64,000 bases of DNA, from contig OY760937.1 in assembly GCA_963664225.1 (NCBI GenBank), positions 5,312,001-5,376,000 of the forward strand. Reading direction: 5' to 3'. This document shows, piece after piece, positions 1 through 64,000 of the stretch. The notes below the pieces were generated by a model that saw only the letters and a list, made by a program, of their open reading frames with translations, was not told the DNA's origin and did no database searches. The position numbers were made by a program, and so were the translations under genes. Every line of letters starts with the position of its first letter. Positions within the stretch are counted from its first letter, which is position 1. The DNA comes from Verrucomicrobiia bacterium (lineage in GTDB: Bacteria > Verrucomicrobiota > Verrucomicrobiia > Limisphaerales > UBA1319).

Positions 1-2
1 CC

Positions 3-236
3 GATGACCATAAAACCCTCACTGTGGCTGTCGTGAATCCCACGGATGTCGGGCAAACCCTCGAGCTCAACCTCACCGGCGCGGCGCTCTCCGGCAAAGG
101 CACGCTCTGGCGGTTGGCGTCCGTTGAGAGCAACGGGCAAAATCCCGCGATCACCAGCGCTGTCGTGGATTCCATTCCCGAATCGCCCACGTTCCCGCGC
201 TTCAGCGTGAGCATTTATGAATTCACCGTCAAATAA
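3..236 (+). CDS. C-terminal fragment of a probable GH51 alpha-L-arabinofuranosidase (runs in from the window edge)
   Basis: Open frame from the window start: LTVAVVNPT...FPRFSVSIYE resembles the Alpha-L-AF_C beta-sandwich end; CAZyme context. Confidence 0.6.
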   Translation, partial: DDHKTLTVAVVNPTDVGQTLELNLTGAALSGKGTLWRLASVESNGQNPAITSAVVDSIPESPTFPRFSVSIYEFTVK

Positions 237-239
237 CCC

Positions 240-2690
240 ATGATCTGCAATCTAAACCAACGCGCAAAATCAGTTGCATCGAATAACGACTTGTTTATCA
301 ACGAAAGCGCCAGCCAGACAATGACGACACAACATAAGACCGTTTTGAAGAACCTCATTACGACCTCCGTAATCGCTTTCCTTTTTGCCGGAGGACAGTT
401 TGCAGCGAACGTCGCAGCAGCGGCTTCTGCGCCGGTGGATTACGCCACTCTACAGGTCATCTCCAGCAATGATTCTCCTTCGGTTATCTCAGAAAAAGCA
501 GCGAAGGTGCTGCCGCGCGCCAATCAATCGGACTGGATGCGGCTGGAGCGGACCTTTTTCCTTCACTTTGGGGTGAACACGTTCAATGGCGTCGAGTGGG
601 GCACCGGTCGTGAAGAGCCTTCGATCTTCAATCCAGTGGAATTGGACGCGAATCAATGGCTGGACGCGATGAAGAATTTCGGCGGCAAAATGATTGTGCT
701 CGTCAGTAAACACCATGACGGATTTTGCATGTGGCCGACTCGCTACACGCCCCACTCCGTCGCGGCCAGTCCATGGCGCGATGGCAAGGGCGACGTGGTC
801 CGGGAAGTGTCCAATGCCGCGCGCGCCCACGGCCTCAAGATGGCCGTTTACCTTTCGCCTGCGGATCTTTACCAGTTGAGGACTAATCCGAAGAATCCCT
901 CGGGATATTATGGCAACGGCAGCAGCAATGTTCTCTCGGTCATTCCCACCGATCCGGCCAGCTTCAAGAGTAATCCCGCCTTGGGTCGCACTCCGGCGGC
1001 GGGTTTTACGAATTACACTTACGAGGTGGACGACTATAATCGTTATTTTCTGAACCAGCTTTATGAATTGCTCACCGAATACGGGCCGATCGACGAGGTC
1101 TGGTTTGACGGCGCCAATCCGGATCCCAGCGTCAAGGAGACTTACAACTACGCGGCATGGTATGATTTGATCCGCCGCCTGCAACCCGGAGCAGTCATTT
1201 TTGGCAAAGGGCCGGACGCTCGCTGGGTCGGCACTGAAAGTGGCTATGGGCGCACAACGGAATGGAGCGTCATTCCGCTCCCGCAGTCGCCTGACACCTT
1301 CATCTGGCCGGATATGACCGCCCGCGATCTTGGCAGCCGTTCCAAACTCACGCCCGGCTCTTTCCTTTGGTGGTATCCTGCGGAAGTTAACGTCACCATT
1401 CTTGCCAATGGCCAATGGTTTTGGGCCCCCAGGAAACAACCCAGAAGCGTCTCGCAGTTGGTGGACATTTTTTACTCGTCAGTCGGTCGTAATGGAAATC
1501 TCATCTTGAACCTCTCTCCCGACAGACGGGGCCTTATCCCAGATGATCAGGTCGCCGCCTTGAGCGGTTTGGCGCAGGCGGTCAACGACACGTTTGCCGC
1601 CGACCTCGCTGCTGGCGCAAAGCTCGCCGCGGACAATTCCAACCCCACGAACGGCGCGCCGCTGGCGTTGGACGGAAATCTTGACACTTGGTGGGAAGCG
1701 GCGCCGGGTCATACCAACGGCACGTTGACTTTGACCTTTCCCGCAGCCGTCACCTTTGATGTCGTTTCGCTGCAGGAAGCGGTGGATCATCGCGGTCAAC
1801 GCATTGAGTCCTTTGCCATGGACGCCTGGAACGGGTCCGAATGGGTCGCTGCGGAGAAGATCGCGTCGGACGAACTTACAACCGTCGGGCATCGCCGACT
1901 CATCCGGCTCAAGCCGGCCGTGACCGCAAGCCAGGTGCGCATCCGCATCACCGGTTCGCGCCTCGAACCGACACTCGCCGAAATCGGACTCTTCAAGCAA
2001 TCCGTCTCATCCCTGCCTCCGACGATTTCAGATCGCGCGGCAAATGGCTCAGTGACGTTAAGCAACTCCGGCGGCTGCAAAATGGTTTACACCGTCGATG
2101 GCAGCGCGCCGACAACCAATTCAGCGGAATACACCTCGCCCATCGCCCTGCCTTTGAGCGGCAAGGTGCAAGCCGCTTGTCTGCTTCCCAACGGACGGCT
2201 CGGCATCACCGCTTCCAGAACTTTCGCCGGCCTGGCGCCGACCGGCTGGAAGGTGATCAGCGTGGACAGCCAGGAAACCAATCAAGCCGATGCCGCTGCA
2301 ACCCGCGCGATGGACGGCAATTCGTCCACCTTCTGGCACACCCGCTGGAACGCCGATTTGACCTTGCCGCATCACCTCACGATTGACATGGGCGCATCCC
2401 ATCGGATTGCCGGATTCACTTACCTGCCGCGGCAGGACGACAACCCCAACGGCACCGTCGAGCGTTACCGTTTTGAAACGAGCGAGAATGGGACCAACTG
2501 GATGACCAATATCGCTTCCGGCACATTCGCCAACATCCGAAACAATCCATCGCTTCAGGAAGCCACATTTGCGCCGGTTAACGCCCGGTTCTTTCGCTTC
2601 ACGGCTTTGCAGGAAATCAATCGAAGCGGCTGGACGAGCGCCGCCGAGATATCGGTGCTGCCCGCACCAATAGCGGACGGACGCAAATGA
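240..2690 (+). CDS. GH29 alpha-L-fucosidase with F5/8 (CBM32-like) domains and an FN3-associated domain; start probably ATG 321
   Basis: FLHFGVNTF, KHHDGFCMWPT, EVWFDGA, SVGRNGNLILN; DGNLDTWW and DGNSSTFWHT F5/8 motifs; YTVDGSAP. Confidence 0.9.
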   Translation: MICNLNQRAKSVASNNDLFINESASQTMTTQHKTVLKNLITTSVIAFLFAGGQFAANVAAAASAPVDYATLQVISSNDSPSVISEKAAKVLPRANQSDWMRLERTFFLHFGVNTFNGVEWGTGREEPSIFNPVELDANQWLDAMKNFGGKMIVLVSKHHDGFCMWPTRYTPHSVAASPWRDGKGDVVREVSNAARAHGLKMAVYLSPADLYQLRTNPKNPSGYYGNGSSNVLSVIPTDPASFKSNPALGRTPAAGFTNYTYEVDDYNRYFLNQLYELLTEYGPIDEVWFDGANPDPSVKETYNYAAWYDLIRRLQPGAVIFGKGPDARWVGTESGYGRTTEWSVIPLPQSPDTFIWPDMTARDLGSRSKLTPGSFLWWYPAEVNVTILANGQWFWAPRKQPRSVSQLVDIFYSSVGRNGNLILNLSPDRRGLIPDDQVAALSGLAQAVNDTFAADLAAGAKLAADNSNPTNGAPLALDGNLDTWWEAAPGHTNGTLTLTFPAAVTFDVVSLQEAVDHRGQRIESFAMDAWNGSEWVAAEKIASDELTTVGHRRLIRLKPAVTASQVRIRITGSRLEPTLAEIGLFKQSVSSLPPTISDRAANGSVTLSNSGGCKMVYTVDGSAPTTNSAEYTSPIALPLSGKVQAACLLPNGRLGITASRTFAGLAPTGWKVISVDSQETNQADAAATRAMDGNSSTFWHTRWNADLTLPHHLTIDMGASHRIAGFTYLPRQDDNPNGTVERYRFETSENGTNWMTNIASGTFANIRNNPSLQEATFAPVNARFFRFTALQEINRSGWTSAAEISVLPAPIADGRK

Positions 2691-2710
2691 TGATTCTGAC
2701 TTTTTGAAAT

Positions 2711-4849
2711 ATGAAAACCTCCTCACGGGTAATCGATTCAATCCGCATCCTTGTCCTCGCAGTCCCGATCGCGAGCCTTCTCGCGCTGACTCTGGGTGTC
2801 GCAGCGTTTGCCGCGCAGGATTCTCAGGCAAACTCTGTTGCCGCTACAAAGCATTGGACTGCTGACAATGGCAATGGCACTTACTCCAATCCGCTGTTTT
2901 ACGGAGAGTTTGAGGATCCGGATGTCATCCGCGTGGGCGCTGATTATTACCTGGCCGGCACCACCATGCACATGAACCCGGCAGTTGAGATTTTGCATTC
3001 CAGGGACTTGGTGAACTGGGAACTCGCCGGCTATTGCACCAATAGACTCGACCTGGGTCCGGCCTACCGGCTGGAGGACGGCAGGGGCATCTACGGCCAG
3101 GGCATCTGGGCGCCCTGCATTCGCCATCACAAGGGCATGTTCTACGTCCTCTCGAACATCAACCGCGGGGGATTGCTGGTCTTTCGCTCGGCTTCGATCC
3201 AGGGCCCTTGGGAGTGCAACCAATTGCCCGGACGCCACGATTTATCAGTCCTCTTCGACGACGACGGAAAGGTTTACATCATCTCGGGCGGCGCCAGCCC
3301 GTACCCGATTGAAGAACTGGCTCCGGATCTCCGGTCCTTCAATACCAACGCACCCCGCCGTCAACTGGTTGGCCGGATGGGTGAAGGCCATCACCTCTAC
3401 AAAATCAACGGCAAATACGTTGATGTTTCGGCGATTCCAGGCGGACCCGTGGACCAGATGGTGGCCGTTGCCGATTCCATCGACGGCCCGTGGAAGGTCA
3501 CGAAGATGGTCGCGGGTGAATCATTGGGTGTGACAGGGGCAACACCCGCGCGCGCCCCAGCCAATGACCGCGGGCTCTGGCTCCATCAAGGCGGCATCGT
3601 TGATACTCCCTCGGGCCAATGGTGGAGCATCCTCATGTCGGACCACGGCAGCGCCGGTCGCATGGTTAACCTGGTGCCGATCACATGGGATGATGGTTTT
3701 CCCCTGATTGGCTTGCCGGGCAATCTGCGCAAAGCCCCCAATACCTGGATCAAGCCCGATACAGGCTTTTCGCAGGAACCCAAACCGACCTATGTCTGGG
3801 ACGAAAACTTTGATGGCGGCAAAATCAATCCGCACTGGCAATGGAACCACGTTCCCGATGACAGTAAGTGGTCACTCACTGAGAAGCCCGGCGTGCTTCG
3901 CCTTCATTCTTTGCCGGCCACCAACCTCTGGACCGCGCGCAACAGCCTTTGCCAGCGGCCTCCCGGGCCCGAGTCGATCATCACTGTCGAAATGGACACA
4001 AGTGGCATGGCGGTGGGTGATAATGCCGGTCTGGCCCTCTTGAGCGCTCCCTACGCATGGATTGGCGTGGTAAAAACTGCCGAAGGCGCAACCCTGCAGA
4101 GGTTCCAGGGCGCAGGCGGTCGCCGCGTCGGGTCCGCTGCTCCGACCAACGCGCCCGTCGTGGGAAGCACCAATCCCCCCAGCCACTTGTTGTTGCGCGT
4201 CGCCTGCAATTTTGACACCGATGAGGCCCTCTTCAGTTGGAGCGCTGATGGCAAACAATTTACGCCGGTGGGCAATCCATTCACCATGACCTTCCAGTTG
4301 ACCACCTTCCAAGGCGTGCGACCCGCATTATTCAACTTCAACACCACCGGCCAGCCCGGCGGCTATGCTGACTTTGATAACTATGTTGTTGAGGAGCCAC
4401 GCGCCCGCGGCATCGAGCGTGAAATTCCCACGGGCAAAACCATCACTCTCACCAGCGGTGCCGACGGAAGCTTCCTGTCCGCCAACACGCAAAGCAATGT
4501 CCTGGCCAATGTAGCGGCTGAATCAGCCGATGCCAGGACACCCAATGTGCGTTTCCAGGTTATGGACCTTGGCAAGGGGCGCGTTGCGTTGAAGGCAGCC
4601 AACGGCCGGTTCGTCTCTGCCTCTGAGGATGGGGTCACTTTGAAGGATCTTGCGGGCAAAACACCGGGTGATGCGGAGTCGTTCCAATGGATCAACCTGA
4701 TGCGCGGCGATACCATGCTCATGTCGCTGACGAACCACCGTTACCTCACCACCCAGCCGAACATACCGGGCCCGGTGACGGTTACCGCTGTCGGCCCGAC
4801 ACCCGCCCGCAAAGGCGGCGAATGTTTCAAATGGAAACCAGTCGATTGA
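2711..4849 (+). CDS. GH43 beta-xylosidase/arabinofuranosidase with GH43_C2 and a C-terminal beta-trefoil-like domain
   Basis: Signal peptide; DNGNGTYSNP, DPDVIRVG, GIWAPCIR, GEGHH, HQGGIVDT, WQWNHVP. Confidence 0.88.
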   Translation: MKTSSRVIDSIRILVLAVPIASLLALTLGVAAFAAQDSQANSVAATKHWTADNGNGTYSNPLFYGEFEDPDVIRVGADYYLAGTTMHMNPAVEILHSRDLVNWELAGYCTNRLDLGPAYRLEDGRGIYGQGIWAPCIRHHKGMFYVLSNINRGGLLVFRSASIQGPWECNQLPGRHDLSVLFDDDGKVYIISGGASPYPIEELAPDLRSFNTNAPRRQLVGRMGEGHHLYKINGKYVDVSAIPGGPVDQMVAVADSIDGPWKVTKMVAGESLGVTGATPARAPANDRGLWLHQGGIVDTPSGQWWSILMSDHGSAGRMVNLVPITWDDGFPLIGLPGNLRKAPNTWIKPDTGFSQEPKPTYVWDENFDGGKINPHWQWNHVPDDSKWSLTEKPGVLRLHSLPATNLWTARNSLCQRPPGPESIITVEMDTSGMAVGDNAGLALLSAPYAWIGVVKTAEGATLQRFQGAGGRRVGSAAPTNAPVVGSTNPPSHLLLRVACNFDTDEALFSWSADGKQFTPVGNPFTMTFQLTTFQGVRPALFNFNTTGQPGGYADFDNYVVEEPRARGIEREIPTGKTITLTSGADGSFLSANTQSNVLANVAAESADARTPNVRFQVMDLGKGRVALKAANGRFVSASEDGVTLKDLAGKTPGDAESFQWINLMRGDTMLMSLTNHRYLTTQPNIPGPVTVTAVGPTPARKGGECFKWKPVD

Positions 4850-4910
4850 GTTGCAGCGCCGGGGGGATTTTTACCGGCCGCAACAGCTTTTCACTTAATA
4901 AAATATTCTC

Positions 4911-5828
4911 ATGATAAAGCATGCATCACTCACACTCCTTGCGTCCGCCATGATGGGCGCGTTGGCATGTGGTGTTTACGCACAGTCCGGTCCTCGCGAC
5001 AATCGCAGTGCCGCAGCGAATCCGCGCAAACCAGTGCCGATCCTCCCCGCGTTGCCGACTTCCAACGATAAGGCATTTTATGCGAGCAATGACGTGCCGC
5101 ACGGCCGGGTGGAGATCGTGCGCTACAAAACCTCGGCTGGCACAGAGAAGCCGATGCATGTTTACCTTCCGCCCGGCTATGACACCAACGCCAGCACGCG
5201 ATACCCGGTGCTCTACCTGAATCACGGTGGCGGCGAGAATGACAGCCATTGGACCGGGAACGGTTTTGCCCATTTGATTCTCGACAACCTCATCGCCGCC
5301 GGGAAGGCCCGTCCGATGATCATCGTGATGCCCAATACCAGCCGCGTGGTTACCGGCACTCCCCCCAAACCTGGAGTGGACGATGCCTGCACCCGGGAGT
5401 ATCTGATGGACATTCTGCCCTATGTGGACAGCCACTATCACACGCGCACGAATCGCGAAAGCCGCGCCGTGGCCGGCCTTTCAATGGGCGGGTTTGTCAC
5501 CCTCAATACAGGCCTGACGCATCTCGAAACCTTTGGCGAACTCTACGTATTCAGTTCGGGTTACTGGGCGGATCAACTCCCGGCTTTTCAGGAAAACATC
5601 AAGCCGCTCCTCAGTGAGACCAACATCAATCGCCAATTCCGCATGCCCATTTACTTTGCCGCGGGCGAAACGGACATCGCCCTTTTCAACAGCCAGCGGA
5701 CGCTGGCGGTCTTCAACAATTACGGCATTCGCAATTTTTGGGTATTGAGTTCCAACGGCCACGAGTGGTTGAACTGGCGCCGTTACCTGTATCAGACTGC
5801 GCAGATGATGTTCCCAGAGGACCGCTGA
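4911..5828 (+). CDS. CE1-like esterase (feruloyl/acetylxylan esterase type)
   Basis: VPHG, VYLPPGY, YPVLYLNHG, GLSMGG nucleophile elbow, GHEWLNWR. Confidence 0.85.
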   Translation: MIKHASLTLLASAMMGALACGVYAQSGPRDNRSAAANPRKPVPILPALPTSNDKAFYASNDVPHGRVEIVRYKTSAGTEKPMHVYLPPGYDTNASTRYPVLYLNHGGGENDSHWTGNGFAHLILDNLIAAGKARPMIIVMPNTSRVVTGTPPKPGVDDACTREYLMDILPYVDSHYHTRTNRESRAVAGLSMGGFVTLNTGLTHLETFGELYVFSSGYWADQLPAFQENIKPLLSETNINRQFRMPIYFAAGETDIALFNSQRTLAVFNNYGIRNFWVLSSNGHEWLNWRRYLYQTAQMMFPEDR

Positions 5829-5858
5829 TCGTTTGAGTTGAAAACACCAATCCATATC

Positions 5859-6989
5859 ATGAATAGCAGCATTAAAATCCCGCTGGCAATTGGATATTCC
5901 TTTTGTCTGATCCTGGCCGTCCATGTTCACGGACAATCTCGCCCATGGGCTCAGCCGATTGAATCGCCCGTCGTCCACCCGGACCGCACGGTCACTTTCA
6001 ACTATAAATCGTCTAACGCCAGGCAGGTTGAATTAAGCGCGCAGTTCATCAAGGGAAACCAACCGCTCAAGGCCGATGCCTCCGGAGTTTGGAGTATCAC
6101 CTTGGGACCCGTTGAACCCAACCTCTACCCCTACAACTTCATTGTGGATGGCGTGTCTGTCGCCGACCCCAATAATCAAAACATTTTTCCGAACGAACGT
6201 TTCAAGAGCAGCCTGGTGGACATCCCGGGTGACAAACCGTCCATCTACTCGATACAGGACGTTCCGCACGGGCAGGTCACCTATGGCTTCTACAAATCGA
6301 AATCCATGGGCGTGACTCGTCCGTTGCTGGTCTATACGCCGCCGGGCTATCACCAGGGCAGCGATAAATATCCGGTGCTCTATTTGGTCAGCGGCACAAC
6401 CGACACCGAGGAAACCTGGTTCAAGGTCGGCCGTGCCAATTTCATTCTCGACAATCTCATCGCCGCCGGGAAGGCCCGGCCAATGATCATCGTCATGCCC
6501 TACGGGAACACGCTGACCGGCACACCGGACCCGTCTTCGCTTCAAGCCGCCGACATGTACAAAGTGTTTAATGACGATTTGGTCGGCAGTATTCTTCCTT
6601 ACATCGAATCCAATTATCGCGTCCTCCCTGATCGGGAAAAACGCGCCATCGCCGGATTCTCGCGAGGCGGCGGACAGTCACTGTTTGCCGGGTTTTCCAA
6701 CCTGGATAAGTTTGCCTGGATCGGATCCTATAGCGCTTATTTGACGCCGGAAGTCTTTAACAAATATTTTCCCAGCCTTTCCTCAAATCCCGGGACCACG
6801 AATCGTCAACTCCAGCTTCTGTGGCTTGGCGTTGGAAGCGAGGACTTTTTATACAAACAGGCGGTTGCGTTTGATGAACTCTTGAAGGAAAAGAAGATCG
6901 AACACAAAAGCCTCATCACAGGTGGCGGTCATACATGGATGAACGCCCGGCACTATCTAACGGAAACGTTGCAGTTGTATTTCAAGTAA
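5859..6989 (+). CDS. CE1-like esterase with N-terminal CBM48/E-set domain
   Basis: SPVVHPDRTVTF...YPYNFIVDGV N-domain; GFSRGG; GGHTWMN. ORF track starts at TTG 5838; ATG 5859 preferred. Confidence 0.85.
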   Translation: MNSSIKIPLAIGYSFCLILAVHVHGQSRPWAQPIESPVVHPDRTVTFNYKSSNARQVELSAQFIKGNQPLKADASGVWSITLGPVEPNLYPYNFIVDGVSVADPNNQNIFPNERFKSSLVDIPGDKPSIYSIQDVPHGQVTYGFYKSKSMGVTRPLLVYTPPGYHQGSDKYPVLYLVSGTTDTEETWFKVGRANFILDNLIAAGKARPMIIVMPYGNTLTGTPDPSSLQAADMYKVFNDDLVGSILPYIESNYRVLPDREKRAIAGFSRGGGQSLFAGFSNLDKFAWIGSYSAYLTPEVFNKYFPSLSSNPGTTNRQLQLLWLGVGSEDFLYKQAVAFDELLKEKKIEHKSLITGGGHTWMNARHYLTETLQLYFK

Positions 6990-7022
6990 TGGTTACTCTC
7001 GAATCATCGGAAACTCACTCAT

Positions 7023-8327
7023 ATGAAAATCCACCACTCACACCGCATGTTACGCATCGGTCTATTCACCGCGGCATTGGTAGCCCTGGGCACAACGGTT
7101 CGATCTGCCGACACCGCCACCCTCAAGGACGCCTACAAGGACCATTTCCTTGTCGGCGTCGCCATCAACCGCACCATTGCGACTGGTACCTCCGTCCGGG
7201 CTGACAACGTCAGACGGAATATGGAACAAGTGAATAAGGACATCGCCCTGGTCAAGGAACAGTTCAATCAGATTGTTCCTGAGAACGACCTCAAGTGGGC
7301 GCTCATCCACCCCAGGGAAGGTGCCGATGGTTATAATTTCGAACCGGCCGACGCCTTTGTGAACTTTGGCATGAGCAATAACATGTACCTTGTGGGACAC
7401 ACCCTGGTCTGGCACTCACAGACACCCAATTGGGTCTTTCAAGGTGCGAATTTGCCGCCCGGTGTGACCAACGCTGCGTCATTGACACCTGCCGCCACCA
7501 CGAATGCAGCCGGGACAAACGCGTCCCGTATGGGTGGACCTGGTCGTGGCCCCGGCGGCGCCTTCGGCCGCGGCGGTTTCACTGGACCTCGGGCATCGCG
7601 CGAGGAATTGCTCCAGCGGATGCACGATCATATTCAGACAGTGGTGGGCCGCTACAAGGGCAAGATCAAGATTTGGGACGTCGTAAACGAGGCAATTTCC
7701 GACGGCGGCACCAACGTTCTGCGCACCTCCCTCTGGTCGGAAATCATCGGGCCGGACTTTATCGCCAAGGCCTTTGAATACGCCCATGAAGCCGACCCCG
7801 ACGCGATCCTGCGCTACAACGATTATTCATTGGAGAACCCGGCGAAACGCCGCAAACTCATCACCTTGATCAAGTCACTCCAGGAGCAGCACGTCCCGGT
7901 CATGGCCATCGGTTCGCAAACTCACGTCAGCGTTTCATCCCCGAGTTTCGAGGAGGAAGACAAGGCGCTGACGGAAATGGAGACGCTCGGCCTTCCCATT
8001 CACATCACAGAACTCGATGTCAACAGCGCTCAAGGCGGCCAGCGCAGCACCAGCGGCGATGTTGCTGCCAACGCCACTACCACACAGGGAGGCCTGGTCG
8101 ATGATGCCAACCGGAAACTGGCCACCGCCTACGAAGGCCTTTTCAAAGCCTTCCTGAAGCACGAAAAGTCCGTGAAAGTGGTCACATTCTGGGGCGTCAA
8201 TGACGGTGTCTCATGGCGCGCCAACGGCAAGCCACTTTTGTTCGACGCTAACAACCAGCCCAAGCCTGCTTTTGACGCCGTGATCCGTGCCGCATCACAG
8301 CCGGAGGCGAAAAACTCAATTCAGTAA
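7023..8327 (+). CDS. GH10 endo-1,4-beta-xylanase
   Basis: PENDLKW, GHTLVWHSQTP, WDVVNEA (acid/base), YNDY, ITELDV (nucleophile), VTFWG. Confidence 0.93.
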   Translation: MKIHHSHRMLRIGLFTAALVALGTTVRSADTATLKDAYKDHFLVGVAINRTIATGTSVRADNVRRNMEQVNKDIALVKEQFNQIVPENDLKWALIHPREGADGYNFEPADAFVNFGMSNNMYLVGHTLVWHSQTPNWVFQGANLPPGVTNAASLTPAATTNAAGTNASRMGGPGRGPGGAFGRGGFTGPRASREELLQRMHDHIQTVVGRYKGKIKIWDVVNEAISDGGTNVLRTSLWSEIIGPDFIAKAFEYAHEADPDAILRYNDYSLENPAKRRKLITLIKSLQEQHVPVMAIGSQTHVSVSSPSFEEEDKALTEMETLGLPIHITELDVNSAQGGQRSTSGDVAANATTTQGGLVDDANRKLATAYEGLFKAFLKHEKSVKVVTFWGVNDGVSWRANGKPLLFDANNQPKPAFDAVIRAASQPEAKNSIQ

Positions 8328-8357
8328 TCAGTTCATACCACGTAAAAATCAGAATGA

Positions 8358-9599
<1,242 letters not shown>

Positions 9600-9675
9600 T
9601 CCTCTCTCGTTATGTAAAAAGCACCGGCCCGGGTCATTCGCCTGGGCCGGAATACTAGCCGCTTTTGTATCTCTG

Positions 9676-10536
9676 ATGACTATGACCTTGAAACAAGCAT
9701 CCTTGTTTTTGGCCGGATTATTGTTGTCGGGCGTGTCCACGTTCTCCCAGGACACAAACTTTTTCATTTTCCTCTGCTTTGGGCAGTCCAATATGGAGGG
9801 GTATCCGGGTATCGAGGAACAGGACAAGGCGCCGGTGGATGGCCGATTCCAGGTCCTGGCGGCGGTTGATTTTCAGAATCCGGGTAGGACCAAGGGTAAA
9901 TGGTATCCCGCCGTTCCTCCTTTGTGCCGGGCAAATACGGGGCTTTGTCCCGCGGATTATTTTGGCAGGACCATGGTTTTCAACCTCCCGGTGAACATTA
10001 AGGTGGGCGTTGTTAATGTATCTGTCGCTGGCTGCAAGATTGAACTGTTCGAGAAAGATACCTTTCACACCTACGCAGCCACGGCTCCATCGTGGATGAC
10101 GAACATCATCAACAATTATAGTGGGAATCCCTATGCGCATCTTGTGGAGACGGCAAAGCTGGCTCAGAAGGACGGCGTCATCAAGGGCATCCTCCTGCAT
10201 CAGGGTGAATCGAACACGAATGACAAGGAATGGCCAAACAAGGTCAAAGGTATTTACGACAATCTGATCAAAGACCTGAACCTCAAAGCCGACGAGGTTC
10301 CGCTTCTGGCGGGCGAACTCGTCAACGCGGATCAGAAAGGCGCTTGCGCGGGCATGAATGCAATCATCGCAACCCTGCCGCAAACCATTACCAATTCTTA
10401 CGTGATTTCCTCGAAAGGTTGCGCTGGCCGCTCAGACCATCTACATTTCGCCCCGGCGGGTTACAGAGAGTTGGGAAAGCGCTACGGGGAGAAAATGCTT
10501 TCAGTGCTGGGCTATAAAGTCGCCGAGCCCAAATGA
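9676..10536 (+). CDS. CE6/SASA-family acetylxylan (sialate O-acetyl) esterase
   Basis: GQSNM, HQGES and DHLHF motifs; signal peptide. Confidence 0.88.
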   Translation: MTMTLKQASLFLAGLLLSGVSTFSQDTNFFIFLCFGQSNMEGYPGIEEQDKAPVDGRFQVLAAVDFQNPGRTKGKWYPAVPPLCRANTGLCPADYFGRTMVFNLPVNIKVGVVNVSVAGCKIELFEKDTFHTYAATAPSWMTNIINNYSGNPYAHLVETAKLAQKDGVIKGILLHQGESNTNDKEWPNKVKGIYDNLIKDLNLKADEVPLLAGELVNADQKGACAGMNAIIATLPQTITNSYVISSKGCAGRSDHLHFAPAGYRELGKRYGEKMLSVLGYKVAEPK

Positions 10537-10574
10537 CCTCGCGCTCCAATGCAGTTTGGAAAGGTAATATTCTT

Positions 10575-12137
10575 ATGATCCACAAATCTTTTCTGGGTGC
10601 GGTGTGCGCGATGTTTGCCGCGGGGATTGCCATCGCGCAGCAGCCAGACCCTGTCAGGACGGAGTATGGTTTGGTTCAGGGAGTGTCTGAAGATGGGCTG
10701 ACGGTTTACAGAGGCATTGCGTTCGCCGCGCCACCCATCGGCGATCTCCGCTGGCGCGCTCCTCAACCCGCCACTAAATGGGACGGCGTCCGGCAAACCA
10801 CCAACTTCGCTCCCGGCCCCATTCAAGGAGGGCGACCGCCCTCAGGCATAAGCGAAGATTGCTTGTATCTGAACGTTTGGACACCTGCGAAATCCGCAGG
10901 CGATCGCATTCCTGTCCTCGTCTGGATCTACGGCGGCGGATTCGCCGGGGGCGCCACATCTGAACCCTCGTATAGTGGCGAGAAACTGGCCAGGAAAGGC
11001 GTGGTGCTGGTCAGTATCGCTTACCGCGTCGGACAATTGGGATTTCTGGCGCACCCGGAGTTGAGCGCTGAAACCACGAATCACACTTCCGGGAATTACG
11101 GTCTGCTGGACATGATCGCCGGTCTTCGATGGGTGCGGAACAACATTGCCGCTTTCGGCGGGGACCCGAACAAGGTGACGATTTTCGGGGAATCCGCAGG
11201 GGGGATCGCGGTCAGCATGCTGTCGGCATCGCCCCTGGCCAAAGGGCTGTTCCATGGCGCGATTTCCCAAAGCGGCGGCTCGTTCGGGCCTCCACGTCCA
11301 ACCACCTTTCCGGGCGAGAATTTAAAACGCCTGGCTGATGCGGAACGCTCCGGGGAAGCTTACGCCAGGAACGCAGGGGTCTCGTCCATTGCGGAACTGC
11401 GCAAGATCTCTACCGACAAACTTCCGGGCGGTCGCGGCATGGGCATGTCATGGCCAATTGTCGATGGATGGGTGATCCCCGACGATCAATATAAGCTCTA
11501 CGAAGCGCGCCAATTCAACGACACCCCAATTCTTGTGGGCTATAATTCAGACGAGGGCGCGAGCTTCTCGCCACCAAAGTCGCCTGAGGATTACATCGCC
11601 AGTGTCAATAAGCGTTATGGCCGGTTCGCAGAGAGTCTTTTGAAGGCTTATCCGGTCGAGTCCAATGCCGTTCCCAAAACCGCGCGCGATTTGACCCGCG
11701 ACGCGGCCTTCGGCTGGCACACATGGAGTTGGGCGCGGCTTCAGGCCAGGGCCAATAAATCCAGGGTGTTCTATTACTATTTCGACCAACATCCCGAATA
11801 CCCGGAGGGCTCTCCCAAAGCTGGCTACGGATCACCACACGGCATGGATGTCTCCTACGTCTTCCAGCATCTTAATCCATCCAATACGCAAACTACCAGG
11901 ACCGACCTGGAGATTTCGGACGCCATGTCCACCTACTGGGTGAACTTTGCAAAGCACGGCGATCCCAACGGCGAAGGCGTGCCTGCATGGCCCGCGTTCA
12001 GCGAAGCCAATCCTGTGGTGATGTATTTCAGCCAGACGCCGCACACGGGCCCAGTCCCCAGCGCCGGAGCGCTCAAGAGTTTGGATGCTTACTTCGCGTG
12101 GCGGCGTACGCCGGAAGGAGAGTCCTGGGCAAAATAA
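10575..12137 (+). CDS. Type-B carboxylesterase (COesterase family), exported
   Basis: SEDCLYLNVW, GGGF oxyanion loop, FGESAG; ATG 10575 precedes a signal peptide (ORF track starts at 10533). Confidence 0.9.
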   Translation: MIHKSFLGAVCAMFAAGIAIAQQPDPVRTEYGLVQGVSEDGLTVYRGIAFAAPPIGDLRWRAPQPATKWDGVRQTTNFAPGPIQGGRPPSGISEDCLYLNVWTPAKSAGDRIPVLVWIYGGGFAGGATSEPSYSGEKLARKGVVLVSIAYRVGQLGFLAHPELSAETTNHTSGNYGLLDMIAGLRWVRNNIAAFGGDPNKVTIFGESAGGIAVSMLSASPLAKGLFHGAISQSGGSFGPPRPTTFPGENLKRLADAERSGEAYARNAGVSSIAELRKISTDKLPGGRGMGMSWPIVDGWVIPDDQYKLYEARQFNDTPILVGYNSDEGASFSPPKSPEDYIASVNKRYGRFAESLLKAYPVESNAVPKTARDLTRDAAFGWHTWSWARLQARANKSRVFYYYFDQHPEYPEGSPKAGYGSPHGMDVSYVFQHLNPSNTQTTRTDLEISDAMSTYWVNFAKHGDPNGEGVPAWPAFSEANPVVMYFSQTPHTGPVPSAGALKSLDAYFAWRRTPEGESWAK

Positions 12138-12186
12138 AGCTTTTGCATATTATCATTCGCATATTTTACTTCAGAACCGTGAAAGG

Positions 12187-14649
12187 CTACGGGTTTCCGA
12201 GTGAACCCGCGTTTCGAGTTGAATCCGGTTTCATCAGCCGCACGTCATAGACGCCACCTCCCGTTGCACCGGGTTTGGCGGAGAACTTGATGCTCACGTG
12301 GCCATTGGTCGAATGGGAGAGAATCTTTTCCGGGAGAGCATAACGTTTTTCGAAATACCGATTCGGGTTGGAATGATCCACCGTCTCGGTCGCCAGCAAC
12401 TCTCCGTTGACGAAAATATCGTACGCGCGGCCCACATCTCCGCCCCAATAGGTCACAGCCAGTTCCACGCGCTTTTCGCCGCAAGTGTCGAGGCCATACT
12501 GGAACCACTCCCCACGCCGCCAGCGGCGTCCGTTGCGCAATCCGGAATCGCTCTTCTCTCCAACAAAATCGTGCTCCACTTCCGGCTGTTGCTCGCCAAC
12601 GGCAACCCGGTCCAATGTGTTTGCCTCACGCAGGGCTTTGGCGCGTTCCTCGGCGGCAATGCGTTCGCGCCGGGAGGCAATCTCCTCCTTCGTGGTCAGT
12701 TGCCAGTACATCTGGTAGCGCTGGCCATGCAAACGGAAGAAAGGAATGAGTGGCAGCCCTTCCGGCGCGGAGGGTTCCACAACATCCGCAAGGCGGAAAT
12801 GCATGGGCCCGGCGGCGGTGTCCATTTTGATGTGTCCGGGAAGGTCGTCCGCACTGGAAAGCAGCACGGGAACGCGATCCACCGGAACCAGGGGGCCGGA
12901 GGCAACGTGGCCCATGCGGCTGTCATTGGCGAACAGGCCGGACAGATTGTTCGTGCCCGCAGGCCAGGCGAGCACAATTGGGCCGCGCAGAATGGCCACC
13001 CAATCGGACCCGTCGGGTAATCGTTCAAACGTGGTGCGCATTGGCAGTTCCACTTCCACGCGATCTCCGTCCCTCCATTCGCGGCGCAACTCAGCGTATG
13101 ATGAAGGCGTCGAAGAAACTGTGACAGATTTGCCATTGACTCGCACGGCGAATTGGCCTGCCGCCACCCAACCGGGGTGACGCAAATAGAGCGTAAACTT
13201 TGCGGACTTTTTCAGTTTCAGCGTTAGCTTGGTTCTCGGTTCATCAGGAAAAGTGGTTTTCTGGTGGAGCATCAGACCGAGGTTGCTCGCTTTGAGTTCC
13301 GAAGCGATGAAGAGATTGACGTAGATGCCGTTTGTGGCCTGTGCGTAAATGAACTCGCCATACTTGCCAGGATTTTCCATGCCAGTGCCCACACAGCACC
13401 AGAATCCCTTGCTCGGCTGCGAATACACACGGTAATGCTCAGGGCGGATCGGCGTGAAATACACGTAACCCGGCGTTACGGGATTGATGGACGCGAGAAT
13501 GTGATTGTAGAGCGCGCGCTCGTAGTAATCGGCATACGCGGCCCTGGGCTGACTCGCAAACAACTCCCCGGTCAGCCGGAGCATGTTGTAAGTGTTGCAC
13601 GTCTCCGGACCTTCCCGGCTCTCCAGCATGGCGCTGAAATTCTTCGGGTCATTGAAGTGTTCTGAAACGCTGTTGCCCCCAAAGGCTACCGTGCGCGCGC
13701 CAGTGACATTCTCCCAAAAGTAGCGCGCGCCCGAATCGGCATCCTTGTCACCGGTAAGCGTCGCGATGCGTTCCAGGCCCACGACCTTGGGAATTTGCGT
13801 GTTGGCATGCTTGCCGGTCAGTTGATCCTCGTGGCGAACCAACGGATCCAAAACGGCTTTGTGGCAGAATCGCTGTGCCAGGCGCAGATACTTCTCGTCC
13901 CGTGTGATCGCATAAATGTCCGCCAGCACCTCGTTCATGCCGCCATGCTCCTGGCCGAGCATCCGTTGCATTTGGTCGTCGGAAAGCCCAGAGGTGATTT
14001 TCTCGCACCAATCGCCGCAGCGAACCAGGATGTTGCGGGCTTGCACGTTGCCGACATACCAGTACGCATCCCGCAGACCTGCGAAGGTCTTGTGCAGGTT
14101 ATACCACGGCACCCATTTGCGATTTACAGCATCCACCTGGCCTTCGGCAACGGCTTTCCAAAGCACCCTGCTTCCCGGGACGCCACCCAGATACCCATCG
14201 CTCGAAGCTTTCTGGCAACGGTCCATCTCTGCGATCATGTAATCCAGTCGCCGCCGCAATTCTCCCCCGGGCGTGTCAGAGCCAGACGCCACCATGGATG
14301 CCAGCGCCGAGAGGTAATGGCCCGCGGTGTGCCCGTCAAGCCCGCTGCTTTCCCAGTTTCCGTAAACCTTCGCCTTTGGCTCCAGACCGGCTTCACGCAG
14401 GTACGGTGCGAGCAGGCGATCCGGTTCCACCGCCAACAAATAGGCGCGGTTGGCTTTCACCGCATCAGCAAACGGACCGTCCAGCAAACGTACCGCGGTC
14501 AACGGTGGCATCACGGCCGGAGTTGCAATGGCGGGTAGCTCGTCCGCTTGAATCGGGAGCCTCAGACACCCCACTATCAGGGCGGAAATCGCCAAGGTGG
14601 CGGTCTTTTTTGAAAGTACGCCGATGGAAGGGAAGTGGATTCTCATCAT
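12187..14649 (-). CDS. GH127/GH146 beta-L-arabinofuranosidase-like protein with C-terminal accessory domains
   Basis: GHTAGHYLSA, EHGGMNE, HANTQIPK, ETCNTYNML, FWCCVGTGMEN. Confidence 0.9.
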   Translation of the reverse strand: MMRIHFPSIGVLSKKTATLAISALIVGCLRLPIQADELPAIATPAVMPPLTAVRLLDGPFADAVKANRAYLLAVEPDRLLAPYLREAGLEPKAKVYGNWESSGLDGHTAGHYLSALASMVASGSDTPGGELRRRLDYMIAEMDRCQKASSDGYLGGVPGSRVLWKAVAEGQVDAVNRKWVPWYNLHKTFAGLRDAYWYVGNVQARNILVRCGDWCEKITSGLSDDQMQRMLGQEHGGMNEVLADIYAITRDEKYLRLAQRFCHKAVLDPLVRHEDQLTGKHANTQIPKVVGLERIATLTGDKDADSGARYFWENVTGARTVAFGGNSVSEHFNDPKNFSAMLESREGPETCNTYNMLRLTGELFASQPRAAYADYYERALYNHILASINPVTPGYVYFTPIRPEHYRVYSQPSKGFWCCVGTGMENPGKYGEFIYAQATNGIYVNLFIASELKASNLGLMLHQKTTFPDEPRTKLTLKLKKSAKFTLYLRHPGWVAAGQFAVRVNGKSVTVSSTPSSYAELRREWRDGDRVEVELPMRTTFERLPDGSDWVAILRGPIVLAWPAGTNNLSGLFANDSRMGHVASGPLVPVDRVPVLLSSADDLPGHIKMDTAAGPMHFRLADVVEPSAPEGLPLIPFFRLHGQRYQMYWQLTTKEEIASRRERIAAEERAKALREANTLDRVAVGEQQPEVEHDFVGEKSDSGLRNGRRWRRGEWFQYGLDTCGEKRVELAVTYWGGDVGRAYDIFVNGELLATETVDHSNPNRYFEKRYALPEKILSHSTNGHVSIKFSAKPGATGGGVYDVRLMKPDSTRNAGSLGNP

Positions 14650-14725
14650 TCGAGGTTTCTCGCGGTCTGAATAAGGGCAGGCATAATCTGTTCGGGCACC
14701 TGCAATGGATCAGGTGTTTGAATTG

Positions 14726-14759
14726 AAAAGGGTCCCCGGACTTCAGAATTCCGGGGACC
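14726..14759 (-). terminator. Intrinsic terminator/attenuator between the GH51 and GH127/146 genes
   Basis: Perfect 10-bp stem GGTCCCCGGA/TCCGGGGACC (14731-14759) followed by CTTTT on the minus strand. Confidence 0.65.
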
Positions 14760-14787
14760 ATGATGATCAGGTTGCCTCTGTATTCGG

Positions 14788-16872
14788 TTACCGTGTGTTG
14801 AGCTTGATGACGGTGAAGGAGAATTTCGGCAGCGTCCAGGCGAAGCGGGTGCCCAAGCCGCGGATTTTCTCGGCAACGGGAACCAGCTTGACCGGGTCTT
14901 TCAGCAAATTCGTATCGTCCACTTTGTCCGCGGAGAGCGTGATGACCTCGCCTTTGCCGGAAACGGACTTTACGCCGGTGACGTTCACGCAAACCTGTTG
15001 CGGCGCCTCGGCCACATTCACCACTTTTAGATAAATGGTGCCTTTGGAGTCGCGCGTGGCGCTGTAATAGATGCTGGACACTTTGCGAGTCGCCGCCGTG
15101 CCACCATTGCGACCCGCGCGGGTGGTCTGTTCAATGGTCGAAATGCCTTCAGCCTTCACCGGCACAATGACGGTGCCACAGTTTTGGGCGAACATGGTCT
15201 CGACGTAATACGACGGCGAACCGTAGCTGTTCAGCGCGTCGTAGCCGATCAGGTCGCTCTCCCATTGCATGGAGCGTCCATTGCCGGTGAGTTGGCTCAC
15301 GTTGACGAACAACGGAGCGAAGCATTCCATGATGACCAGGTCGGAATTGCGTTCCATACCACACATCCAGACGGCGTCGCCGAGCGCACCGGCCATATTG
15401 GGCGTGGGCGAACCAACACGCGTGGCCCATTCACCGCAGAAGACCTTGCTCTCATTTGTGGCGCGGCTGCGTTTGTCGTACTGGTTGAAGTTGACCTCCA
15501 TGTCCTGCTGATTGCGGTAGAAGTGTTCGTCCACGAGGTCGGGCAGGCGGCCCTTGACCCACACCTCTGGGCGTTGTTCATGTCCCATCGAGGAGATGAC
15601 CTTCAGATGTGGGTACCTGGCTTTGATGGCGTCATAGAACTGGACGAAACGGCCCTCATAACTGCCACTGCGATCAAACCAGTCTTCGTTTCCAACTTCT
15701 ACGTAGCGGAGCGGGAATGGCTTGGCATGGCCATCTTGCGCGCGGCGGCCCCCCCACTTCGTGGTCTTGGCGTCGCCCGTGAGGTATTCGATTTCTTCAA
15801 GGGCTTCCTGCACATAGGGCTCCAGTTTCGGGCCGGCTTCGATTTTGCCACCGTTGCCGAGGCAGTAACCTGCAAAGACGCCGAGCACGGGTTCCATGCC
15901 CAGGTCTTCGCACCACTCGGCGAACTCCAGAAGGCCCATGCCGTCGGTTGACCAATAGCCCCAGCAACTGGGATGGCCCGGACGTTGTTCAACGGGACCA
16001 ATGGTCTCTTTCCAGTTGAAACGCTGATTGAATGCGTTGCCCTCAAGATAGTTGCCGCCAGGGAACCGGAGGAACTTCGGCTTCATGTCCGCCATCAATT
16101 CCATGAGATCGACCCGATTGCCGTTGGCGCGGTTCTTGTAAGTGGGCGGGAAGAGCGAGACATTTTGCAGCCAGAGAGTGCCGGGGGTCTTGGTGGTGAG
16201 TTTGAATACATTCTCCTTCGAGGCAGTCACACGCTTTGTCGTCAGTTTTGTTTCAAACTTCTTCCATTCGGCGGTCAGACCCGTGATTGTCGCGCTCGCG
16301 TAATTGGTTGTGCCGTCCGCACTTTCAAGGCTCACAGTGACCGGGCCGGTATATCCGTTGGAGGCTTTCGCAAAAAATGACACCTGATAGGTCGTCTTCG
16401 GCTTCACGGGAATTCCCCAGAAACCGCCGTTCGCGATGCCAACGGGAGTGGTTGCTGATGCGGCGGAGGCATCAAGCTTCAGACTCACGTTCAGGAATTC
16501 GTTCAGAGGGTTGCTTGGGTCGAGCACGATCGAGGCTCCACCAACGGCAGTCCAGAACCGGGGCCTGGTGTCTGGCCGGTATGAAACCGGGAGGTATTTC
16601 CCGGCCTCGTACGTTTCGGGTTTGACGCTTGGGACCACAGCATCCGCCTTGAACGAGCGATTGCGAATCAGTTCGCCGTAGAGGCCGCCTTCGTACGCGT
16701 AATTGATTTCCTCGGTCATCAGCCCGAAAAGAATCGGGCTGACCTGGTTGGTCGCCTGGTCGGCTTGAATTTCCAGCGTCGGCATCGCCTCGGCAGCCGA
16801 AAGTCGGCCTCCGGAGGCCGTTGCCAACCCGACCAGGGCGGCCAGTAAAATGTATTTATGGGACAATTTCAT
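14788..16872 (-). CDS. GH51 alpha-L-arabinofuranosidase with CBM4/9-like N-domain
   Basis: EEINYAYEGGLYGELIRNRSF, FLRFPGG, EVGNED, VDEHFY, GEWA, MERNSD. Confidence 0.92.
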   Translation of the reverse strand: MKLSHKYILLAALVGLATASGGRLSAAEAMPTLEIQADQATNQVSPILFGLMTEEINYAYEGGLYGELIRNRSFKADAVVPSVKPETYEAGKYLPVSYRPDTRPRFWTAVGGASIVLDPSNPLNEFLNVSLKLDASAASATTPVGIANGGFWGIPVKPKTTYQVSFFAKASNGYTGPVTVSLESADGTTNYASATITGLTAEWKKFETKLTTKRVTASKENVFKLTTKTPGTLWLQNVSLFPPTYKNRANGNRVDLMELMADMKPKFLRFPGGNYLEGNAFNQRFNWKETIGPVEQRPGHPSCWGYWSTDGMGLLEFAEWCEDLGMEPVLGVFAGYCLGNGGKIEAGPKLEPYVQEALEEIEYLTGDAKTTKWGGRRAQDGHAKPFPLRYVEVGNEDWFDRSGSYEGRFVQFYDAIKARYPHLKVISSMGHEQRPEVWVKGRLPDLVDEHFYRNQQDMEVNFNQYDKRSRATNESKVFCGEWATRVGSPTPNMAGALGDAVWMCGMERNSDLVIMECFAPLFVNVSQLTGNGRSMQWESDLIGYDALNSYGSPSYYVETMFAQNCGTVIVPVKAEGISTIEQTTRAGRNGGTAATRKVSSIYYSATRDSKGTIYLKVVNVAEAPQQVCVNVTGVKSVSGKGEVITLSADKVDDTNLLKDPVKLVPVAEKIRGLGTRFAWTLPKFSFTVIKLNTR

Positions 16873-16957
16873 GATGTGTGAATTTCGAATGCATTTACGT
16901 CTGGAATCATCTTCAGGTTTCAGACCGAGAGACTATGAATTTCCCGCCAGAATGGAA

Positions 16958-16975
16958 ATGAGTAAACATACTTAT
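16958..16975. promoter_or_regulatory. Putative response-regulator site, copy 1 (ATGAGTA-N4-TACTTAT)
   Basis: 7-4-7 imperfect palindrome with related copies at 17069 and 22639. Confidence 0.5.
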
Positions 16976-17068
16976 TGTGATTCGGCGCCAAAGAATCGCA
17001 TTCGCCGCCGCCGCGCCCTCAATGGTCCGGGTATTGCGTATCGCAAGGGGGGGGCAACGGCAATTTCC

Positions 17069-17086
17069 ATGAGCATTTCTACCTAT
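17069..17086. promoter_or_regulatory. Putative response-regulator site, copy 2 (ATGAGCA-N4-TACCTAT)
   Basis: Same motif in the divergent GH51/GH27 intergenic region. Confidence 0.45.
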
Positions 17087-17246
17087 TCACGTATGAAACT
17101 TTGCCGGTCATAGTCTGGGCGACGACAGACACTCCATGAACAACACGGAATCATTTATCGCGCATTCCTTCACAGGAACCTTGCCGAAACACCTCTCTTT
17201 GCGTTAAATCCAGGCACCAAAACCAACGCGAGCGCCGCGTCCAAAC

Positions 17247-18683
17247 ATGAAACAGATCATCACAAAAATCCTAAATGTCGTCGTCATGGCAACGCTGGTG
17301 GGAACTGCGGGCGCGGCCACAGCCGACACAAACTTCTGGAGCTGGGCAAAGAAACCACCGATGGGATGGAACTCGTGGGACTGTTTCGGTGCCGGGGTCT
17401 GGGAGTCGAACGTGACGGCAAACGCAGATTACATGGCGCAGTTTCTCAAGCCCCATGGCTGGGACATCGTCACGGTTGACATCCAATGGTATGAACCTCT
17501 CGCTCATACCACCGAGTATCGCCGTGGTGCCGTGCTGGAGATGGATGCAAACGGCCGATTGCTTCCGGCCCCGAACCGGTTCCCGATGACGGCCGCGACC
17601 CGCTCTTTCAAACCGCTTGCGGACTATTTGCACGCCAGGGGCTTGAGATTCGGCCTGCACCTGATGCGCGGCATTCCGCGCCAGGCCGTGAATCGCGATA
17701 ATTCGCCAATTCTCGGAACGCCCTATAAAGCCGCCGACATCGCAAAGACGAATTCCACCTGCCCATGGAACTCCGACATGTATGGCGTGGACATGACCAA
17801 ACCTGGCGCGCAGGAGTACTATGATTCGGTCTTCGCCTTGCTGGCATCGTGGGATCTGGACTACGTGAAAGTGGACGACCTCTCCTCGCCTTACCACCGG
17901 GACGAAATCGAAGCCATTCGTAAGGCCATCGACCGTTCTGGCAGGCCGATTTTGCTTTCGACTTCGCCGGGCGCAACGCCCGTCAGCCAGGGCGAACATG
18001 TCCAGACCCATGCCAACTTGTGGCGGATCAGCGACGATTTCTGGGACAGTTGGCCCGCGCTGCACGAGCAGTTTGCGCGGTTGAACAGTTGGACGCCCTT
18101 TCGCGGTCCCGGGCATTGGCCGGACGCGGACATGCTCCCCCTTGGCAACGTCCGGGCGTGGCAGACTCGGGACAACTGGACGCACTTTACCAGGGACGAG
18201 CAGTTCACACTGATGACCCTGTGGTGCATTGCCCGTTCTCCGTTGATCGTCGGTGGCAACCTGCCGAAAAACGATGCGTTCACCCTCGCGCTTCTCACCA
18301 ATGATGAGGTGCTCGCGGTCAATCAGAATTCCACAAATAACCGGCAACTCTTCAATACCAATAATCAAGTCGCCTGGATTGCGGATATGCCGGGATCGAA
18401 AGACAAATACGTGGCGATCTTCAACGTCTCGCCTGCACCCGTTCGCGGTCGGCGCGGTGGAGGGTCCGGCACAAACTCAGTTTCGGCCGCAACAAACGCA
18501 CCTGCCGCTGATGCCAGCCAACCCGTCGCCATCTCGGTTTCCCTGGCTGAGATTGGCGTCACGGGACCGGCCAGGGTCCGTGATCTTTGGAACCACAAAG
18601 ACCTCGGTGATGTCGATGGCAAACTCACTCAGACCATCAACTCGCATGGTGCGGGCCTTTACCGGGTGCAGGCTCGGAACTAA
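17247..18683 (+). CDS. GH27 alpha-galactosidase / beta-L-arabinopyranosidase
   Basis: PPMGWNSWD, VDIQWY, DYVKVDD, WRISDDFWD, WPDADMLPLG. Confidence 0.92.
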   Translation: MKQIITKILNVVVMATLVGTAGAATADTNFWSWAKKPPMGWNSWDCFGAGVWESNVTANADYMAQFLKPHGWDIVTVDIQWYEPLAHTTEYRRGAVLEMDANGRLLPAPNRFPMTAATRSFKPLADYLHARGLRFGLHLMRGIPRQAVNRDNSPILGTPYKAADIAKTNSTCPWNSDMYGVDMTKPGAQEYYDSVFALLASWDLDYVKVDDLSSPYHRDEIEAIRKAIDRSGRPILLSTSPGATPVSQGEHVQTHANLWRISDDFWDSWPALHEQFARLNSWTPFRGPGHWPDADMLPLGNVRAWQTRDNWTHFTRDEQFTLMTLWCIARSPLIVGGNLPKNDAFTLALLTNDEVLAVNQNSTNNRQLFNTNNQVAWIADMPGSKDKYVAIFNVSPAPVRGRRGGGSGTNSVSAATNAPAADASQPVAISVSLAEIGVTGPARVRDLWNHKDLGDVDGKLTQTINSHGAGLYRVQARN

Positions 18684-18710
18684 CGGACCGCTTGCCTTCG
18701 GGCAAACGCA

Positions 18711-19370
18711 TTAAAGGTGCGCGCTGTTGTCGAAGGCAAACTTCAGCAGGCTGTGGGTGCCATGGAGCTTTAGCTTGTCGCAGATATGTTGGCGATGATT
18801 GTCAACGGTCCGGACGCTCAGGCTGAGGCGGTCGGCAATTTCCTTGCTGGTATAATCCTCGCCGATGAGCTTGAGGATTCGGCGTTCTGCCGGAGTTAGA
18901 GCTTCAATCTGAGGTTTGCTCAATAGCAACTCGCGCACACGATCACTGCGGCGCTTCCCAACATCGAGCATCGAGGCCGTAAGAAAGGTCTCGCCCCGGT
19001 TGACTTTTTCCAGTGCCGCCACAATGTCGGTTGCGGCGTTTTCTTTTAATACATACGCCTTGACCCCCAAATCCATTGCCGCATTAAACATATCCTCCTC
19101 GTTGTACATGGTCAGGATGATGACCTTCACCTCAAAGGGCAGCTTCCGGATCTCCCGAATCGTTTCCAGTCCGTTGAGCCGCGGCATATCGATGTCTGTA
19201 ATGACGATGTCCGGTTTAAGTGAGGCCATCAATTCCAGCGCCACTTTCCCATCAGCGGCCTCTCCAACGATCTTGAAGCGGGAGTTGCGACCGATGGCGT
19301 CACGGACCCCAATGCGGAGGAGTTGATGGTCATCCACAACCAGCACTTTCACTGCTTCGGTCATAATCAT
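18711..19370 (-). CDS. NarL/LuxR-family response regulator
   Basis: VVDDH...DIDMP receiver domain; LTPAERRIL...SKEIADRLSLSVRTV LuxR HTH; 4-bp overlap with the kinase. Confidence 0.95.
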   Translation of the reverse strand: MIMTEAVKVLVVDDHQLLRIGVRDAIGRNSRFKIVGEAADGKVALELMASLKPDIVITDIDMPRLNGLETIREIRKLPFEVKVIILTMYNEEDMFNAAMDLGVKAYVLKENAATDIVAALEKVNRGETFLTASMLDVGKRRSDRVRELLLSKPQIEALTPAERRILKLIGEDYTSKEIADRLSLSVRTVDNHRQHICDKLKLHGTHSLLKFAFDNSAHL

Positions 19371-22300
19371 TTTTTATTCAACGGAACATCGACGTTCAAA
19401 CTGGTGCCCTGGCTCGGTTGCGAGTCGATGGTCATTGTTCCTCCCAATATACGCACCCGCTCGGCCATGCCGCTAAGCCCATATCCAAGGTCGTATGATT
19501 CAGACGATAGTTTCGCAGGATCGCAACCCCGGCCATTGTCCCGGATCGACACCGTGACACCACCAGTGCGAACCTTGATCACCACGGTTGCCTCCGTCGC
19601 TCCAGAGTGCTTGACCACGTTGTTGACGGCCTCCTGAACAATTCGGTAAACGTGGATCTCCGCATCCTTGTCGAACAATTCATCAATGTCTTCCACGCGG
19701 CTGGCAAAAAGGATGGAACAATTCTCGGAGGCGCGATTGACCGAGGCGCGGATCGCCTGTGTCAAACCCAGGCGGTCGAGTTGATACGGCCGCAAACCGT
19801 GAGTGATCTGGCGCACTTCATCGATGGCTTGCGATGTGGTAATCGAGATCTCCTTCAAACGATCCTGCAATCCATGATCGCTGGGATTGGACTGCATTGC
19901 CATCAACGCATGGTTCTTTATCGCCAGCAGAACCTGACCGAGGCTGTCGTGCAAATTCGACGCAATGCGGCGCCGCTCTTCTTCAACACGCGCCAGCACC
20001 TTGCGCGAAAACGCGAGCTGGGTCGCCTGCTGCCGTTCCAAACGCCGCCGCAATAGATAAGCCCAAAGCAAAGCCCCAACGGTGACTGCAATCAGCACTC
20101 CAATGAGAACCGCCGTCTTTTTCCAGGTCCACCAGGGAGGTCCGCTCAGCAAAACGATATCCGCCGGGTTCCTCAGCAAAATGTTCAATGGCGCCCCTAC
20201 CGCCTCGTCATCGCACACACCAGTGAGACGGACCAGACTCCCGGGAGTGATATCAGGCAGGGGACCGCTGCCAAACGCAAGCGACGCAACAAAAACCCGC
20301 TCCTGGTGCTGGAGTTCGAATACTTGATTAAAACCATTTGTCTTGCGCGACAACAACGTCGCCTTGGCGGTAACCAACCTGCCAACCTGGTCGGTGGACA
20401 TCCCCTTTGCCAGGTCTAGTTCTTTGGGTTTCACTGGCTCTCCGAAGCCCGCGGCACGCACCACCGCATCCTTCAATGTTCGGCTAGGACCACCGGGCAT
20501 TTGAAACGCGAGCACCTCCACCCGTTTGCCGATTTCAGCGACGAACCCGTCCGCGCTTTCCACCCGGATGCCCCCGGCGGCATCCTGCATGAAAAACAAC
20601 CGGGCATCCCGCCAGGTGACTTCGCCTGCCACGCGCACTCTGTGGGCCCTTGCCAGATCAAGATCCTCCGAAAGCACATCAATTATGGAACGCTGAGGAA
20701 CCGCAAACGGGTCTTGTGGCGGAGTCTCGTCCATCTGAACAAAAGCCTGGGATGGAATAAGCAAAACGGGCCCGGGCAGCACTTCCAAAGAGAGCACGCC
20801 CCTTGCGCGCACTTTCGCATCGACATAGCGGGCCAGGTGATTGGACGCTGTATTGCCAATCCAGAGGCGGACATCGCCACTGTTTTCGAACAGGGTTAGC
20901 GTGCCGTCTGAATTGAACGAATGTACAACACCTTGAACTTCGGTCCACCGCCCATCCCGGTTCCCAGGCACAGGCCACCCCAGAGGTTGGTCAACTGGCG
21001 ATGGCATGGAGTGCGGTCCCATATCGACAACCACCAGAGGAGTGATCGCTCCAATGTTCTTGCCCGGTTCCAGTGCACCAGCAATATCCACCCACTCTCC
21101 CACTTTGAATTGGTCCTTAAAACGCCCGTCTTTGAGGGTAACGCGAAGTGCCGCCGCGCCTTCCTGTACGTAAATGGAGTCCGTTCCAAGGACCCGGTCA
21201 TTAAACGTCACCACACCTCGAGTGGCAAAGAACCCCTCCATGGCAGAGTTCTTTGTGAGCGCGCTCTGTGCCGGTTGGCTCAATTCATTCACCACTCTAT
21301 TGGCGGGACTTCCCTGAACGACTGAAATGCCGTTGCTCGATGTAGCCCAGATGAGTCCCGGGATCAGGGTGCCTTTTGGATCGTATGCCCCCTCGCAGAC
21401 GCCCTCGATTCGGACCACGGCGTTTGTGAGTCGCCTGGCCAGTTCCGCGTTCCATCGCAATCCGCGAACTTGCGCCGACGCCTGCCCGTCGGATATTTCC
21501 AAAAAGGCCGACCCTCGTTCCTCCCCTGCAAATTTCACCGTTCCTTCAACAACGGCCCAACGGAAACTGTCTTCGGGCTGCCATGTTTGGCCCAGGGAAA
21601 TCGGGACCGGTTTCGGCATGGGTCCTGATCCGATTACAGTAATTGCGGCCTCTTTGACCGTCAGAGCGGACACAAATGCGCGTGGACCTCCCATGCCAAT
21701 CAATCGACCCAGAGTGAAATTAGTCCAGTATTCACGTAAAATTCCTGTGTTTGTCTTGGCAACCTCTCCTTCATGCCAAGGAGTGAGGTAAGTGCCATCG
21801 ATGACAGATTGTTCGATCGTTGGTCCCTGCCAGGCCACGGACAGGTTTTCCAATCCAGCCGTCTGTTCCTGCAAAGCTTCAATGTAGTACATTTCCCCGG
21901 CTTTGAGCTCGATTGGTTCCGAATGCTGCGATGGGAATCGCGACCATTCGCGCGGTTCGACAAATAAAAACGTCGGAACCGTGCCGATCCTCCTGATGGT
22001 CGTTGGGCTCGCATCAAGTCCCAGCCACAACTCCGAGGAATTGTCGCTGGCGATCCAGAAACTATATCGCCCCGTAACGGGCGGGCGCAGCCATCCACGC
22101 ATTCGGGTCAGGTAATACTCGCCCCCGTTGGTGGGAGCCTCAAACACTGGCCGAATATCCAAGCCAGAGGGTCGATACGGATAATCCGGGAAACGCGAAA
22201 AATACGGTGAGCAGTTGGTGCCATCGATTCGGACGATTTGTCCCGATTCCACCTTGCCCAGGCCGGATATGATATGGAGCGTCACCGCCGCATTCGTGTC

Positions 22301-22573
22301 TTGCAGGACAACCAGTTGCCGGTTCGTATCGACCAGCGTGACCACGCCCTCCAAATGAAAATCACATCCTCCGAGAAAATCCGCTCCCGAAATCGTCCTG
22401 AATTGCGCCGCGTTGGTGACATAATGGCGCTGGCTTGCGCCGGTTGGCTCAAGCAAACTCTCTGCAGGAACCTCATTTGTGCACCATAACCCAGCGATAC
22501 TCGCCAAAACGAGAACCGCCGACCGCACACACGCATTGATTTTCGTGGCGCAATGTTGAAGCAATAAAGTCAT
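19367..22573 (-). CDS. Sensor histidine kinase (HisKA_3/HATPase) with a large extracytoplasmic region containing a PA14 domain
   Basis: ERRRIASNLHD H-box, QEAVNNVVKHS, DNGRG, GYGLSGM; TM after PPWWT; PA14 signature RMRGWLRPPVTGRYSFWIASDNSSELW. ATG 22573 preferred over 22801. Confidence 0.9.
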   Translation of the reverse strand: MTLLLQHCATKINACVRSAVLVLASIAGLWCTNEVPAESLLEPTGASQRHYVTNAAQFRTISGADFLGGCDFHLEGVVTLVDTNRQLVVLQDTNAAVTLHIISGLGKVESGQIVRIDGTNCSPYFSRFPDYPYRPSGLDIRPVFEAPTNGGEYYLTRMRGWLRPPVTGRYSFWIASDNSSELWLGLDASPTTIRRIGTVPTFLFVEPREWSRFPSQHSEPIELKAGEMYYIEALQEQTAGLENLSVAWQGPTIEQSVIDGTYLTPWHEGEVAKTNTGILREYWTNFTLGRLIGMGGPRAFVSALTVKEAAITVIGSGPMPKPVPISLGQTWQPEDSFRWAVVEGTVKFAGEERGSAFLEISDGQASAQVRGLRWNAELARRLTNAVVRIEGVCEGAYDPKGTLIPGLIWATSSNGISVVQGSPANRVVNELSQPAQSALTKNSAMEGFFATRGVVTFNDRVLGTDSIYVQEGAAALRVTLKDGRFKDQFKVGEWVDIAGALEPGKNIGAITPLVVVDMGPHSMPSPVDQPLGWPVPGNRDGRWTEVQGVVHSFNSDGTLTLFENSGDVRLWIGNTASNHLARYVDAKVRARGVLSLEVLPGPVLLIPSQAFVQMDETPPQDPFAVPQRSIIDVLSEDLDLARAHRVRVAGEVTWRDARLFFMQDAAGGIRVESADGFVAEIGKRVEVLAFQMPGGPSRTLKDAVVRAAGFGEPVKPKELDLAKGMSTDQVGRLVTAKATLLSRKTNGFNQVFELQHQERVFVASLAFGSGPLPDITPGSLVRLTGVCDDEAVGAPLNILLRNPADIVLLSGPPWWTWKKTAVLIGVLIAVTVGALLWAYLLRRRLERQQATQLAFSRKVLARVEEERRRIASNLHDSLGQVLLAIKNHALMAMQSNPSDHGLQDRLKEISITTSQAIDEVRQITHGLRPYQLDRLGLTQAIRASVNRASENCSILFASRVEDIDELFDKDAEIHVYRIVQEAVNNVVKHSGATEATVVIKVRTGGVTVSIRDNGRGCDPAKLSSESYDLGYGLSGMAERVRILGGTMTIDSQPSQGTSLNVDVPLNKK

Positions 22574-22638
22574 CTGACCGGCAACAATACCGCCGCCATC
22601 TCTTACCACGCCGGGGTGTCCGCACCAAGGCGATTTGC

Positions 22639-22656
22639 ATGAGTATTCATGCTCAT
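22639..22656. promoter_or_regulatory. Putative response-regulator site, copy 3 (ATGAGTA-N4-TGCTCAT), upstream of the kinase
   Basis: Near-perfect 7-4-7 palindrome about 65 bp upstream of ATG 22573. Confidence 0.5.
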
Positions 22657-22860
22657 TACGGGGGCATTTCTTCTGGACCGTGGAGTCTTGTCCGTTTCCA
22701 TGCAGCTCGATTTGAATTGAAACGCTTTTTGGTTTCGGCCATGCCGGGTTAGGCATACCGCTCCGAATCATCGACTCTGCGCCCGAGGCATTCGACTCCA
22801 TCCTGGCTGCTCCACGGAGTTCGATGCACGCGGGCGTTAGGCCACCTCACCAGATAAACT

Positions 22861-24144
22861 TTATTGAGGCTGCACCCGACCTGACATGTGTGGATCATAG
22901 GTGGAGTGTTTTGCAGGGAGGATACGCTGAATCAAGGACCAAGCTGCCTGATCGCAAGCGCGTTCGGCGTTTTCATTGCCGGCATTGCAGGCTGCGAACA
23001 CCGCGAAATCGATGTCCGGAGCAATGGTCAAGCATGCATACCATCTGCCGTTGCTTCCGGAGTGGTAAAGCCACCGTCCCCTGGCCCAGTCCCTGGTGGA
23101 AACAATCCAATCCATCGCCCAGGCACCCGCGAGCGGCGTGTGTAGCCTGCGGAAACTCTTTACCGAGAGCAAACCCTTCTTGCCAAGTTCACCGGACAAA
23201 TGAGCGCTCGTGAAACGGGCGATGTCCTGCAGGGAGGCATGTGCTCTTCCGTTCGGATTGAATGAGGGCGGATTGTCAGCAAACCGATTACCCGGATCCA
23301 GCGTGTGCCAGATTGCCCCGGGCGACTCGCCATTCAGCCAGTGCCCCCAGGGTTGATCGCGTTTACCGGGATCGCCAGGAGGCCCAAATCCGGTCGATTT
23401 CATCCCTAGCGGAACAAGCAGTTCCTGTTCAAAGAGTTTTTCAAAACTCTTCCCGGCGGTTTTCTCGAGCATCAGCCCGGCAAGCATGACCCCGGCATTT
23501 GAATAATCACTTTTCCCCGTGCGACCAACCGGTGGCAGGGCCAGAACCGCCTCGGCGCACTTACGCCGGTTCTCGGTTGGCGACAGCTTTGTGTCATAAT
23601 CCTGGAGAAACCAAACGGGCATGCCTTTGTGTAGAAGCCGCGGGGCGGTTTCGGAATCCTGAGACTCCATGGGCACATCCTGGGGTAAGCCACTTTCGTG
23701 GCGGAGGAGTTGATCCAGTGTGACCGTCCGATACTCTTTTCGCATCAGGCCAGTCAGTTCAGGAACCGCTTGTGCAATCGTCGTATCCCAGGTGATGCAG
23801 CCTTTTTCGACCAATCGAGCGGCAACAGTAGCCGTCATGGGCTTGGTAATGGATCCCAGGTGCCAATGGTCATTGGTCGTAACCCGTTCCCGGAAACCCA
23901 CAGCACGCAAACCTGTGGCTGCCAATTCGACCATGCCGGTGGAAGTCATCGAAACCGCAGCCAAGGCTGGCAGGTTGTGCCCCTGCCTGATACGCTCAAG
24001 AACTTCCGTGAGATGACCATCGCCAGCAGAGCCGAACTTGAAATCATCCTGAAAATCCCATAGTTCCGAACCCAAGCCAGTCGATACAGCCGTACAAACG
24101 CATGTGAAGAGGACTAGCGCTGTTTTGAGACTTGGGATTCTCAT
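22861..24144 (-). CDS. Beta-lactamase-family (class C-like) serine hydrolase, exported
   Basis: GSITK (SxxK), LLRHESG, YSN, HSGSNG; signal peptide after ATG 24144. Confidence 0.85.
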   Translation of the reverse strand: MRIPSLKTALVLFTCVCTAVSTGLGSELWDFQDDFKFGSAGDGHLTEVLERIRQGHNLPALAAVSMTSTGMVELAATGLRAVGFRERVTTNDHWHLGSITKPMTATVAARLVEKGCITWDTTIAQAVPELTGLMRKEYRTVTLDQLLRHESGLPQDVPMESQDSETAPRLLHKGMPVWFLQDYDTKLSPTENRRKCAEAVLALPPVGRTGKSDYSNAGVMLAGLMLEKTAGKSFEKLFEQELLVPLGMKSTGFGPPGDPGKRDQPWGHWLNGESPGAIWHTLDPGNRFADNPPSFNPNGRAHASLQDIARFTSAHLSGELGKKGLLSVKSFRRLHTPLAGAWAMDWIVSTRDWARGRWLYHSGSNGRWYACLTIAPDIDFAVFAACNAGNENAERACDQAAWSLIQRILPAKHSTYDPHMSGRVQPQ

Positions 24145-24446
24145 GGGAAGAGATAGTGGCCTTTGATTAAATGACGAGCAGTTCGTAAATTGAATCGGGA
24201 ATGAAATGCCAGGAATACAACTGCATTTGGCCAAATGCTGCGAGCGGCATTTCGTCACGCGTCCTCTGTCAAAGAAGCGCGTGAGAATTTCCATGAGCGT
24301 TATGTGGCTGAGCGGCATTTTGTGACGGATTATAAATCCAGATTAAGCATGTGTTCTCTTCTCCCCAACAATTTTCAAGGTGGGCGGCAGTCATGATGGA
24401 GTCAAATGGAAAATAACGCGCGAAAGCAGGGACGAACAAGAATTGC

Positions 24447-25439
24447 TCAGGCCCTGGGATGGGCGAGATTATAGGCCTGCTTGAGGCGTTCGGTGGTCAG
24501 GTGGGTGTAGATTTGGGTGGTGGCCAGGTGGGCGTGGCCGAGCAGTTCCTGAACGCTGCGGAGGTCGGCTCCGGCGTCGAGGAGGTGCGTGGCGTAGCTG
24601 TGGCGCAGTTTGTGGGGAGTCAGCTTGGGGTCCAGACCGGCCATGGTGAGGTATCGCTTGAGCCGGAGTTGGATCAGCCTTGGATAAATGGGAGCGGGCG
24701 TGTCAAAATTCACCCAGAAGGCGGGTTCGGTGTTCGCGGGAACGTGGGGCAGGGATTGCCAGTAATGTGCGATGGCCTCCAGGGCGGGCGCGCCAATGGG
24801 GACCTGGCGTTCCTTGCGGCCTTTTCCAAGGACACGGATGAGTTGTTCCTGCGGCTGGATATCCCCGGCGGTGAGGCTGCAAATCTCGCTGATACGCAGG
24901 CCGCAGGAGTAAATGGTTTCAAGGATGGCGACATCGCGCAGACAGGCCGAGGCATCTTCAACGGTGGGTTTGGGGGCGTCGTCTGCGGTCACTTTGAGCG
25001 CGTTCAACGGGGCCTGGAGCAGGTCGATCATCTGCTGAACAGTGAGAAAGCGCGGGAGCCGTTTTTCGATTTTCGGCATCGAGATATTGCGAATGGGCGA
25101 GCTGGTGAGGACTCCGCGACGAATGAGGAATTTGTAAAAAGAGCGTAGGGCTGAAAAGCGAAGCTGCGTGGCCGCGCGGCTTAATTTGGAACGGCCCAGG
25201 AAACGCAGGTAGGCGCGAAAATCGTCCCGTTCCAGTTTTTCCCAGCAGGGCAGTGATTGGTGCTCGTGCCAGCGCCAGCCCACAAATTCGTCCAGCGCCT
25301 GTTTGTAATTGCGATGCGTGTACGGAGACGCCCCGCGATCCCCGGTCAGGTGCTGGAGGAATTGATCCACACGGGTGTCTGGCGGTGGACTTTGGTCTGC
25401 CTGGTTGCCGGGAAGCGCGCTGGAGGCGTCCGCGTTCAC
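24447..25439 (-). CDS. xerC: Tyrosine recombinase XerC
   Basis: GLRISE, GKGRKER, HKLRHSYATH, LGHAHLATTQIY; SAM-like N-domain; overlaps the topB stop. Confidence 0.88.
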   Translation of the reverse strand: MNADASSALPGNQADQSPPPDTRVDQFLQHLTGDRGASPYTHRNYKQALDEFVGWRWHEHQSLPCWEKLERDDFRAYLRFLGRSKLSRAATQLRFSALRSFYKFLIRRGVLTSSPIRNISMPKIEKRLPRFLTVQQMIDLLQAPLNALKVTADDAPKPTVEDASACLRDVAILETIYSCGLRISEICSLTAGDIQPQEQLIRVLGKGRKERQVPIGAPALEAIAHYWQSLPHVPANTEPAFWVNFDTPAPIYPRLIQLRLKRYLTMAGLDPKLTPHKLRHSYATHLLDAGADLRSVQELLGHAHLATTQIYTHLTTERLKQAYNLAHPRA

Positions 25440-27967
25440 GGTTTCGGTTCGACTTCCGAGCCTTCCGCCTGGGGCTTGCGGTTGAGTATCTTCGCGCCTT
25501 TGGGGGCCGGAGTCTTGCGCACCCGGGGAGCAAACTCAAATCCCACCTTGCCCTCTTTATTGGCCACCAGAAACGCGGAGAAAGGTCTGTTCTTCTTGGA
25601 AATGAAACGATTGAGCAAATCCGTTTTGCCGGTCGCCAGCAACTTGGTCATCTGCGCGCGGTCGATCTGCTGCTGGAGAATGATTTTCCCCGTGCGGAAC
25701 GTGCAGGTCTTGGGCGTTTCAACGGACTTTTCGCAAATGTAGCTCATGCCGTGCTCGAAAACACGCCCGCCGCATTTGGGGCACTTGCCAAGCGATTCCT
25801 GCGCGGAAAAATCCACGGGTTCCGGATTTCCATCCGCTCCGGTGCCGGGCTGGCCGAAATCAAATTCCAGCTTGAACTCCGGGGAGAATTTCATGATCGC
25901 CGCAAAGGGTCGTCCCATCTTGCTGCGGAAACCTTGCAGCGGCCCGATCTTTTTGTTCGTCAGCAGCTCCTCGATTTCCGCAGATTCGAATTGGCGCCCG
26001 GCAACGGTTTTCCAGAGGGCGAAATCGCAGCTCTTGCACTGGAATTTTTTGTAGTTCTCCTGAATGACGCCCTGGCATTTGGGGCAGGGGGTTTTGAGGG
26101 GGGCGAAATCTCCGGGAACGGTTTCGTTCTCGTAGCCTTTGGCCTTGTTGACGATGTTGCGCGTCATTTCGGCAATCCGGCTCATGAATTCAGGGCGCTG
26201 GAGTTGGCCGCGCTCCATTTGCTTGAGCTGGAATTCCCAATTGCCGGTCAGCTCCGGCGAGCAAAGTTCGGGAATGCCCAAACCACGCAGGAGCGTCATG
26301 AGTGAAAACGCCTTGGGCGTCGGGACGAGTTCGCGTCCCTGGCGCAGCATGTATTCTTCCGAGAGCAGGCCTTCGATGGTGGCCGCGCGCGTGGCCGGTG
26401 TGCCCAGTCCTTTGGCGCTCATCGCCTCGCGTAATTCCTCGTCGTCCACCAGTTTGCCCGCGCCTTCCATGGCGGAGAGGAGCGTGGCTTCCGTATAGCG
26501 CGCCGGTGGCTTGGTCTGGCAGGCGGCGACCTCGATCTTGGTCGTATCCACCTTCTCGCCGGGTTTCACCGGCACCAGACTCGGGGTATCCTCGGACTGT
26601 GCCTCCTTGCCATAGACCGTGAGCCATCCGGGCTGGACCATGACCTTGCCTTCGCTTTTGAAAGGCTCGCTTTCCACGCGCGTGATGCGTGTGGTGAGCA
26701 GAAATTCGGCCGCGGGATAAAACACGGAGAGGAACCGGCGTGTTACAAAATTGTAGAGCGCCGCCTCGTCACCTTCCAGGTTCTTGGGAGCAAGGGCGGT
26801 GGGTATGATGGCGAAATGGTCGGAAATCTTGGCGTTGTTAAAGATCCGTTTATTGGGCTGAACCCAGCGATTCTTGAGAATTTCCCCCGCATACTGCGAA
26901 AACTGCGTATCCCCGAGTGCCGTCAGCGTCTGGCGCACGGTATCCTGATAATCCTCAGGCAAAGCGCGGGAGTCCGTTCTCGGATACGTGAGCGCTTTAT
27001 GCCGTTCATAGAGGGCTTGGGCCAGTTGAAGCGTCCGTTTGGCTGAAAAATGGAACCGGTTGTTCGCCTCGCGCTGGAGGCTGGTCAGATCGAAAAGCAG
27101 CGGAGAAAGCTGGCTGCTGGGTTTGCTTTCCTCGGTGACGATGCCCGGTTTTCCGAGGCATTTATCGTGCAGGGCTCTGGCCACGGCCACATCCCAGATG
27201 CGCTCGGGTTTTTGCTCCGCATCGCCGTTCTTGTCTTTGGCGAATTTTTCATCGAACCAACGCCCGGTGTAAGAGCCTGCTTGGGCGCCGAAGGTGGCAT
27301 GCACTTCCCAGTAATCGCGGCAAATAAAGCGTTTAATCTTCTCCTCGCGCTCGACCACAATGGCCAGGGTCGGCGTTTGAACACGGCCAACGGTGGTCAG
27401 TTGGAAACCGCCTGACTTGGAGTTAAAGGCGGTCATGGCGCGCGTGCCGTTGATGCCGACCAGCCAATCAGACTCGGAGCGGCAGACGGCCGCATCCGCC
27501 AGGGGGCGCATGGTTTCGTCAGCCCGCAGATCCTTGAAACCCTCCCGGATGGAGTTGGGGGTCATGGATTGGAGCCAGAGCCGCTGGATTTTCTTATCCG
27601 TTTTCGCGTGCTGTACTATATAGCGGAAGATCAGCTCCCCCTCGCGGCCTGCATCGCATGCATTAATGAGGGAATCGATATCCTTGCGCTTCAAAAGCCG
27701 GACCAGCGTCTTAAGCCGGGCCTCGGATCTTTCTATGGGGCGCAACGCAAAATGGGGCGGAATCATGGGCAGATTGGCAAAGGACCATTTGCCACGCTTC
27801 ACCTCAAACTCTTCTGGAACAGTGAGTTCAAGAAGATGACCTACTGCGGAAGAGAGCACGAATTGGTCGCTCTCGAAGTAGTCTTCGTGTTTGGTAAAAC
27901 CACCCAGCACGCGGGCGATATCCGCCGCAACCGATGGTTTTTCCGCAATAATCAACGCTTTGCCCAT
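25436..27967 (-). CDS. topB: DNA topoisomerase III (type IA) with C-terminal Zn-ribbon/Toprim_Crpt repeats
   Basis: IIAEKPSVA, NACDAGREGELIF, GRVQTPTL, LTYPRTDS, GLGTPATRA. Confidence 0.92.
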   Translation of the reverse strand: MGKALIIAEKPSVAADIARVLGGFTKHEDYFESDQFVLSSAVGHLLELTVPEEFEVKRGKWSFANLPMIPPHFALRPIERSEARLKTLVRLLKRKDIDSLINACDAGREGELIFRYIVQHAKTDKKIQRLWLQSMTPNSIREGFKDLRADETMRPLADAAVCRSESDWLVGINGTRAMTAFNSKSGGFQLTTVGRVQTPTLAIVVEREEKIKRFICRDYWEVHATFGAQAGSYTGRWFDEKFAKDKNGDAEQKPERIWDVAVARALHDKCLGKPGIVTEESKPSSQLSPLLFDLTSLQREANNRFHFSAKRTLQLAQALYERHKALTYPRTDSRALPEDYQDTVRQTLTALGDTQFSQYAGEILKNRWVQPNKRIFNNAKISDHFAIIPTALAPKNLEGDEAALYNFVTRRFLSVFYPAAEFLLTTRITRVESEPFKSEGKVMVQPGWLTVYGKEAQSEDTPSLVPVKPGEKVDTTKIEVAACQTKPPARYTEATLLSAMEGAGKLVDDEELREAMSAKGLGTPATRAATIEGLLSEEYMLRQGRELVPTPKAFSLMTLLRGLGIPELCSPELTGNWEFQLKQMERGQLQRPEFMSRIAEMTRNIVNKAKGYENETVPGDFAPLKTPCPKCQGVIQENYKKFQCKSCDFALWKTVAGRQFESAEIEELLTNKKIGPLQGFRSKMGRPFAAIMKFSPEFKLEFDFGQPGTGADGNPEPVDFSAQESLGKCPKCGGRVFEHGMSYICEKSVETPKTCTFRTGKIILQQQIDRAQMTKLLATGKTDLLNRFISKKNRPFSAFLVANKEGKVGFEFAPRVRKTPAPKGAKILNRKPQAEGSEVEPKP

Positions 27968-28244
27968 GTCTTTCTGCACTTTTTTCCGAGATTATTAAAG
28001 CCTCAAGGATTGCCTGAGCATCCCGAGGTATGGCCGTCGCATTGAACGCGTCGGCGGCCTGTCATAACAATAGGCTGGGAAATTGCTCCAATCCTTATGC
28101 AAAGTCAAAGCCTGAATCGATACGGCGGCTTGCAGAGAGGGATATATTGAATGTATGTTGTTGCAGCAAAGAACTTTACGACAGTTTTAATGGGGTTTGC
28201 CGGGCCGGAAGTGGGAATAATCGTTAAAGGAGACCTGAAAGCGG

Positions 28245-29615
28245 CTATTTGCCGATGCAGAATTGGCTGAAAATGGTGTCGAGGAGGTCTTCGGTGGTAG
28301 TCTGGCCCACGATTTCGCCCACGGCATTGACCGCAATCCGTAGTTCCATCGCGGTGAGTTCGAGCGGGACGTCGTCGCGGAGGGTGGAAAGAGTGTTTTC
28401 TGCCGCATGGGCGGCGCGCTCAAGGGCTTTCTGATGTCTGGAATTGATCATGACATCGAGCATTTCGTTCTTAATTTCGCCGCTCCAGACGGTTTCCTTG
28501 ATCTTATCCTTGAGGGCTTCAATTCCCGTTCCTGTTGTGCAACATACTGGAATGGCAATGTGTTGCGTGCCGTCTGGGAGCGTCAGGCGCGCGGGCAGAT
28601 CGGATTTGTTGAGGATGAGCAGGCGCGGTTTGGTGCCAAAGTCAGCGAGGCTGTCGTTATCAGCCACTGAATCAGGCTCGGATTGATCGAAAACATGGAG
28701 AATGAGTTCCGCCTGACCCATGGTTTGTTTGCTGCGGCGCAAGCCCTCCTTTTCGATGGGATCGTGGGAATGGCGGAGTCCGGCCGTATCGATGAAAACG
28801 ACCGGGATGCCCCTGATGTTGGCCGTTTCCTCGATGGTATCGCGGGTGGTGCCGGCGATGGGGGAGACAATGGCGCGGTCGTGTCCGAGTAATTGGTTGA
28901 GCAGGCTCGATTTCCCGGCATTGGGTTTGCCGACAATGGCCACGCGGATGCCGCGCCTGAGAATCTGGCCTTCGCGTGAGGTCGCCAGCAATTCCCGCAT
29001 GAACGCGAGTGCTTTTTCGATTTTCAGGGCCAGTTGGTCTTTGGTGGCGGGGGCAATATCCTCCTCGGGAAAATCGATGTGGGCTTCGACATGGGCCAGA
29101 ATGGAGAGCAAGTCGTTGCGCAGAATCTGGATGCGCGCCGAGAGTTTGCCCGCCAGTTGTTCATGGGCGGCGGCAAGGGAGAGTTCCGTGCGGGAGTGGA
29201 TGAGATCGGCAACGGCCTCGGCCTGGGTCAGATCGATGCGACCGTTGATGAAGGCGCGTTTAGTGAATTCGCCGGGCTGCGCCAACCGGGCGCCATGGGC
29301 CAGGACGGCATCGAGGACGAGCTTCGTGACGAGGATACCCCCGTGACAGGTGATCTCCACCATGTCTTCGCGCGTGAAGGTGCGGGGGGCGCGCAGGATC
29401 GCAAGCATGACTTCATCAATGACATGGCCGTCGCGCTGGATCTTCCCATAGTGGAGCGTATGGGAGGGGGCCTCGATGGGCTTTCGGGACTCGCGGCCAA
29501 TGGGTTCAAACCATGCGTTGGCCATTTGAATGGCTTTGGGGCCAGACAAACGGACGACGGCCAGTCCCGCCTCGCCGAGGGGCGTGGAAATGGCCGCTAT
29601 GGTGTCTTCCAACAT
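28245..29615 (-). CDS. mnmE: tRNA uridine modification GTPase MnmE
   Basis: DTIAAISTP, GKPNAGKSS, GTTRD, DTAG, NKSD, C-terminal FCIGK. Confidence 0.97.
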   Translation of the reverse strand: MLEDTIAAISTPLGEAGLAVVRLSGPKAIQMANAWFEPIGRESRKPIEAPSHTLHYGKIQRDGHVIDEVMLAILRAPRTFTREDMVEITCHGGILVTKLVLDAVLAHGARLAQPGEFTKRAFINGRIDLTQAEAVADLIHSRTELSLAAAHEQLAGKLSARIQILRNDLLSILAHVEAHIDFPEEDIAPATKDQLALKIEKALAFMRELLATSREGQILRRGIRVAIVGKPNAGKSSLLNQLLGHDRAIVSPIAGTTRDTIEETANIRGIPVVFIDTAGLRHSHDPIEKEGLRRSKQTMGQAELILHVFDQSEPDSVADNDSLADFGTKPRLLILNKSDLPARLTLPDGTQHIAIPVCCTTGTGIEALKDKIKETVWSGEIKNEMLDVMINSRHQKALERAAHAAENTLSTLRDDVPLELTAMELRIAVNAVGEIVGQTTTEDLLDTIFSQFCIGK

Positions 29616-29621
29616 GGCGGC

Positions 29622-30608
29622 CTACCGGGCGGCGTCCTGTTGCTTTTGGATGAGAAAATCGCACCATGCATCCATGCCACTGCCGGTCTTGGAAGAGAGT
29701 TCAAAGATTCGGGCCTGGGGGGCGAGTCGTCGGATGTTGGCCACGGCTTCATCCCGTCGAAATTCAGTGGCGGCAGCGAGGTCCATTTTGCTGAGGATCA
29801 CGACATGGGCGTTGCTGAAAATGGGCGGATATTTCAGGGGCTTGTCCTCGCCTTCGGTCACGGAATGCAGGACAACGCGCAAATCCTCGCCCAGATCGTA
29901 GGAGGCCGGGCAAACGAGGTTGCCGACGTTCTCGATGACGAGCAGGTCGAGGTGTTCGAGGTCGAGTTGGCTCATGGCCTTGGAAACCATTTCCGCGTCC
30001 AGATGGCAGACCGTGCCGGTCGTGATTTGAACCGCAGGGGCGCCGGCCGCGCGCAGGCGCCTGGCGTCATTATCCGTTTCCAAATCGCCCACAATCACCC
30101 CGGCGCGCAGGCGCTTGCCGAGGTGCGTGATCGTTTTTTGGAGCAGGGTGGTCTTGCCCGCGCCCGGCGAGGACAGCACGTTGATCACGAGGAGTTTTTT
30201 CGCCTTGAAATAACCGCGGTTGCGCTCTGCCAGGCGATCGTTTTGGTCCAGAACCGGCTGGTTGAGCGTCAACACCTCGTGGGGATGTTCATGCGGATGT
30301 TCATGATCCTCGGGGTGGTCATGAGGATGCTCGTGATCGTGGGGATGATCATGGGGATGGCTGTGCGGCTCATCGTGAGAATGGAGCGAATCGTGTGCAT
30401 GACCGACTTCCGAGGCGGACTCATGTTCATGACTGTGTTCGTGAGAGTGGCTGTGCGCGGCTCCGCCCTCATGCTCATGGGCATGCGCGTGGCTGTGTCC
30501 ATGGCCGGAGCCGCTGGCGGCGCCAGTAAAAGGGGAGGGCACCTGGCTGCCAGGGGTGCCGTTGATACTCACTTCCCGGGGCAGACCGCATCCGCATTCG
30601 TCGCACAT
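29622..30608 (-). CDS. hypB: Nickel-incorporation GTPase HypB with N-terminal CxxCGC and a long His-rich tract
   Basis: [18 protein letters not shown] motif, [20 protein letters not shown]. Confidence 0.95.
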
Positions 30609-30612
30609 AAAT

Positions 30613-30954
30613 TTAAGAGACTTCCATCGAAGTTAATTCAAGCTCGCGCCCGCGCCGTAATTCGAGGCTGGGTTGGGAGCACTTTGGGCATTCCCGATTC
30701 CAGTCTTCAACCTGGAACTCGGACGCGCACTTTTCGCACCAATAGACCGCGGGAATTTGCTCAATTTCCAGGGTCGCTTTTTCCGCCATGGTGCCTTTGC
30801 GCAGCGCTTCAAAAGCAAACGTCATGGAGTCTGGAACCACGCCGGCCAAAGCGCCCACACGCATGCGTACCAGGTGAATTTCGCGGGCGCCGGACTTTTG
30901 CGCCGTTGAAATGGCCAGGTCCAGCGTGCCTTGAACAATGCCTAACTCATGCAT
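30613..30954 (-). CDS. hypA: Nickel metallochaperone HypA
   Basis: MHE N-terminus, two CxxC (CEKC, CPKC), GREL. Confidence 0.95.
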
Positions 30955-31656
30955 GACGATGGGATAACGCTAATCGGATACAGGCCTGTGTCAAGGTTTC
31001 GCCGTTTTAACCACGAAAGGGCCGAATCATGTGTGCTAGAAGTATATATGAAACGAATAGACTTGGGGTTTGCCGAAGGTTGTTGGCCGATCGCCGGAGG
31101 CGGGATGAGGGTATGTGGCATGCAACATATTCAGGCGCAGAACCTTGTAACCCAGGTGTCCTCACCGGGCGTCTTCCGTGTTTTCGTCCATTTTTGCTTT
31201 TGCCGCCTGCCTGAATTTTGTCCTGCGCTCAATTGCAACGGCCGCCAGCCGTCTGACAAAATTCCCTCGAACGAATGGCTTCATGGAGGACGACCCCGGC
31301 CATAACCGTTTCAATCAATCCCTCCGCAAGCAGCGCATTCTTGCGTTCAACCGGTTGACCACGGGTTGATTGCTGGTCAACCGGATTGATTGGGTTGACC
31401 ACGATCTTGGCGGGAGTGGATCGGAATCATTAATGACGAAAACGCAGGATTGAGTCAGGATCTGCAGACGCGTTATCGAGCCACCACAGAAAAAACCGAA
31501 AAAAAAGAATCGGAGCAGCAACGTTTTATTCTGGTGAGCCCTGGACTAATGGAACCCCTCCCACGCCTGCTGGCCCACCGCCACATCACCCGTACCAATT
31601 CCATGTTCGTCGGTGCTCTAAAATCCCGTATTTTGTCGGGCATGGGTCAAAGCATA

Positions 31657-31708
31657 GTATGGTTCGGTATTCATCTTCTGATGGGTTCTTAGACCAATTG
31701 CCTGAAAC
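31657..31708 (+). repeat. 52-bp imperfect direct repeat, copy A
   Basis: GTATGGTTCGGTATTCAtCTTCTGAtGGGTT...GCCTGAAAC; 45/52 identical to 32334-32385 without gaps. Confidence 0.85.
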
Positions 31709-32001
31709 GGCATGGGGGAAAAGGGATGGACAAGTGCGATTCCTTTTCAGCGGTGGCAGGGTCGAATCTTCTGTTGCCAAAGCGATTTATGGGGAGCAGG
31801 CTGCATTTGTTGTCAACGATGTATTTGCCATGAGGACGGCCAATTCATTCGCCTAATCCAATCGGCTGAGCTTGATCGGTTCGGACGGCCACAGCTCTGG
31901 AGGGTGTTATTGTGAACAAATCAGGACATGAAAAGCGAACAATACTAATGGGTGGACCCCTTACGATCCGCCTGGGGCGAATCCTGCACTTCATTAAGGT
32001 G

Positions 32002-32289
32002 ATGAATACGAAATCATTTTTTGTGGCACTGATCGCCGGATTGATTGGAATGGGATTGACATGGGCTTTCTATAGATGGGGTGGCGATTATGCCGGTGCT
32101 AGGATTGGCCCGGTTCTGGCATTCGGACTAAGTCCTATCCTGTTCGCGGTGCTCAGCTTTGCGACAGGGTTTCTTCTTGTTGGGGATCGGCCCTTGAATT
32201 TACTTAGGTTGTATTGGCTGCCCCTGCCATTATTCTTGTGCTATGTACCTCTCCTGCTTTGGATGTGGGGGGTTCGCCATGATTCCTAG
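32002..32289 (+). CDS. Small hypothetical membrane protein (about 3 TM helices)
   Basis: 95-aa ORF from ATG 32002 preceded by AAGGTG; three hydrophobic segments; no recognised family. Confidence 0.5.
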   Translation: MNTKSFFVALIAGLIGMGLTWAFYRWGGDYAGARIGPVLAFGLSPILFAVLSFATGFLLVGDRPLNLLRLYWLPLPLFLCYVPLLLWMWGVRHDS

Positions 32290-32333
32290 GCTTTGTCTGT
32301 TACGCAATTATTTCCAGATAGGGGTCACCCATG

Positions 32334-32385
32334 GTATGGTTCGGTATTCACCTTCTGACGGGTTCAAAGGCCACTCGCCTGAAAC
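32334..32385 (+). repeat. 52-bp imperfect direct repeat, copy B
   Basis: Matches copy A at 31657-31708. Confidence 0.85.
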
Positions 32386-32435
32386 ATATCCGCAGGCCGG
32401 GGCAGCAAGCCAACGTGCGAAAAGAGCGATTTGAT

Positions 32436-33863
32436 TCACGAGCATTTTGTGGTGACTGGGACCGAATGCGCGGGTAAATGCAGATTCTGCAAGAAACGGG
32501 TTCCGGCCAAGTAGAGCAGGACGAGGAGCGTGATGGCCACACAGATGGGAGCCAGCCGTCCATCCACGGGAACCGTGCCCCGTCGCGGCAACTCAAAGAC
32601 GCCGTAAAGCGTATTCCCCTGGCCAGGTGAGGGCGCCCAGGTGCGCAAACCACTGACGCCTGCCACGAATTGCGAATAACCCGAACTTGCCAGACGAAAC
32701 ACCGGAATCCCGTATTCGGCGGCGCGGGCAGGACCCACCCGGGCGTGCAATCGATGTTGGTAATCTCCCCATTCCGCCACGTCCATGGTGGGCACCACGA
32801 TGGCCTGGGCTCCCATGGCCACCAGGCGATCGACCACGCGCCGATAGCTCAGATCGTAGCAGATGCAGATGCCCAACCGTCCCCAGGGCGAGTTCCAAAG
32901 TTTTTGAGCCGGTGCAGGAATGCCGTCTTTGAAGAATTGAATGGGAACGCTCTTGCCTTGTTCGAAAACCACTTTACCTCCGGGGCTTACCACAAAAGCC
33001 GTGTTCATGAATTCCCCATTCGGCAATGGCTTTTTGCCGCCGACAATGAGGAATTTGTGATGTTTCCGGCACCAATTCTTCACGCGCTCTGGCACCGGGC
33101 CATCGAAGGTGTATTCGCTCATGAGAAACATGTTGGCCCGCGGATATTTCTTGAGGGTGTCATCCAATAGAAAGGTGACCTCCAATTCAGCGGGGAATTC
33201 CGCCTGGATACCCGCTATGTGGAGGGCAGGGACCATGCGGGTCTCTTTGTTGGGCGTGTTGAAAGGAATGAAGCAGATCAGTTGCACCGCGACAACCAGC
33301 GTCAGGGCTGTGGCCAGGCGGCAGTAACGCGGCAAAATGGTGGTCCATGCGGTGGCGAGCATGAGCAGGAAGCCAATGGCATAGACGCCCAGGCCCATGA
33401 TCCGGTCCGCGTTTTCAAAGTGCCCAAAGGCGAATCCAACGCTTAACCAGGAAAAGCGCAGGTAATATAGTTCACAGCGGAAGTATTCGACAGCCGTCCA
33501 AAGGAATGGGGCCAGAATTACGAGACCGAGCATGCCCCAGCGTTTCCAACAAAGGTGGGCGCTGAGAACAAACACACCCAGCCAAAAGGACAAAATCATC
33601 CACAAGGGCAGGGCGGCGGGACCGAAAATACGCCAGAAGAATCCAAGGTGAACCGAATAGGTGGCCAGTCCCACTCCGATGGCCGTGTAGAAAGCTGCGC
33701 GCGGCGAGCCCGACCTGGCGATCATGACGAGCGCATAGAGGAAGAGAATCATCATCGCGTTGGCCTGTTCCACCAGGTAGGCGATGTGAAACGCAGCAAC
33801 CGCCATCAGGGCATATCCCAGAGTGGCCCACAGGGTCAGTCCATTATTCGGGGTCGTTTTCAT
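32436..33863 (-). CDS. Apolipoprotein N-acyltransferase-like protein (multi-TM N-domain plus nitrilase/CN-hydrolase domain)
   Basis: LWTAVEYFR...FSWLSVG Lnt-like TM motif; candidate triad SEY, GKSVP, CICYD; ARAAEYG. Confidence 0.75.
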   Translation of the reverse strand: MKTTPNNGLTLWATLGYALMAVAAFHIAYLVEQANAMMILFLYALVMIARSGSPRAAFYTAIGVGLATYSVHLGFFWRIFGPAALPLWMILSFWLGVFVLSAHLCWKRWGMLGLVILAPFLWTAVEYFRCELYYLRFSWLSVGFAFGHFENADRIMGLGVYAIGFLLMLATAWTTILPRYCRLATALTLVVAVQLICFIPFNTPNKETRMVPALHIAGIQAEFPAELEVTFLLDDTLKKYPRANMFLMSEYTFDGPVPERVKNWCRKHHKFLIVGGKKPLPNGEFMNTAFVVSPGGKVVFEQGKSVPIQFFKDGIPAPAQKLWNSPWGRLGICICYDLSYRRVVDRLVAMGAQAIVVPTMDVAEWGDYQHRLHARVGPARAAEYGIPVFRLASSGYSQFVAGVSGLRTWAPSPGQGNTLYGVFELPRRGTVPVDGRLAPICVAITLLVLLYLAGTRFLQNLHLPAHSVPVTTKCS

Positions 33864-34326
33864 GGTCTATTTCCTCCGCGATTTTGAGTGTCTGATTGCT
33901 GATTTGATCCAGCAATGACGCGACATGTTGGGTTTCCTTGACCGAAATAGCTCCCCAGACATCTTCAACGCCTTGATAATAATGAGGCAGGATCTGCTCG
34001 ATGAGCGCTTGTCCGGCTGCGGTCAGTTCAACCCTATAGGCGCGGCGATCACCGGGAACCGCCTGACGTTTTACCAGTCCACGTTTTTCCAAGCGATCCA
34101 CCAGGCCGGTTACGTTGGAGCGGTTCATGATCAGGGCGCGGCTCAGTTCAGTTTGTGACATGCCTGGAGAGGGGGCGCTCAAGAGGTTGAGAATGTTGAA
34201 CTGGCTGACGCTTAAGTCCCAACGATTAAACAGGACCCGGCTCGAATTCCAAAGGACATCGGAAGTGCGCAAGAGTTGAATGGTGGCCTGGTAGTGGGGA
34301 CCGGGGCTGCGTCTTATTGGTTTCAT
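33844..34326 (-). CDS. MarR-family transcriptional regulator
   Basis: SQFNIL...SQTELS...NVTGLVDRLEKRGLV...DRRAYRVELTAAG. Confidence 0.93.
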   Translation of the reverse strand: MKPIRRSPGPHYQATIQLLRTSDVLWNSSRVLFNRWDLSVSQFNILNLLSAPSPGMSQTELSRALIMNRSNVTGLVDRLEKRGLVKRQAVPGDRRAYRVELTAAGQALIEQILPHYYQGVEDVWGAISVKETQHVASLLDQISNQTLKIAEEIDHENDPE

Positions 34327-34336
34327 GTGAATAGAT

Positions 34337-34363
34337 TACATCAATAATGTATATATGTAAACA
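34337..34363. promoter_or_regulatory. Probable MarR autoregulatory operator (AT-rich palindromes)
   Basis: TACAT-N5-ATGTA and TGTATATATGTAAACA (12/16 self-complementary) immediately upstream of marR. Confidence 0.45.
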
Positions 34364-34608
34364 ATATCGAAAACAAAATGCAACAAACTGATATGCAGTG
34401 ACTTGCGACTCAATAAATGTGCGGTTTCAAAAAATATTGTGGTAACCGAGACGGGGGATGCTGACCAGAGTTGCACCTGGAAACACAGAAGGCCTGGGTT
34501 TCCTGCCGTCTACAAGCACATGCCTGGATGCGCCTTCATTTGGTAGTGTTCCGTCCCGCCAAAATGGCTGACGAATTGGTTTCAGATGACCCGGAGTGGG
34601 GTTTGATT

Positions 34609-34705
34609 CAACCCTTGCAGGGTAGGCGATTTCAGGGGGCGATTACCCCGGGTAGACCTCGGCGGTCAACCCGGGGCTGAGAGATTGCAACCCGTTCCGG
34701 GTTGC
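34609..34705. repeat. REP/REPIN-like intergenic element of three tandem hairpins
   Basis: ACCCT-TGC-AGGGT; CCCCGGGTAGACC-N5-GGTCAACCCGGGG; GCAACCCG-TTC-CGGGTTGC. Confidence 0.6.
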
Positions 34706-34892
34706 CGATACGGGCGGATTCGTTAGGTCGGGTGGTGGCGGAAAGAGGATTTGAGAATGTTTGCTGCGAGGTCTGTTCGGACAGGAAATGCGGATCCCGG
34801 CACCCTCACCCCGGCACACGGACCAAAGGGGCCATATTGTTGATCCACTTTATGCGGATTCCGTTTGCGGAGGTTATTACTCCGCGCGCAAA

Positions 34893-35648
34893 TTATTTGG
34901 ATGGAGAATCTGGATCGTTGAGTTTTTCAGCGATTTTGAGGGGGAACATGCGTTTCTTCATCCAACGCACGGCCAGGAGATCGTAAAAGGAGGCGAAGAG
35001 GCGGTTCCAGACTCCGTAGTTGCTCTGCCCGGCAAATCGGGGGTTGTTGCTGACGGATATTTCCGTGACCGTGAAGCCCTCGATTTTGAAGAGGGTTGGC
35101 AGAAAGCGGTGCATTCCTTTGAAGAATTTCAGGTTTTGAACGCACTCGCGGCGGAAGGCACGGTAGGTGCATCCGGCGTCGCTGATTTTTTCGCCGGAAA
35201 GGGCGTTGCGGACCGCATTGGCGATGCGAGAGGAGATAATGCGGATGATGTTGTCGCCTTTGCCGCGACTTTCCACGCGGGTGCCGCAGACGCAATCGAA
35301 TGTTTTCAGCGCTTCGAGAAAACCGGGCAGATCGCGAGGGTCATTTTGAAGGTCGGCATCGAGAGTGACCAGATATTGGCCGCGGGCGGCCTTGAGTCCG
35401 CACCAACTGGCAGCGGACTCACCGGAATTGCGGGATAAACGCTGGGCACGGATGCGCGGGTCCGCAGCGGCCAGTTCTTTCAGGATCGTCCATGAACGGT
35501 CTTTGCTGCAATCATCGGTGATGACCACTTCATAGGAAATATGAAGTGGATCCACCGTTTGACGAATGGCTTTGACCAATTCCTGGAGGTTCCCCTCCTC
35601 ATTGTAGCAGGGGATAACCAGACTTATGACGGGCGCTTCCGGGGTCAT
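34893..35648 (-). CDS. GT2 polyprenol-phosphate glycosyltransferase (DPM1/ArnC-like, no C-terminal TMs)
   Basis: SLVIPCYNE, DDCSKD, TLDADLQNDP, MHRFLP. Confidence 0.9.
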   Translation of the reverse strand: MTPEAPVISLVIPCYNEEGNLQELVKAIRQTVDPLHISYEVVITDDCSKDRSWTILKELAAADPRIRAQRLSRNSGESAASWCGLKAARGQYLVTLDADLQNDPRDLPGFLEALKTFDCVCGTRVESRGKGDNIIRIISSRIANAVRNALSGEKISDAGCTYRAFRRECVQNLKFFKGMHRFLPTLFKIEGFTVTEISVSNNPRFAGQSNYGVWNRLFASFYDLLAVRWMKKRMFPLKIAEKLNDPDSPSK

Positions 35649-36751
35649 GCCCTGCCGTAAAAGGCTTTAATGGTGTCGCAAACCCGATCCACATCCTCCA
35701 GGGGCAGTTCGCCGTGGATGGGCAGGGAAAGGATTTCTTTGACGGCCTTTTCGGTGTTCGGAAGGGTGGGTTGAGTGCCAAAGAGACTGGTCACAGCGGG
35801 TTGCTGGTGGTTGGGCACGGGATAGTGAATCCCGGTCTCAATGTTGTTATCCTTAAGATATTTGGCCAATTCATCGCGTTTTTCACAACGGACGACATAC
35901 ATGTGATAAACGGGAGTGGCGTAGGATTTTTCGACGGGTGTGCCGACAATGCCTTTGAGACGCTCGTTGTAACGGGCGGCGACCTTGCGGCGATGGGCGT
36001 TGAGGACGTCGAGGTTTTTCAAACCAACGCGACCGACGGCGGCCTGAATTTCGTTGAAGCGGACATTGTAGCCGGCGATTTCGTGCAGGTACTTGTCCTT
36101 GCGTCCGTGGTTGCGGAGCATCTTCATTTTCTCAGCCAAGGCGGCATCGGCGGTGCAGATGACGCCACCGTCTCCCATGACCGTGAGGTTTTTGGAAGGG
36201 TAGAATGAAAAGGCGCTGATGGGGGCGATGCCGCCGACGGTCTTGCCCTTGTATTTGGCACCTTGAGCCTGGGCGCAGTCTTCAATGACCCAGAGATTGT
36301 GCTTTTTGGCGATTTCGAATACGCGGTCCAGATCGACGGGGTGGCCGTAAAGGTGAACCGGAATGATACCGACGGTGCGGGGGGTGATGGCGGCCTCGAT
36401 CTTCGCGGGGTCCATGCAATAGGTGTCATCGATGTCGATGAACACGGGCTTGGCGCCGCGATGGATGAGGGGTTCCATTGTCGGGAACGCGGTATGGGAG
36501 GGGACGAGCACTTCGTCGCCGGGCTTGAGTCCCTGAGCTTCGTGGAGGAGGAGCACACCCATGGTCCAGGAGGAAACGAGGACGGCATATTTGGCGCCGG
36601 TGTGGGCGGCCAGTTCGGCTTCAAAGGCTTTGCTTTCCGGGCCGAGAATGTATTGGCCGGATTCAAGGGCCCGCATGGCGGCGTCGCGGACTTCCTGATT
36701 TAGAAAACACTTGGATAGTTTGATTTTTTTCTGGTTCGCGATTTCTGGCAT
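35645..36751 (-). CDS. DegT/DnrJ/EryC1/StrS nucleotide-sugar aminotransferase
   Basis: IIPVHLYG, IEDCAQA, FSFYPSKNL (PLP lysine), LSLPI. Confidence 0.93.
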   Translation of the reverse strand: MPEIANQKKIKLSKCFLNQEVRDAAMRALESGQYILGPESKAFEAELAAHTGAKYAVLVSSWTMGVLLLHEAQGLKPGDEVLVPSHTAFPTMEPLIHRGAKPVFIDIDDTYCMDPAKIEAAITPRTVGIIPVHLYGHPVDLDRVFEIAKKHNLWVIEDCAQAQGAKYKGKTVGGIAPISAFSFYPSKNLTVMGDGGVICTADAALAEKMKMLRNHGRKDKYLHEIAGYNVRFNEIQAAVGRVGLKNLDVLNAHRRKVAARYNERLKGIVGTPVEKSYATPVYHMYVVRCEKRDELAKYLKDNNIETGIHYPVPNHQQPAVTSLFGTQPTLPNTEKAVKEILSLPIHGELPLEDVDRVCDTIKAFYGRA

Positions 36752-36793
36752 AAATTGATTCGGTTAAGTTTTTGTAATTCGAGGTTGTGGCTT

Positions 36794-37777
36794 CTAGCGG
36801 ACGGGCGTGATTTTGCCTGATTTGGCCGATTCGACCGCCGCTTCGAGCACGCGCACGGAATCGAATCCAGCCCAGCCGTCGGCGCGAGGGGCCTGGCGTG
36901 TCTTTGTGGATTCAATGAAGGCGCGCAGTTCTGCAAGCAGCGGTTCTTCGGGTGGGCATTCGATTTGTTGGACGGGGCCTTCGACACCCTGGAAGTCCGT
37001 GCCTTTTTGCACGAAGTGATTGGGGTAGGCCTTGATCTTGTATTGGGCGACGTTGAAATCGCAGACGGCGCTGAGCTGGGATCCGATGACGGTAACCTCG
37101 CGGAATTTGCCAGGCAACCAGTAATTGGTTTCGACAGTGGCCCAGGCAACGCCTTTCGGGGTGTCGTATTCCATGGAAATGGCGGAGGCGTCCTCCATGC
37201 CACGCGCCAGAAAATCGTGCATGACGGCGCTGACGCGGGCGGGGGTGCCGCCCATGAAATAGTTGAACAGGTCGATGAAATGGATGGCATCGGCGAAGGC
37301 AATGCCGCTGTCGTTGCGGGGGCGTTTGAATCCGCTGAAATTGCCGCGCATCATGTTGATGCGGCCGAATTGACCGGATTGGATGTTGTCGCGCAGCCAT
37401 TGGGATGCCGGGTCGAAGCGGAAGATGTGGCCCACCTGAAGGATGCGGGCTTTTTCGGCGGCGAGTTCGGCCAGTTTGCGGGCTTCGGAAGAGATCAGGG
37501 TGATGGGTTTTTCCACAAACACATCCTTGCCGGCGAGCATCAAATCACGGACCAGCTCAAAGTGGGTTTGCGCTGGGGTGACGACGACGGCGGCATCCAC
37601 AACGCCAAAGAAATCCCTGGGGTCGGTGGACATGTGGTCGGCGGCGATGCCAAGCTTGCGCGCGGCATCGAGTTGCTGAGAGCGCACATCGACCACGTAG
37701 AGATCCACGGGCAAATTGTGCAATACACGCAGGTGGTTGGCCCCCCAGCGTCCTAAACCAAATAACAAAATCTTCAT
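36794..37777 (-). CDS. Gfo/Idh/MocA oxidoreductase (nucleotide-sugar dehydrogenase-like)
   Basis: GLGRWG, VFVEKPI, VGHIFRF, DAIHFID. Confidence 0.9.
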   Translation of the reverse strand: MKILLFGLGRWGANHLRVLHNLPVDLYVVDVRSQQLDAARKLGIAADHMSTDPRDFFGVVDAAVVVTPAQTHFELVRDLMLAGKDVFVEKPITLISSEARKLAELAAEKARILQVGHIFRFDPASQWLRDNIQSGQFGRINMMRGNFSGFKRPRNDSGIAFADAIHFIDLFNYFMGGTPARVSAVMHDFLARGMEDASAISMEYDTPKGVAWATVETNYWLPGKFREVTVIGSQLSAVCDFNVAQYKIKAYPNHFVQKGTDFQGVEGPVQQIECPPEEPLLAELRAFIESTKTRQAPRADGWAGFDSVRVLEAAVESAKSGKITPVR

Positions 37778-37935
37778 CACTAGGTGGCGTAAGCATTGTA
37801 AAACAGGCCACCACCGGCAAGCTTAAATTGAGGGTGTTTACCGTCATGAAATTCCGCATTTGGATTATTGACAAAGGATTTTCAACCTGCCAATGGCCGG
37901 AGGGCGCAAACAAGGGCAGGGGAGTGGAGATGGTT

Positions 37936-38102
37936 TTAACCCGAAATCCGAAATAGGAACGGCCCATCTGACGCAATCATTTGGCCATCCATGGTTTGAA
38001 ACCGGCTGCGGAGTATTGATTTAATACACCCTCGCCGATTGCAAATCATGGCTGACTCAAAGCATTGCACCATCTGGACCCTTCTTATTTCGGATTTCGG
38101 GT
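37936..38102. mobile_element. About 170-bp long imperfect palindrome (MITE/REP-like); right end interrupted by the group II intron and completed at 40078-40081
   Basis: AACCCGAAATCCGAAATA (37938-37955) is the exact reverse complement of TATTTCGGATTTCGGGT|T (38086-38102 plus 40078); ~80-nt arms pair at about 62/81 positions (hand alignment) around loop 38018-38022. Confidence 0.75.
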
Positions 38103-40077
38103 GTGCGCCAGTGAAATTGGTAGCCTCGTGGGTGAAAGTCCCGCCGGTCGAATTAGACGGTTCACGACCGAAATGCAGCGTCCGGGACGAGGCCGTGAGG
38201 CCGAACCACAAGCGGGACGCTGAAAGAACTGTCGGGTCGTAACGAAAGTAAACCTCATCAAATGAGCTCCGAAACCGAAATAACCGGTAAGCCGAGCCGC
38301 TACCCGAACGGCGAAGGCAGAAACGCGGCGTCATCAAATCGTCAAATGGGCGCTGTTGATTCCGGCGGAGTCAGCGAGGGCGACACGACAGGAAGGGAAA
38401 CCAAGGTAAGCTGGGAGATCTCTGGAGGCGGGGCGATAAAGCCTCAACCGCCGGTGCAAGGAGGAACACCCTCCGAGGCCGCACGGGCAGCCAGAGAAGT
38501 CGGAGTCTTCCATAGTAGCGAAGAAGCTGGGGCGACCAAAACCCCGGCGGAGCCAAGGGAAGGCACTTGGATCGAAGCGAATCAAAACAGCGAGGGACAG
38601 GGAGATGGCCTTGAGGGAGTGGAAACACTTTTTCAACGGATAACAACCCCGATAAAAGTTCAAAAGCTGCAGCGAGCGCTATATTGCAAAGCCAAGGCTG
38701 AGCCGAAGTATCGGTTTTACAGCCTCTACGGAGAACTGCTGCGGAAGGACGTGCTGGAAACGGCAATGGCCTCCGTGGCGCACAACAATGGCGCGGCTGG
38801 GATCGACGGGCAGACATGCGACGTCTATCTTGCCAGCGACGAAGCCTGGGACCAATGGCGGAACCAACTGCTGGAGGAGTTACGCACGAAGAAGTATCGG
38901 CCAAGCCCGGTGAAGCGTGTGTATATACCAAAAGGAGACGGGAAGCTGCGACCCCTGGGCATCCCGACAGTGAAAGACCGGGTGGTGCAGACAGCGGTGG
39001 TGATTGTATTGCTGCCGATTCTGGAAGCCGATAGTCATCCGAACAGTTACGCCTATCATCCCAAACGCAATGCCCACCAAGCAATGGAGGCGATCAAGAA
39101 GGCTACGCTGACAGGACGCGTCGAAGTTATAGACGCGGACTTAAGCGGGTATTTTGACAGCATTCCCCACAGGCGTTTGTTGCGCATAGTGGCCAAGCGG
39201 GTCAGCGATGGAACAATTCTCAAGCTGATCGCAGGATGGCTGCGCGCGCCCGTGAATGAACCGCAAAGCGACACAGGGAAAGGCGGGACAAAGGGGGGGC
39301 AAGGTCAGAATCGACGGGGGACTCCGCAAGGCGGGGTTGTATCGCCGATTTTAGCCAATGCATACCTCAACCAGTTGGATTGGGAAGTCAACGAACGCTG
39401 CGAACTCAAACCCGTGATGGTGAGATACGCGGATGATTTCGTGATACTCGGACAGCCGGGGCAGGGACGGGAACTGATGGAACGACTGGAACGATGGCTG
39501 AAGCAACGCGAGTTAGTGCTCAACGAGAAGAAGACCCGCTTGGTGGACCTCCGCCAGGATGGCATCAAATTCTTGGGATTCGCGCTAACAATGCGACAGG
39601 GGAAGGGGAAATGGAAATATCCGCATGTGGAACCCCATCCCAAGAGCCAGAAGAAGTTTCGAGACGGGATTCGGGAGAAACTCAACCGAAGCACGCTATG
39701 GCGTGATATCGGAGAGGTGATTCCCGAGCTCAACAAGAAACTCAAAGGTTGGAAGGGTTACTTTCACTACGGGAACAGCACCAAGGTGATGGGCCAGATG
39801 AACGAATACGTCAGCAGCAAGTTACAACGATGGTTGTGGCGCAAACACGGATGTAGTCGGGCGCAATGGTCCACATACCCCAAGGAGGATCTCTATGAGC
39901 GTTATGGTTTATACCAAATGCCGGAATATGCGGCATGGAAACGATGACGTCGAAGCGATGCAACGTATGATCCCCGGAGAGCCGGATGCGGGAAAACCGC
40001 CTGTCCGGTTCGATGAGGGGCGAAATGCGACGGTCATTGGCCACGGCCATTCAATCCGTCCATTTCGCCTACTCTAC
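38103..40077 (+). mobile_element. Group II intron (IIB-type ribozyme, En-minus), apparently full length
   Basis: 5' GTGCG; EBS1 ACCCGAA loop (38302-38308); DV GAGCCGGATGCGGGAAAACCGCCTGTCCGGTTC (39979-40011); DVI with bulged A40071; 3' end CTCTAC. Confidence 0.92.
38619..39947 (+). CDS. ltrA: Group II intron reverse transcriptase/maturase without an HNH endonuclease domain
   Basis: AAGIDG, RPLGIPTVKDRVVQ, DADLSGYFD, GTPQGGVVSP, YADD, FLGF, X-domain GWKGYF. Start uncertain (GTG 38619 after GAGGGA; the frame is open from 38262 across ribozyme sequence). Confidence 0.93.
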   Translation: METLFQRITTPIKVQKLQRALYCKAKAEPKYRFYSLYGELLRKDVLETAMASVAHNNGAAGIDGQTCDVYLASDEAWDQWRNQLLEELRTKKYRPSPVKRVYIPKGDGKLRPLGIPTVKDRVVQTAVVIVLLPILEADSHPNSYAYHPKRNAHQAMEAIKKATLTGRVEVIDADLSGYFDSIPHRRLLRIVAKRVSDGTILKLIAGWLRAPVNEPQSDTGKGGTKGGQGQNRRGTPQGGVVSPILANAYLNQLDWEVNERCELKPVMVRYADDFVILGQPGQGRELMERLERWLKQRELVLNEKKTRLVDLRQDGIKFLGFALTMRQGKGKWKYPHVEPHPKSQKKFRDGIREKLNRSTLWRDIGEVIPELNKKLKGWKGYFHYGNSTKVMGQMNEYVSSKLQRWLWRKHGCSRAQWSTYPKEDLYERYGLYQMPEYAAWKR

Positions 40078-40147
40078 TTAATCGTTGAGTTCGCCGGATT
40101 ACGCTTGAACAGGCCATTGCGTTGAGCAAGTATCCAAGCCCGGTAAG

Positions 40148-42721
40148 ATGCCATCCAGCACCACCCAATATACTGTCCCGGAAGCGGACCTGCTTAAGCA
40201 ATTGGGCAGCTCCGGAAATGGCCTGTCTTCGGAAACGGCGCTTGAGCGTTTGCGAGAGACGGGATCAAATACCGTGGCCGCTGGGGAACGCCGGGGAGTC
40301 TTGCGTGATCTGTTAGTGCGGTGTCGCAATCCCCTGGTCATTCAATTGCTCATCATCGCCACTGTTTCCTACCTGATGTCCGATTTGCGCTCCACAGTGG
40401 TTGTGGGGGGCATGGTGTTTCTGAGTGTATTTCTTTCTTATATTCAGGAAACCCGCTCATCGCGCGCCGTTGAGAAACTGCAAAAACTCGTCAAGACCAC
40501 AGTGACAGTTTTGCGCGATGGGAAGGAAGTCGATGTGCCGTTGGAGGATATTGTGCCCGGCGATGTGGTGGTTCTGGCTGCGGGGAGCCTTATTCCGGCG
40601 GATTTGCGGATTTTGTCGGCCAAGGACTTCTTCGTCACACAATCGGCGCTGACGGGTGAATCGATGCCGGTGGAGAAAAACGCGGAGATTAACCCGGTTG
40701 CCGGACGTGGAGCATTCGACCTGAGCAACGCCTGTTTCATGGGATGCAACGTGTTAAGCGGGACAGCACATGGTGTGGTGCTGGCCACCGGAGCACGGAC
40801 GTATTTTGGAGCTCTGGCTCAGAAACTTTTGGCTCGCAGAGCGCCGACGAGCTTTGATAGCGGGGTTCGGGATTTCACCTGGTTGATGATCCGTTTCATG
40901 GTGGTGATGGTGTCGGCGACGTTTTTGATCGTGGGGCTGACAAAAGGCAATTGGTCGGAGGCGCTGCTCTTCGCGTTGTCGGTTGCAGTGGGGCTCACGC
41001 CGGAGATGCTGCCGATGATCATCACGGTTTGCCTCTCCAAGGGGGCGATGCAGATGGCGCGCAAGAAGGTGATCGTGAAGCACCTGCACGCCATCCAGAA
41101 TTTTGGCGCGATGGATGTGCTCTGCACGGACAAGACGGGCACGCTGACGCAGGATCATGTGGTGCTGGAGCGCTATGTGGATGTGGCCAACCGGACGAGC
41201 GAGGATGTGCTGCGCTACGCCTACATGAACAGCTTTTACCAGACCGGTTTGCGCAATTTACTGGATAGGGCCATTCTGGCTCACAAGGAGTTGGATGTGG
41301 AGCGTAATTGTCGCAAAGTGGATGAAATTCCATTCGACTTCAAGCGGCGACGCATGTCGGTGGTGATCGATTATGAGGATCGCCATGTGCTGATCTGCAA
41401 AGGGGCGGTGGAGGAGGTGGCGGGAGTCTGTGAGAATTACCAGGTGGACGACGACATCAACCCGCTGATTCAGTTGATTCGGGACGATTTGATGGATGAA
41501 TACCGAAGCCTCAGTGCGGAGGGGTATCGTGTTCTGGCCATTGCCTACCGGGAATTTGATCGGGGCAAACAGAGTTTCAATGTGGCGGACGAGGCGGGTT
41601 TAACGCTGCTGGGATACATCGCTTTTTTCGATCCGCCCAAGGATACCTCAGCCAGGGCGATCGAGGGGCTTACGCGCTCGGGAGTAAAGGTGAAGATTTT
41701 AACCGGTGACAATGAATTAGTGACGCGCAAGGTTTGCCACGATGTGGCCATGCCGATCAGCAAAATTGTGACCGGACCGCAGTTGGCGGCCATGGGTGAG
41801 GAACAATTTGCGAAAGAGGTGGACGAAGCCAATGTGCTGGCCCGTTTGTCGCCGGATCAGAAGGAGAAAGTCATTCAGACGCTCCGAGCCCGGGGGCATG
41901 TGGTCGGGTTCATGGGGGATGGGATCAACGACGTGCTGGCGATGAAGGCGGCGGATGTGGCGATTTCCGTGGATACGGCTGTGGATGTGGCGAAGGAATC
42001 CGCCGACATTATTCTGCTGGAAAAGAGCCTGCTGGTGCTGGAGGAAGGGATTATTGAGGGGCGGAAGGTGTTTGGCAATATTCTCAAGTATATCAAGATG
42101 GGCGCGAGTTCGAACTTCGGGAATATGTTCAGCGTGGTGGGAGGGGCTTATTTTCTGCCGTTTTTGCCGATGGCCCCAATCCAGGTGTTGGTGAACAACC
42201 TGCTTTACGACGTGTCCCAGGTCGGCATTCCGCTGGATAATGTGGATGAGGAATATCTCGCCAAGCCGAGACAGTGGAATATCAAGAGCATCCGCAACTT
42301 CATGGTATTCATCGGGCCGATCAGCTCCATATTCGATTACGCGACCTTCTTTCTGATGCTGTATTTTTTCAAATGCGCGGCGTTTTCGCAGGCCGGTCCG
42401 GTGGACAAGGCCTATTACGAAAGCCTGTTTCACACGGGGTGGTTTGTGGAATCGCTGCTGACGCAGACGCTGATTGTGCATATCATCCGCACGCAGCGGA
42501 TACCATTCATTCAGAGCCGGCCGAGCAAGCCGATGCTTTTTGGCACGCTTTTGGTGATGGCCATTGGGGTGTGGCTGCCTTTTTCACCGCTGGCGCGGTT
42601 TTTGGGTTTGACGCCTCTGCCCGGAGTGTTTTTTGTCTGGCTTGCGGGTTTTCTCGTCTCTTATTGTGTGATTACACATTGTGTGAAGATGTGGTTTACA
42701 CGTCGGTTTGGGATGGATTGA
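40148..42721 (+). CDS. mgtA: Magnesium-translocating P-type ATPase
   Basis: TGES, VGLTPEMLPMI, DKTGTLT, GDGIND, YIKMGASSNFGN, FHTGWFVES. Confidence 0.95.
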   Translation: MPSSTTQYTVPEADLLKQLGSSGNGLSSETALERLRETGSNTVAAGERRGVLRDLLVRCRNPLVIQLLIIATVSYLMSDLRSTVVVGGMVFLSVFLSYIQETRSSRAVEKLQKLVKTTVTVLRDGKEVDVPLEDIVPGDVVVLAAGSLIPADLRILSAKDFFVTQSALTGESMPVEKNAEINPVAGRGAFDLSNACFMGCNVLSGTAHGVVLATGARTYFGALAQKLLARRAPTSFDSGVRDFTWLMIRFMVVMVSATFLIVGLTKGNWSEALLFALSVAVGLTPEMLPMIITVCLSKGAMQMARKKVIVKHLHAIQNFGAMDVLCTDKTGTLTQDHVVLERYVDVANRTSEDVLRYAYMNSFYQTGLRNLLDRAILAHKELDVERNCRKVDEIPFDFKRRRMSVVIDYEDRHVLICKGAVEEVAGVCENYQVDDDINPLIQLIRDDLMDEYRSLSAEGYRVLAIAYREFDRGKQSFNVADEAGLTLLGYIAFFDPPKDTSARAIEGLTRSGVKVKILTGDNELVTRKVCHDVAMPISKIVTGPQLAAMGEEQFAKEVDEANVLARLSPDQKEKVIQTLRARGHVVGFMGDGINDVLAMKAADVAISVDTAVDVAKESADIILLEKSLLVLEEGIIEGRKVFGNILKYIKMGASSNFGNMFSVVGGAYFLPFLPMAPIQVLVNNLLYDVSQVGIPLDNVDEEYLAKPRQWNIKSIRNFMVFIGPISSIFDYATFFLMLYFFKCAAFSQAGPVDKAYYESLFHTGWFVESLLTQTLIVHIIRTQRIPFIQSRPSKPMLFGTLLVMAIGVWLPFSPLARFLGLTPLPGVFFVWLAGFLVSYCVITHCVKMWFTRRFGMD

Positions 42722-42722
42722 T

Positions 42723-43508
42723 ATGCGGAGTATTTTAAACGCTTTACAGGATGGCCGTCTCTTTGAATTGCCCGCGGTGGACAAGGAGAAGGCGCTCGAA
42801 TTTTTGGCGCGCATTCTGGACGCCAACCCCGACATCGAGGTGGGGACGGACGCGATCGAGGAGATTCAGCGACGGGAGCTGGAGTATAACACGGGCATTG
42901 GACTGGGCGTGGGATGTCCGCATGTGCGCGCCAAGCGTGAAGAGGGGGAATTGTTTTGCGCGATTGGCTGGGCGCCAGCAGGGATCGAATACGGCGCGTC
43001 GGACGGGGAACCGGTCCACCTGGTGTTCATGTATTACATTCCCGGGGCGCAAAAGAACGTTTATCTCAAGGAAGTTTCAGGACTGGTAAAGGCGATCCGC
43101 AAGAGCGGCGGGATCAAGGCAATCGCCCATGCCACGGACCTGATCGTGGTGCGCAATCTCCTGCTGGATTGGGTGAGCGGTGTGCTGGGAGACGCCGGAC
43201 CGGAGGCTGTGGCCCGGATGATCAAGCTCGATATCAAGGAGGCGCAGCGAACAATCGAAATCGTGTCGGAACCCCGGCACGGCATCACGCAGCTTATACC
43301 TTTTTCAGTCGTGGTCTCATCCCCCAATCATGTCATCGTGCTTTCCCAGGACGCGGATTGGGTGAACATGTTGGAGAAGGAGGCGGGTATTGGCCAGCGG
43401 CTTCTTGGAGCGGCTCCGTTTGTCGTTGCCGGACGCCAGATATTCATTACCGGATCAACCGCTTATCCCCGAGGTCGCACGCTTTATCAGTGCGTGGCGG
43501 CAATTTGA
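42723..43508 (+). CDS. PTS EIIA (Ntr/fructose-type) domain protein with an unknown C-terminal extension
   Basis: RRELEYNTGIGLGVGCPHVR (phospho-His motif), GIEYGASDGEPVHLVF; starts just after the mgtA stop. Confidence 0.8.
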   Translation: MRSILNALQDGRLFELPAVDKEKALEFLARILDANPDIEVGTDAIEEIQRRELEYNTGIGLGVGCPHVRAKREEGELFCAIGWAPAGIEYGASDGEPVHLVFMYYIPGAQKNVYLKEVSGLVKAIRKSGGIKAIAHATDLIVVRNLLLDWVSGVLGDAGPEAVARMIKLDIKEAQRTIEIVSEPRHGITQLIPFSVVVSSPNHVIVLSQDADWVNMLEKEAGIGQRLLGAAPFVVAGRQIFITGSTAYPRGRTLYQCVAAI

Positions 43509-43540
43509 AGAAAGGGACATGGGGTTTGGACCCGGGCATG

Positions 43541-43570
43541 AAAAAGGCGCGGAAAATATTTCCCGCGCCT
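43541..43570 (-). terminator. Intrinsic terminator of the minus-strand GH29 gene (convergent gap)
   Basis: AGGCGCGG/CCGCGCCT stem followed by a T-run on the minus strand. Confidence 0.65.
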
Positions 43571-43599
43571 GATTGAATCGTAAGAAACGAGGTGCTTAA

Positions 43600-45567
43600 T
43601 TATTTTTGGACTTTGCGGAGTTTGACTTCCGCAAGGTTGATGGCCTTCCAGGATTTCTCGTCGCGCGGGCGAATCGTCAGGAGTTGTTCCCCGGTTTTTG
43701 TGATTTCCACACGGCCGGCAACGATGGGTTTGAAGGTCTCCCATGCGCCCGTTCCGGGGATGGGGACGTTGAGTTTCTGCTCGGCGAGTTCCACAACGAC
43801 CTCGCTGCCGGACATGGCGGTAGCGGTTTCGAAGCTGACTTCGTAGGTGGCTGCGGTGGGAACACTGAATTTCCAGGAAACAGAATCAAAGGCGGAATTC
43901 CAATAGCCGAGGTTTTCATGCTCGCCTTTTTGTTCCGTCTGGATGGCTCCTGTGAGTTGGGCGTTGGCCACCGGAAGGGTAATGTTGCCATTGGCATCCG
44001 GATTGACCGGGGCAATGCCAGCGCTGGCGGTGAGCGGCGTGAAATCGTTGAGGCGCTGCCCGTTGATTTTCAGGGCGATGGCGTGATCGGAGAATTTCGC
44101 GGGCAGGGTGACGGCGAGGCCATCCGCAGTCTGAGTCCACTGGATTTTGCCTTTGTAACCGACGAGGCTGACTTTGGTGATTTTTCCGCTGGTGGGAGAT
44201 TTGGCCAGAGTCTTGATGAGAAGTTTGCCATCGGCAGGCCAACCCAGGGCGAAGGCGTAGAGGGTTTTGCCTTTGGAGGTGAAGCGAATGTCTGCAGCGC
44301 TATAGCCGAAGTCTTCCTTGAAATTTCCACCTTTGGCCTTTGTGGGGCCTTCGCCATAGACGATCCAGGGGCGCGTACCAAAAATGCCTTCGCCGTTCAC
44401 TGCGGTCCAGTCGGCCATTTGACCGAGGAGCGTTTCCACCTCGGGATCGATCGAGCCATCGGGGCGCTGCACGACATTGAGGAGCAGGTTTCCGTTTTTG
44501 CTGACGATGTCCACGAGCATGTTGATGACCCAGTCCACGTTGCGGAATTTCCAGTTTTTGTTGTAGAACCAATCACCAATGGAGGTATCGGTCTGCCAGG
44601 GTTGAGGCCGGATGCCAGGCATGACACCGCGCTCGAGGTCCTCGACCCACATGCCATCGGATTTTTGTTTGCAGGTGTAAACGGTTTCGAGGCGGCCGCT
44701 GTGGCGCTTCATGTCCGTATTGTAAAGGTGCGCGATCATGCCACGGCCGAAATCGTTGCCGAAGGGCACGCCGCCGTCGGTGTAAAGCAGGTCGAGATCG
44801 TAATTGTTGATGAGGTCTTGAATGCGGCCGAACCATTCCTGATGCCAGCGGGGATCGTTGCTGTACCAACCGGTATCGCCGGGTTTCGCCGGGAAATGGT
44901 AGAGGTCCTGGTATTGGGGATTGGCGCCATCGTAGGGCACGCCCGCCTTGGGACCGGTTTTATCCGAGCCGTGGCTGACCTGATACCAGGTGAAGCTGGC
45001 ACCCAAATGTTCGGAGACCCCGAAGCGCAGTCCCTTTTTGTGCGCGGCGGCCTGCCATGTGCCCACGACGTCGCGGTGCGGGCCCATGTTGACGGCGTTC
45101 CATTTGTTGGAATGGGAGTTCCAGAGGTCGAAATTGTCGTGATGCACGCCCATGCTGACGAAATAGTGCGCGCCCGCTTTCTTGTAGAGGCCCATCAAAC
45201 GATCGGGGTCCCATTTCTCGGCCTTCCACAGGGGGATGATGTCTTTGAAACCTTTTTCGGAAGGGTGACCGTAATTTTTCAAATGGTCTTCGTATTGGCC
45301 CTGTCCCTGGATGTACATGTTGCGCGCATACCAATCACCAGCCATGGGGACGGACTGGGGCCCCCAGTGAGCCCAGATGCCCAGTTTGGCATCCCGAAAC
45401 CAGTCCGGGTATTTGTATTGCTTGAGGGATTCGAAGGTGGGAGCGAATGGGCCAGGGGCGATCTTCGGTATCTGGACCGGATCTGGAGCATCGGCTGCAT
45501 GACTGAGCGCAGGCAGCAGCACCGCCGCGAGGCAGGAGGCGAACAGCGGGATCGTGTATGTTTTCAT
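43600..45567 (-). CDS. GH29 alpha-L-fucosidase with C-terminal CBM-like (CBM6/35-type) domain
   Basis: PDWFRDAKLGIWAHWG, HHDNFDLW, LLYTDG, DIVSKNGNLLLN, IFGTRPW. Confidence 0.92.
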   Translation of the reverse strand: MKTYTIPLFASCLAAVLLPALSHAADAPDPVQIPKIAPGPFAPTFESLKQYKYPDWFRDAKLGIWAHWGPQSVPMAGDWYARNMYIQGQGQYEDHLKNYGHPSEKGFKDIIPLWKAEKWDPDRLMGLYKKAGAHYFVSMGVHHDNFDLWNSHSNKWNAVNMGPHRDVVGTWQAAAHKKGLRFGVSEHLGASFTWYQVSHGSDKTGPKAGVPYDGANPQYQDLYHFPAKPGDTGWYSNDPRWHQEWFGRIQDLINNYDLDLLYTDGGVPFGNDFGRGMIAHLYNTDMKRHSGRLETVYTCKQKSDGMWVEDLERGVMPGIRPQPWQTDTSIGDWFYNKNWKFRNVDWVINMLVDIVSKNGNLLLNVVQRPDGSIDPEVETLLGQMADWTAVNGEGIFGTRPWIVYGEGPTKAKGGNFKEDFGYSAADIRFTSKGKTLYAFALGWPADGKLLIKTLAKSPTSGKITKVSLVGYKGKIQWTQTADGLAVTLPAKFSDHAIALKINGQRLNDFTPLTASAGIAPVNPDANGNITLPVANAQLTGAIQTEQKGEHENLGYWNSAFDSVSWKFSVPTAATYEVSFETATAMSGSEVVVELAEQKLNVPIPGTGAWETFKPIVAGRVEITKTGEQLLTIRPRDEKSWKAINLAEVKLRKVQK

Positions 45568-45633
45568 GGTTTTGCTTCTTTATTGAGATGGCCAGTATGA
45601 CTCCATGACCGGTGTCATCGCCAGAGTATTGGA

Positions 45634-45669
45634 ATGTCGATTTTTGACCGGGTGATGTCGATTTTTGAC
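45634..45669 (-). promoter_or_regulatory. Perfect 15-bp direct repeat at 21-bp period upstream of the GH29 gene (candidate activator site)
   Basis: ATGTCGATTTTTGAC at 45634-45648 and 45655-45669. Confidence 0.6.
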
Positions 45670-45685
45670 TTCCTGATTGTGGTGA

Positions 45686-46870
45686 TTATCTCAAGTGAAC
45701 ATTTTTGCCTTCCGCGATTTTGCAGTAGAGTTGTTCTTTGCCGTAGTAGCCGCTGTTGTAATAGAGGGACATCCGTCCGTCAGGCAGGACTAGAATATGT
45801 TGACGCCACAAGTTTGTGCCTTCGCCCAGGGCTTGGGCCTGCGCGGGAACATTCTCAATCCATTCGATGGGTTGAGGACACCATTGCCATCCGCGAACCG
45901 GCCATTCCTCGTCGCAATAGGCGAAGCCACCCAGGCTGGGCGGCGGTTCCTCGCTAAAGACCTCTTTGTCGCCATGCCGGGGAGCGGTTGGGGATGCGTT
46001 GATGATGGCAATCCAGCGGTGATTTCTGCCGGGCAGGATTTGGAGGCCGCCCACCCATCCCGAAGCCCAATGTCCCGCTGTCTGGCAGGGAGGCAGGATT
46101 TCTCCCAGCTTGCGCACAGTGGACTCGCCGACACGCTGCACGGCCACGGCCTGCGCATTACCAAAGGGACTGATGCGCCGGGACTGGGCCTTTTCGGGGT
46201 AGCCCATGTAGAAGTAGAGGATTTCATTGCGCTCGGGGAAGTGGAAGCCAGTGACTGCGTCAACGTGTTTGGAATCGAAATCGCCAGGTCCACCATTAAC
46301 GATCAATGGTTCCGGTTTTACCGTCCAGGGGCCTGCCAGTTTGTCAGCCACAGATTGTTGAACGACCTTGTGGCCGTCCTGCCAGCTCACACTCAGGAGC
46401 CTGTACTGGCCGTCGATTTTGGCGGGATGGTTTGGACGATGCGCATCCATCACGACGTAGGGTTTTTGCGTGGAACCACCGCTCACTTGTTGCGGATTGG
46501 TAAAGACCAGCGGCCCCTCCAGTTTCCAGTGGCCCGGTCCCGGTTCCAACCCGTGCGGGCAGATGGCCTGGCCGCAGCCCGGGGGCTCGAAAAAGAGAAA
46601 CATGCGCCAGCCGCCGATGTCCTCGTCGCGCACGATGCAGGGATCGCCGACCACACTGGACCCTGGACCACCCATGCCCCGCTGGATGATCAGGCCGGCT
46701 CGCCGCCAGGAGCGGGGAATATCGCAGGTCATTGTCTGCGCTTTCTTACCCGCGCTCGTTTGGGGCAACGCCGTGTCCTGAGTCTGAAGTGTTTTCGATT
46801 GGACAAGTGACGGTGTTGCAGCCAGAGCGGCCAGCCCAGTCAGTGAGGAGCAGAATTTTCGGCGGTTCAT
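45686..46870 (-). CDS. Tat-exported five-bladed beta-propeller glycosidase-like protein (GH43/32/117/130 fold), function unknown
   Basis: MNRRKF Tat signal at 46870; VGDPCIV, KPYVV, GPWT, FDSKHVD, LYFYMG. The ORF-track extension to 48229 is antisense to the GH2 gene. Confidence 0.65.
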   Translation of the reverse strand: MNRRKFCSSLTGLAALAATPSLVQSKTLQTQDTALPQTSAGKKAQTMTCDIPRSWRRAGLIIQRGMGGPGSSVVGDPCIVRDEDIGGWRMFLFFEPPGCGQAICPHGLEPGPGHWKLEGPLVFTNPQQVSGGSTQKPYVVMDAHRPNHPAKIDGQYRLLSVSWQDGHKVVQQSVADKLAGPWTVKPEPLIVNGGPGDFDSKHVDAVTGFHFPERNEILYFYMGYPEKAQSRRISPFGNAQAVAVQRVGESTVRKLGEILPPCQTAGHWASGWVGGLQILPGRNHRWIAIINASPTAPRHGDKEVFSEEPPPSLGGFAYCDEEWPVRGWQWCPQPIEWIENVPAQAQALGEGTNLWRQHILVLPDGRMSLYYNSGYYGKEQLYCKIAEGKNVHLR

Positions 46871-47062
46871 GGCTGGATCATGAACTTGTTCTTGGTTTTT
46901 ATAAAGTGGAATCGCAGGGATGACGGTATTTTCCATCCGGGCCATTTTGAATATGAAAAGCTGGCTTCTGGTGGGATGCTTTTGTATAGGTGGTGGCCAC
47001 CGCCGTCCCTGTTGATTTGCGCTTGTGCGGAGGAGTACTGAATTGGAAAACGTTTTGATTGA

Positions 47063-50000
47063 ATGAAGCTGAAACCTGTTCTGCTTTGGAAGTTTGTTGT
47101 GAGGCTGGCTGCGTTTGCCGTTCTGGTGCATGGCACCCGGGCCGCGACGCCCGCGTATGTGTGGCTGGAAGGGGAGAATCCGAGCCAGTGCAATTACCGG
47201 CAGGCGGCTGAGGGTGTGGGGAATCCGCAATTTCTGTCGGGCACAAACTGGCTCAAAATCAGCATCGACGCCGACAAGCTGGAGAAGGAAGCTCCGGCGG
47301 AAGGGGTGCTGGTGGATTATGCGTTTGAGGCGAAAGCGTCCGGCGATCACGAAATCTGGACGCGCATCGGTTTTGAGTTTGTCCGCTCGGCCTTCGAGTG
47401 GCGGGTGGATCAGGGCGAGTGGTCCGCCGTCTCTCCCGAGCAACTCACCACGGACCTGATGGAGTTGAGCTTTTGGACCGAGGTCGCCTGGCTGAAGCTC
47501 GGTCATCAGCCCATTACAGCCGGTCGGCATACGCTGAGTTTTCGTCTGCCGAAGGCCCACGATAAGCAGGGCAAGCCGCAGAAGATTCTGTTCGCGCTGG
47601 ATTGCGTTTGTTTGTCCGCGGGCGAATTTTTCCCCTACCAGGCCTGTAAGCCGGATGAGGATCATCAAAACGATAATGACCGGGCGGCTGCCAAACACGT
47701 TTTCGCATTGCCAGAGCCCAAGGATCCGTCTGCCCGGATGACGATCCCGCTGAATGGAACCTGGGAAATCTGTCGCCACGACGAACAACTGCCGGGAATG
47801 GTTGCCGCGCCGATCACCAGCTTTCCAGCCCAGCCGCGCTGGACGGCGATGCAAGTGCCAGGCGATAAAAACGAACGCGCTGATCTGGTGTTTGCGCACC
47901 GGCTGTGGTATCGCACCAGGGTCCACATTCCCGAATCGCAGAAGGGGCGGTCCTTCTTCCTTGTGTTTCCGGCGAACAGCCTCAATACGACCATTTACGT
48001 GAATGGGCAATTCTGCGGATTCGAGAAAAGTCCATTCGCGCGCTTTCAGGTCGATATCAGCAAGGCTGCGAAGCCCGGCATGAACGAGGTGTGGGTGGGC
48101 ATCAAGGACGCCTGGTATGGCTACAAAGCGGACGCGGCCGATCCACTGGTGCTGCGCAAACGCTGGAATCTGCCGTTGAAGTATCTGAGCGAAGGTTTCC
48201 AGGAGTTGGTTTATCCGGTGTGGAATCAAAAGTTGATGGGCATCATTGGAACACCCGAGTTTGTGGCTGCAGGTTCGACGTATGCCGCAGATGTGTTCTG
48301 CAAACCGTCGGTGGCCAACAAGAAACTAGGCGTGGAGATTGAGCTAAAGAGCAATCTGGCCGCAACAAGGCAAGCGGTTGTCACGGTCGAAGCGGTCAAC
48401 GACAAGAGCGGCGAGGTGGAAAAGCGATGGACTCTGCCATCCGTCGATGTCAGTGGGGGCGAGGCGAAGATTGTAACGGATTTGGATTGGGAGAATCCAA
48501 AGCTGTGGTGGCCTGACGAGCCGACTTGTTACCGGTTGCGCACCACGGTGGCCATTGACTCCAAAACGGTCGATATCCAGGAAACGCTCTTCGGATTCCG
48601 GGAATGGACGCGAGATGGAATTCATCTCAAATTAAACGGGATCAACTGGCAGGGATTCGCGGACGGACTGCCCGGCGACACTCCTGAAAAATTCCTGGCT
48701 GCGCACAAGGACCCGCATTACAACTCCGGCTTCGCGCGGATGTGGACGCACGTTTACAAGTGGCTGGGTGTCGAGCCGGAGGAGGCGCTCACGTTCATGG
48801 ATCGTGGAGGGCAATTGATCCGGCGCTCGAGCTGCCTGGATGGCGAGGCCATTGGATACATGCCCGGTTTGCTTCCTGACCTAGGGACCAATTGGATCGA
48901 TCAAATAACGGCGGCGATCAAGGGCGAGCGCAATCATCCGAGCATCATGATCTGGTCGGTCGAGAACGAAATCAATTTCATCAACGCCCGCAACATGGGC
49001 GCCCTCGACAAATGGGAGCCAACGTTGACCCGGGCCTGGGAGGCGATTCAAAAGGTCGATCCCACACGGCCCATCATGATTGACGGCGGCGGCGCCACCC
49101 GCGCGCAGACGCTTCCTGTTCACGGAGATCATTACACCACAAAACCGTTTTGGAATTATCCACAGCTCGCTTACGAGGCGAACGAAAATCAGAATCCGTG
49201 GATCTGGGACCAGAAACGTCCCAAGTTCATTGGAGAGGAACTTTTTGCGGCGGGCATCAACCCCGCCTATGCCTATTTCGGAGGCGAGCAGGTGTTTCTC
49301 GGGAAATCCGGGAACCGGCCCGCTGTGGGCAAGGCGATGCAGGTCATTTCACAAGGCTACCGATGGTTTGGGGTGGCTGCCTGCGATTTCTGCCAGATGA
49401 CCACTGACTCGGACGGCTCGCAATACAACGAATGGGCTCCCCGCGCCGTGCTGGTTCGCCAATGGGACTACACGTTCCCATCGGGCCAGAAAGCCAAACG
49501 AACTGTCGGCATTTTCAACAATACAAGATTCCCCGATCCACTGACGTTTACCTGGAAACTTACGCTCAACAACAAGGAAGTCGCTTCGAGTTCGACCACG
49601 CATAATGTTGCGCCAGGTGAAAATGAGAAATTCGATGTCGAATTGGACATTCCCTCAACCCAACAGCGGCTTGAAGGCGAATGGGTGCTGACGCTTGCGA
49701 CGAAGGGGACGGAAATCTTCCGGACGGTCAAGGAATTGTCGGTGCTGCCGGCCGACAAGGATTTGGCAATACCCGGAAAGGTTGCGGGTCTGAAGGCGAC
49801 CGATCTGTATGTTTACGATCCCAAGGGAGGCGCCACGGCGTTTCTCAAGGCGCATGGAGTGGCGTTCACGCCATTAAATAGCATTGCCGCGCCATCCGAG
49901 CCGGGAAAACTCTGGCTGCTCGGTGAGGATGCCCTTGGCGCCGCCGATGCGTCATCGACTGCGTTCGCTGCATATGCCGCCGGCGGGGGGCGTGTCATCC

Positions 50001-52051
50001 TGCTCGAACAGGAGAATCCATTGCGTTACGGCGGACTCAATCCCGCAGAGGCGGAGTTTCAAACGAATATCGGACGCACCGCATTTGCCGAAGACGTGTC
50101 GCATCCGCTACTTCGCGGGCTGCAGGACAAGGACTTCTTTACCTGGGAGCCCGGCGAAGTGGTTTACAAAAACGCTTATCTGAAACCGCAGCGCGGGGCG
50201 CGTTCGCTGGTTCAGTGCAACGAATCGCTGCTCAACTCCGCATTGCTGACCATACCGGTAAACGACGGCATGGTGACACTCTGCCAACTCGTCGTGGGCC
50301 AGAAGCTCGGGACGAATCCGACAGCGCAGGCGCTGATGCTCAACGCGCTGGAGTTCAGCGCGGGGTATCGTCTGGAATTTCAGAAAACGGCGGCTGCGGT
50401 GGAACCTGCACTGGGAAGAATTCTTGATGCGATCAATCTGCAATACACGCCAGCAGGCAATCCCTTGGATGCGCTGGGGCAGGGGAAGATCGCGATAGTT
50501 TCCGCCACACCGGCCAACCTCAAGGTAATCGCGGAGAACAAGGACAAGCTGAAATCCTTCAATGAGGGCGGAGGGTGGCTGGTTCTGCACGGTCTGACGC
50601 CCGATGGTCTGGCTGATTACAACCGTGTGGTTGGGTTTGAGCACATGATTCGTCCATTCCGGCGGGAACGGGTGACGATTGCCATTCCGCGAAGCAAGCT
50701 CCTGGCGGGAGTCACGCTCAGCGATGTGGCGCTTTATTCCTCGGAGCGCATTTTCTCATTCCAGGAAGGCAATTTCGTGGCGTCGGACACGTTTCAGTAT
50801 GTTGTGGATGGCGACGAAGTGGCGCCTTTCGGCAAGTGGGACAGTGAGGCGTGGTATAACTTCGTCAATGGCATGACGAGCGCCGATGGTTGGAAGTACA
50901 TCCAGAACCATCCGGCCACGGCGAATACCTACAACCTGACATTGCCGAAGTCCCAGGAACTGGTCGCATGGACGTGGGATGGAAACGTGCTCTACAATGC
51001 AACCCGTCGTGTGGAATTAATTCTCGATGGCGATGAAGCTGGGAAACTGAGCTTCAATGTGCCACCTGATGGCGAGCCGGCGACTTTCGACATCAAGCCG
51101 TCCAGGACCGCGACGCGTATTGCCATTCGACATGCGGAATACGACGATGCTCCAACCAAACGGGCCAATGGCGTTCCGTTGATCGGATGCGACAACATTT
51201 CCTTCTTTGCAAAGAGGCCAGACCAATTCTCGAAACAAGTCAAATTGATGCTTAACAGCGGCGGGCTGGTTGAATATCCGCGTGGCAAGGGAGGCATTGT
51301 TCTGGCGAACATGTGGTTCAAGGACACCGAGGAAGTGCCGATCAACGCGGCGAAGAAGCGCAGCGTGATGGCTTCCATTCTGCGGAACCTGGGCGCTCCT
51401 TTTGGCGGTGGGAAAACGATCATCGCGGGCGCGCGTCTGGCTTATGCGCCGATCGACCTCTCGAAGCACGCGACGCAGTATCGCACCGAGCGCGGGTGGT
51501 TTGGCGATGCGTCGTTCACACTCAAAGACATGCCCACCGGGGAGCAGAAGCTGGCCGGGGTCACTTACGATATTTACGATTTCCGCACTTCGCCGGTACC
51601 TACATGCATCATGCTGGCCGGACCGAACCTGCCGAACCAGTTGCCAAAAGAAGTCAAAGGAATCGCGGTGGGCCGCAAAGCGGACGCGTTGTTCTTTCTC
51701 CATACGGCACGGATCAACCAGCGCCATAACGAAGACGAGAAGAAAAAAGGCAAGAAGGATGAAATTATTCGTTATGTGGTTCATTATGCCGACGGGACTA
51801 AAGAGATTGTGCCGGTTTATAGCGAGTCCGATGTGGATGATTATAAAGCGAAATCAGTGCAGGCCTTGCCGGGCGCACAGGTTGCGTGGACCCAACCTTA
51901 CAAAGGGACTGAATTCCAAGCAGTCGTTTATTCCAAGCAATGGAATAATCCGCGCCCGGATGTGGAGATCCAATCGCTGGATGTGATGCCCGGCGAAAGC
52001 AATTCGGGCACGTTGGCGTTGCTGGCGGTGACCGCAGCGACGGCACAATAA
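47063..52051 (+). CDS. Large exported multidomain GH2-like glycoside hydrolase
   Basis: LNGTW, IYVNGQFCG, PKLWWPDEPTCY, FGFRE, RNHPSIMIWSVENE, DPTRP, FIGE; about 850 aa of extra C-terminal domains. Confidence 0.8.
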   Translation: MKLKPVLLWKFVVRLAAFAVLVHGTRAATPAYVWLEGENPSQCNYRQAAEGVGNPQFLSGTNWLKISIDADKLEKEAPAEGVLVDYAFEAKASGDHEIWTRIGFEFVRSAFEWRVDQGEWSAVSPEQLTTDLMELSFWTEVAWLKLGHQPITAGRHTLSFRLPKAHDKQGKPQKILFALDCVCLSAGEFFPYQACKPDEDHQNDNDRAAAKHVFALPEPKDPSARMTIPLNGTWEICRHDEQLPGMVAAPITSFPAQPRWTAMQVPGDKNERADLVFAHRLWYRTRVHIPESQKGRSFFLVFPANSLNTTIYVNGQFCGFEKSPFARFQVDISKAAKPGMNEVWVGIKDAWYGYKADAADPLVLRKRWNLPLKYLSEGFQELVYPVWNQKLMGIIGTPEFVAAGSTYAADVFCKPSVANKKLGVEIELKSNLAATRQAVVTVEAVNDKSGEVEKRWTLPSVDVSGGEAKIVTDLDWENPKLWWPDEPTCYRLRTTVAIDSKTVDIQETLFGFREWTRDGIHLKLNGINWQGFADGLPGDTPEKFLAAHKDPHYNSGFARMWTHVYKWLGVEPEEALTFMDRGGQLIRRSSCLDGEAIGYMPGLLPDLGTNWIDQITAAIKGERNHPSIMIWSVENEINFINARNMGALDKWEPTLTRAWEAIQKVDPTRPIMIDGGGATRAQTLPVHGDHYTTKPFWNYPQLAYEANENQNPWIWDQKRPKFIGEELFAAGINPAYAYFGGEQVFLGKSGNRPAVGKAMQVISQGYRWFGVAACDFCQMTTDSDGSQYNEWAPRAVLVRQWDYTFPSGQKAKRTVGIFNNTRFPDPLTFTWKLTLNNKEVASSSTTHNVAPGENEKFDVELDIPSTQQRLEGEWVLTLATKGTEIFRTVKELSVLPADKDLAIPGKVAGLKATDLYVYDPKGGATAFLKAHGVAFTPLNSIAAPSEPGKLWLLGEDALGAADASSTAFAAYAAGGGRVILLEQENPLRYGGLNPAEAEFQTNIGRTAFAEDVSHPLLRGLQDKDFFTWEPGEVVYKNAYLKPQRGARSLVQCNESLLNSALLTIPVNDGMVTLCQLVVGQKLGTNPTAQALMLNALEFSAGYRLEFQKTAAAVEPALGRILDAINLQYTPAGNPLDALGQGKIAIVSATPANLKVIAENKDKLKSFNEGGGWLVLHGLTPDGLADYNRVVGFEHMIRPFRRERVTIAIPRSKLLAGVTLSDVALYSSERIFSFQEGNFVASDTFQYVVDGDEVAPFGKWDSEAWYNFVNGMTSADGWKYIQNHPATANTYNLTLPKSQELVAWTWDGNVLYNATRRVELILDGDEAGKLSFNVPPDGEPATFDIKPSRTATRIAIRHAEYDDAPTKRANGVPLIGCDNISFFAKRPDQFSKQVKLMLNSGGLVEYPRGKGGIVLANMWFKDTEEVPINAAKKRSVMASILRNLGAPFGGGKTIIAGARLAYAPIDLSKHATQYRTERGWFGDASFTLKDMPTGEQKLAGVTYDIYDFRTSPVPTCIMLAGPNLPNQLPKEVKGIAVGRKADALFFLHTARINQRHNEDEKKKGKKDEIIRYVVHYADGTKEIVPVYSESDVDDYKAKSVQALPGAQVAWTQPYKGTEFQAVVYSKQWNNPRPDVEIQSLDVMPGESNSGTLALLAVTAATAQ

Positions 52052-52082
52052 ACCCTTCGTCCATAAGGTGAATACACATTTT

Positions 52083-52859
52083 ATGAAATTGACCTGGAGC
52101 AGCATTATCGGGGCGCTGGCCTGCCTGTTGGCGCTTGATCTCCAAGCTGCCCCGTTGCGCATTGTGGCCATTGGCGATTCGATCACACAAGGTCGTGGCT
52201 CGCAAAGCAAGGGCGGTGAAGCCTGGACTCCAACTTTCAGCTATCGATATCCACTTTGGAAGCTGCTCGTCGATGCCGGAGCGGACTTCGATTTAGTGGG
52301 ATCCTTGCACGGTGGTTTTGAGGGTGATCCTGATTGGGCTGATTACAAGGGCAGGAAATTCGATCGCGATCATGAAGGACACTGGGGATGGAAGGCGGTG
52401 GACGTGGCCGCCAAAATGCCCGGGTGGATGCAGGACTACACGCCCGATGTTGCACTGATACTGCTGGGTTCCAATGACGCCAATGGTAAAACGCCAGAGG
52501 AGCATAAAGCCAGCGTTGAGCGCGTCCGTGTGGCGATGAGCGACATAATCTCGAGCCTGCGGCAGAAGAATCCAAAGGTTGTCATCCTGCTCGGCCAGTG
52601 CCATCAGGAATGGGAGCCATTTCCTGCGATGCGCGCCGCCATGACTGAACTCGCCAAAGCCCAAACCGGCGTTGATTCGCCGATTGTCATTGTGGATCAT
52701 TCCCCCGGGTGGATCAGTGATCCCAAGAAACCCGAGGCTCACACAGTGGACTGGGTGCATCCCAATCTGGCCGGAGATGAAAAACTAGCCCGGAATTGGT
52801 TTGCAGCACTGAAGCCGTATTTGAATCAAGGTGGTCGTTCTTCCGGTAAACACCAATGA
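52083..52859 (+). CDS. SGNH/GDSL hydrolase (CE3-like acetyl esterase)
   Basis: IGDSIT, HEGHWG, LGSND, DWVHPN. Confidence 0.85.
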   Translation: MKLTWSSIIGALACLLALDLQAAPLRIVAIGDSITQGRGSQSKGGEAWTPTFSYRYPLWKLLVDAGADFDLVGSLHGGFEGDPDWADYKGRKFDRDHEGHWGWKAVDVAAKMPGWMQDYTPDVALILLGSNDANGKTPEEHKASVERVRVAMSDIISSLRQKNPKVVILLGQCHQEWEPFPAMRAAMTELAKAQTGVDSPIVIVDHSPGWISDPKKPEAHTVDWVHPNLAGDEKLARNWFAALKPYLNQGGRSSGKHQ

Positions 52860-52866
52860 TCAGCGC

Positions 52867-53877
52867 ATGAAATCCCTCTTCCAACTGACGGCGATCCTTT
52901 TCGTGGCAATAACCATGCTGAGCAGACCTGCTGTTGCAGGTGAACTGTCCGCCTCATCACAAACCATGCGCGTCTATTTCATTGGCAACAGTGTCACTGA
53001 TACAATCAAATACGATGCCTTCGCTGAGGCGGTTCAAGGCATGGACTGCAAACTGAAGTGGGGGCGACAGATGATCCCCGGCAGTCCGCTCTTCTGGTTG
53101 TGGCGCGCGGCAGAAGGCAAACCCGAAGACTGTGGATTCACCAAGAATCCTTATGGCGGGAGCATTCAGGCATTGCGAGATTTCGAATGGGATGCGGTGA
53201 CACTACAGCCATTCGATCGTCTGCTGGCCAATGCGGATCCCAAGGAGGCTGACGAACAGGGCGACATTCTTTACGCGCAAAAATATCTCGACCTGACTTT
53301 GCAACGCAGCCCGAACGCTCAGGTTTATATATACGCGCGCTGGCCGCGAATGCTGGTGAAAGGCAAGGGCATTGATTTTGACAAGGACGCCTATGACAAA
53401 CCGGCGTCCGGCAAAACCGCAGATTGGAGCCAGGTCGATGCTTTTGGCCAACGCTGGCAGACCAGATACACCGGGGGTTGGGATACCAGCAACGAAACAG
53501 CGGATTACTTCGAAACGCTGACCCGCATCCTGCGCAAGGTAAATCCAACCGTACACAAGCCGGTCCTAATGATTCCCGTGGGGCACGTCATGTTCGAGTT
53601 GGACAAAGTGATGCAGTCCGGCGAGTTGCCTGGCTATAAGGGTATCTACGACGTGTACAAGGATGCCATCCATCTCACGGATGCTGGATCCTATATTGTG
53701 GGATGCACGTTTTATGCGACAGTTTTCAAGAAGGACCCCAAGGGTTTTCCCGGTGAACCCTATAAGGTATCGGATTCCAAGCTGATGGCGGTGGTGCAAA
53801 AAGTCGTGTGGCAGGTGGTTAAGAACCAACCCCTGGCTGGTGTCGCACCTCAAGAGTCAATTAAACAGGGTAATTGA
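52867..53877 (+). CDS. SGNH-like hydrolase (GNS variant), exported
   Basis: VYFIGNSVT, WDAVTLQ, IPVG, DAIHL. Confidence 0.7.
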   Translation: MKSLFQLTAILFVAITMLSRPAVAGELSASSQTMRVYFIGNSVTDTIKYDAFAEAVQGMDCKLKWGRQMIPGSPLFWLWRAAEGKPEDCGFTKNPYGGSIQALRDFEWDAVTLQPFDRLLANADPKEADEQGDILYAQKYLDLTLQRSPNAQVYIYARWPRMLVKGKGIDFDKDAYDKPASGKTADWSQVDAFGQRWQTRYTGGWDTSNETADYFETLTRILRKVNPTVHKPVLMIPVGHVMFELDKVMQSGELPGYKGIYDVYKDAIHLTDAGSYIVGCTFYATVFKKDPKGFPGEPYKVSDSKLMAVVQKVVWQVVKNQPLAGVAPQESIKQGN

Positions 53878-54061
53878 GCAGACTTAGTGGAAGAACTCTG
53901 CTTGCAGACTGGTTGATGAGGGGCTGCATTTAATCACTGTTACATATTCTCTTGTAAGGTGTTGTGTTGTGAATGATGCTTTCAATGGTTGTGTGTGTGG
54001 CAGGCGCGTGCTGAATGTGCACGGCGCATGCAACGTCCAACCGTTCGAAGGGAACAGGATT

Positions 54062-55255
54062 ATGCATATAAACAATTTTGGACGGAAGGTCGGTTTGATC
54101 GCACTCGCCCTCTGGGGTGCCACAGCCTGCATTCAAGCTGAGAACACGGTCGCTGTGAACGAAGTTCTCAAATTGAAGGATGCGGCCGTGAACGAGGAAA
54201 CGATTGTAGCCTACATTCAAAACAAGGATATCAACTACGATTTGTCGGCTGACAGCATTCTCAATTTGCGCAACAGGGGTGTTTCGGCAGCGGTTTTGAA
54301 TGCCATGCTTGCGAGCGGACATGGAACGGCTGCCACGCTGCCTGCGGCGCCGCAACCTGCAATGGCAGCGCCGCAAACGCAGCAAATTTCCACGCCGACT
54401 CAAGCGCCACAGTGGCAGCCACAGCCAGGCGTTTCCTCGACGGTTACAACCGTGGTCACGCAACCCGCGGCCAATCCGGATGTGGCCTATTTTTATCAGG
54501 AGCTTAGTCCTTATGGGCGATGGATTCTCGCTGAGGACGGTCAATGGTGCTGGCAGCCGACGGTTGTGATTGGCTCGCCGGATTGGCGACCATACTGGGA
54601 TAAGGGTCGCTGGGTTTGGACGGATCAGGGCTGGTATTGGACCTCGGATTATACGTGGGGTTGGGCTGCATTTCATTACGGCCGCTGGCAGTTGCATCCG
54701 CATCACGGCTGGATCTGGTTCCCGGATCGCGTTTGGGGACCCTCGTGGGTGGCGTGGCGTTCAGGCGGCGATTATTGCGGCTGGGCTCCATTGCCTCCGG
54801 GCGCGGTCTATGACACAGGTCGCGGATATTTCCTCTTTCATGGAAGGCGTGTGGAAGCGGGCTTCGATTTTGGCCTTGGTTTTGCGCATTTCAGTTTTTC
54901 CACAATGCGCAACATGGGGGAACCCATACGCGGTCATTTCCGCAGCGATGCGCATATGCGTTCGGAATTTGGGCATACCACCATCATTAACAACTACTCG
55001 GTAAATCGGAGTGTCGTGGGTGGCGAAACGCATGTGGCGGTTTTCAATCATGGCATTGAACCCTCGAGGGTTTCGGCTGCAAAAGGACGCAGATTTGAAA
55101 CGATCCACATAGAGGATCGCAACACGCCTGCGCCAGGCCGGGGGCATGAGCGTATCAACGCCAAGGATAAAAAGCTCGAAGTCTATCGTCCCCGAATTGG
55201 CGGCGGTGGTGGCGGCAATGGTGGTAATGGAGGTAATGGTGGCGGGCGGCGCTGA
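54062..55255 (+). CDS. DUF6600-like Trp/Gly-rich exported protein
   Basis: FYQELSPYGRW...WRPYWDKGRWVWTDQGWYWTSDYTWGWAAFHYGRW...WAPLPP; Pro/Gln linker; Gly-rich tail. Confidence 0.75.
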   Translation: MHINNFGRKVGLIALALWGATACIQAENTVAVNEVLKLKDAAVNEETIVAYIQNKDINYDLSADSILNLRNRGVSAAVLNAMLASGHGTAATLPAAPQPAMAAPQTQQISTPTQAPQWQPQPGVSSTVTTVVTQPAANPDVAYFYQELSPYGRWILAEDGQWCWQPTVVIGSPDWRPYWDKGRWVWTDQGWYWTSDYTWGWAAFHYGRWQLHPHHGWIWFPDRVWGPSWVAWRSGGDYCGWAPLPPGAVYDTGRGYFLFHGRRVEAGFDFGLGFAHFSFSTMRNMGEPIRGHFRSDAHMRSEFGHTTIINNYSVNRSVVGGETHVAVFNHGIEPSRVSAAKGRRFETIHIEDRNTPAPGRGHERINAKDKKLEVYRPRIGGGGGGNGGNGGNGGGRR

Positions 55256-55281
55256 TCGCAGCGTGGCCATTCCATAATTGT

Positions 55282-56202
55282 TCAAACGGACGCAATCGGT
55301 TTGGCGGGGTGATGAGTCAACCCCGCCACTTCCCAAACAATCTTCAGAAACGAACCAAGCACCGGAGACGTGTCATTCTTGCGCCATAGCACGGCCAAAT
55401 CAGTTGTGGGAACGGGCGGTTGCAGCGGGCGATATGCGATGCCGGTGCGCTGTAAAGATTGCATCGAGGCTGGAACGATGGAAACGCCCATTCCTCCTGC
55501 GATCAGGCTCACGATGGTTTGGGTCGAGCGCGCTTCCTGGATCACTCTGGGAGCAAATCCGGCCGCCGCACAAAGGCCAACGACTTGATCATAAAAGCCG
55601 GGGCCCAAATGGCGCGGAACCAGAAGGAAAGATTCCTGCGCCAAGGCTGCCAGGGATATTCGTTTCTTTGCAGCCAGGGGGTTTTGCTCGTGAAGGACCA
55701 CCATCAGGGGTTCGCGCCAGACAACGCGTAATTCGAAATCCCCGGTTGCTAGAGCGGGAGGGCGGACCAGGCCGACGTCGATGCGATGCTCCTTCATGGC
55801 CTCGAATTGTTCTTCACTGGTCAAATCATGCAGAACCAACGCCACGTCTGGATGGCGGGAGCGCATGAAACCGAAGACGGACGCGAACTTGCCGTAAACC
55901 GCGGAACTGACGAAGCCCATGGATAACTGTCCCACATCGCCACGGGCTGCGCGCCGAGCCATGCGAAGGGCCTGATCGGCCTGTGCGAGGGTCTTGCGCG
56001 CCTCCGTGAGGAAAACCATTCCAGCCGCGGTCAACTCAACGCTTCGTTTTGTTCTTAGCAGGAGCACTGCGCCGATCTCTTCCTCCAGCGTCTTGATTTG
56101 CTGGCTGAAAGGGGGTTGAGCGATGCCCATGCGCTCGGCGGCGCGGCTGAAATGCAGTTCCTCCGCGACGGCGACGAAATATCTCAAATGTCGGAGTTCC
56201 AT
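55282..56202 (-). CDS. LysR-family regulator (BenM/AlsR/YnfL-like)
   Basis: MELRHLRYFVAVAEELHFSRAAE HTH; substrate-binding domain; divergent from an MFS gene. Confidence 0.93.
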   Translation of the reverse strand: MELRHLRYFVAVAEELHFSRAAERMGIAQPPFSQQIKTLEEEIGAVLLLRTKRSVELTAAGMVFLTEARKTLAQADQALRMARRAARGDVGQLSMGFVSSAVYGKFASVFGFMRSRHPDVALVLHDLTSEEQFEAMKEHRIDVGLVRPPALATGDFELRVVWREPLMVVLHEQNPLAAKKRISLAALAQESFLLVPRHLGPGFYDQVVGLCAAAGFAPRVIQEARSTQTIVSLIAGGMGVSIVPASMQSLQRTGIAYRPLQPPVPTTDLAVLWRKNDTSPVLGSFLKIVWEVAGLTHHPAKPIASV

Positions 56203-56213
56203 TAGGGGATGGT

Positions 56214-56230
56214 AATACATTAAAAGTATT
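56214..56230. promoter_or_regulatory. LysR recognition box ATAC-N7-GTAT
   Basis: AATAC-ATTAAAA-GTATT (T-N11-A) in the divergent LysR/MFS spacer. Confidence 0.7.
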
Positions 56231-56290
56231 AATAATGCAAAAATAATATATTGGATGTGACCCACCGGGCCGACGTAGGTTATCCCGTCT

Positions 56291-57523
56291 GTGAATGGCA
56301 CAAATGCAATGGAAACCGTGAAGATCGGATGGCCTGTGAACGGGGCAGTGGCTGAGAGATCCGCCCAGGTTCAAAGCCGGGCGGGGATACTGCTGGCTTT
56401 ATTTGTCATGGGCTTCGCGACATTTCTCAATTTGTATGCAACCCAGCCGATGCTGCCGCAATTTCGGCAAATCTTCCACGCATCGGAGCTCCTGGTGAGT
56501 TTGACGGTCAGCGCTCCGGCGCTGGCGGTGGCCTTGGCGGCTCCTTTTCTTGGGCTCATGGCGGACGCGTTGGGACGCAAGCGGGTGATCGTTACGGCCA
56601 TGCTGGGGCTCGCCATTCCTACGATCCTGTCGGCCACATCCAGCGGTTTGGGACAATTAATTGTGTGGAGGTTTCTTCAGGGACTATTCATTCCGGGCGT
56701 TATTGCCGTAGCCATGGCTTATATCAGTGAGGAAACACAACGGCAATCGGTCGGCTCCACGATGGCGACCTATGTGACGGGCACGGTGGTGGGCGGATTT
56801 GTGGGACGCTTTGCAGGGGGGCTGATTGCGGCGCATTGGGGGTGGCGGGCTGCGATGCTGGCACTCGGAATAGCGACATTGTCGGGTGCGTTCGCCACAT
56901 GGTGGCTTTTGCCTCGTTCGACAAAGTTCGTGCGGCACAACAACGCCGCCGCGTCGCTGGCATCGTTGAAGGCGCACTTGCGCAACAAGCAACTTCTGGC
57001 GACCTACGTGGTGGGATTCAACGTGCTGTTTTGCCTGGTGGGCACGTTTACCTACGTGAACTTTTATCTGGCGGATGAGCCGTTTAATCTTGCGCCAGCG
57101 GCACTGGCTTCGATTTTTGGCGTGTATTTAATCGGCGCGGTGGTGACGCCTTTTTCAGGTCGCATTCTGGATCGCATCGGCTATCGGAGGACTTTGATTG
57201 GGGCCGTCGCAATCGCTGCGTTAGGAATGCTGATTACGCTGTTTCATTCGTTGCCTATTGTGGTTTTTGGTCTGGCTCTGGCCGCTTCCGGCGCATTCGC
57301 CTGTCAGTCCGCGGCATCGAGCAACGTGGGCCGGGTCGCAGGGAAGGCTCGCTCCTCTGCGGCCGGTCTGTATGTTGGGATGTATTATTTTGGCGGATGT
57401 GTTGGGTCCATTGTCCCAGGTTATCTCTGGAACACTGCGGGGTGGGACGGTTGCGTTGGAGTGATCGTGATCATGCAGGCCGTGACCGCCACAATTGCGG
57501 GAAAACTTTGGAAAGAGGGTTGA
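56291..57523 (+). CDS. MFS transporter, YnfM-like
   Basis: LYATQPMLP, ADALGRKRV motif A, AMAYISEE, about 12 TM; start could be ATG 56309. Confidence 0.88.
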   Translation: MNGTNAMETVKIGWPVNGAVAERSAQVQSRAGILLALFVMGFATFLNLYATQPMLPQFRQIFHASELLVSLTVSAPALAVALAAPFLGLMADALGRKRVIVTAMLGLAIPTILSATSSGLGQLIVWRFLQGLFIPGVIAVAMAYISEETQRQSVGSTMATYVTGTVVGGFVGRFAGGLIAAHWGWRAAMLALGIATLSGAFATWWLLPRSTKFVRHNNAAASLASLKAHLRNKQLLATYVVGFNVLFCLVGTFTYVNFYLADEPFNLAPAALASIFGVYLIGAVVTPFSGRILDRIGYRRTLIGAVAIAALGMLITLFHSLPIVVFGLALAASGAFACQSAASSNVGRVAGKARSSAAGLYVGMYYFGGCVGSIVPGYLWNTAGWDGCVGVIVIMQAVTATIAGKLWKEG

Positions 57524-57529
57524 ATTTCG

Positions 57530-57720
57530 CACTGACCCCCAAGGGGATCACGGATATCCAAAGAACGGTAGCGGCGCTCGACCGGTGGTTCCCTGTGCCG
57601 CAGGACGAGAATCGCCAGCGTCGTTCCCAGACGAAAAAGACCACACCGCAGCCACAGTGAAAAGAATGGCATTCATGAATGAATCCGGCACCGGGACCGG
57701 CAACACCGCGATCACGCACT
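57530..57720 (-). pseudogene. Degraded C-terminal fragment of an APC-family amino-acid permease
   Basis: Minus strand across frameshifts: ILFTVAAVWSF / GTTLAILVLRHREPPVERRYRS / FGYP*, resembling the LRxxEPxxxRPYRxxGYP motif. Confidence 0.4.
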
Positions 57721-57794
57721 GAACGCGCCCGGAAAAGGCGACGCTGAGTGTTGACTTGAAAGCATTTCAGAGCAAGGTTCTGGTCGATCACTTT

Positions 57795-59312
57795 ATGAAT
57801 ATTTCACCCATTCTGGTCGCGAAGAACAAATCGGACATCGTGCTCCTTCCGCAGATGGCCAACCGCCACGGCCTGATCAGTGGCGCGACTGGCACGGGTA
57901 AGACCGTTACGTTGCAAGTTCTCGCGGAAAATTTCAGCGCCCTGGGCGTGCCTGTGTTTCTGGCCGATGTGAAGGGCGACCTCGCCGGAATTTCACAACC
58001 GGGGGGGCAATCCCCCAAGGTTCAGGAGCGCCTCGCACAATTGAAGATTGATGGCTACACGCCCGCCGGCTGCCCCGTCACTTTTTGGGACGTGTTCGGC
58101 GAGCAAGGCCACCCCATCCGCACCACCATCTCTGAGTTCGGCCCGCTGTTGCTCGCGCGCCTACTGCAACTTAACGAAGTCCAGGAGGGGGTGCTGAACC
58201 TTATTTTCAAGATCGCCGACGAAAACGCGCTGCTGCTCCTGGACCTCAAGGACCTCCGCGCCATGTCGCAATACGTCGGCGACAACGCCGCCCAGTTCAC
58301 CACCCAATACGGCAACATCTCCGCCGCCAGCATCGGCGCCATCCAGCGCAACCTCCTCACCCTAGAAACGCAGGGGGCGGACAAATATTTCGGCGAGCCT
58401 GCCATCAATCTGGACGACTTTCTCCAGGCCGACGCCAACGGCAAGGGGCTCGTCAATATTCTCGTTGCCGACAAGCTCCTGCAATCTCCGCGTGTTTACG
58501 CCACCTTGCTGCTGTGGTTGCTATCGGAGTTGTTTGAGCGATTGCCCGAGGCCGGAGACTTGCCGAAACCCAAAATGGTGTTCTTTTTTGACGAGGCGCA
58601 TCTGTTGTTTAACGAAGCGCCGCCTGCATTGCTGGAAAAAATCGAGCAGGTGGTCCGACTCGTCCGTTCCAAAGGGGTTGGCGTGTTTTTCATCACCCAG
58701 AACCCGCGTGACGTGCCGGATAACGTGCTGGGTCAACTTTCAAACCGCGTCCAGCACGCTTTGCGCGCCTTCACCCCGCACGACCAGAAAGCCGTGACCG
58801 CCGCCGCCGAGACTTTTCGCGAGAATCCCGGGATCAATACCGCCGCCGCCATCATGGAGTTGGGCGTGGGTGAGGCACTGATTTCCTTCCTTGAGGAGAA
58901 TGGTCAGCCAGCCATCGTTCAACGCGCGTGGATTGTTCCGCCACGGAGCCAGATCGGCCCGATCACGACCGAACAACGCCGGCAGCTCATCCAGAATTCG
59001 ATTGTTGCAGGCGTTTATGAAAAAGCGGTGGATCGTGAATCGGCTTATGAAAAGCTAACCGCCGCGCAGCCGCCTGTGGTCCCGCCACCCATCGCTCCCG
59101 AGCAACCTGGATTCTTTGGATCGCTCTTTGGCGGCAGTGCGCCCGCACCTGCCTTGCATGGAAGGGCCCCGGGTCGCCAGCCGGATTCCCTGGTCACCAT
59201 TGCGGCCAAGAGCGCCGTTCGCTCCGTCAGCAGCGGCATCGGCCGCCAGATTGCCAATCAGGTTGTGCGCGGCCTCTTGGGAAGCATCTTCGGAGGCGGT
59301 CGGCGCAGGTAG
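57795..59312 (+). CDS. yjgR: DUF853/YjgR HerA-like P-loop ATPase
   Basis: [47 protein letters not shown]. Confidence 0.9.
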
Positions 59313-59480
59313 GACGTCGCGCGCTCCCTACGCATGCGTCCATCGATTCCATCGCTCTGTAAATTGTTCGGCATCGCCAATATAGACTGTTGATACCCCG
59401 CAATGGGACACCATGCCGCAGTTGTTGAACTTGAAGCATCGCCTCTTTACTTTGGGATCCCGGCCTGAAACATTAAGGGC

Positions 59481-61277
59481 ATGAAAATGCTCCACCTTAT
59501 TGTGGCCCTGTTGGTTAGCGTCATGCCAACCACTCTGGCCCATGCCCAAACGAGCGCGGTGAAACTCTGGCCGCAGATTACCCCGGGCATCTACAATCAT
59601 GCCAATGTTCTGGCCATGAAGTGCGTGTTGACCGAGGATGGTCTCACGGTGTCAGATGCTGCGTGGGACACCTATCAGGTCGATGGCTGCGGGAAACGAT
59701 GGACACTGAACATGGGCGCGCCCATGGACGTGCCGTTGAAGAATTACAAATTCAGCGCGGCGTTCTCCGGGCTGCCCGTGAACATTACCGTCGAGTTTTA
59801 CAATCCGGCAAAGCCATGGGAAGTGAAGGAGAATTACCAGGAAATCCTTCTTTTGGGAGGCAAACAGGGGATTGGATTGCCAGAATGGTTTCATGTGCCC
59901 ACCCAACGCCTCGGGTACGACTTTGACGAAGGTGATTGGTTTCCGAGTGGCTGGACACTGCCGCATGGCAAGTTTGCCCTGTGGCAGGGCGCGGCGAAGG
60001 CGCGTCAACAGGATCGCAAAGGCCAGTGCCCGATGTATGATTTTGGGTTTACCCATGTCGCGCCATGCGCCATGACGCACAACGGCGCGAGGGGCAGTCG
60101 CGAGAAGCGGGCGCTTTTGTTCGGCGACAATGAGTGGATACCGCACGATGGGGCCAAGGACGCGTTCACAGCGGATCCGACCAATCCAAAGAACTGGAAG
60201 ATCGAGCCGTTTCACGCGCGCGCGGACGAATGTTCCATCATCATCCCTGATTTCGAGGCACCTGGCAGTCATGCGTGGAAGGACTCCCAATACGAAGCTT
60301 TCGCAAAGCTCATTGGCGATGTGCGCACGCGCCGGCCTGACTTGCTGATCGGCTGCTGGGGCATAGGCGTGCTGAAATCATCATTCCGCATCTTCGATGG
60401 TCGCTGGGAGGGGAAGCCGACCGGCTCAGTGAATCTCGCGGGTGCCAAGCAATGGCGCGACTTTTATGATAACCCGGGGGCCGACATGAACGAGGTTTTC
60501 AAACGGTGCAACCTTAACATGGGAAATCCCTCAGTCTATTGGATCAATAATTCCAAGCCCTCGCAGCTTTACGCATTCATGCAGGAATGGGAGCAAGGCA
60601 AGCTGGCCCGTCCGCAGATCACCAACATTCTGTCCACCTGGATCCAGGTCGAATTTGTGGACAACTATCCGCTCTCGCAATACCGGTTCACCGATGCCAA
60701 GGGCAAGACACGCCTCGAAGATCTCAAGCACCAGGTGCCTGCGTCTTCCACCTACGCGCTATCGCTTTTTGGCCACTGTGTGATGGACGGGCTCCAGTGC
60801 TGGGAGATCGGGACCCGTTATTCGGAGGATCTCAAGGATTACACTGACTGGCGGACTCGTGAGCCGATCGCCAAGCAGCAGATCAATGGTGTTGAAACCG
60901 ATCTCAACTATTACACGAAGTATTTCGGGTTTTACAATTTTCACGTTCTTGGCATGTGGCAGGCCAGCCAGAACAAGGACATCATCGAAGCTTCGACGGT
61001 CTGGGAGATGCCGGAAATTCGCACCTCGAAAAACAATGTCTGGCGCGTTGGGGACGAACGCTATCCGAGCTTTGTGAGTTTTAACAAGGAGCCGCTCGTC
61101 CGCACCAAGCTTTCCGCCGATGGCAGGACGCTCCTCGTGTTGGCTTGCAATCCCCATAATAAAGTGGTGGAGGAAGTTCGTGTCAGACGCCCCGGAAATG
61201 CGGAAGAATACAGTTTCGAACTGGTGGGTGACTTTCCGATCATCAAACGCTTTCCTGTGGCCAGCTCAGTCAAGTAG
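59481..61277 (+). CDS. Secreted hypothetical protein, possible TIM-barrel glycoside hydrolase
   Basis: 598-aa ORF with signal peptide (AHA-Q); aromatic-rich; IIPDFE followed by a helix and RPDLLIGCWG. Confidence 0.6.
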   Translation: MKMLHLIVALLVSVMPTTLAHAQTSAVKLWPQITPGIYNHANVLAMKCVLTEDGLTVSDAAWDTYQVDGCGKRWTLNMGAPMDVPLKNYKFSAAFSGLPVNITVEFYNPAKPWEVKENYQEILLLGGKQGIGLPEWFHVPTQRLGYDFDEGDWFPSGWTLPHGKFALWQGAAKARQQDRKGQCPMYDFGFTHVAPCAMTHNGARGSREKRALLFGDNEWIPHDGAKDAFTADPTNPKNWKIEPFHARADECSIIIPDFEAPGSHAWKDSQYEAFAKLIGDVRTRRPDLLIGCWGIGVLKSSFRIFDGRWEGKPTGSVNLAGAKQWRDFYDNPGADMNEVFKRCNLNMGNPSVYWINNSKPSQLYAFMQEWEQGKLARPQITNILSTWIQVEFVDNYPLSQYRFTDAKGKTRLEDLKHQVPASSTYALSLFGHCVMDGLQCWEIGTRYSEDLKDYTDWRTREPIAKQQINGVETDLNYYTKYFGFYNFHVLGMWQASQNKDIIEASTVWEMPEIRTSKNNVWRVGDERYPSFVSFNKEPLVRTKLSADGRTLLVLACNPHNKVVEEVRVRRPGNAEEYSFELVGDFPIIKRFPVASSVK

Positions 61278-61351
61278 CCATGGGTGGCCTGGTGGTGGTT
61301 TCGTAATAGGTCCGGTGATGTGTGCCAATCGACAGGCGGTTGCGCGTGACT

Positions 61352-62818
61352 TCAGTCGCAATTGTCGAGAGCTTCCGCGTGGCGAGCCAATGCCTTCGCC
61401 ATCCCGCTGAAGATGACGGCGTGGATGGGATAGAGGAGATACCAGTACAGCAGTCCGGTCAGACCTCGAGGCGCAAAGAACGCCGTTTGCGAGAGTCGCG
61501 AAGTGCCAGCATCCAAAGGCTCGACTTTGAATTCCAGCCATGCCCGCCCTGGCACTTTCATCTCGGCCCGAAGGCGCAGCAGGCGGTCCAGTGTCACTGC
61601 TTCCACGCGCCAGAAGTCCACAGCGTCGCCCACCCGGACCCCATGCGGATCGCGACGGCTGCGGCGTAACCCAACGCCACCCAATAGGCGATCGAAAAGT
61701 CCACGGGCGCGCCATGCCCAATCCATGTAAAGCCAGCCGGTCGCACCGCCCAAGCTCGAGAAGATACGAAACACCCTGGATGCGGGAGCCTTCACGACAC
61801 GTTGGCGACATTCGAGAATGATCCCCTCTTGCGTCGCGAGCACGACAGGCGCCACGTCGCCCTGGCTGCTGGACAGGGCGTCACTCCACGCAGTCTCGAC
61901 ATGGCCGGTTTCGAGGTTGGCCAGTGCGAGTTGCACGGCCGTGGCGTAGTCGATCGGTTTGATCTGCGGGAAGATCTGGTGCGCCGAATCATCCCGAACA
62001 ATGACGTCATTTCGCAAACCCTGAATAAGCGGACGCGAAATGGCCGACGGAATTGGGGTGACGAGATGTACCCAATATGAAGAGAGACGTGGCGTCAGAA
62101 CTGGCACCGGCACCAGCCAGCGTTTCAGGCCACGAGACTTCGCATAACCGCGCAACAGGTCGCCGTAGTTTAGCACGTCAGCTCCTCCGATTTCAATGAT
62201 GCGTCCGGTACTCTCTGGAGAGTTGAGAGCAGCGACCAGGTAGTCGAGGACATTGCGGATGGCGATGGGTTGAGTGCGCGTGTAGAGCCAGCGCGGGCAT
62301 ACCATCACCGGAAGGCGCTCGGTCAGGTAGCGGATGATTTCAAAGGAGAGACTTCCTGAACCTACGATGACCGAGGCGCGGAATTCGGTGACGTTCACAC
62401 CGGTTTCCCGGAGCACAGCGCCAGTTTTCTGACGCGAACGCAAGTGTTCAGACAGCGCGGAGTCAGGATCGCCCAAACCGCCGAGATAAATGATGCGTTG
62501 AACGCCGGCCGCTTTTGCTGCCAAGGCAAAATTCCTCGCGGCCTGGACATCGCGCTGCTCAAAGTCGTGTCCACCCGCCATGCTATGGACCATGTAGTAA
62601 GCTACCTGCACGCCCTGCAGGGCTGCTGGCAGCGTCCCTGCGCGCAGACAATCTCCGGACACGACCTCAATTTGGTCCAGCCAGGTACGTCCTTGAAGCC
62701 GCGATGGATCACGCACCAGGCAACGCACTCGGAATTCGGACTCGAGCAGACGCGGCACGAGTCTTCCACCGATATAACCGGTGGCGCCAGTGACGAGGAT
62801 TGGACCAGTCATTACCAT
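61352..62818 (-). CDS. ybjT: Atypical SDR NAD(P)-binding protein with DUF2867 (YbjT-like)
   Basis: LVTGATGYIG, YYMVHSM, HLRSR, GSGSLSFE, DFWRVE, AEMKVPG. Confidence 0.88.
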   Translation of the reverse strand: MVMTGPILVTGATGYIGGRLVPRLLESEFRVRCLVRDPSRLQGRTWLDQIEVVSGDCLRAGTLPAALQGVQVAYYMVHSMAGGHDFEQRDVQAARNFALAAKAAGVQRIIYLGGLGDPDSALSEHLRSRQKTGAVLRETGVNVTEFRASVIVGSGSLSFEIIRYLTERLPVMVCPRWLYTRTQPIAIRNVLDYLVAALNSPESTGRIIEIGGADVLNYGDLLRGYAKSRGLKRWLVPVPVLTPRLSSYWVHLVTPIPSAISRPLIQGLRNDVIVRDDSAHQIFPQIKPIDYATAVQLALANLETGHVETAWSDALSSSQGDVAPVVLATQEGIILECRQRVVKAPASRVFRIFSSLGGATGWLYMDWAWRARGLFDRLLGGVGLRRSRRDPHGVRVGDAVDFWRVEAVTLDRLLRLRAEMKVPGRAWLEFKVEPLDAGTSRLSQTAFFAPRGLTGLLYWYLLYPIHAVIFSGMAKALARHAEALDNCD

Positions 62819-62977
62819 GCTTGTTTGTTGAAACTGAAGGAAGCCATTGCAGTGGCTCCGAAGGTCCAATGTAGATTGTTTAACGCGCCCGCGCCATCGA
62901 GTATTTCAGGAATGCAGAACCACACGCACGGGTTTTCAATTTTTAAACGGGGCGCTTGTGTGGTATTTTACGAGTCA

Positions 62978-63478
62978 ATGGCCACGCAAATGGTTCCAAC
63001 GGTTCAAGGCAGTGCGATGAGGTCGGGTTTGGCGCTCGTCGCGTTGCTGGCACTGTCCTTTGGCGCAGCTTCGATGGGGGGCTTCTTCCTGCCGGGCGAA
63101 TGGTATGCGGATTTGCATAAGCCCGCGTGGAATCCCCCGAACTGGATATTCGCTCCTGTCTGGAGCGCACTTTACATCATGATGGCCATCTCTGCCTGGC
63201 TGATTTGGAAGCGAGGGGGTTTCTCTTGCCAACGGGTTGCTCTGTCACTCTTTTTGCTGCAACTCGTCTTCAACGCGCTCTGGTCGCCGCTGTTTTTCGG
63301 ACTGAGAAATCCAGTTCTGGGCCTTGTGGATATTGCGCTGCTATGGCTGGCGTTGCTGTTCACAACATTTGCGTTTTGGAAAGTCCACGCTCTCGCCGGG
63401 GCGTTGTTGGCGCCGTATGTGGCATGGGTCAGTTTTGCAGGCGTACTCAATTTTACCCTCTGGCGCCTCAATCCATAA
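62978..63478 (+). CDS. tspO: TspO/MBR tryptophan-rich sensory protein
   Basis: WYADLHKPAWNPPNWIFAPVW, QLVFNALWSPLFFG, PYVAWVSFA; start 62978-63017, not 62444. Confidence 0.92.
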   Translation: MATQMVPTVQGSAMRSGLALVALLALSFGAASMGGFFLPGEWYADLHKPAWNPPNWIFAPVWSALYIMMAISAWLIWKRGGFSCQRVALSLFLLQLVFNALWSPLFFGLRNPVLGLVDIALLWLALLFTTFAFWKVHALAGALLAPYVAWVSFAGVLNFTLWRLNP

Positions 63479-63708
63479 AAAGTTCTGGCAGGCAGAAGAG
63501 GGCTTTGCCGCTTGATGCGGTGTGGATCAAAGCGGACGAACCCATGCGCCAGTGAGATACGCACGGCTTTTGGAATTGAAATGGATTGATTGGTCGTCAA
63601 ACTTTTCGGCGTTTAGGGATTCTTGATTTTGGAAATGGTGGAGGAATTGAGGCTAAGGTTTTGTCTTTTCAAAATCGATCATTACTGGAAACATTATTCC
63701 CGAAGCCC

Positions 63709-64000
63709 ATGATCAATTCCAAGTTTACAGTTCTCGGTTCGCAAACCACTCGCGGGTGTTGGCGACTACTTGTGTTCGGCCTTGCTGTTCTCATTGCCGC
63801 CGCGGCGCTTACGGCTGCGGAATTAAAACCGGGCATATTCGATGTTCGCGCGCACGGCGCGATGGGAGACGGCGTTACGCTGGACACGCCTGCCATTGAA
63901 GCAGCACTGGACGCGGCTGCGAAGGCGGGAGGGGGACAGGTGCTTTTCCCGCCGGGACGCTACATTTCTGGCACCATTCATCTGCGCAGTGGCGTGACGC
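63709..64000 (+). CDS. N-terminal part of a GH28/pectate-lyase-superfamily beta-helix protein (truncated by the window end; absent from the ORF track)
   Basis: Signal peptide then FDVRAHGAMGDGVTLDTPAIEAALDAAAKAGGGQVLFPPGRYISGTIHLRSGVT. Confidence 0.85.
   Translation, partial: MINSKFTVLGSQTTRGCWRLLVFGLAVLIAAAALTAAELKPGIFDVRAHGAMGDGVTLDTPAIEAALDAAAKAGGGQVLFPPGRYISGTIHLRSGVT

Follow-up and report, generated by a model that had tools for sequence, protein, structure and literature searches.

A group II intron in the 64,000-nucleotide stretch analysed here (the window) stands directly behind one arm of an inverted repeat, and the loops with which it should recognise its target are complementary to that arm. 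This raises the question of what guides the intron to such a place, base pairing or the hairpin that the repeat can form, and of what its presence means for the element that it adjoins.

The intron and the elements that it adjoins

The intron is complete and extends over 1975 nt on the forward strand (38103..40077), from GUGCG (GTGCG at 38103) to CUAC (CTAC at 40077), as delimited by Rfam matches and by 19 genomic matches with 100% identity over positions 1-1975. RF02005 (Rfam D1-D4 type 6) matches 38135-38380 with 54.9 bits (gathering score 49), and RF00029 (Rfam D5/D6) matches 39977-40077 with 49.3 bits (gathering score 40). The RF00029 alignment places domain V at 39979..40011 (+), with the AGC triad at 39980-39982, and suggests A40071 (+) as the probable branch point of domain VI. 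An ORF on the same strand (38619..39947) encodes a reverse transcriptase (RT)/maturase, in which the Pfam domains RVT_1 (1.8e-34) and GIIM (1e-13) span 38925-39584 and 39651-39869, respectively, and to which the NCBIfam equivalog TIGR04416 gives 356 bits (cut-off 300). The GTG at 38619 is a possible start codon, and the frame is open upstream to an ATG at 38262. Since only about 25 residues follow domain X, the RT has no DNA-binding or endonuclease (En) domain. With ribozyme domains, an RT and maturase encoded in domain IV, and an EBS1-IBS1 pairing that covaries among relatives, the element would qualify as a mobile bacterial group II intron. The 19 identical copies argue for recent mobility, and from these copies the intron is presumed to splice and to be active. 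A search for RNA runs yielded no transcriptome of the organism, and the two metatranscriptomes that it returned hold a fraction of 0.04-0.06 of the sequence words.

The 5' exon ends with the right tip of a 164-bp element (37939..38102; ends ACCCGAAATCCGA...TCGGATTTCGGGT), of which 14 copies with both exact end motifs were found, together with a fifteenth whose diverged left end has two mismatches. Its left arm (37939..37983) and its right arm (38058..38102), the latter forming the end of the 5' exon, are each 45 nt long and 80% complementary, so that the inverted repeat that a first-pass annotation had reported at this locus is real. A 17-mer of the repeat occurs twice in the window, compared with 0.23 expected occurrences. 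The same annotation had held that excision of the intron restores a perfect repeat. While the repeat does exist, its perfect part of 17 nt lies wholly and uninterrupted within the 5' exon, and removing the intron gains just one base pair, that of T40078 with A37938.

The element is bracketed by the target-site duplication TTA, the left copy of which is located at 37936..37938 and the right copy at 40078..40080, behind the intron. A TWA triplet stands behind all 19 intron copies, and T40078 of this right copy is the first base of the 3' exon and a candidate IBS3. After removal of the introns in silico, a matching TTA or TAA was found on both sides of 18 of the 19 elements. At the locus, the duplication can alternatively be read as a 5-bp TTTAA at 37935-37939 with the element starting at CCC, and the two readings (a 5-bp TTWAA and a start at CCC, or a 3-bp duplication and a start at ACCC) fit equally well. 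The exact end of the transposon is ambiguous, and the distance between the element and the intron behind it is therefore 0 or 1 nt.

Pairing of the end motifs, again with the introns removed in silico, also revealed five copies of a 1534-bp insertion sequence (IS) with TWA duplications that encodes a 473-aa transposase. This protein scores 227 bits with NF033539 (cut-off 180) and matches Pfam DDE_Tnp_1_4. Judged by its predicted transposase, its terminal repeats and its short duplication, the 1534-bp element belongs to the IS1380 family. Both elements have the tip ACCCGAA[A/C]TCCGA in common, with 13 of 14 tip bases identical. The 164-bp element has the properties of a miniature inverted-repeat transposable element (MITE), being short, devoid of ORFs and present in 15 copies, with tips shared with the IS and the same TWA duplication. 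The IS1380-family element is probably the parent of this MITE, and its transposase would be the one that mobilises it. The description of the target as a non-coding repeat family accordingly holds for the ORF-less MITE but not for the IS, which has the same tip and codes for a transposase.

The intron is positioned between the terminal repeat and the target-site duplication, and both the repeats and the transposase gene are intact. This bears on the suggestion of the first-pass annotation that the intron might disable its host element and thereby act as a brake on the transposon. Such effects have precedents, as the insertion of RmInt1 in ISRm2011-2 blocks the spread of that IS according to a passage in PMC5894124, and RmInt2 splits the repeat of ISRm17 approximately 16 nt from its tip. 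Here, however, the intron stands past the last base of the repeat and touches neither the terminal repeats nor the transposase ORF, so that disabling of the host element finds no support and a function as a brake appears very improbable.

Exon pairings, target sites and strand choice

Rechecking on the sequence showed that the coordinates first given for the intron and its pairing elements are all correct. EBS1 (ACCCGAA, 38302..38308, +) is the loop of a hairpin at 38296-38312 closed by GCCG/CGGC, and forms seven of seven Watson-Crick pairs with IBS1 (TTCGGGT, 38096..38102, +), the last 7 nt of the 5' exon. EBS2 (CCGAAAUAA, 38275..38283, +; also written as CCGAAATAA) lies in an internal loop of domain I and forms a 9-bp helix with IBS2 (TTATTTCGG, 38085..38093, +) at positions -18 to -10, an equal helix being found in 1 of 1000 exon shuffles. 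Both pairings claimed for EBS1 and EBS2 were thus recovered, and together they fall within the last 18 nt of the 5' exon. The AGC triad and an EBS2 do occur together in this intron, as had been pointed out. The proposed alternative EBS2, TCCGAAA at 38268-38274, is complementary to the exon as well, because the target itself is a tandem repeat (ATTTCGG ATTTCGGG). However, it overlaps a conserved stem (GAGCUCC) and a GAAA that is constant in relatives, and was therefore rejected as the main EBS2. At the IS tips and lone sites of the same genome, the EBS2 pairing drops to 4-5 bp. EBS3 was not located in the window intron, and among the relatives with a complete 5' end an A at +1 was present in only one.

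The assembly consists of one contig of 5.78 Mb and contains 19 copies of the intron, all of them 100% identical over 1975 nt. TCGGA[T/G]TTCGGGT precedes the intron in each of the 19 copies, and the three bases behind it are T, T or A, and A. The upstream 13-nt motif occurs at 51 sites in the genome, 19 of which are occupied, namely 13 MITE tips, four IS tips and two lone motifs, around which no partner arm was found up to a distance of 230 nt. Every copy therefore bears out the earlier proposal of an intron specialised on a repeat family's conserved end. Eight favourable sites are empty, three of which have G at -18, and none of the three sites with G at this position is occupied; recognition beyond the pairings is therefore likely.

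In two isolate-like runs, the intron contig was recovered without any difference, and intron words reached some 14 to 18 times the depth of flank words, a rough figure that does not represent a copy number. A metagenome contig with a depth of 3.3 fuses a variant MITE arm to base 40078, with 17 letters on one side, which is below the 31-letter standard; this sole intron-less junction weakly suggests that a relative has an empty site. Among the contigs of four DNA runs, none bridged the whole locus. Introns of this kind break short-read assemblies at every copy, and they also mark transposon tips precisely.

The constant neighbourhood of intron and transposon could also mean that the copies spread passively as transposon cargo, MITE and intron moving as one unit, with no retrohoming involved. 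The intron always adjoins a transposon, and IS1380-family elements such as ISEcp1 mobilise adjacent DNA, which speaks for such a process. However, in 18 of the 19 elements the duplications bracket the transposon alone and leave the intron outside, and on this evidence we rejected a passive co-transposition of the intron. Moreover, intron copies occur at one or the other end of the MITE, on two types of element and at two lone motifs, the sequence past the intron is unique to each locus, and the choice of strand follows the direction of replication (see below). Passive spread is hence scarcely credible.

To analyze the choice of strand, the replichores were set from the position of dnaA (2.99 Mb) and the ORF-strand skew, so that the position of the origin is approximate. 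The turning points of the cumulative ORF-strand skew are close to 3.1 and 1.1 Mb, and GC skew agrees roughly, although the cumulative GC skew has no simple V shape and no cluster of DnaA boxes was found in the origin mapping. Sites whose sense strand is leading-strand sequence were occupied in 18 of 26 cases, compared with 1 of 25 sites on the other strand (Fisher p = 1e-6). The former sites presumably expose their target on the lagging-strand template, where at least 18 of the 19 copies would then be located. No element was occupied at both ends. The exceptional copy, at 2,986,270, is only about 4-5 kb from dnaA and falls on the other strand if the origin lies beyond dnaA; no other copy stands at the end of the IS that is downstream of the transposase gene. 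The MITE provides a natural experiment in which the same target is offered on both strands within 164 bp and only the one on the lagging-strand template is taken. Experiments on RmInt2 have demonstrated both the preference of En-less introns for the lagging strand and homing to the inverted repeats of an IS (PMC4615759). The bias found here backs the replication-fork model for endonuclease-less introns with no need for cloning.

We consider EBS/IBS-guided retrohoming at replication forks, retargeted to the tip of the IS1380 element and its MITE, to be the best explanation and a likely one. The endonuclease-less intron would spread by retrohoming of the excised RNA bound to its RT, with EBS1 (7 nt) and EBS2 (up to 9 nt) pairing with the last 13-18 nt of the IS1380/MITE terminal inverted repeat. 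Reverse splicing would take place into single-stranded DNA just past the repeat, before the T of the transposon's TWA duplication, and the copy would be made from a nascent lagging-strand primer at the replication fork. As the target is present in the terminal repeats at both ends, each new insertion of the transposon would create two fresh sites, one per strand, of which the site on the lagging-strand template would be used and the transposon left intact. The anatomy of the intron, its pairings, the common motif at all 19 sites, the strand bias and the covariation of EBS1 in relatives are shown here, and reverse splicing into the lagging-strand template, lagging-strand priming and current activity of the intron are presumed on this basis.

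Relatives of the intron and the role of the hairpin

We compared 12 clade members with a 5' junction, obtained from genome and metagenome contigs. EBS1 and IBS1 form seven of seven Watson-Crick pairs in nine of them and six of seven in the other three, with nine distinct EBS1 sequences, and the EBS1 of the window intron is one base (U-to-C) from the commonest one of the clade, ACCUGAA. Close homologs were indeed inserted in unrelated sequences, a finding that the first-pass annotation had named as speaking against specialisation. However, EBS1 was altered to match the exon each time, and the relatives therefore indicate retargeting and not a lack of targeting.

The situation is less uniform for EBS2. 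Its loop pairs with positions -16 to -8 in L233 (8 bp, 24/1000 shuffles), L234 (7 bp, 75/1000), L232 (5 bp, 73/1000) and L227 (5 bp, 111/1000). The pairing was absent or non-significant in 6 of the 11 members tested: L058 has a helix of 6 bp including wobble pairs (260/1000 shuffles), which is non-significant, while L056, L059, L158, L230 and L235 have no comparable helix.

Several relatives are also located at repeat elements. In G044, all 16 recovered 5' junctions coincide with the 3' end of a palindromic repeat of 57-89 nt, the loop of which occurs in both orientations. The end motif of this repeat has 170 occurrences (0 for a control pattern), and 17 of 18 parsed 3' exons start with T; here the palindrome does not represent a transposon tip but forms the core of a longer repeat. 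L227 stands at the end of a 198-nt element, with an 18-nt anchored partner at -198 (0/300 shuffles), L230 at the end of a roughly 160-nt element with 43-nt arms that are 74% complementary, and for L158, a perfect partner of 8 nt lies 56 nt upstream (5/2000 shuffles). The 5' exons of seven relatives have ...GTGG-TTnAACTGCnnTTTTCAGGT in common. By contrast, no anchored partner was found in the 69-486 nt of flank available for L058, L232, L233, L234 and L235, nor in 300 nt for an ORF-less relative (G034). L056, the contig of which contains no more than 42 nt of 5' exon, was outside the scope of this test. In the genomes of single-copy relatives, GYNGTTTTCAGGW had 4-5 matches each in G041, G043 and G045 and none in G042, compared with 0-3 for the control; there was no sign of a high-copy target in these four genomes, whose short contigs may be mis-binned.

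The positions of these relatives suggest a lineage-level association of this retroelement clade with inverted-repeat elements. Carried further, the whole En-less clade might consist of dedicated hyperparasites of inverted-repeat transposons and palindromes that retune EBS1 for each terminus and insert at the outer boundary of the 3' arm, a generalisation that we regard as doubtful. If it were true, a structural cue, i.e., a hairpin's basal junction on the lagging-strand template, would add to base pairing, and a habit like that of group IIC introns would have evolved independently in an intron with a full EBS1 and EBS2.

For the window intron itself, such a cue would mean that the RNP recognises, in addition, the 3' base of a hairpin extruded on single-stranded DNA and that pairing accounts for the specificity only in part. 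For several members of the clade, the site of insertion matches the 3' end of an inverted-repeat arm to the nucleotide, including the 16 junctions in G044 as well as L227, L158 and L230. In the window intron, the anchored match is 28 nt long (0/300 shuffles), and the MITE as single-stranded DNA folds at -42.7 kcal/mol with the insertion site at its base. Group IIC introns are found at terminators and attC hairpins, according to an excerpt of PMC4424553.

However, the hairpin is not required, since 6 of the 19 sites (four IS tips and two lone motifs) have no partner arm nearby; at the IS tips, the partner arm is 1.5 kb away. These sites are nevertheless occupied at similar rates, with 3 of 5 favourable IS tips taken, compared with 13 of 19 favourable MITE tips. 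In addition, IBS1 and IBS2 lie inside the 3' arm and would be hidden in a folded hairpin. The G034 relative as well as L058, L232 and L233 lacked an anchored repeat, albeit in short flanks, and EBS1 is 7-8 nt long and accompanied by an EBS2, unlike in IIC introns. A structure-assisted choice of target therefore seems unlikely, and recognition of the tip through the two EBS sequences is the reading that we retain.

Comparison with known introns

The class of the intron was addressed by the RT phylogeny that had been proposed along with the first-pass annotation, here a quick maximum-likelihood tree of 27 rows. A fully supported group in this tree unites the window intron only with four relatives (L056-L059, 76-78% identical). 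It is placed beside a g3 group of 17 rows, with the joining node unsupported, while class D appears as a distant, long-branched pair. The RT is 31-35% identical to those of RmInt1 and RmInt2, as represented by the GR4 intron groups. On these sequence relationships, the window intron is not a member of class D (IIB3).

The best named match was Ni.ha.I1, with 39.5% identity over 96% of the query. It is assigned to group g3, the former class F, in Table S2 of PMC3552965 (Toro and Martinez-Abarca 2013). As in g3 introns, the RT-X protein has about 440 aa, no D/En domains and a short C-terminal extension after X; in the quick tree, the window intron groups apart from them, and its C-terminal extension differs. 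With group IIC, it has in common the lack of En and a position at the 3' side of a DNA hairpin, which is frequent in that group (PMC4424553). However, group IIC introns are characterized by a short IBS1, the lack of an EBS2 and dependence on a hairpin. The window intron has a 7-nt EBS1, a 9-nt EBS2, an AGC triad and a domain I of the Rfam D1D4-6 type, and a hairpin is dispensable at 6 of its 19 sites. Judged by these features, it would fall outside group IIC.

RmInt1 in ISRm2011-2 and other introns in IS genes are likewise retroelements in or on DNA transposons. However, these introns interrupt the transposase gene, while the window intron interrupts nothing. Association with REP sequences was listed for two of nine Pseudomonas putida intron copies in one table of PMC1525189. 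In the literature searched, no group II intron was described that homes to IS1380 elements or to the tips of MITEs or REPs.

The closest known system is RmInt2 of Sinorhizobium meliloti GR4. All RmInt2 copies occur inside the inverted repeats of ISRm17, which provides twice as many targets and ensures one on the lagging strand, as reported in passages of PMC4615759 and PMC5894124. In the published description as far as it is used here, RmInt2 resembles the window intron in being En-less, in having several identical copies that are all placed at the terminal inverted repeats of a single IS, and in being able to use either end, with one site always on the lagging-strand template and a lagging-strand bias. 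The two introns also have in common an EBS2 that is relaxed and has a 2-nt linker, as well as, presumably, an EBS3/IBS3 pair of the U-A type, which in the window intron would be A-T.

The GR4 megaplasmids were analyzed for comparison. One group of seven copies shares as 5' exon only the outer ~16 nt of an IS, with the body of the IS following in either orientation, and its copy number and context suggest that it corresponds to RmInt2. Five other copies, with approximately 550 nt upstream and 500 nt downstream in common, probably represent RmInt1, as indicated by their number and shared flanks. RmInt2 belongs to class D, and all seven GR4 copies stand about 16 nt inside the IS tip, point inward and split the repeat. 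The window intron, in contrast, points outward and is located beyond the tip, directly after the last base of the repeat or 1 nt further, most of its targets are MITEs (13/19), and its relatives likewise use other elements.

What the window intron does share with the RmInt2 strategy is the location at the tips of one IS family together with a lagging-strand bias: 17 of its 19 copies are at IS or MITE tips, and both orientations of the MITE are used. Homing to IS terminal repeats is thus a known strategy, established for RmInt2, and the window intron is a variant of it. New features, as far as they can be read from the sequences compared, are the change of EBS1 with the exon in 12 relatives and the location of several relatives at the outer ends of inverted repeats. 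Compared with RmInt2, this would be a gentler form of the same strategy, in which a DNA transposon serves as an undamaged generator of sites and both elements are able to keep spreading.

Occupancy of favourable sites and an intron copy on the opposite strand

None of the three favourable MITE tips with a G at position -18 relative to the insertion point (cgtatt...; genome sites 174328, 623743 and 2984654) is occupied by the intron, while 18 of the 23 remaining favourable sites, i.e., those presenting the target motif on the presumed lagging-strand template, are occupied (hypergeometric about 0.02). This difference hints that the protein encoded by the intron reads the distal 5' exon. The copy at G000:C1:2986270, located about 4-5 kb from dnaA, is the only one on the 'wrong' strand. 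No other copy occupies the end of the IS that lies downstream of the transposase gene; judging from this position, it could be co-transcribed with that gene.

One further MITE copy in the source genome is split by a second insertion sequence (locus L029, G000:C1:264200-266900). Its two end motifs are 2016 nt apart, compared with the usual 151, and the ORF between them encodes an IS1634-family transposase (NF033559, 328.6 bits). The left flank of this copy is devoid of the usual TWA (TTA or TAA).

Genes flanking the MITE and the intron

Within the window, the MITE and the intron are located in a divergent intergenic region, between a feature at 36794-37780 on the minus strand and an 857-aa ORF at 40148-42721 on the plus strand. 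The latter has the same orientation as the intron, starts 70 nt downstream of the MITE and intron, and looks like a P-type cation ATPase, the family having been named by eye. If the promoter of this ORF is located upstream of the MITE, its expression would require splicing of the intron.

Related introns in other genomes and a second family

A relative without an ORF was found in genome G034 (L031, 1308-2002, minus strand, about 695 nt), with ribozyme parts that are 71-84% identical. Its EBS1, GCCGUAA, pairs with its own exon TTACGGC, and a large palindromic element is located about 45 nt upstream of the intron. At L210 (G044:C9), all that remains of the intron after the palindromic repeat is its initial 12 nt, to which the usual 3' flank, lacking its first 3 bases, is joined; this arrangement looks like the footprint of intron loss through deletion. 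At L032 (about 2221-2451, G005:C61), a truncated relative of the window intron adjoins another RT-like ORF; this locus contains a masked N run, and its 5' junction was unreadable. In two metagenome contigs (L226 and L228), which were left out of the site analysis, the intron 3' end is joined directly to an intron 5' end, which reflects either copies arranged head to tail or a repeat that the assembly closed into a circle.

The source genome also harbors another RT-encoding group II intron family (L020-L027 and L030), with four copies at about 5,162,225, 2,330,538, 1,677,346 and 5,605,174 of G000:C1. The copies are 74-79% identical across short RT and domain V stretches, and in the quick 27-row RT tree the RT of this family is set apart on a long branch of its own.
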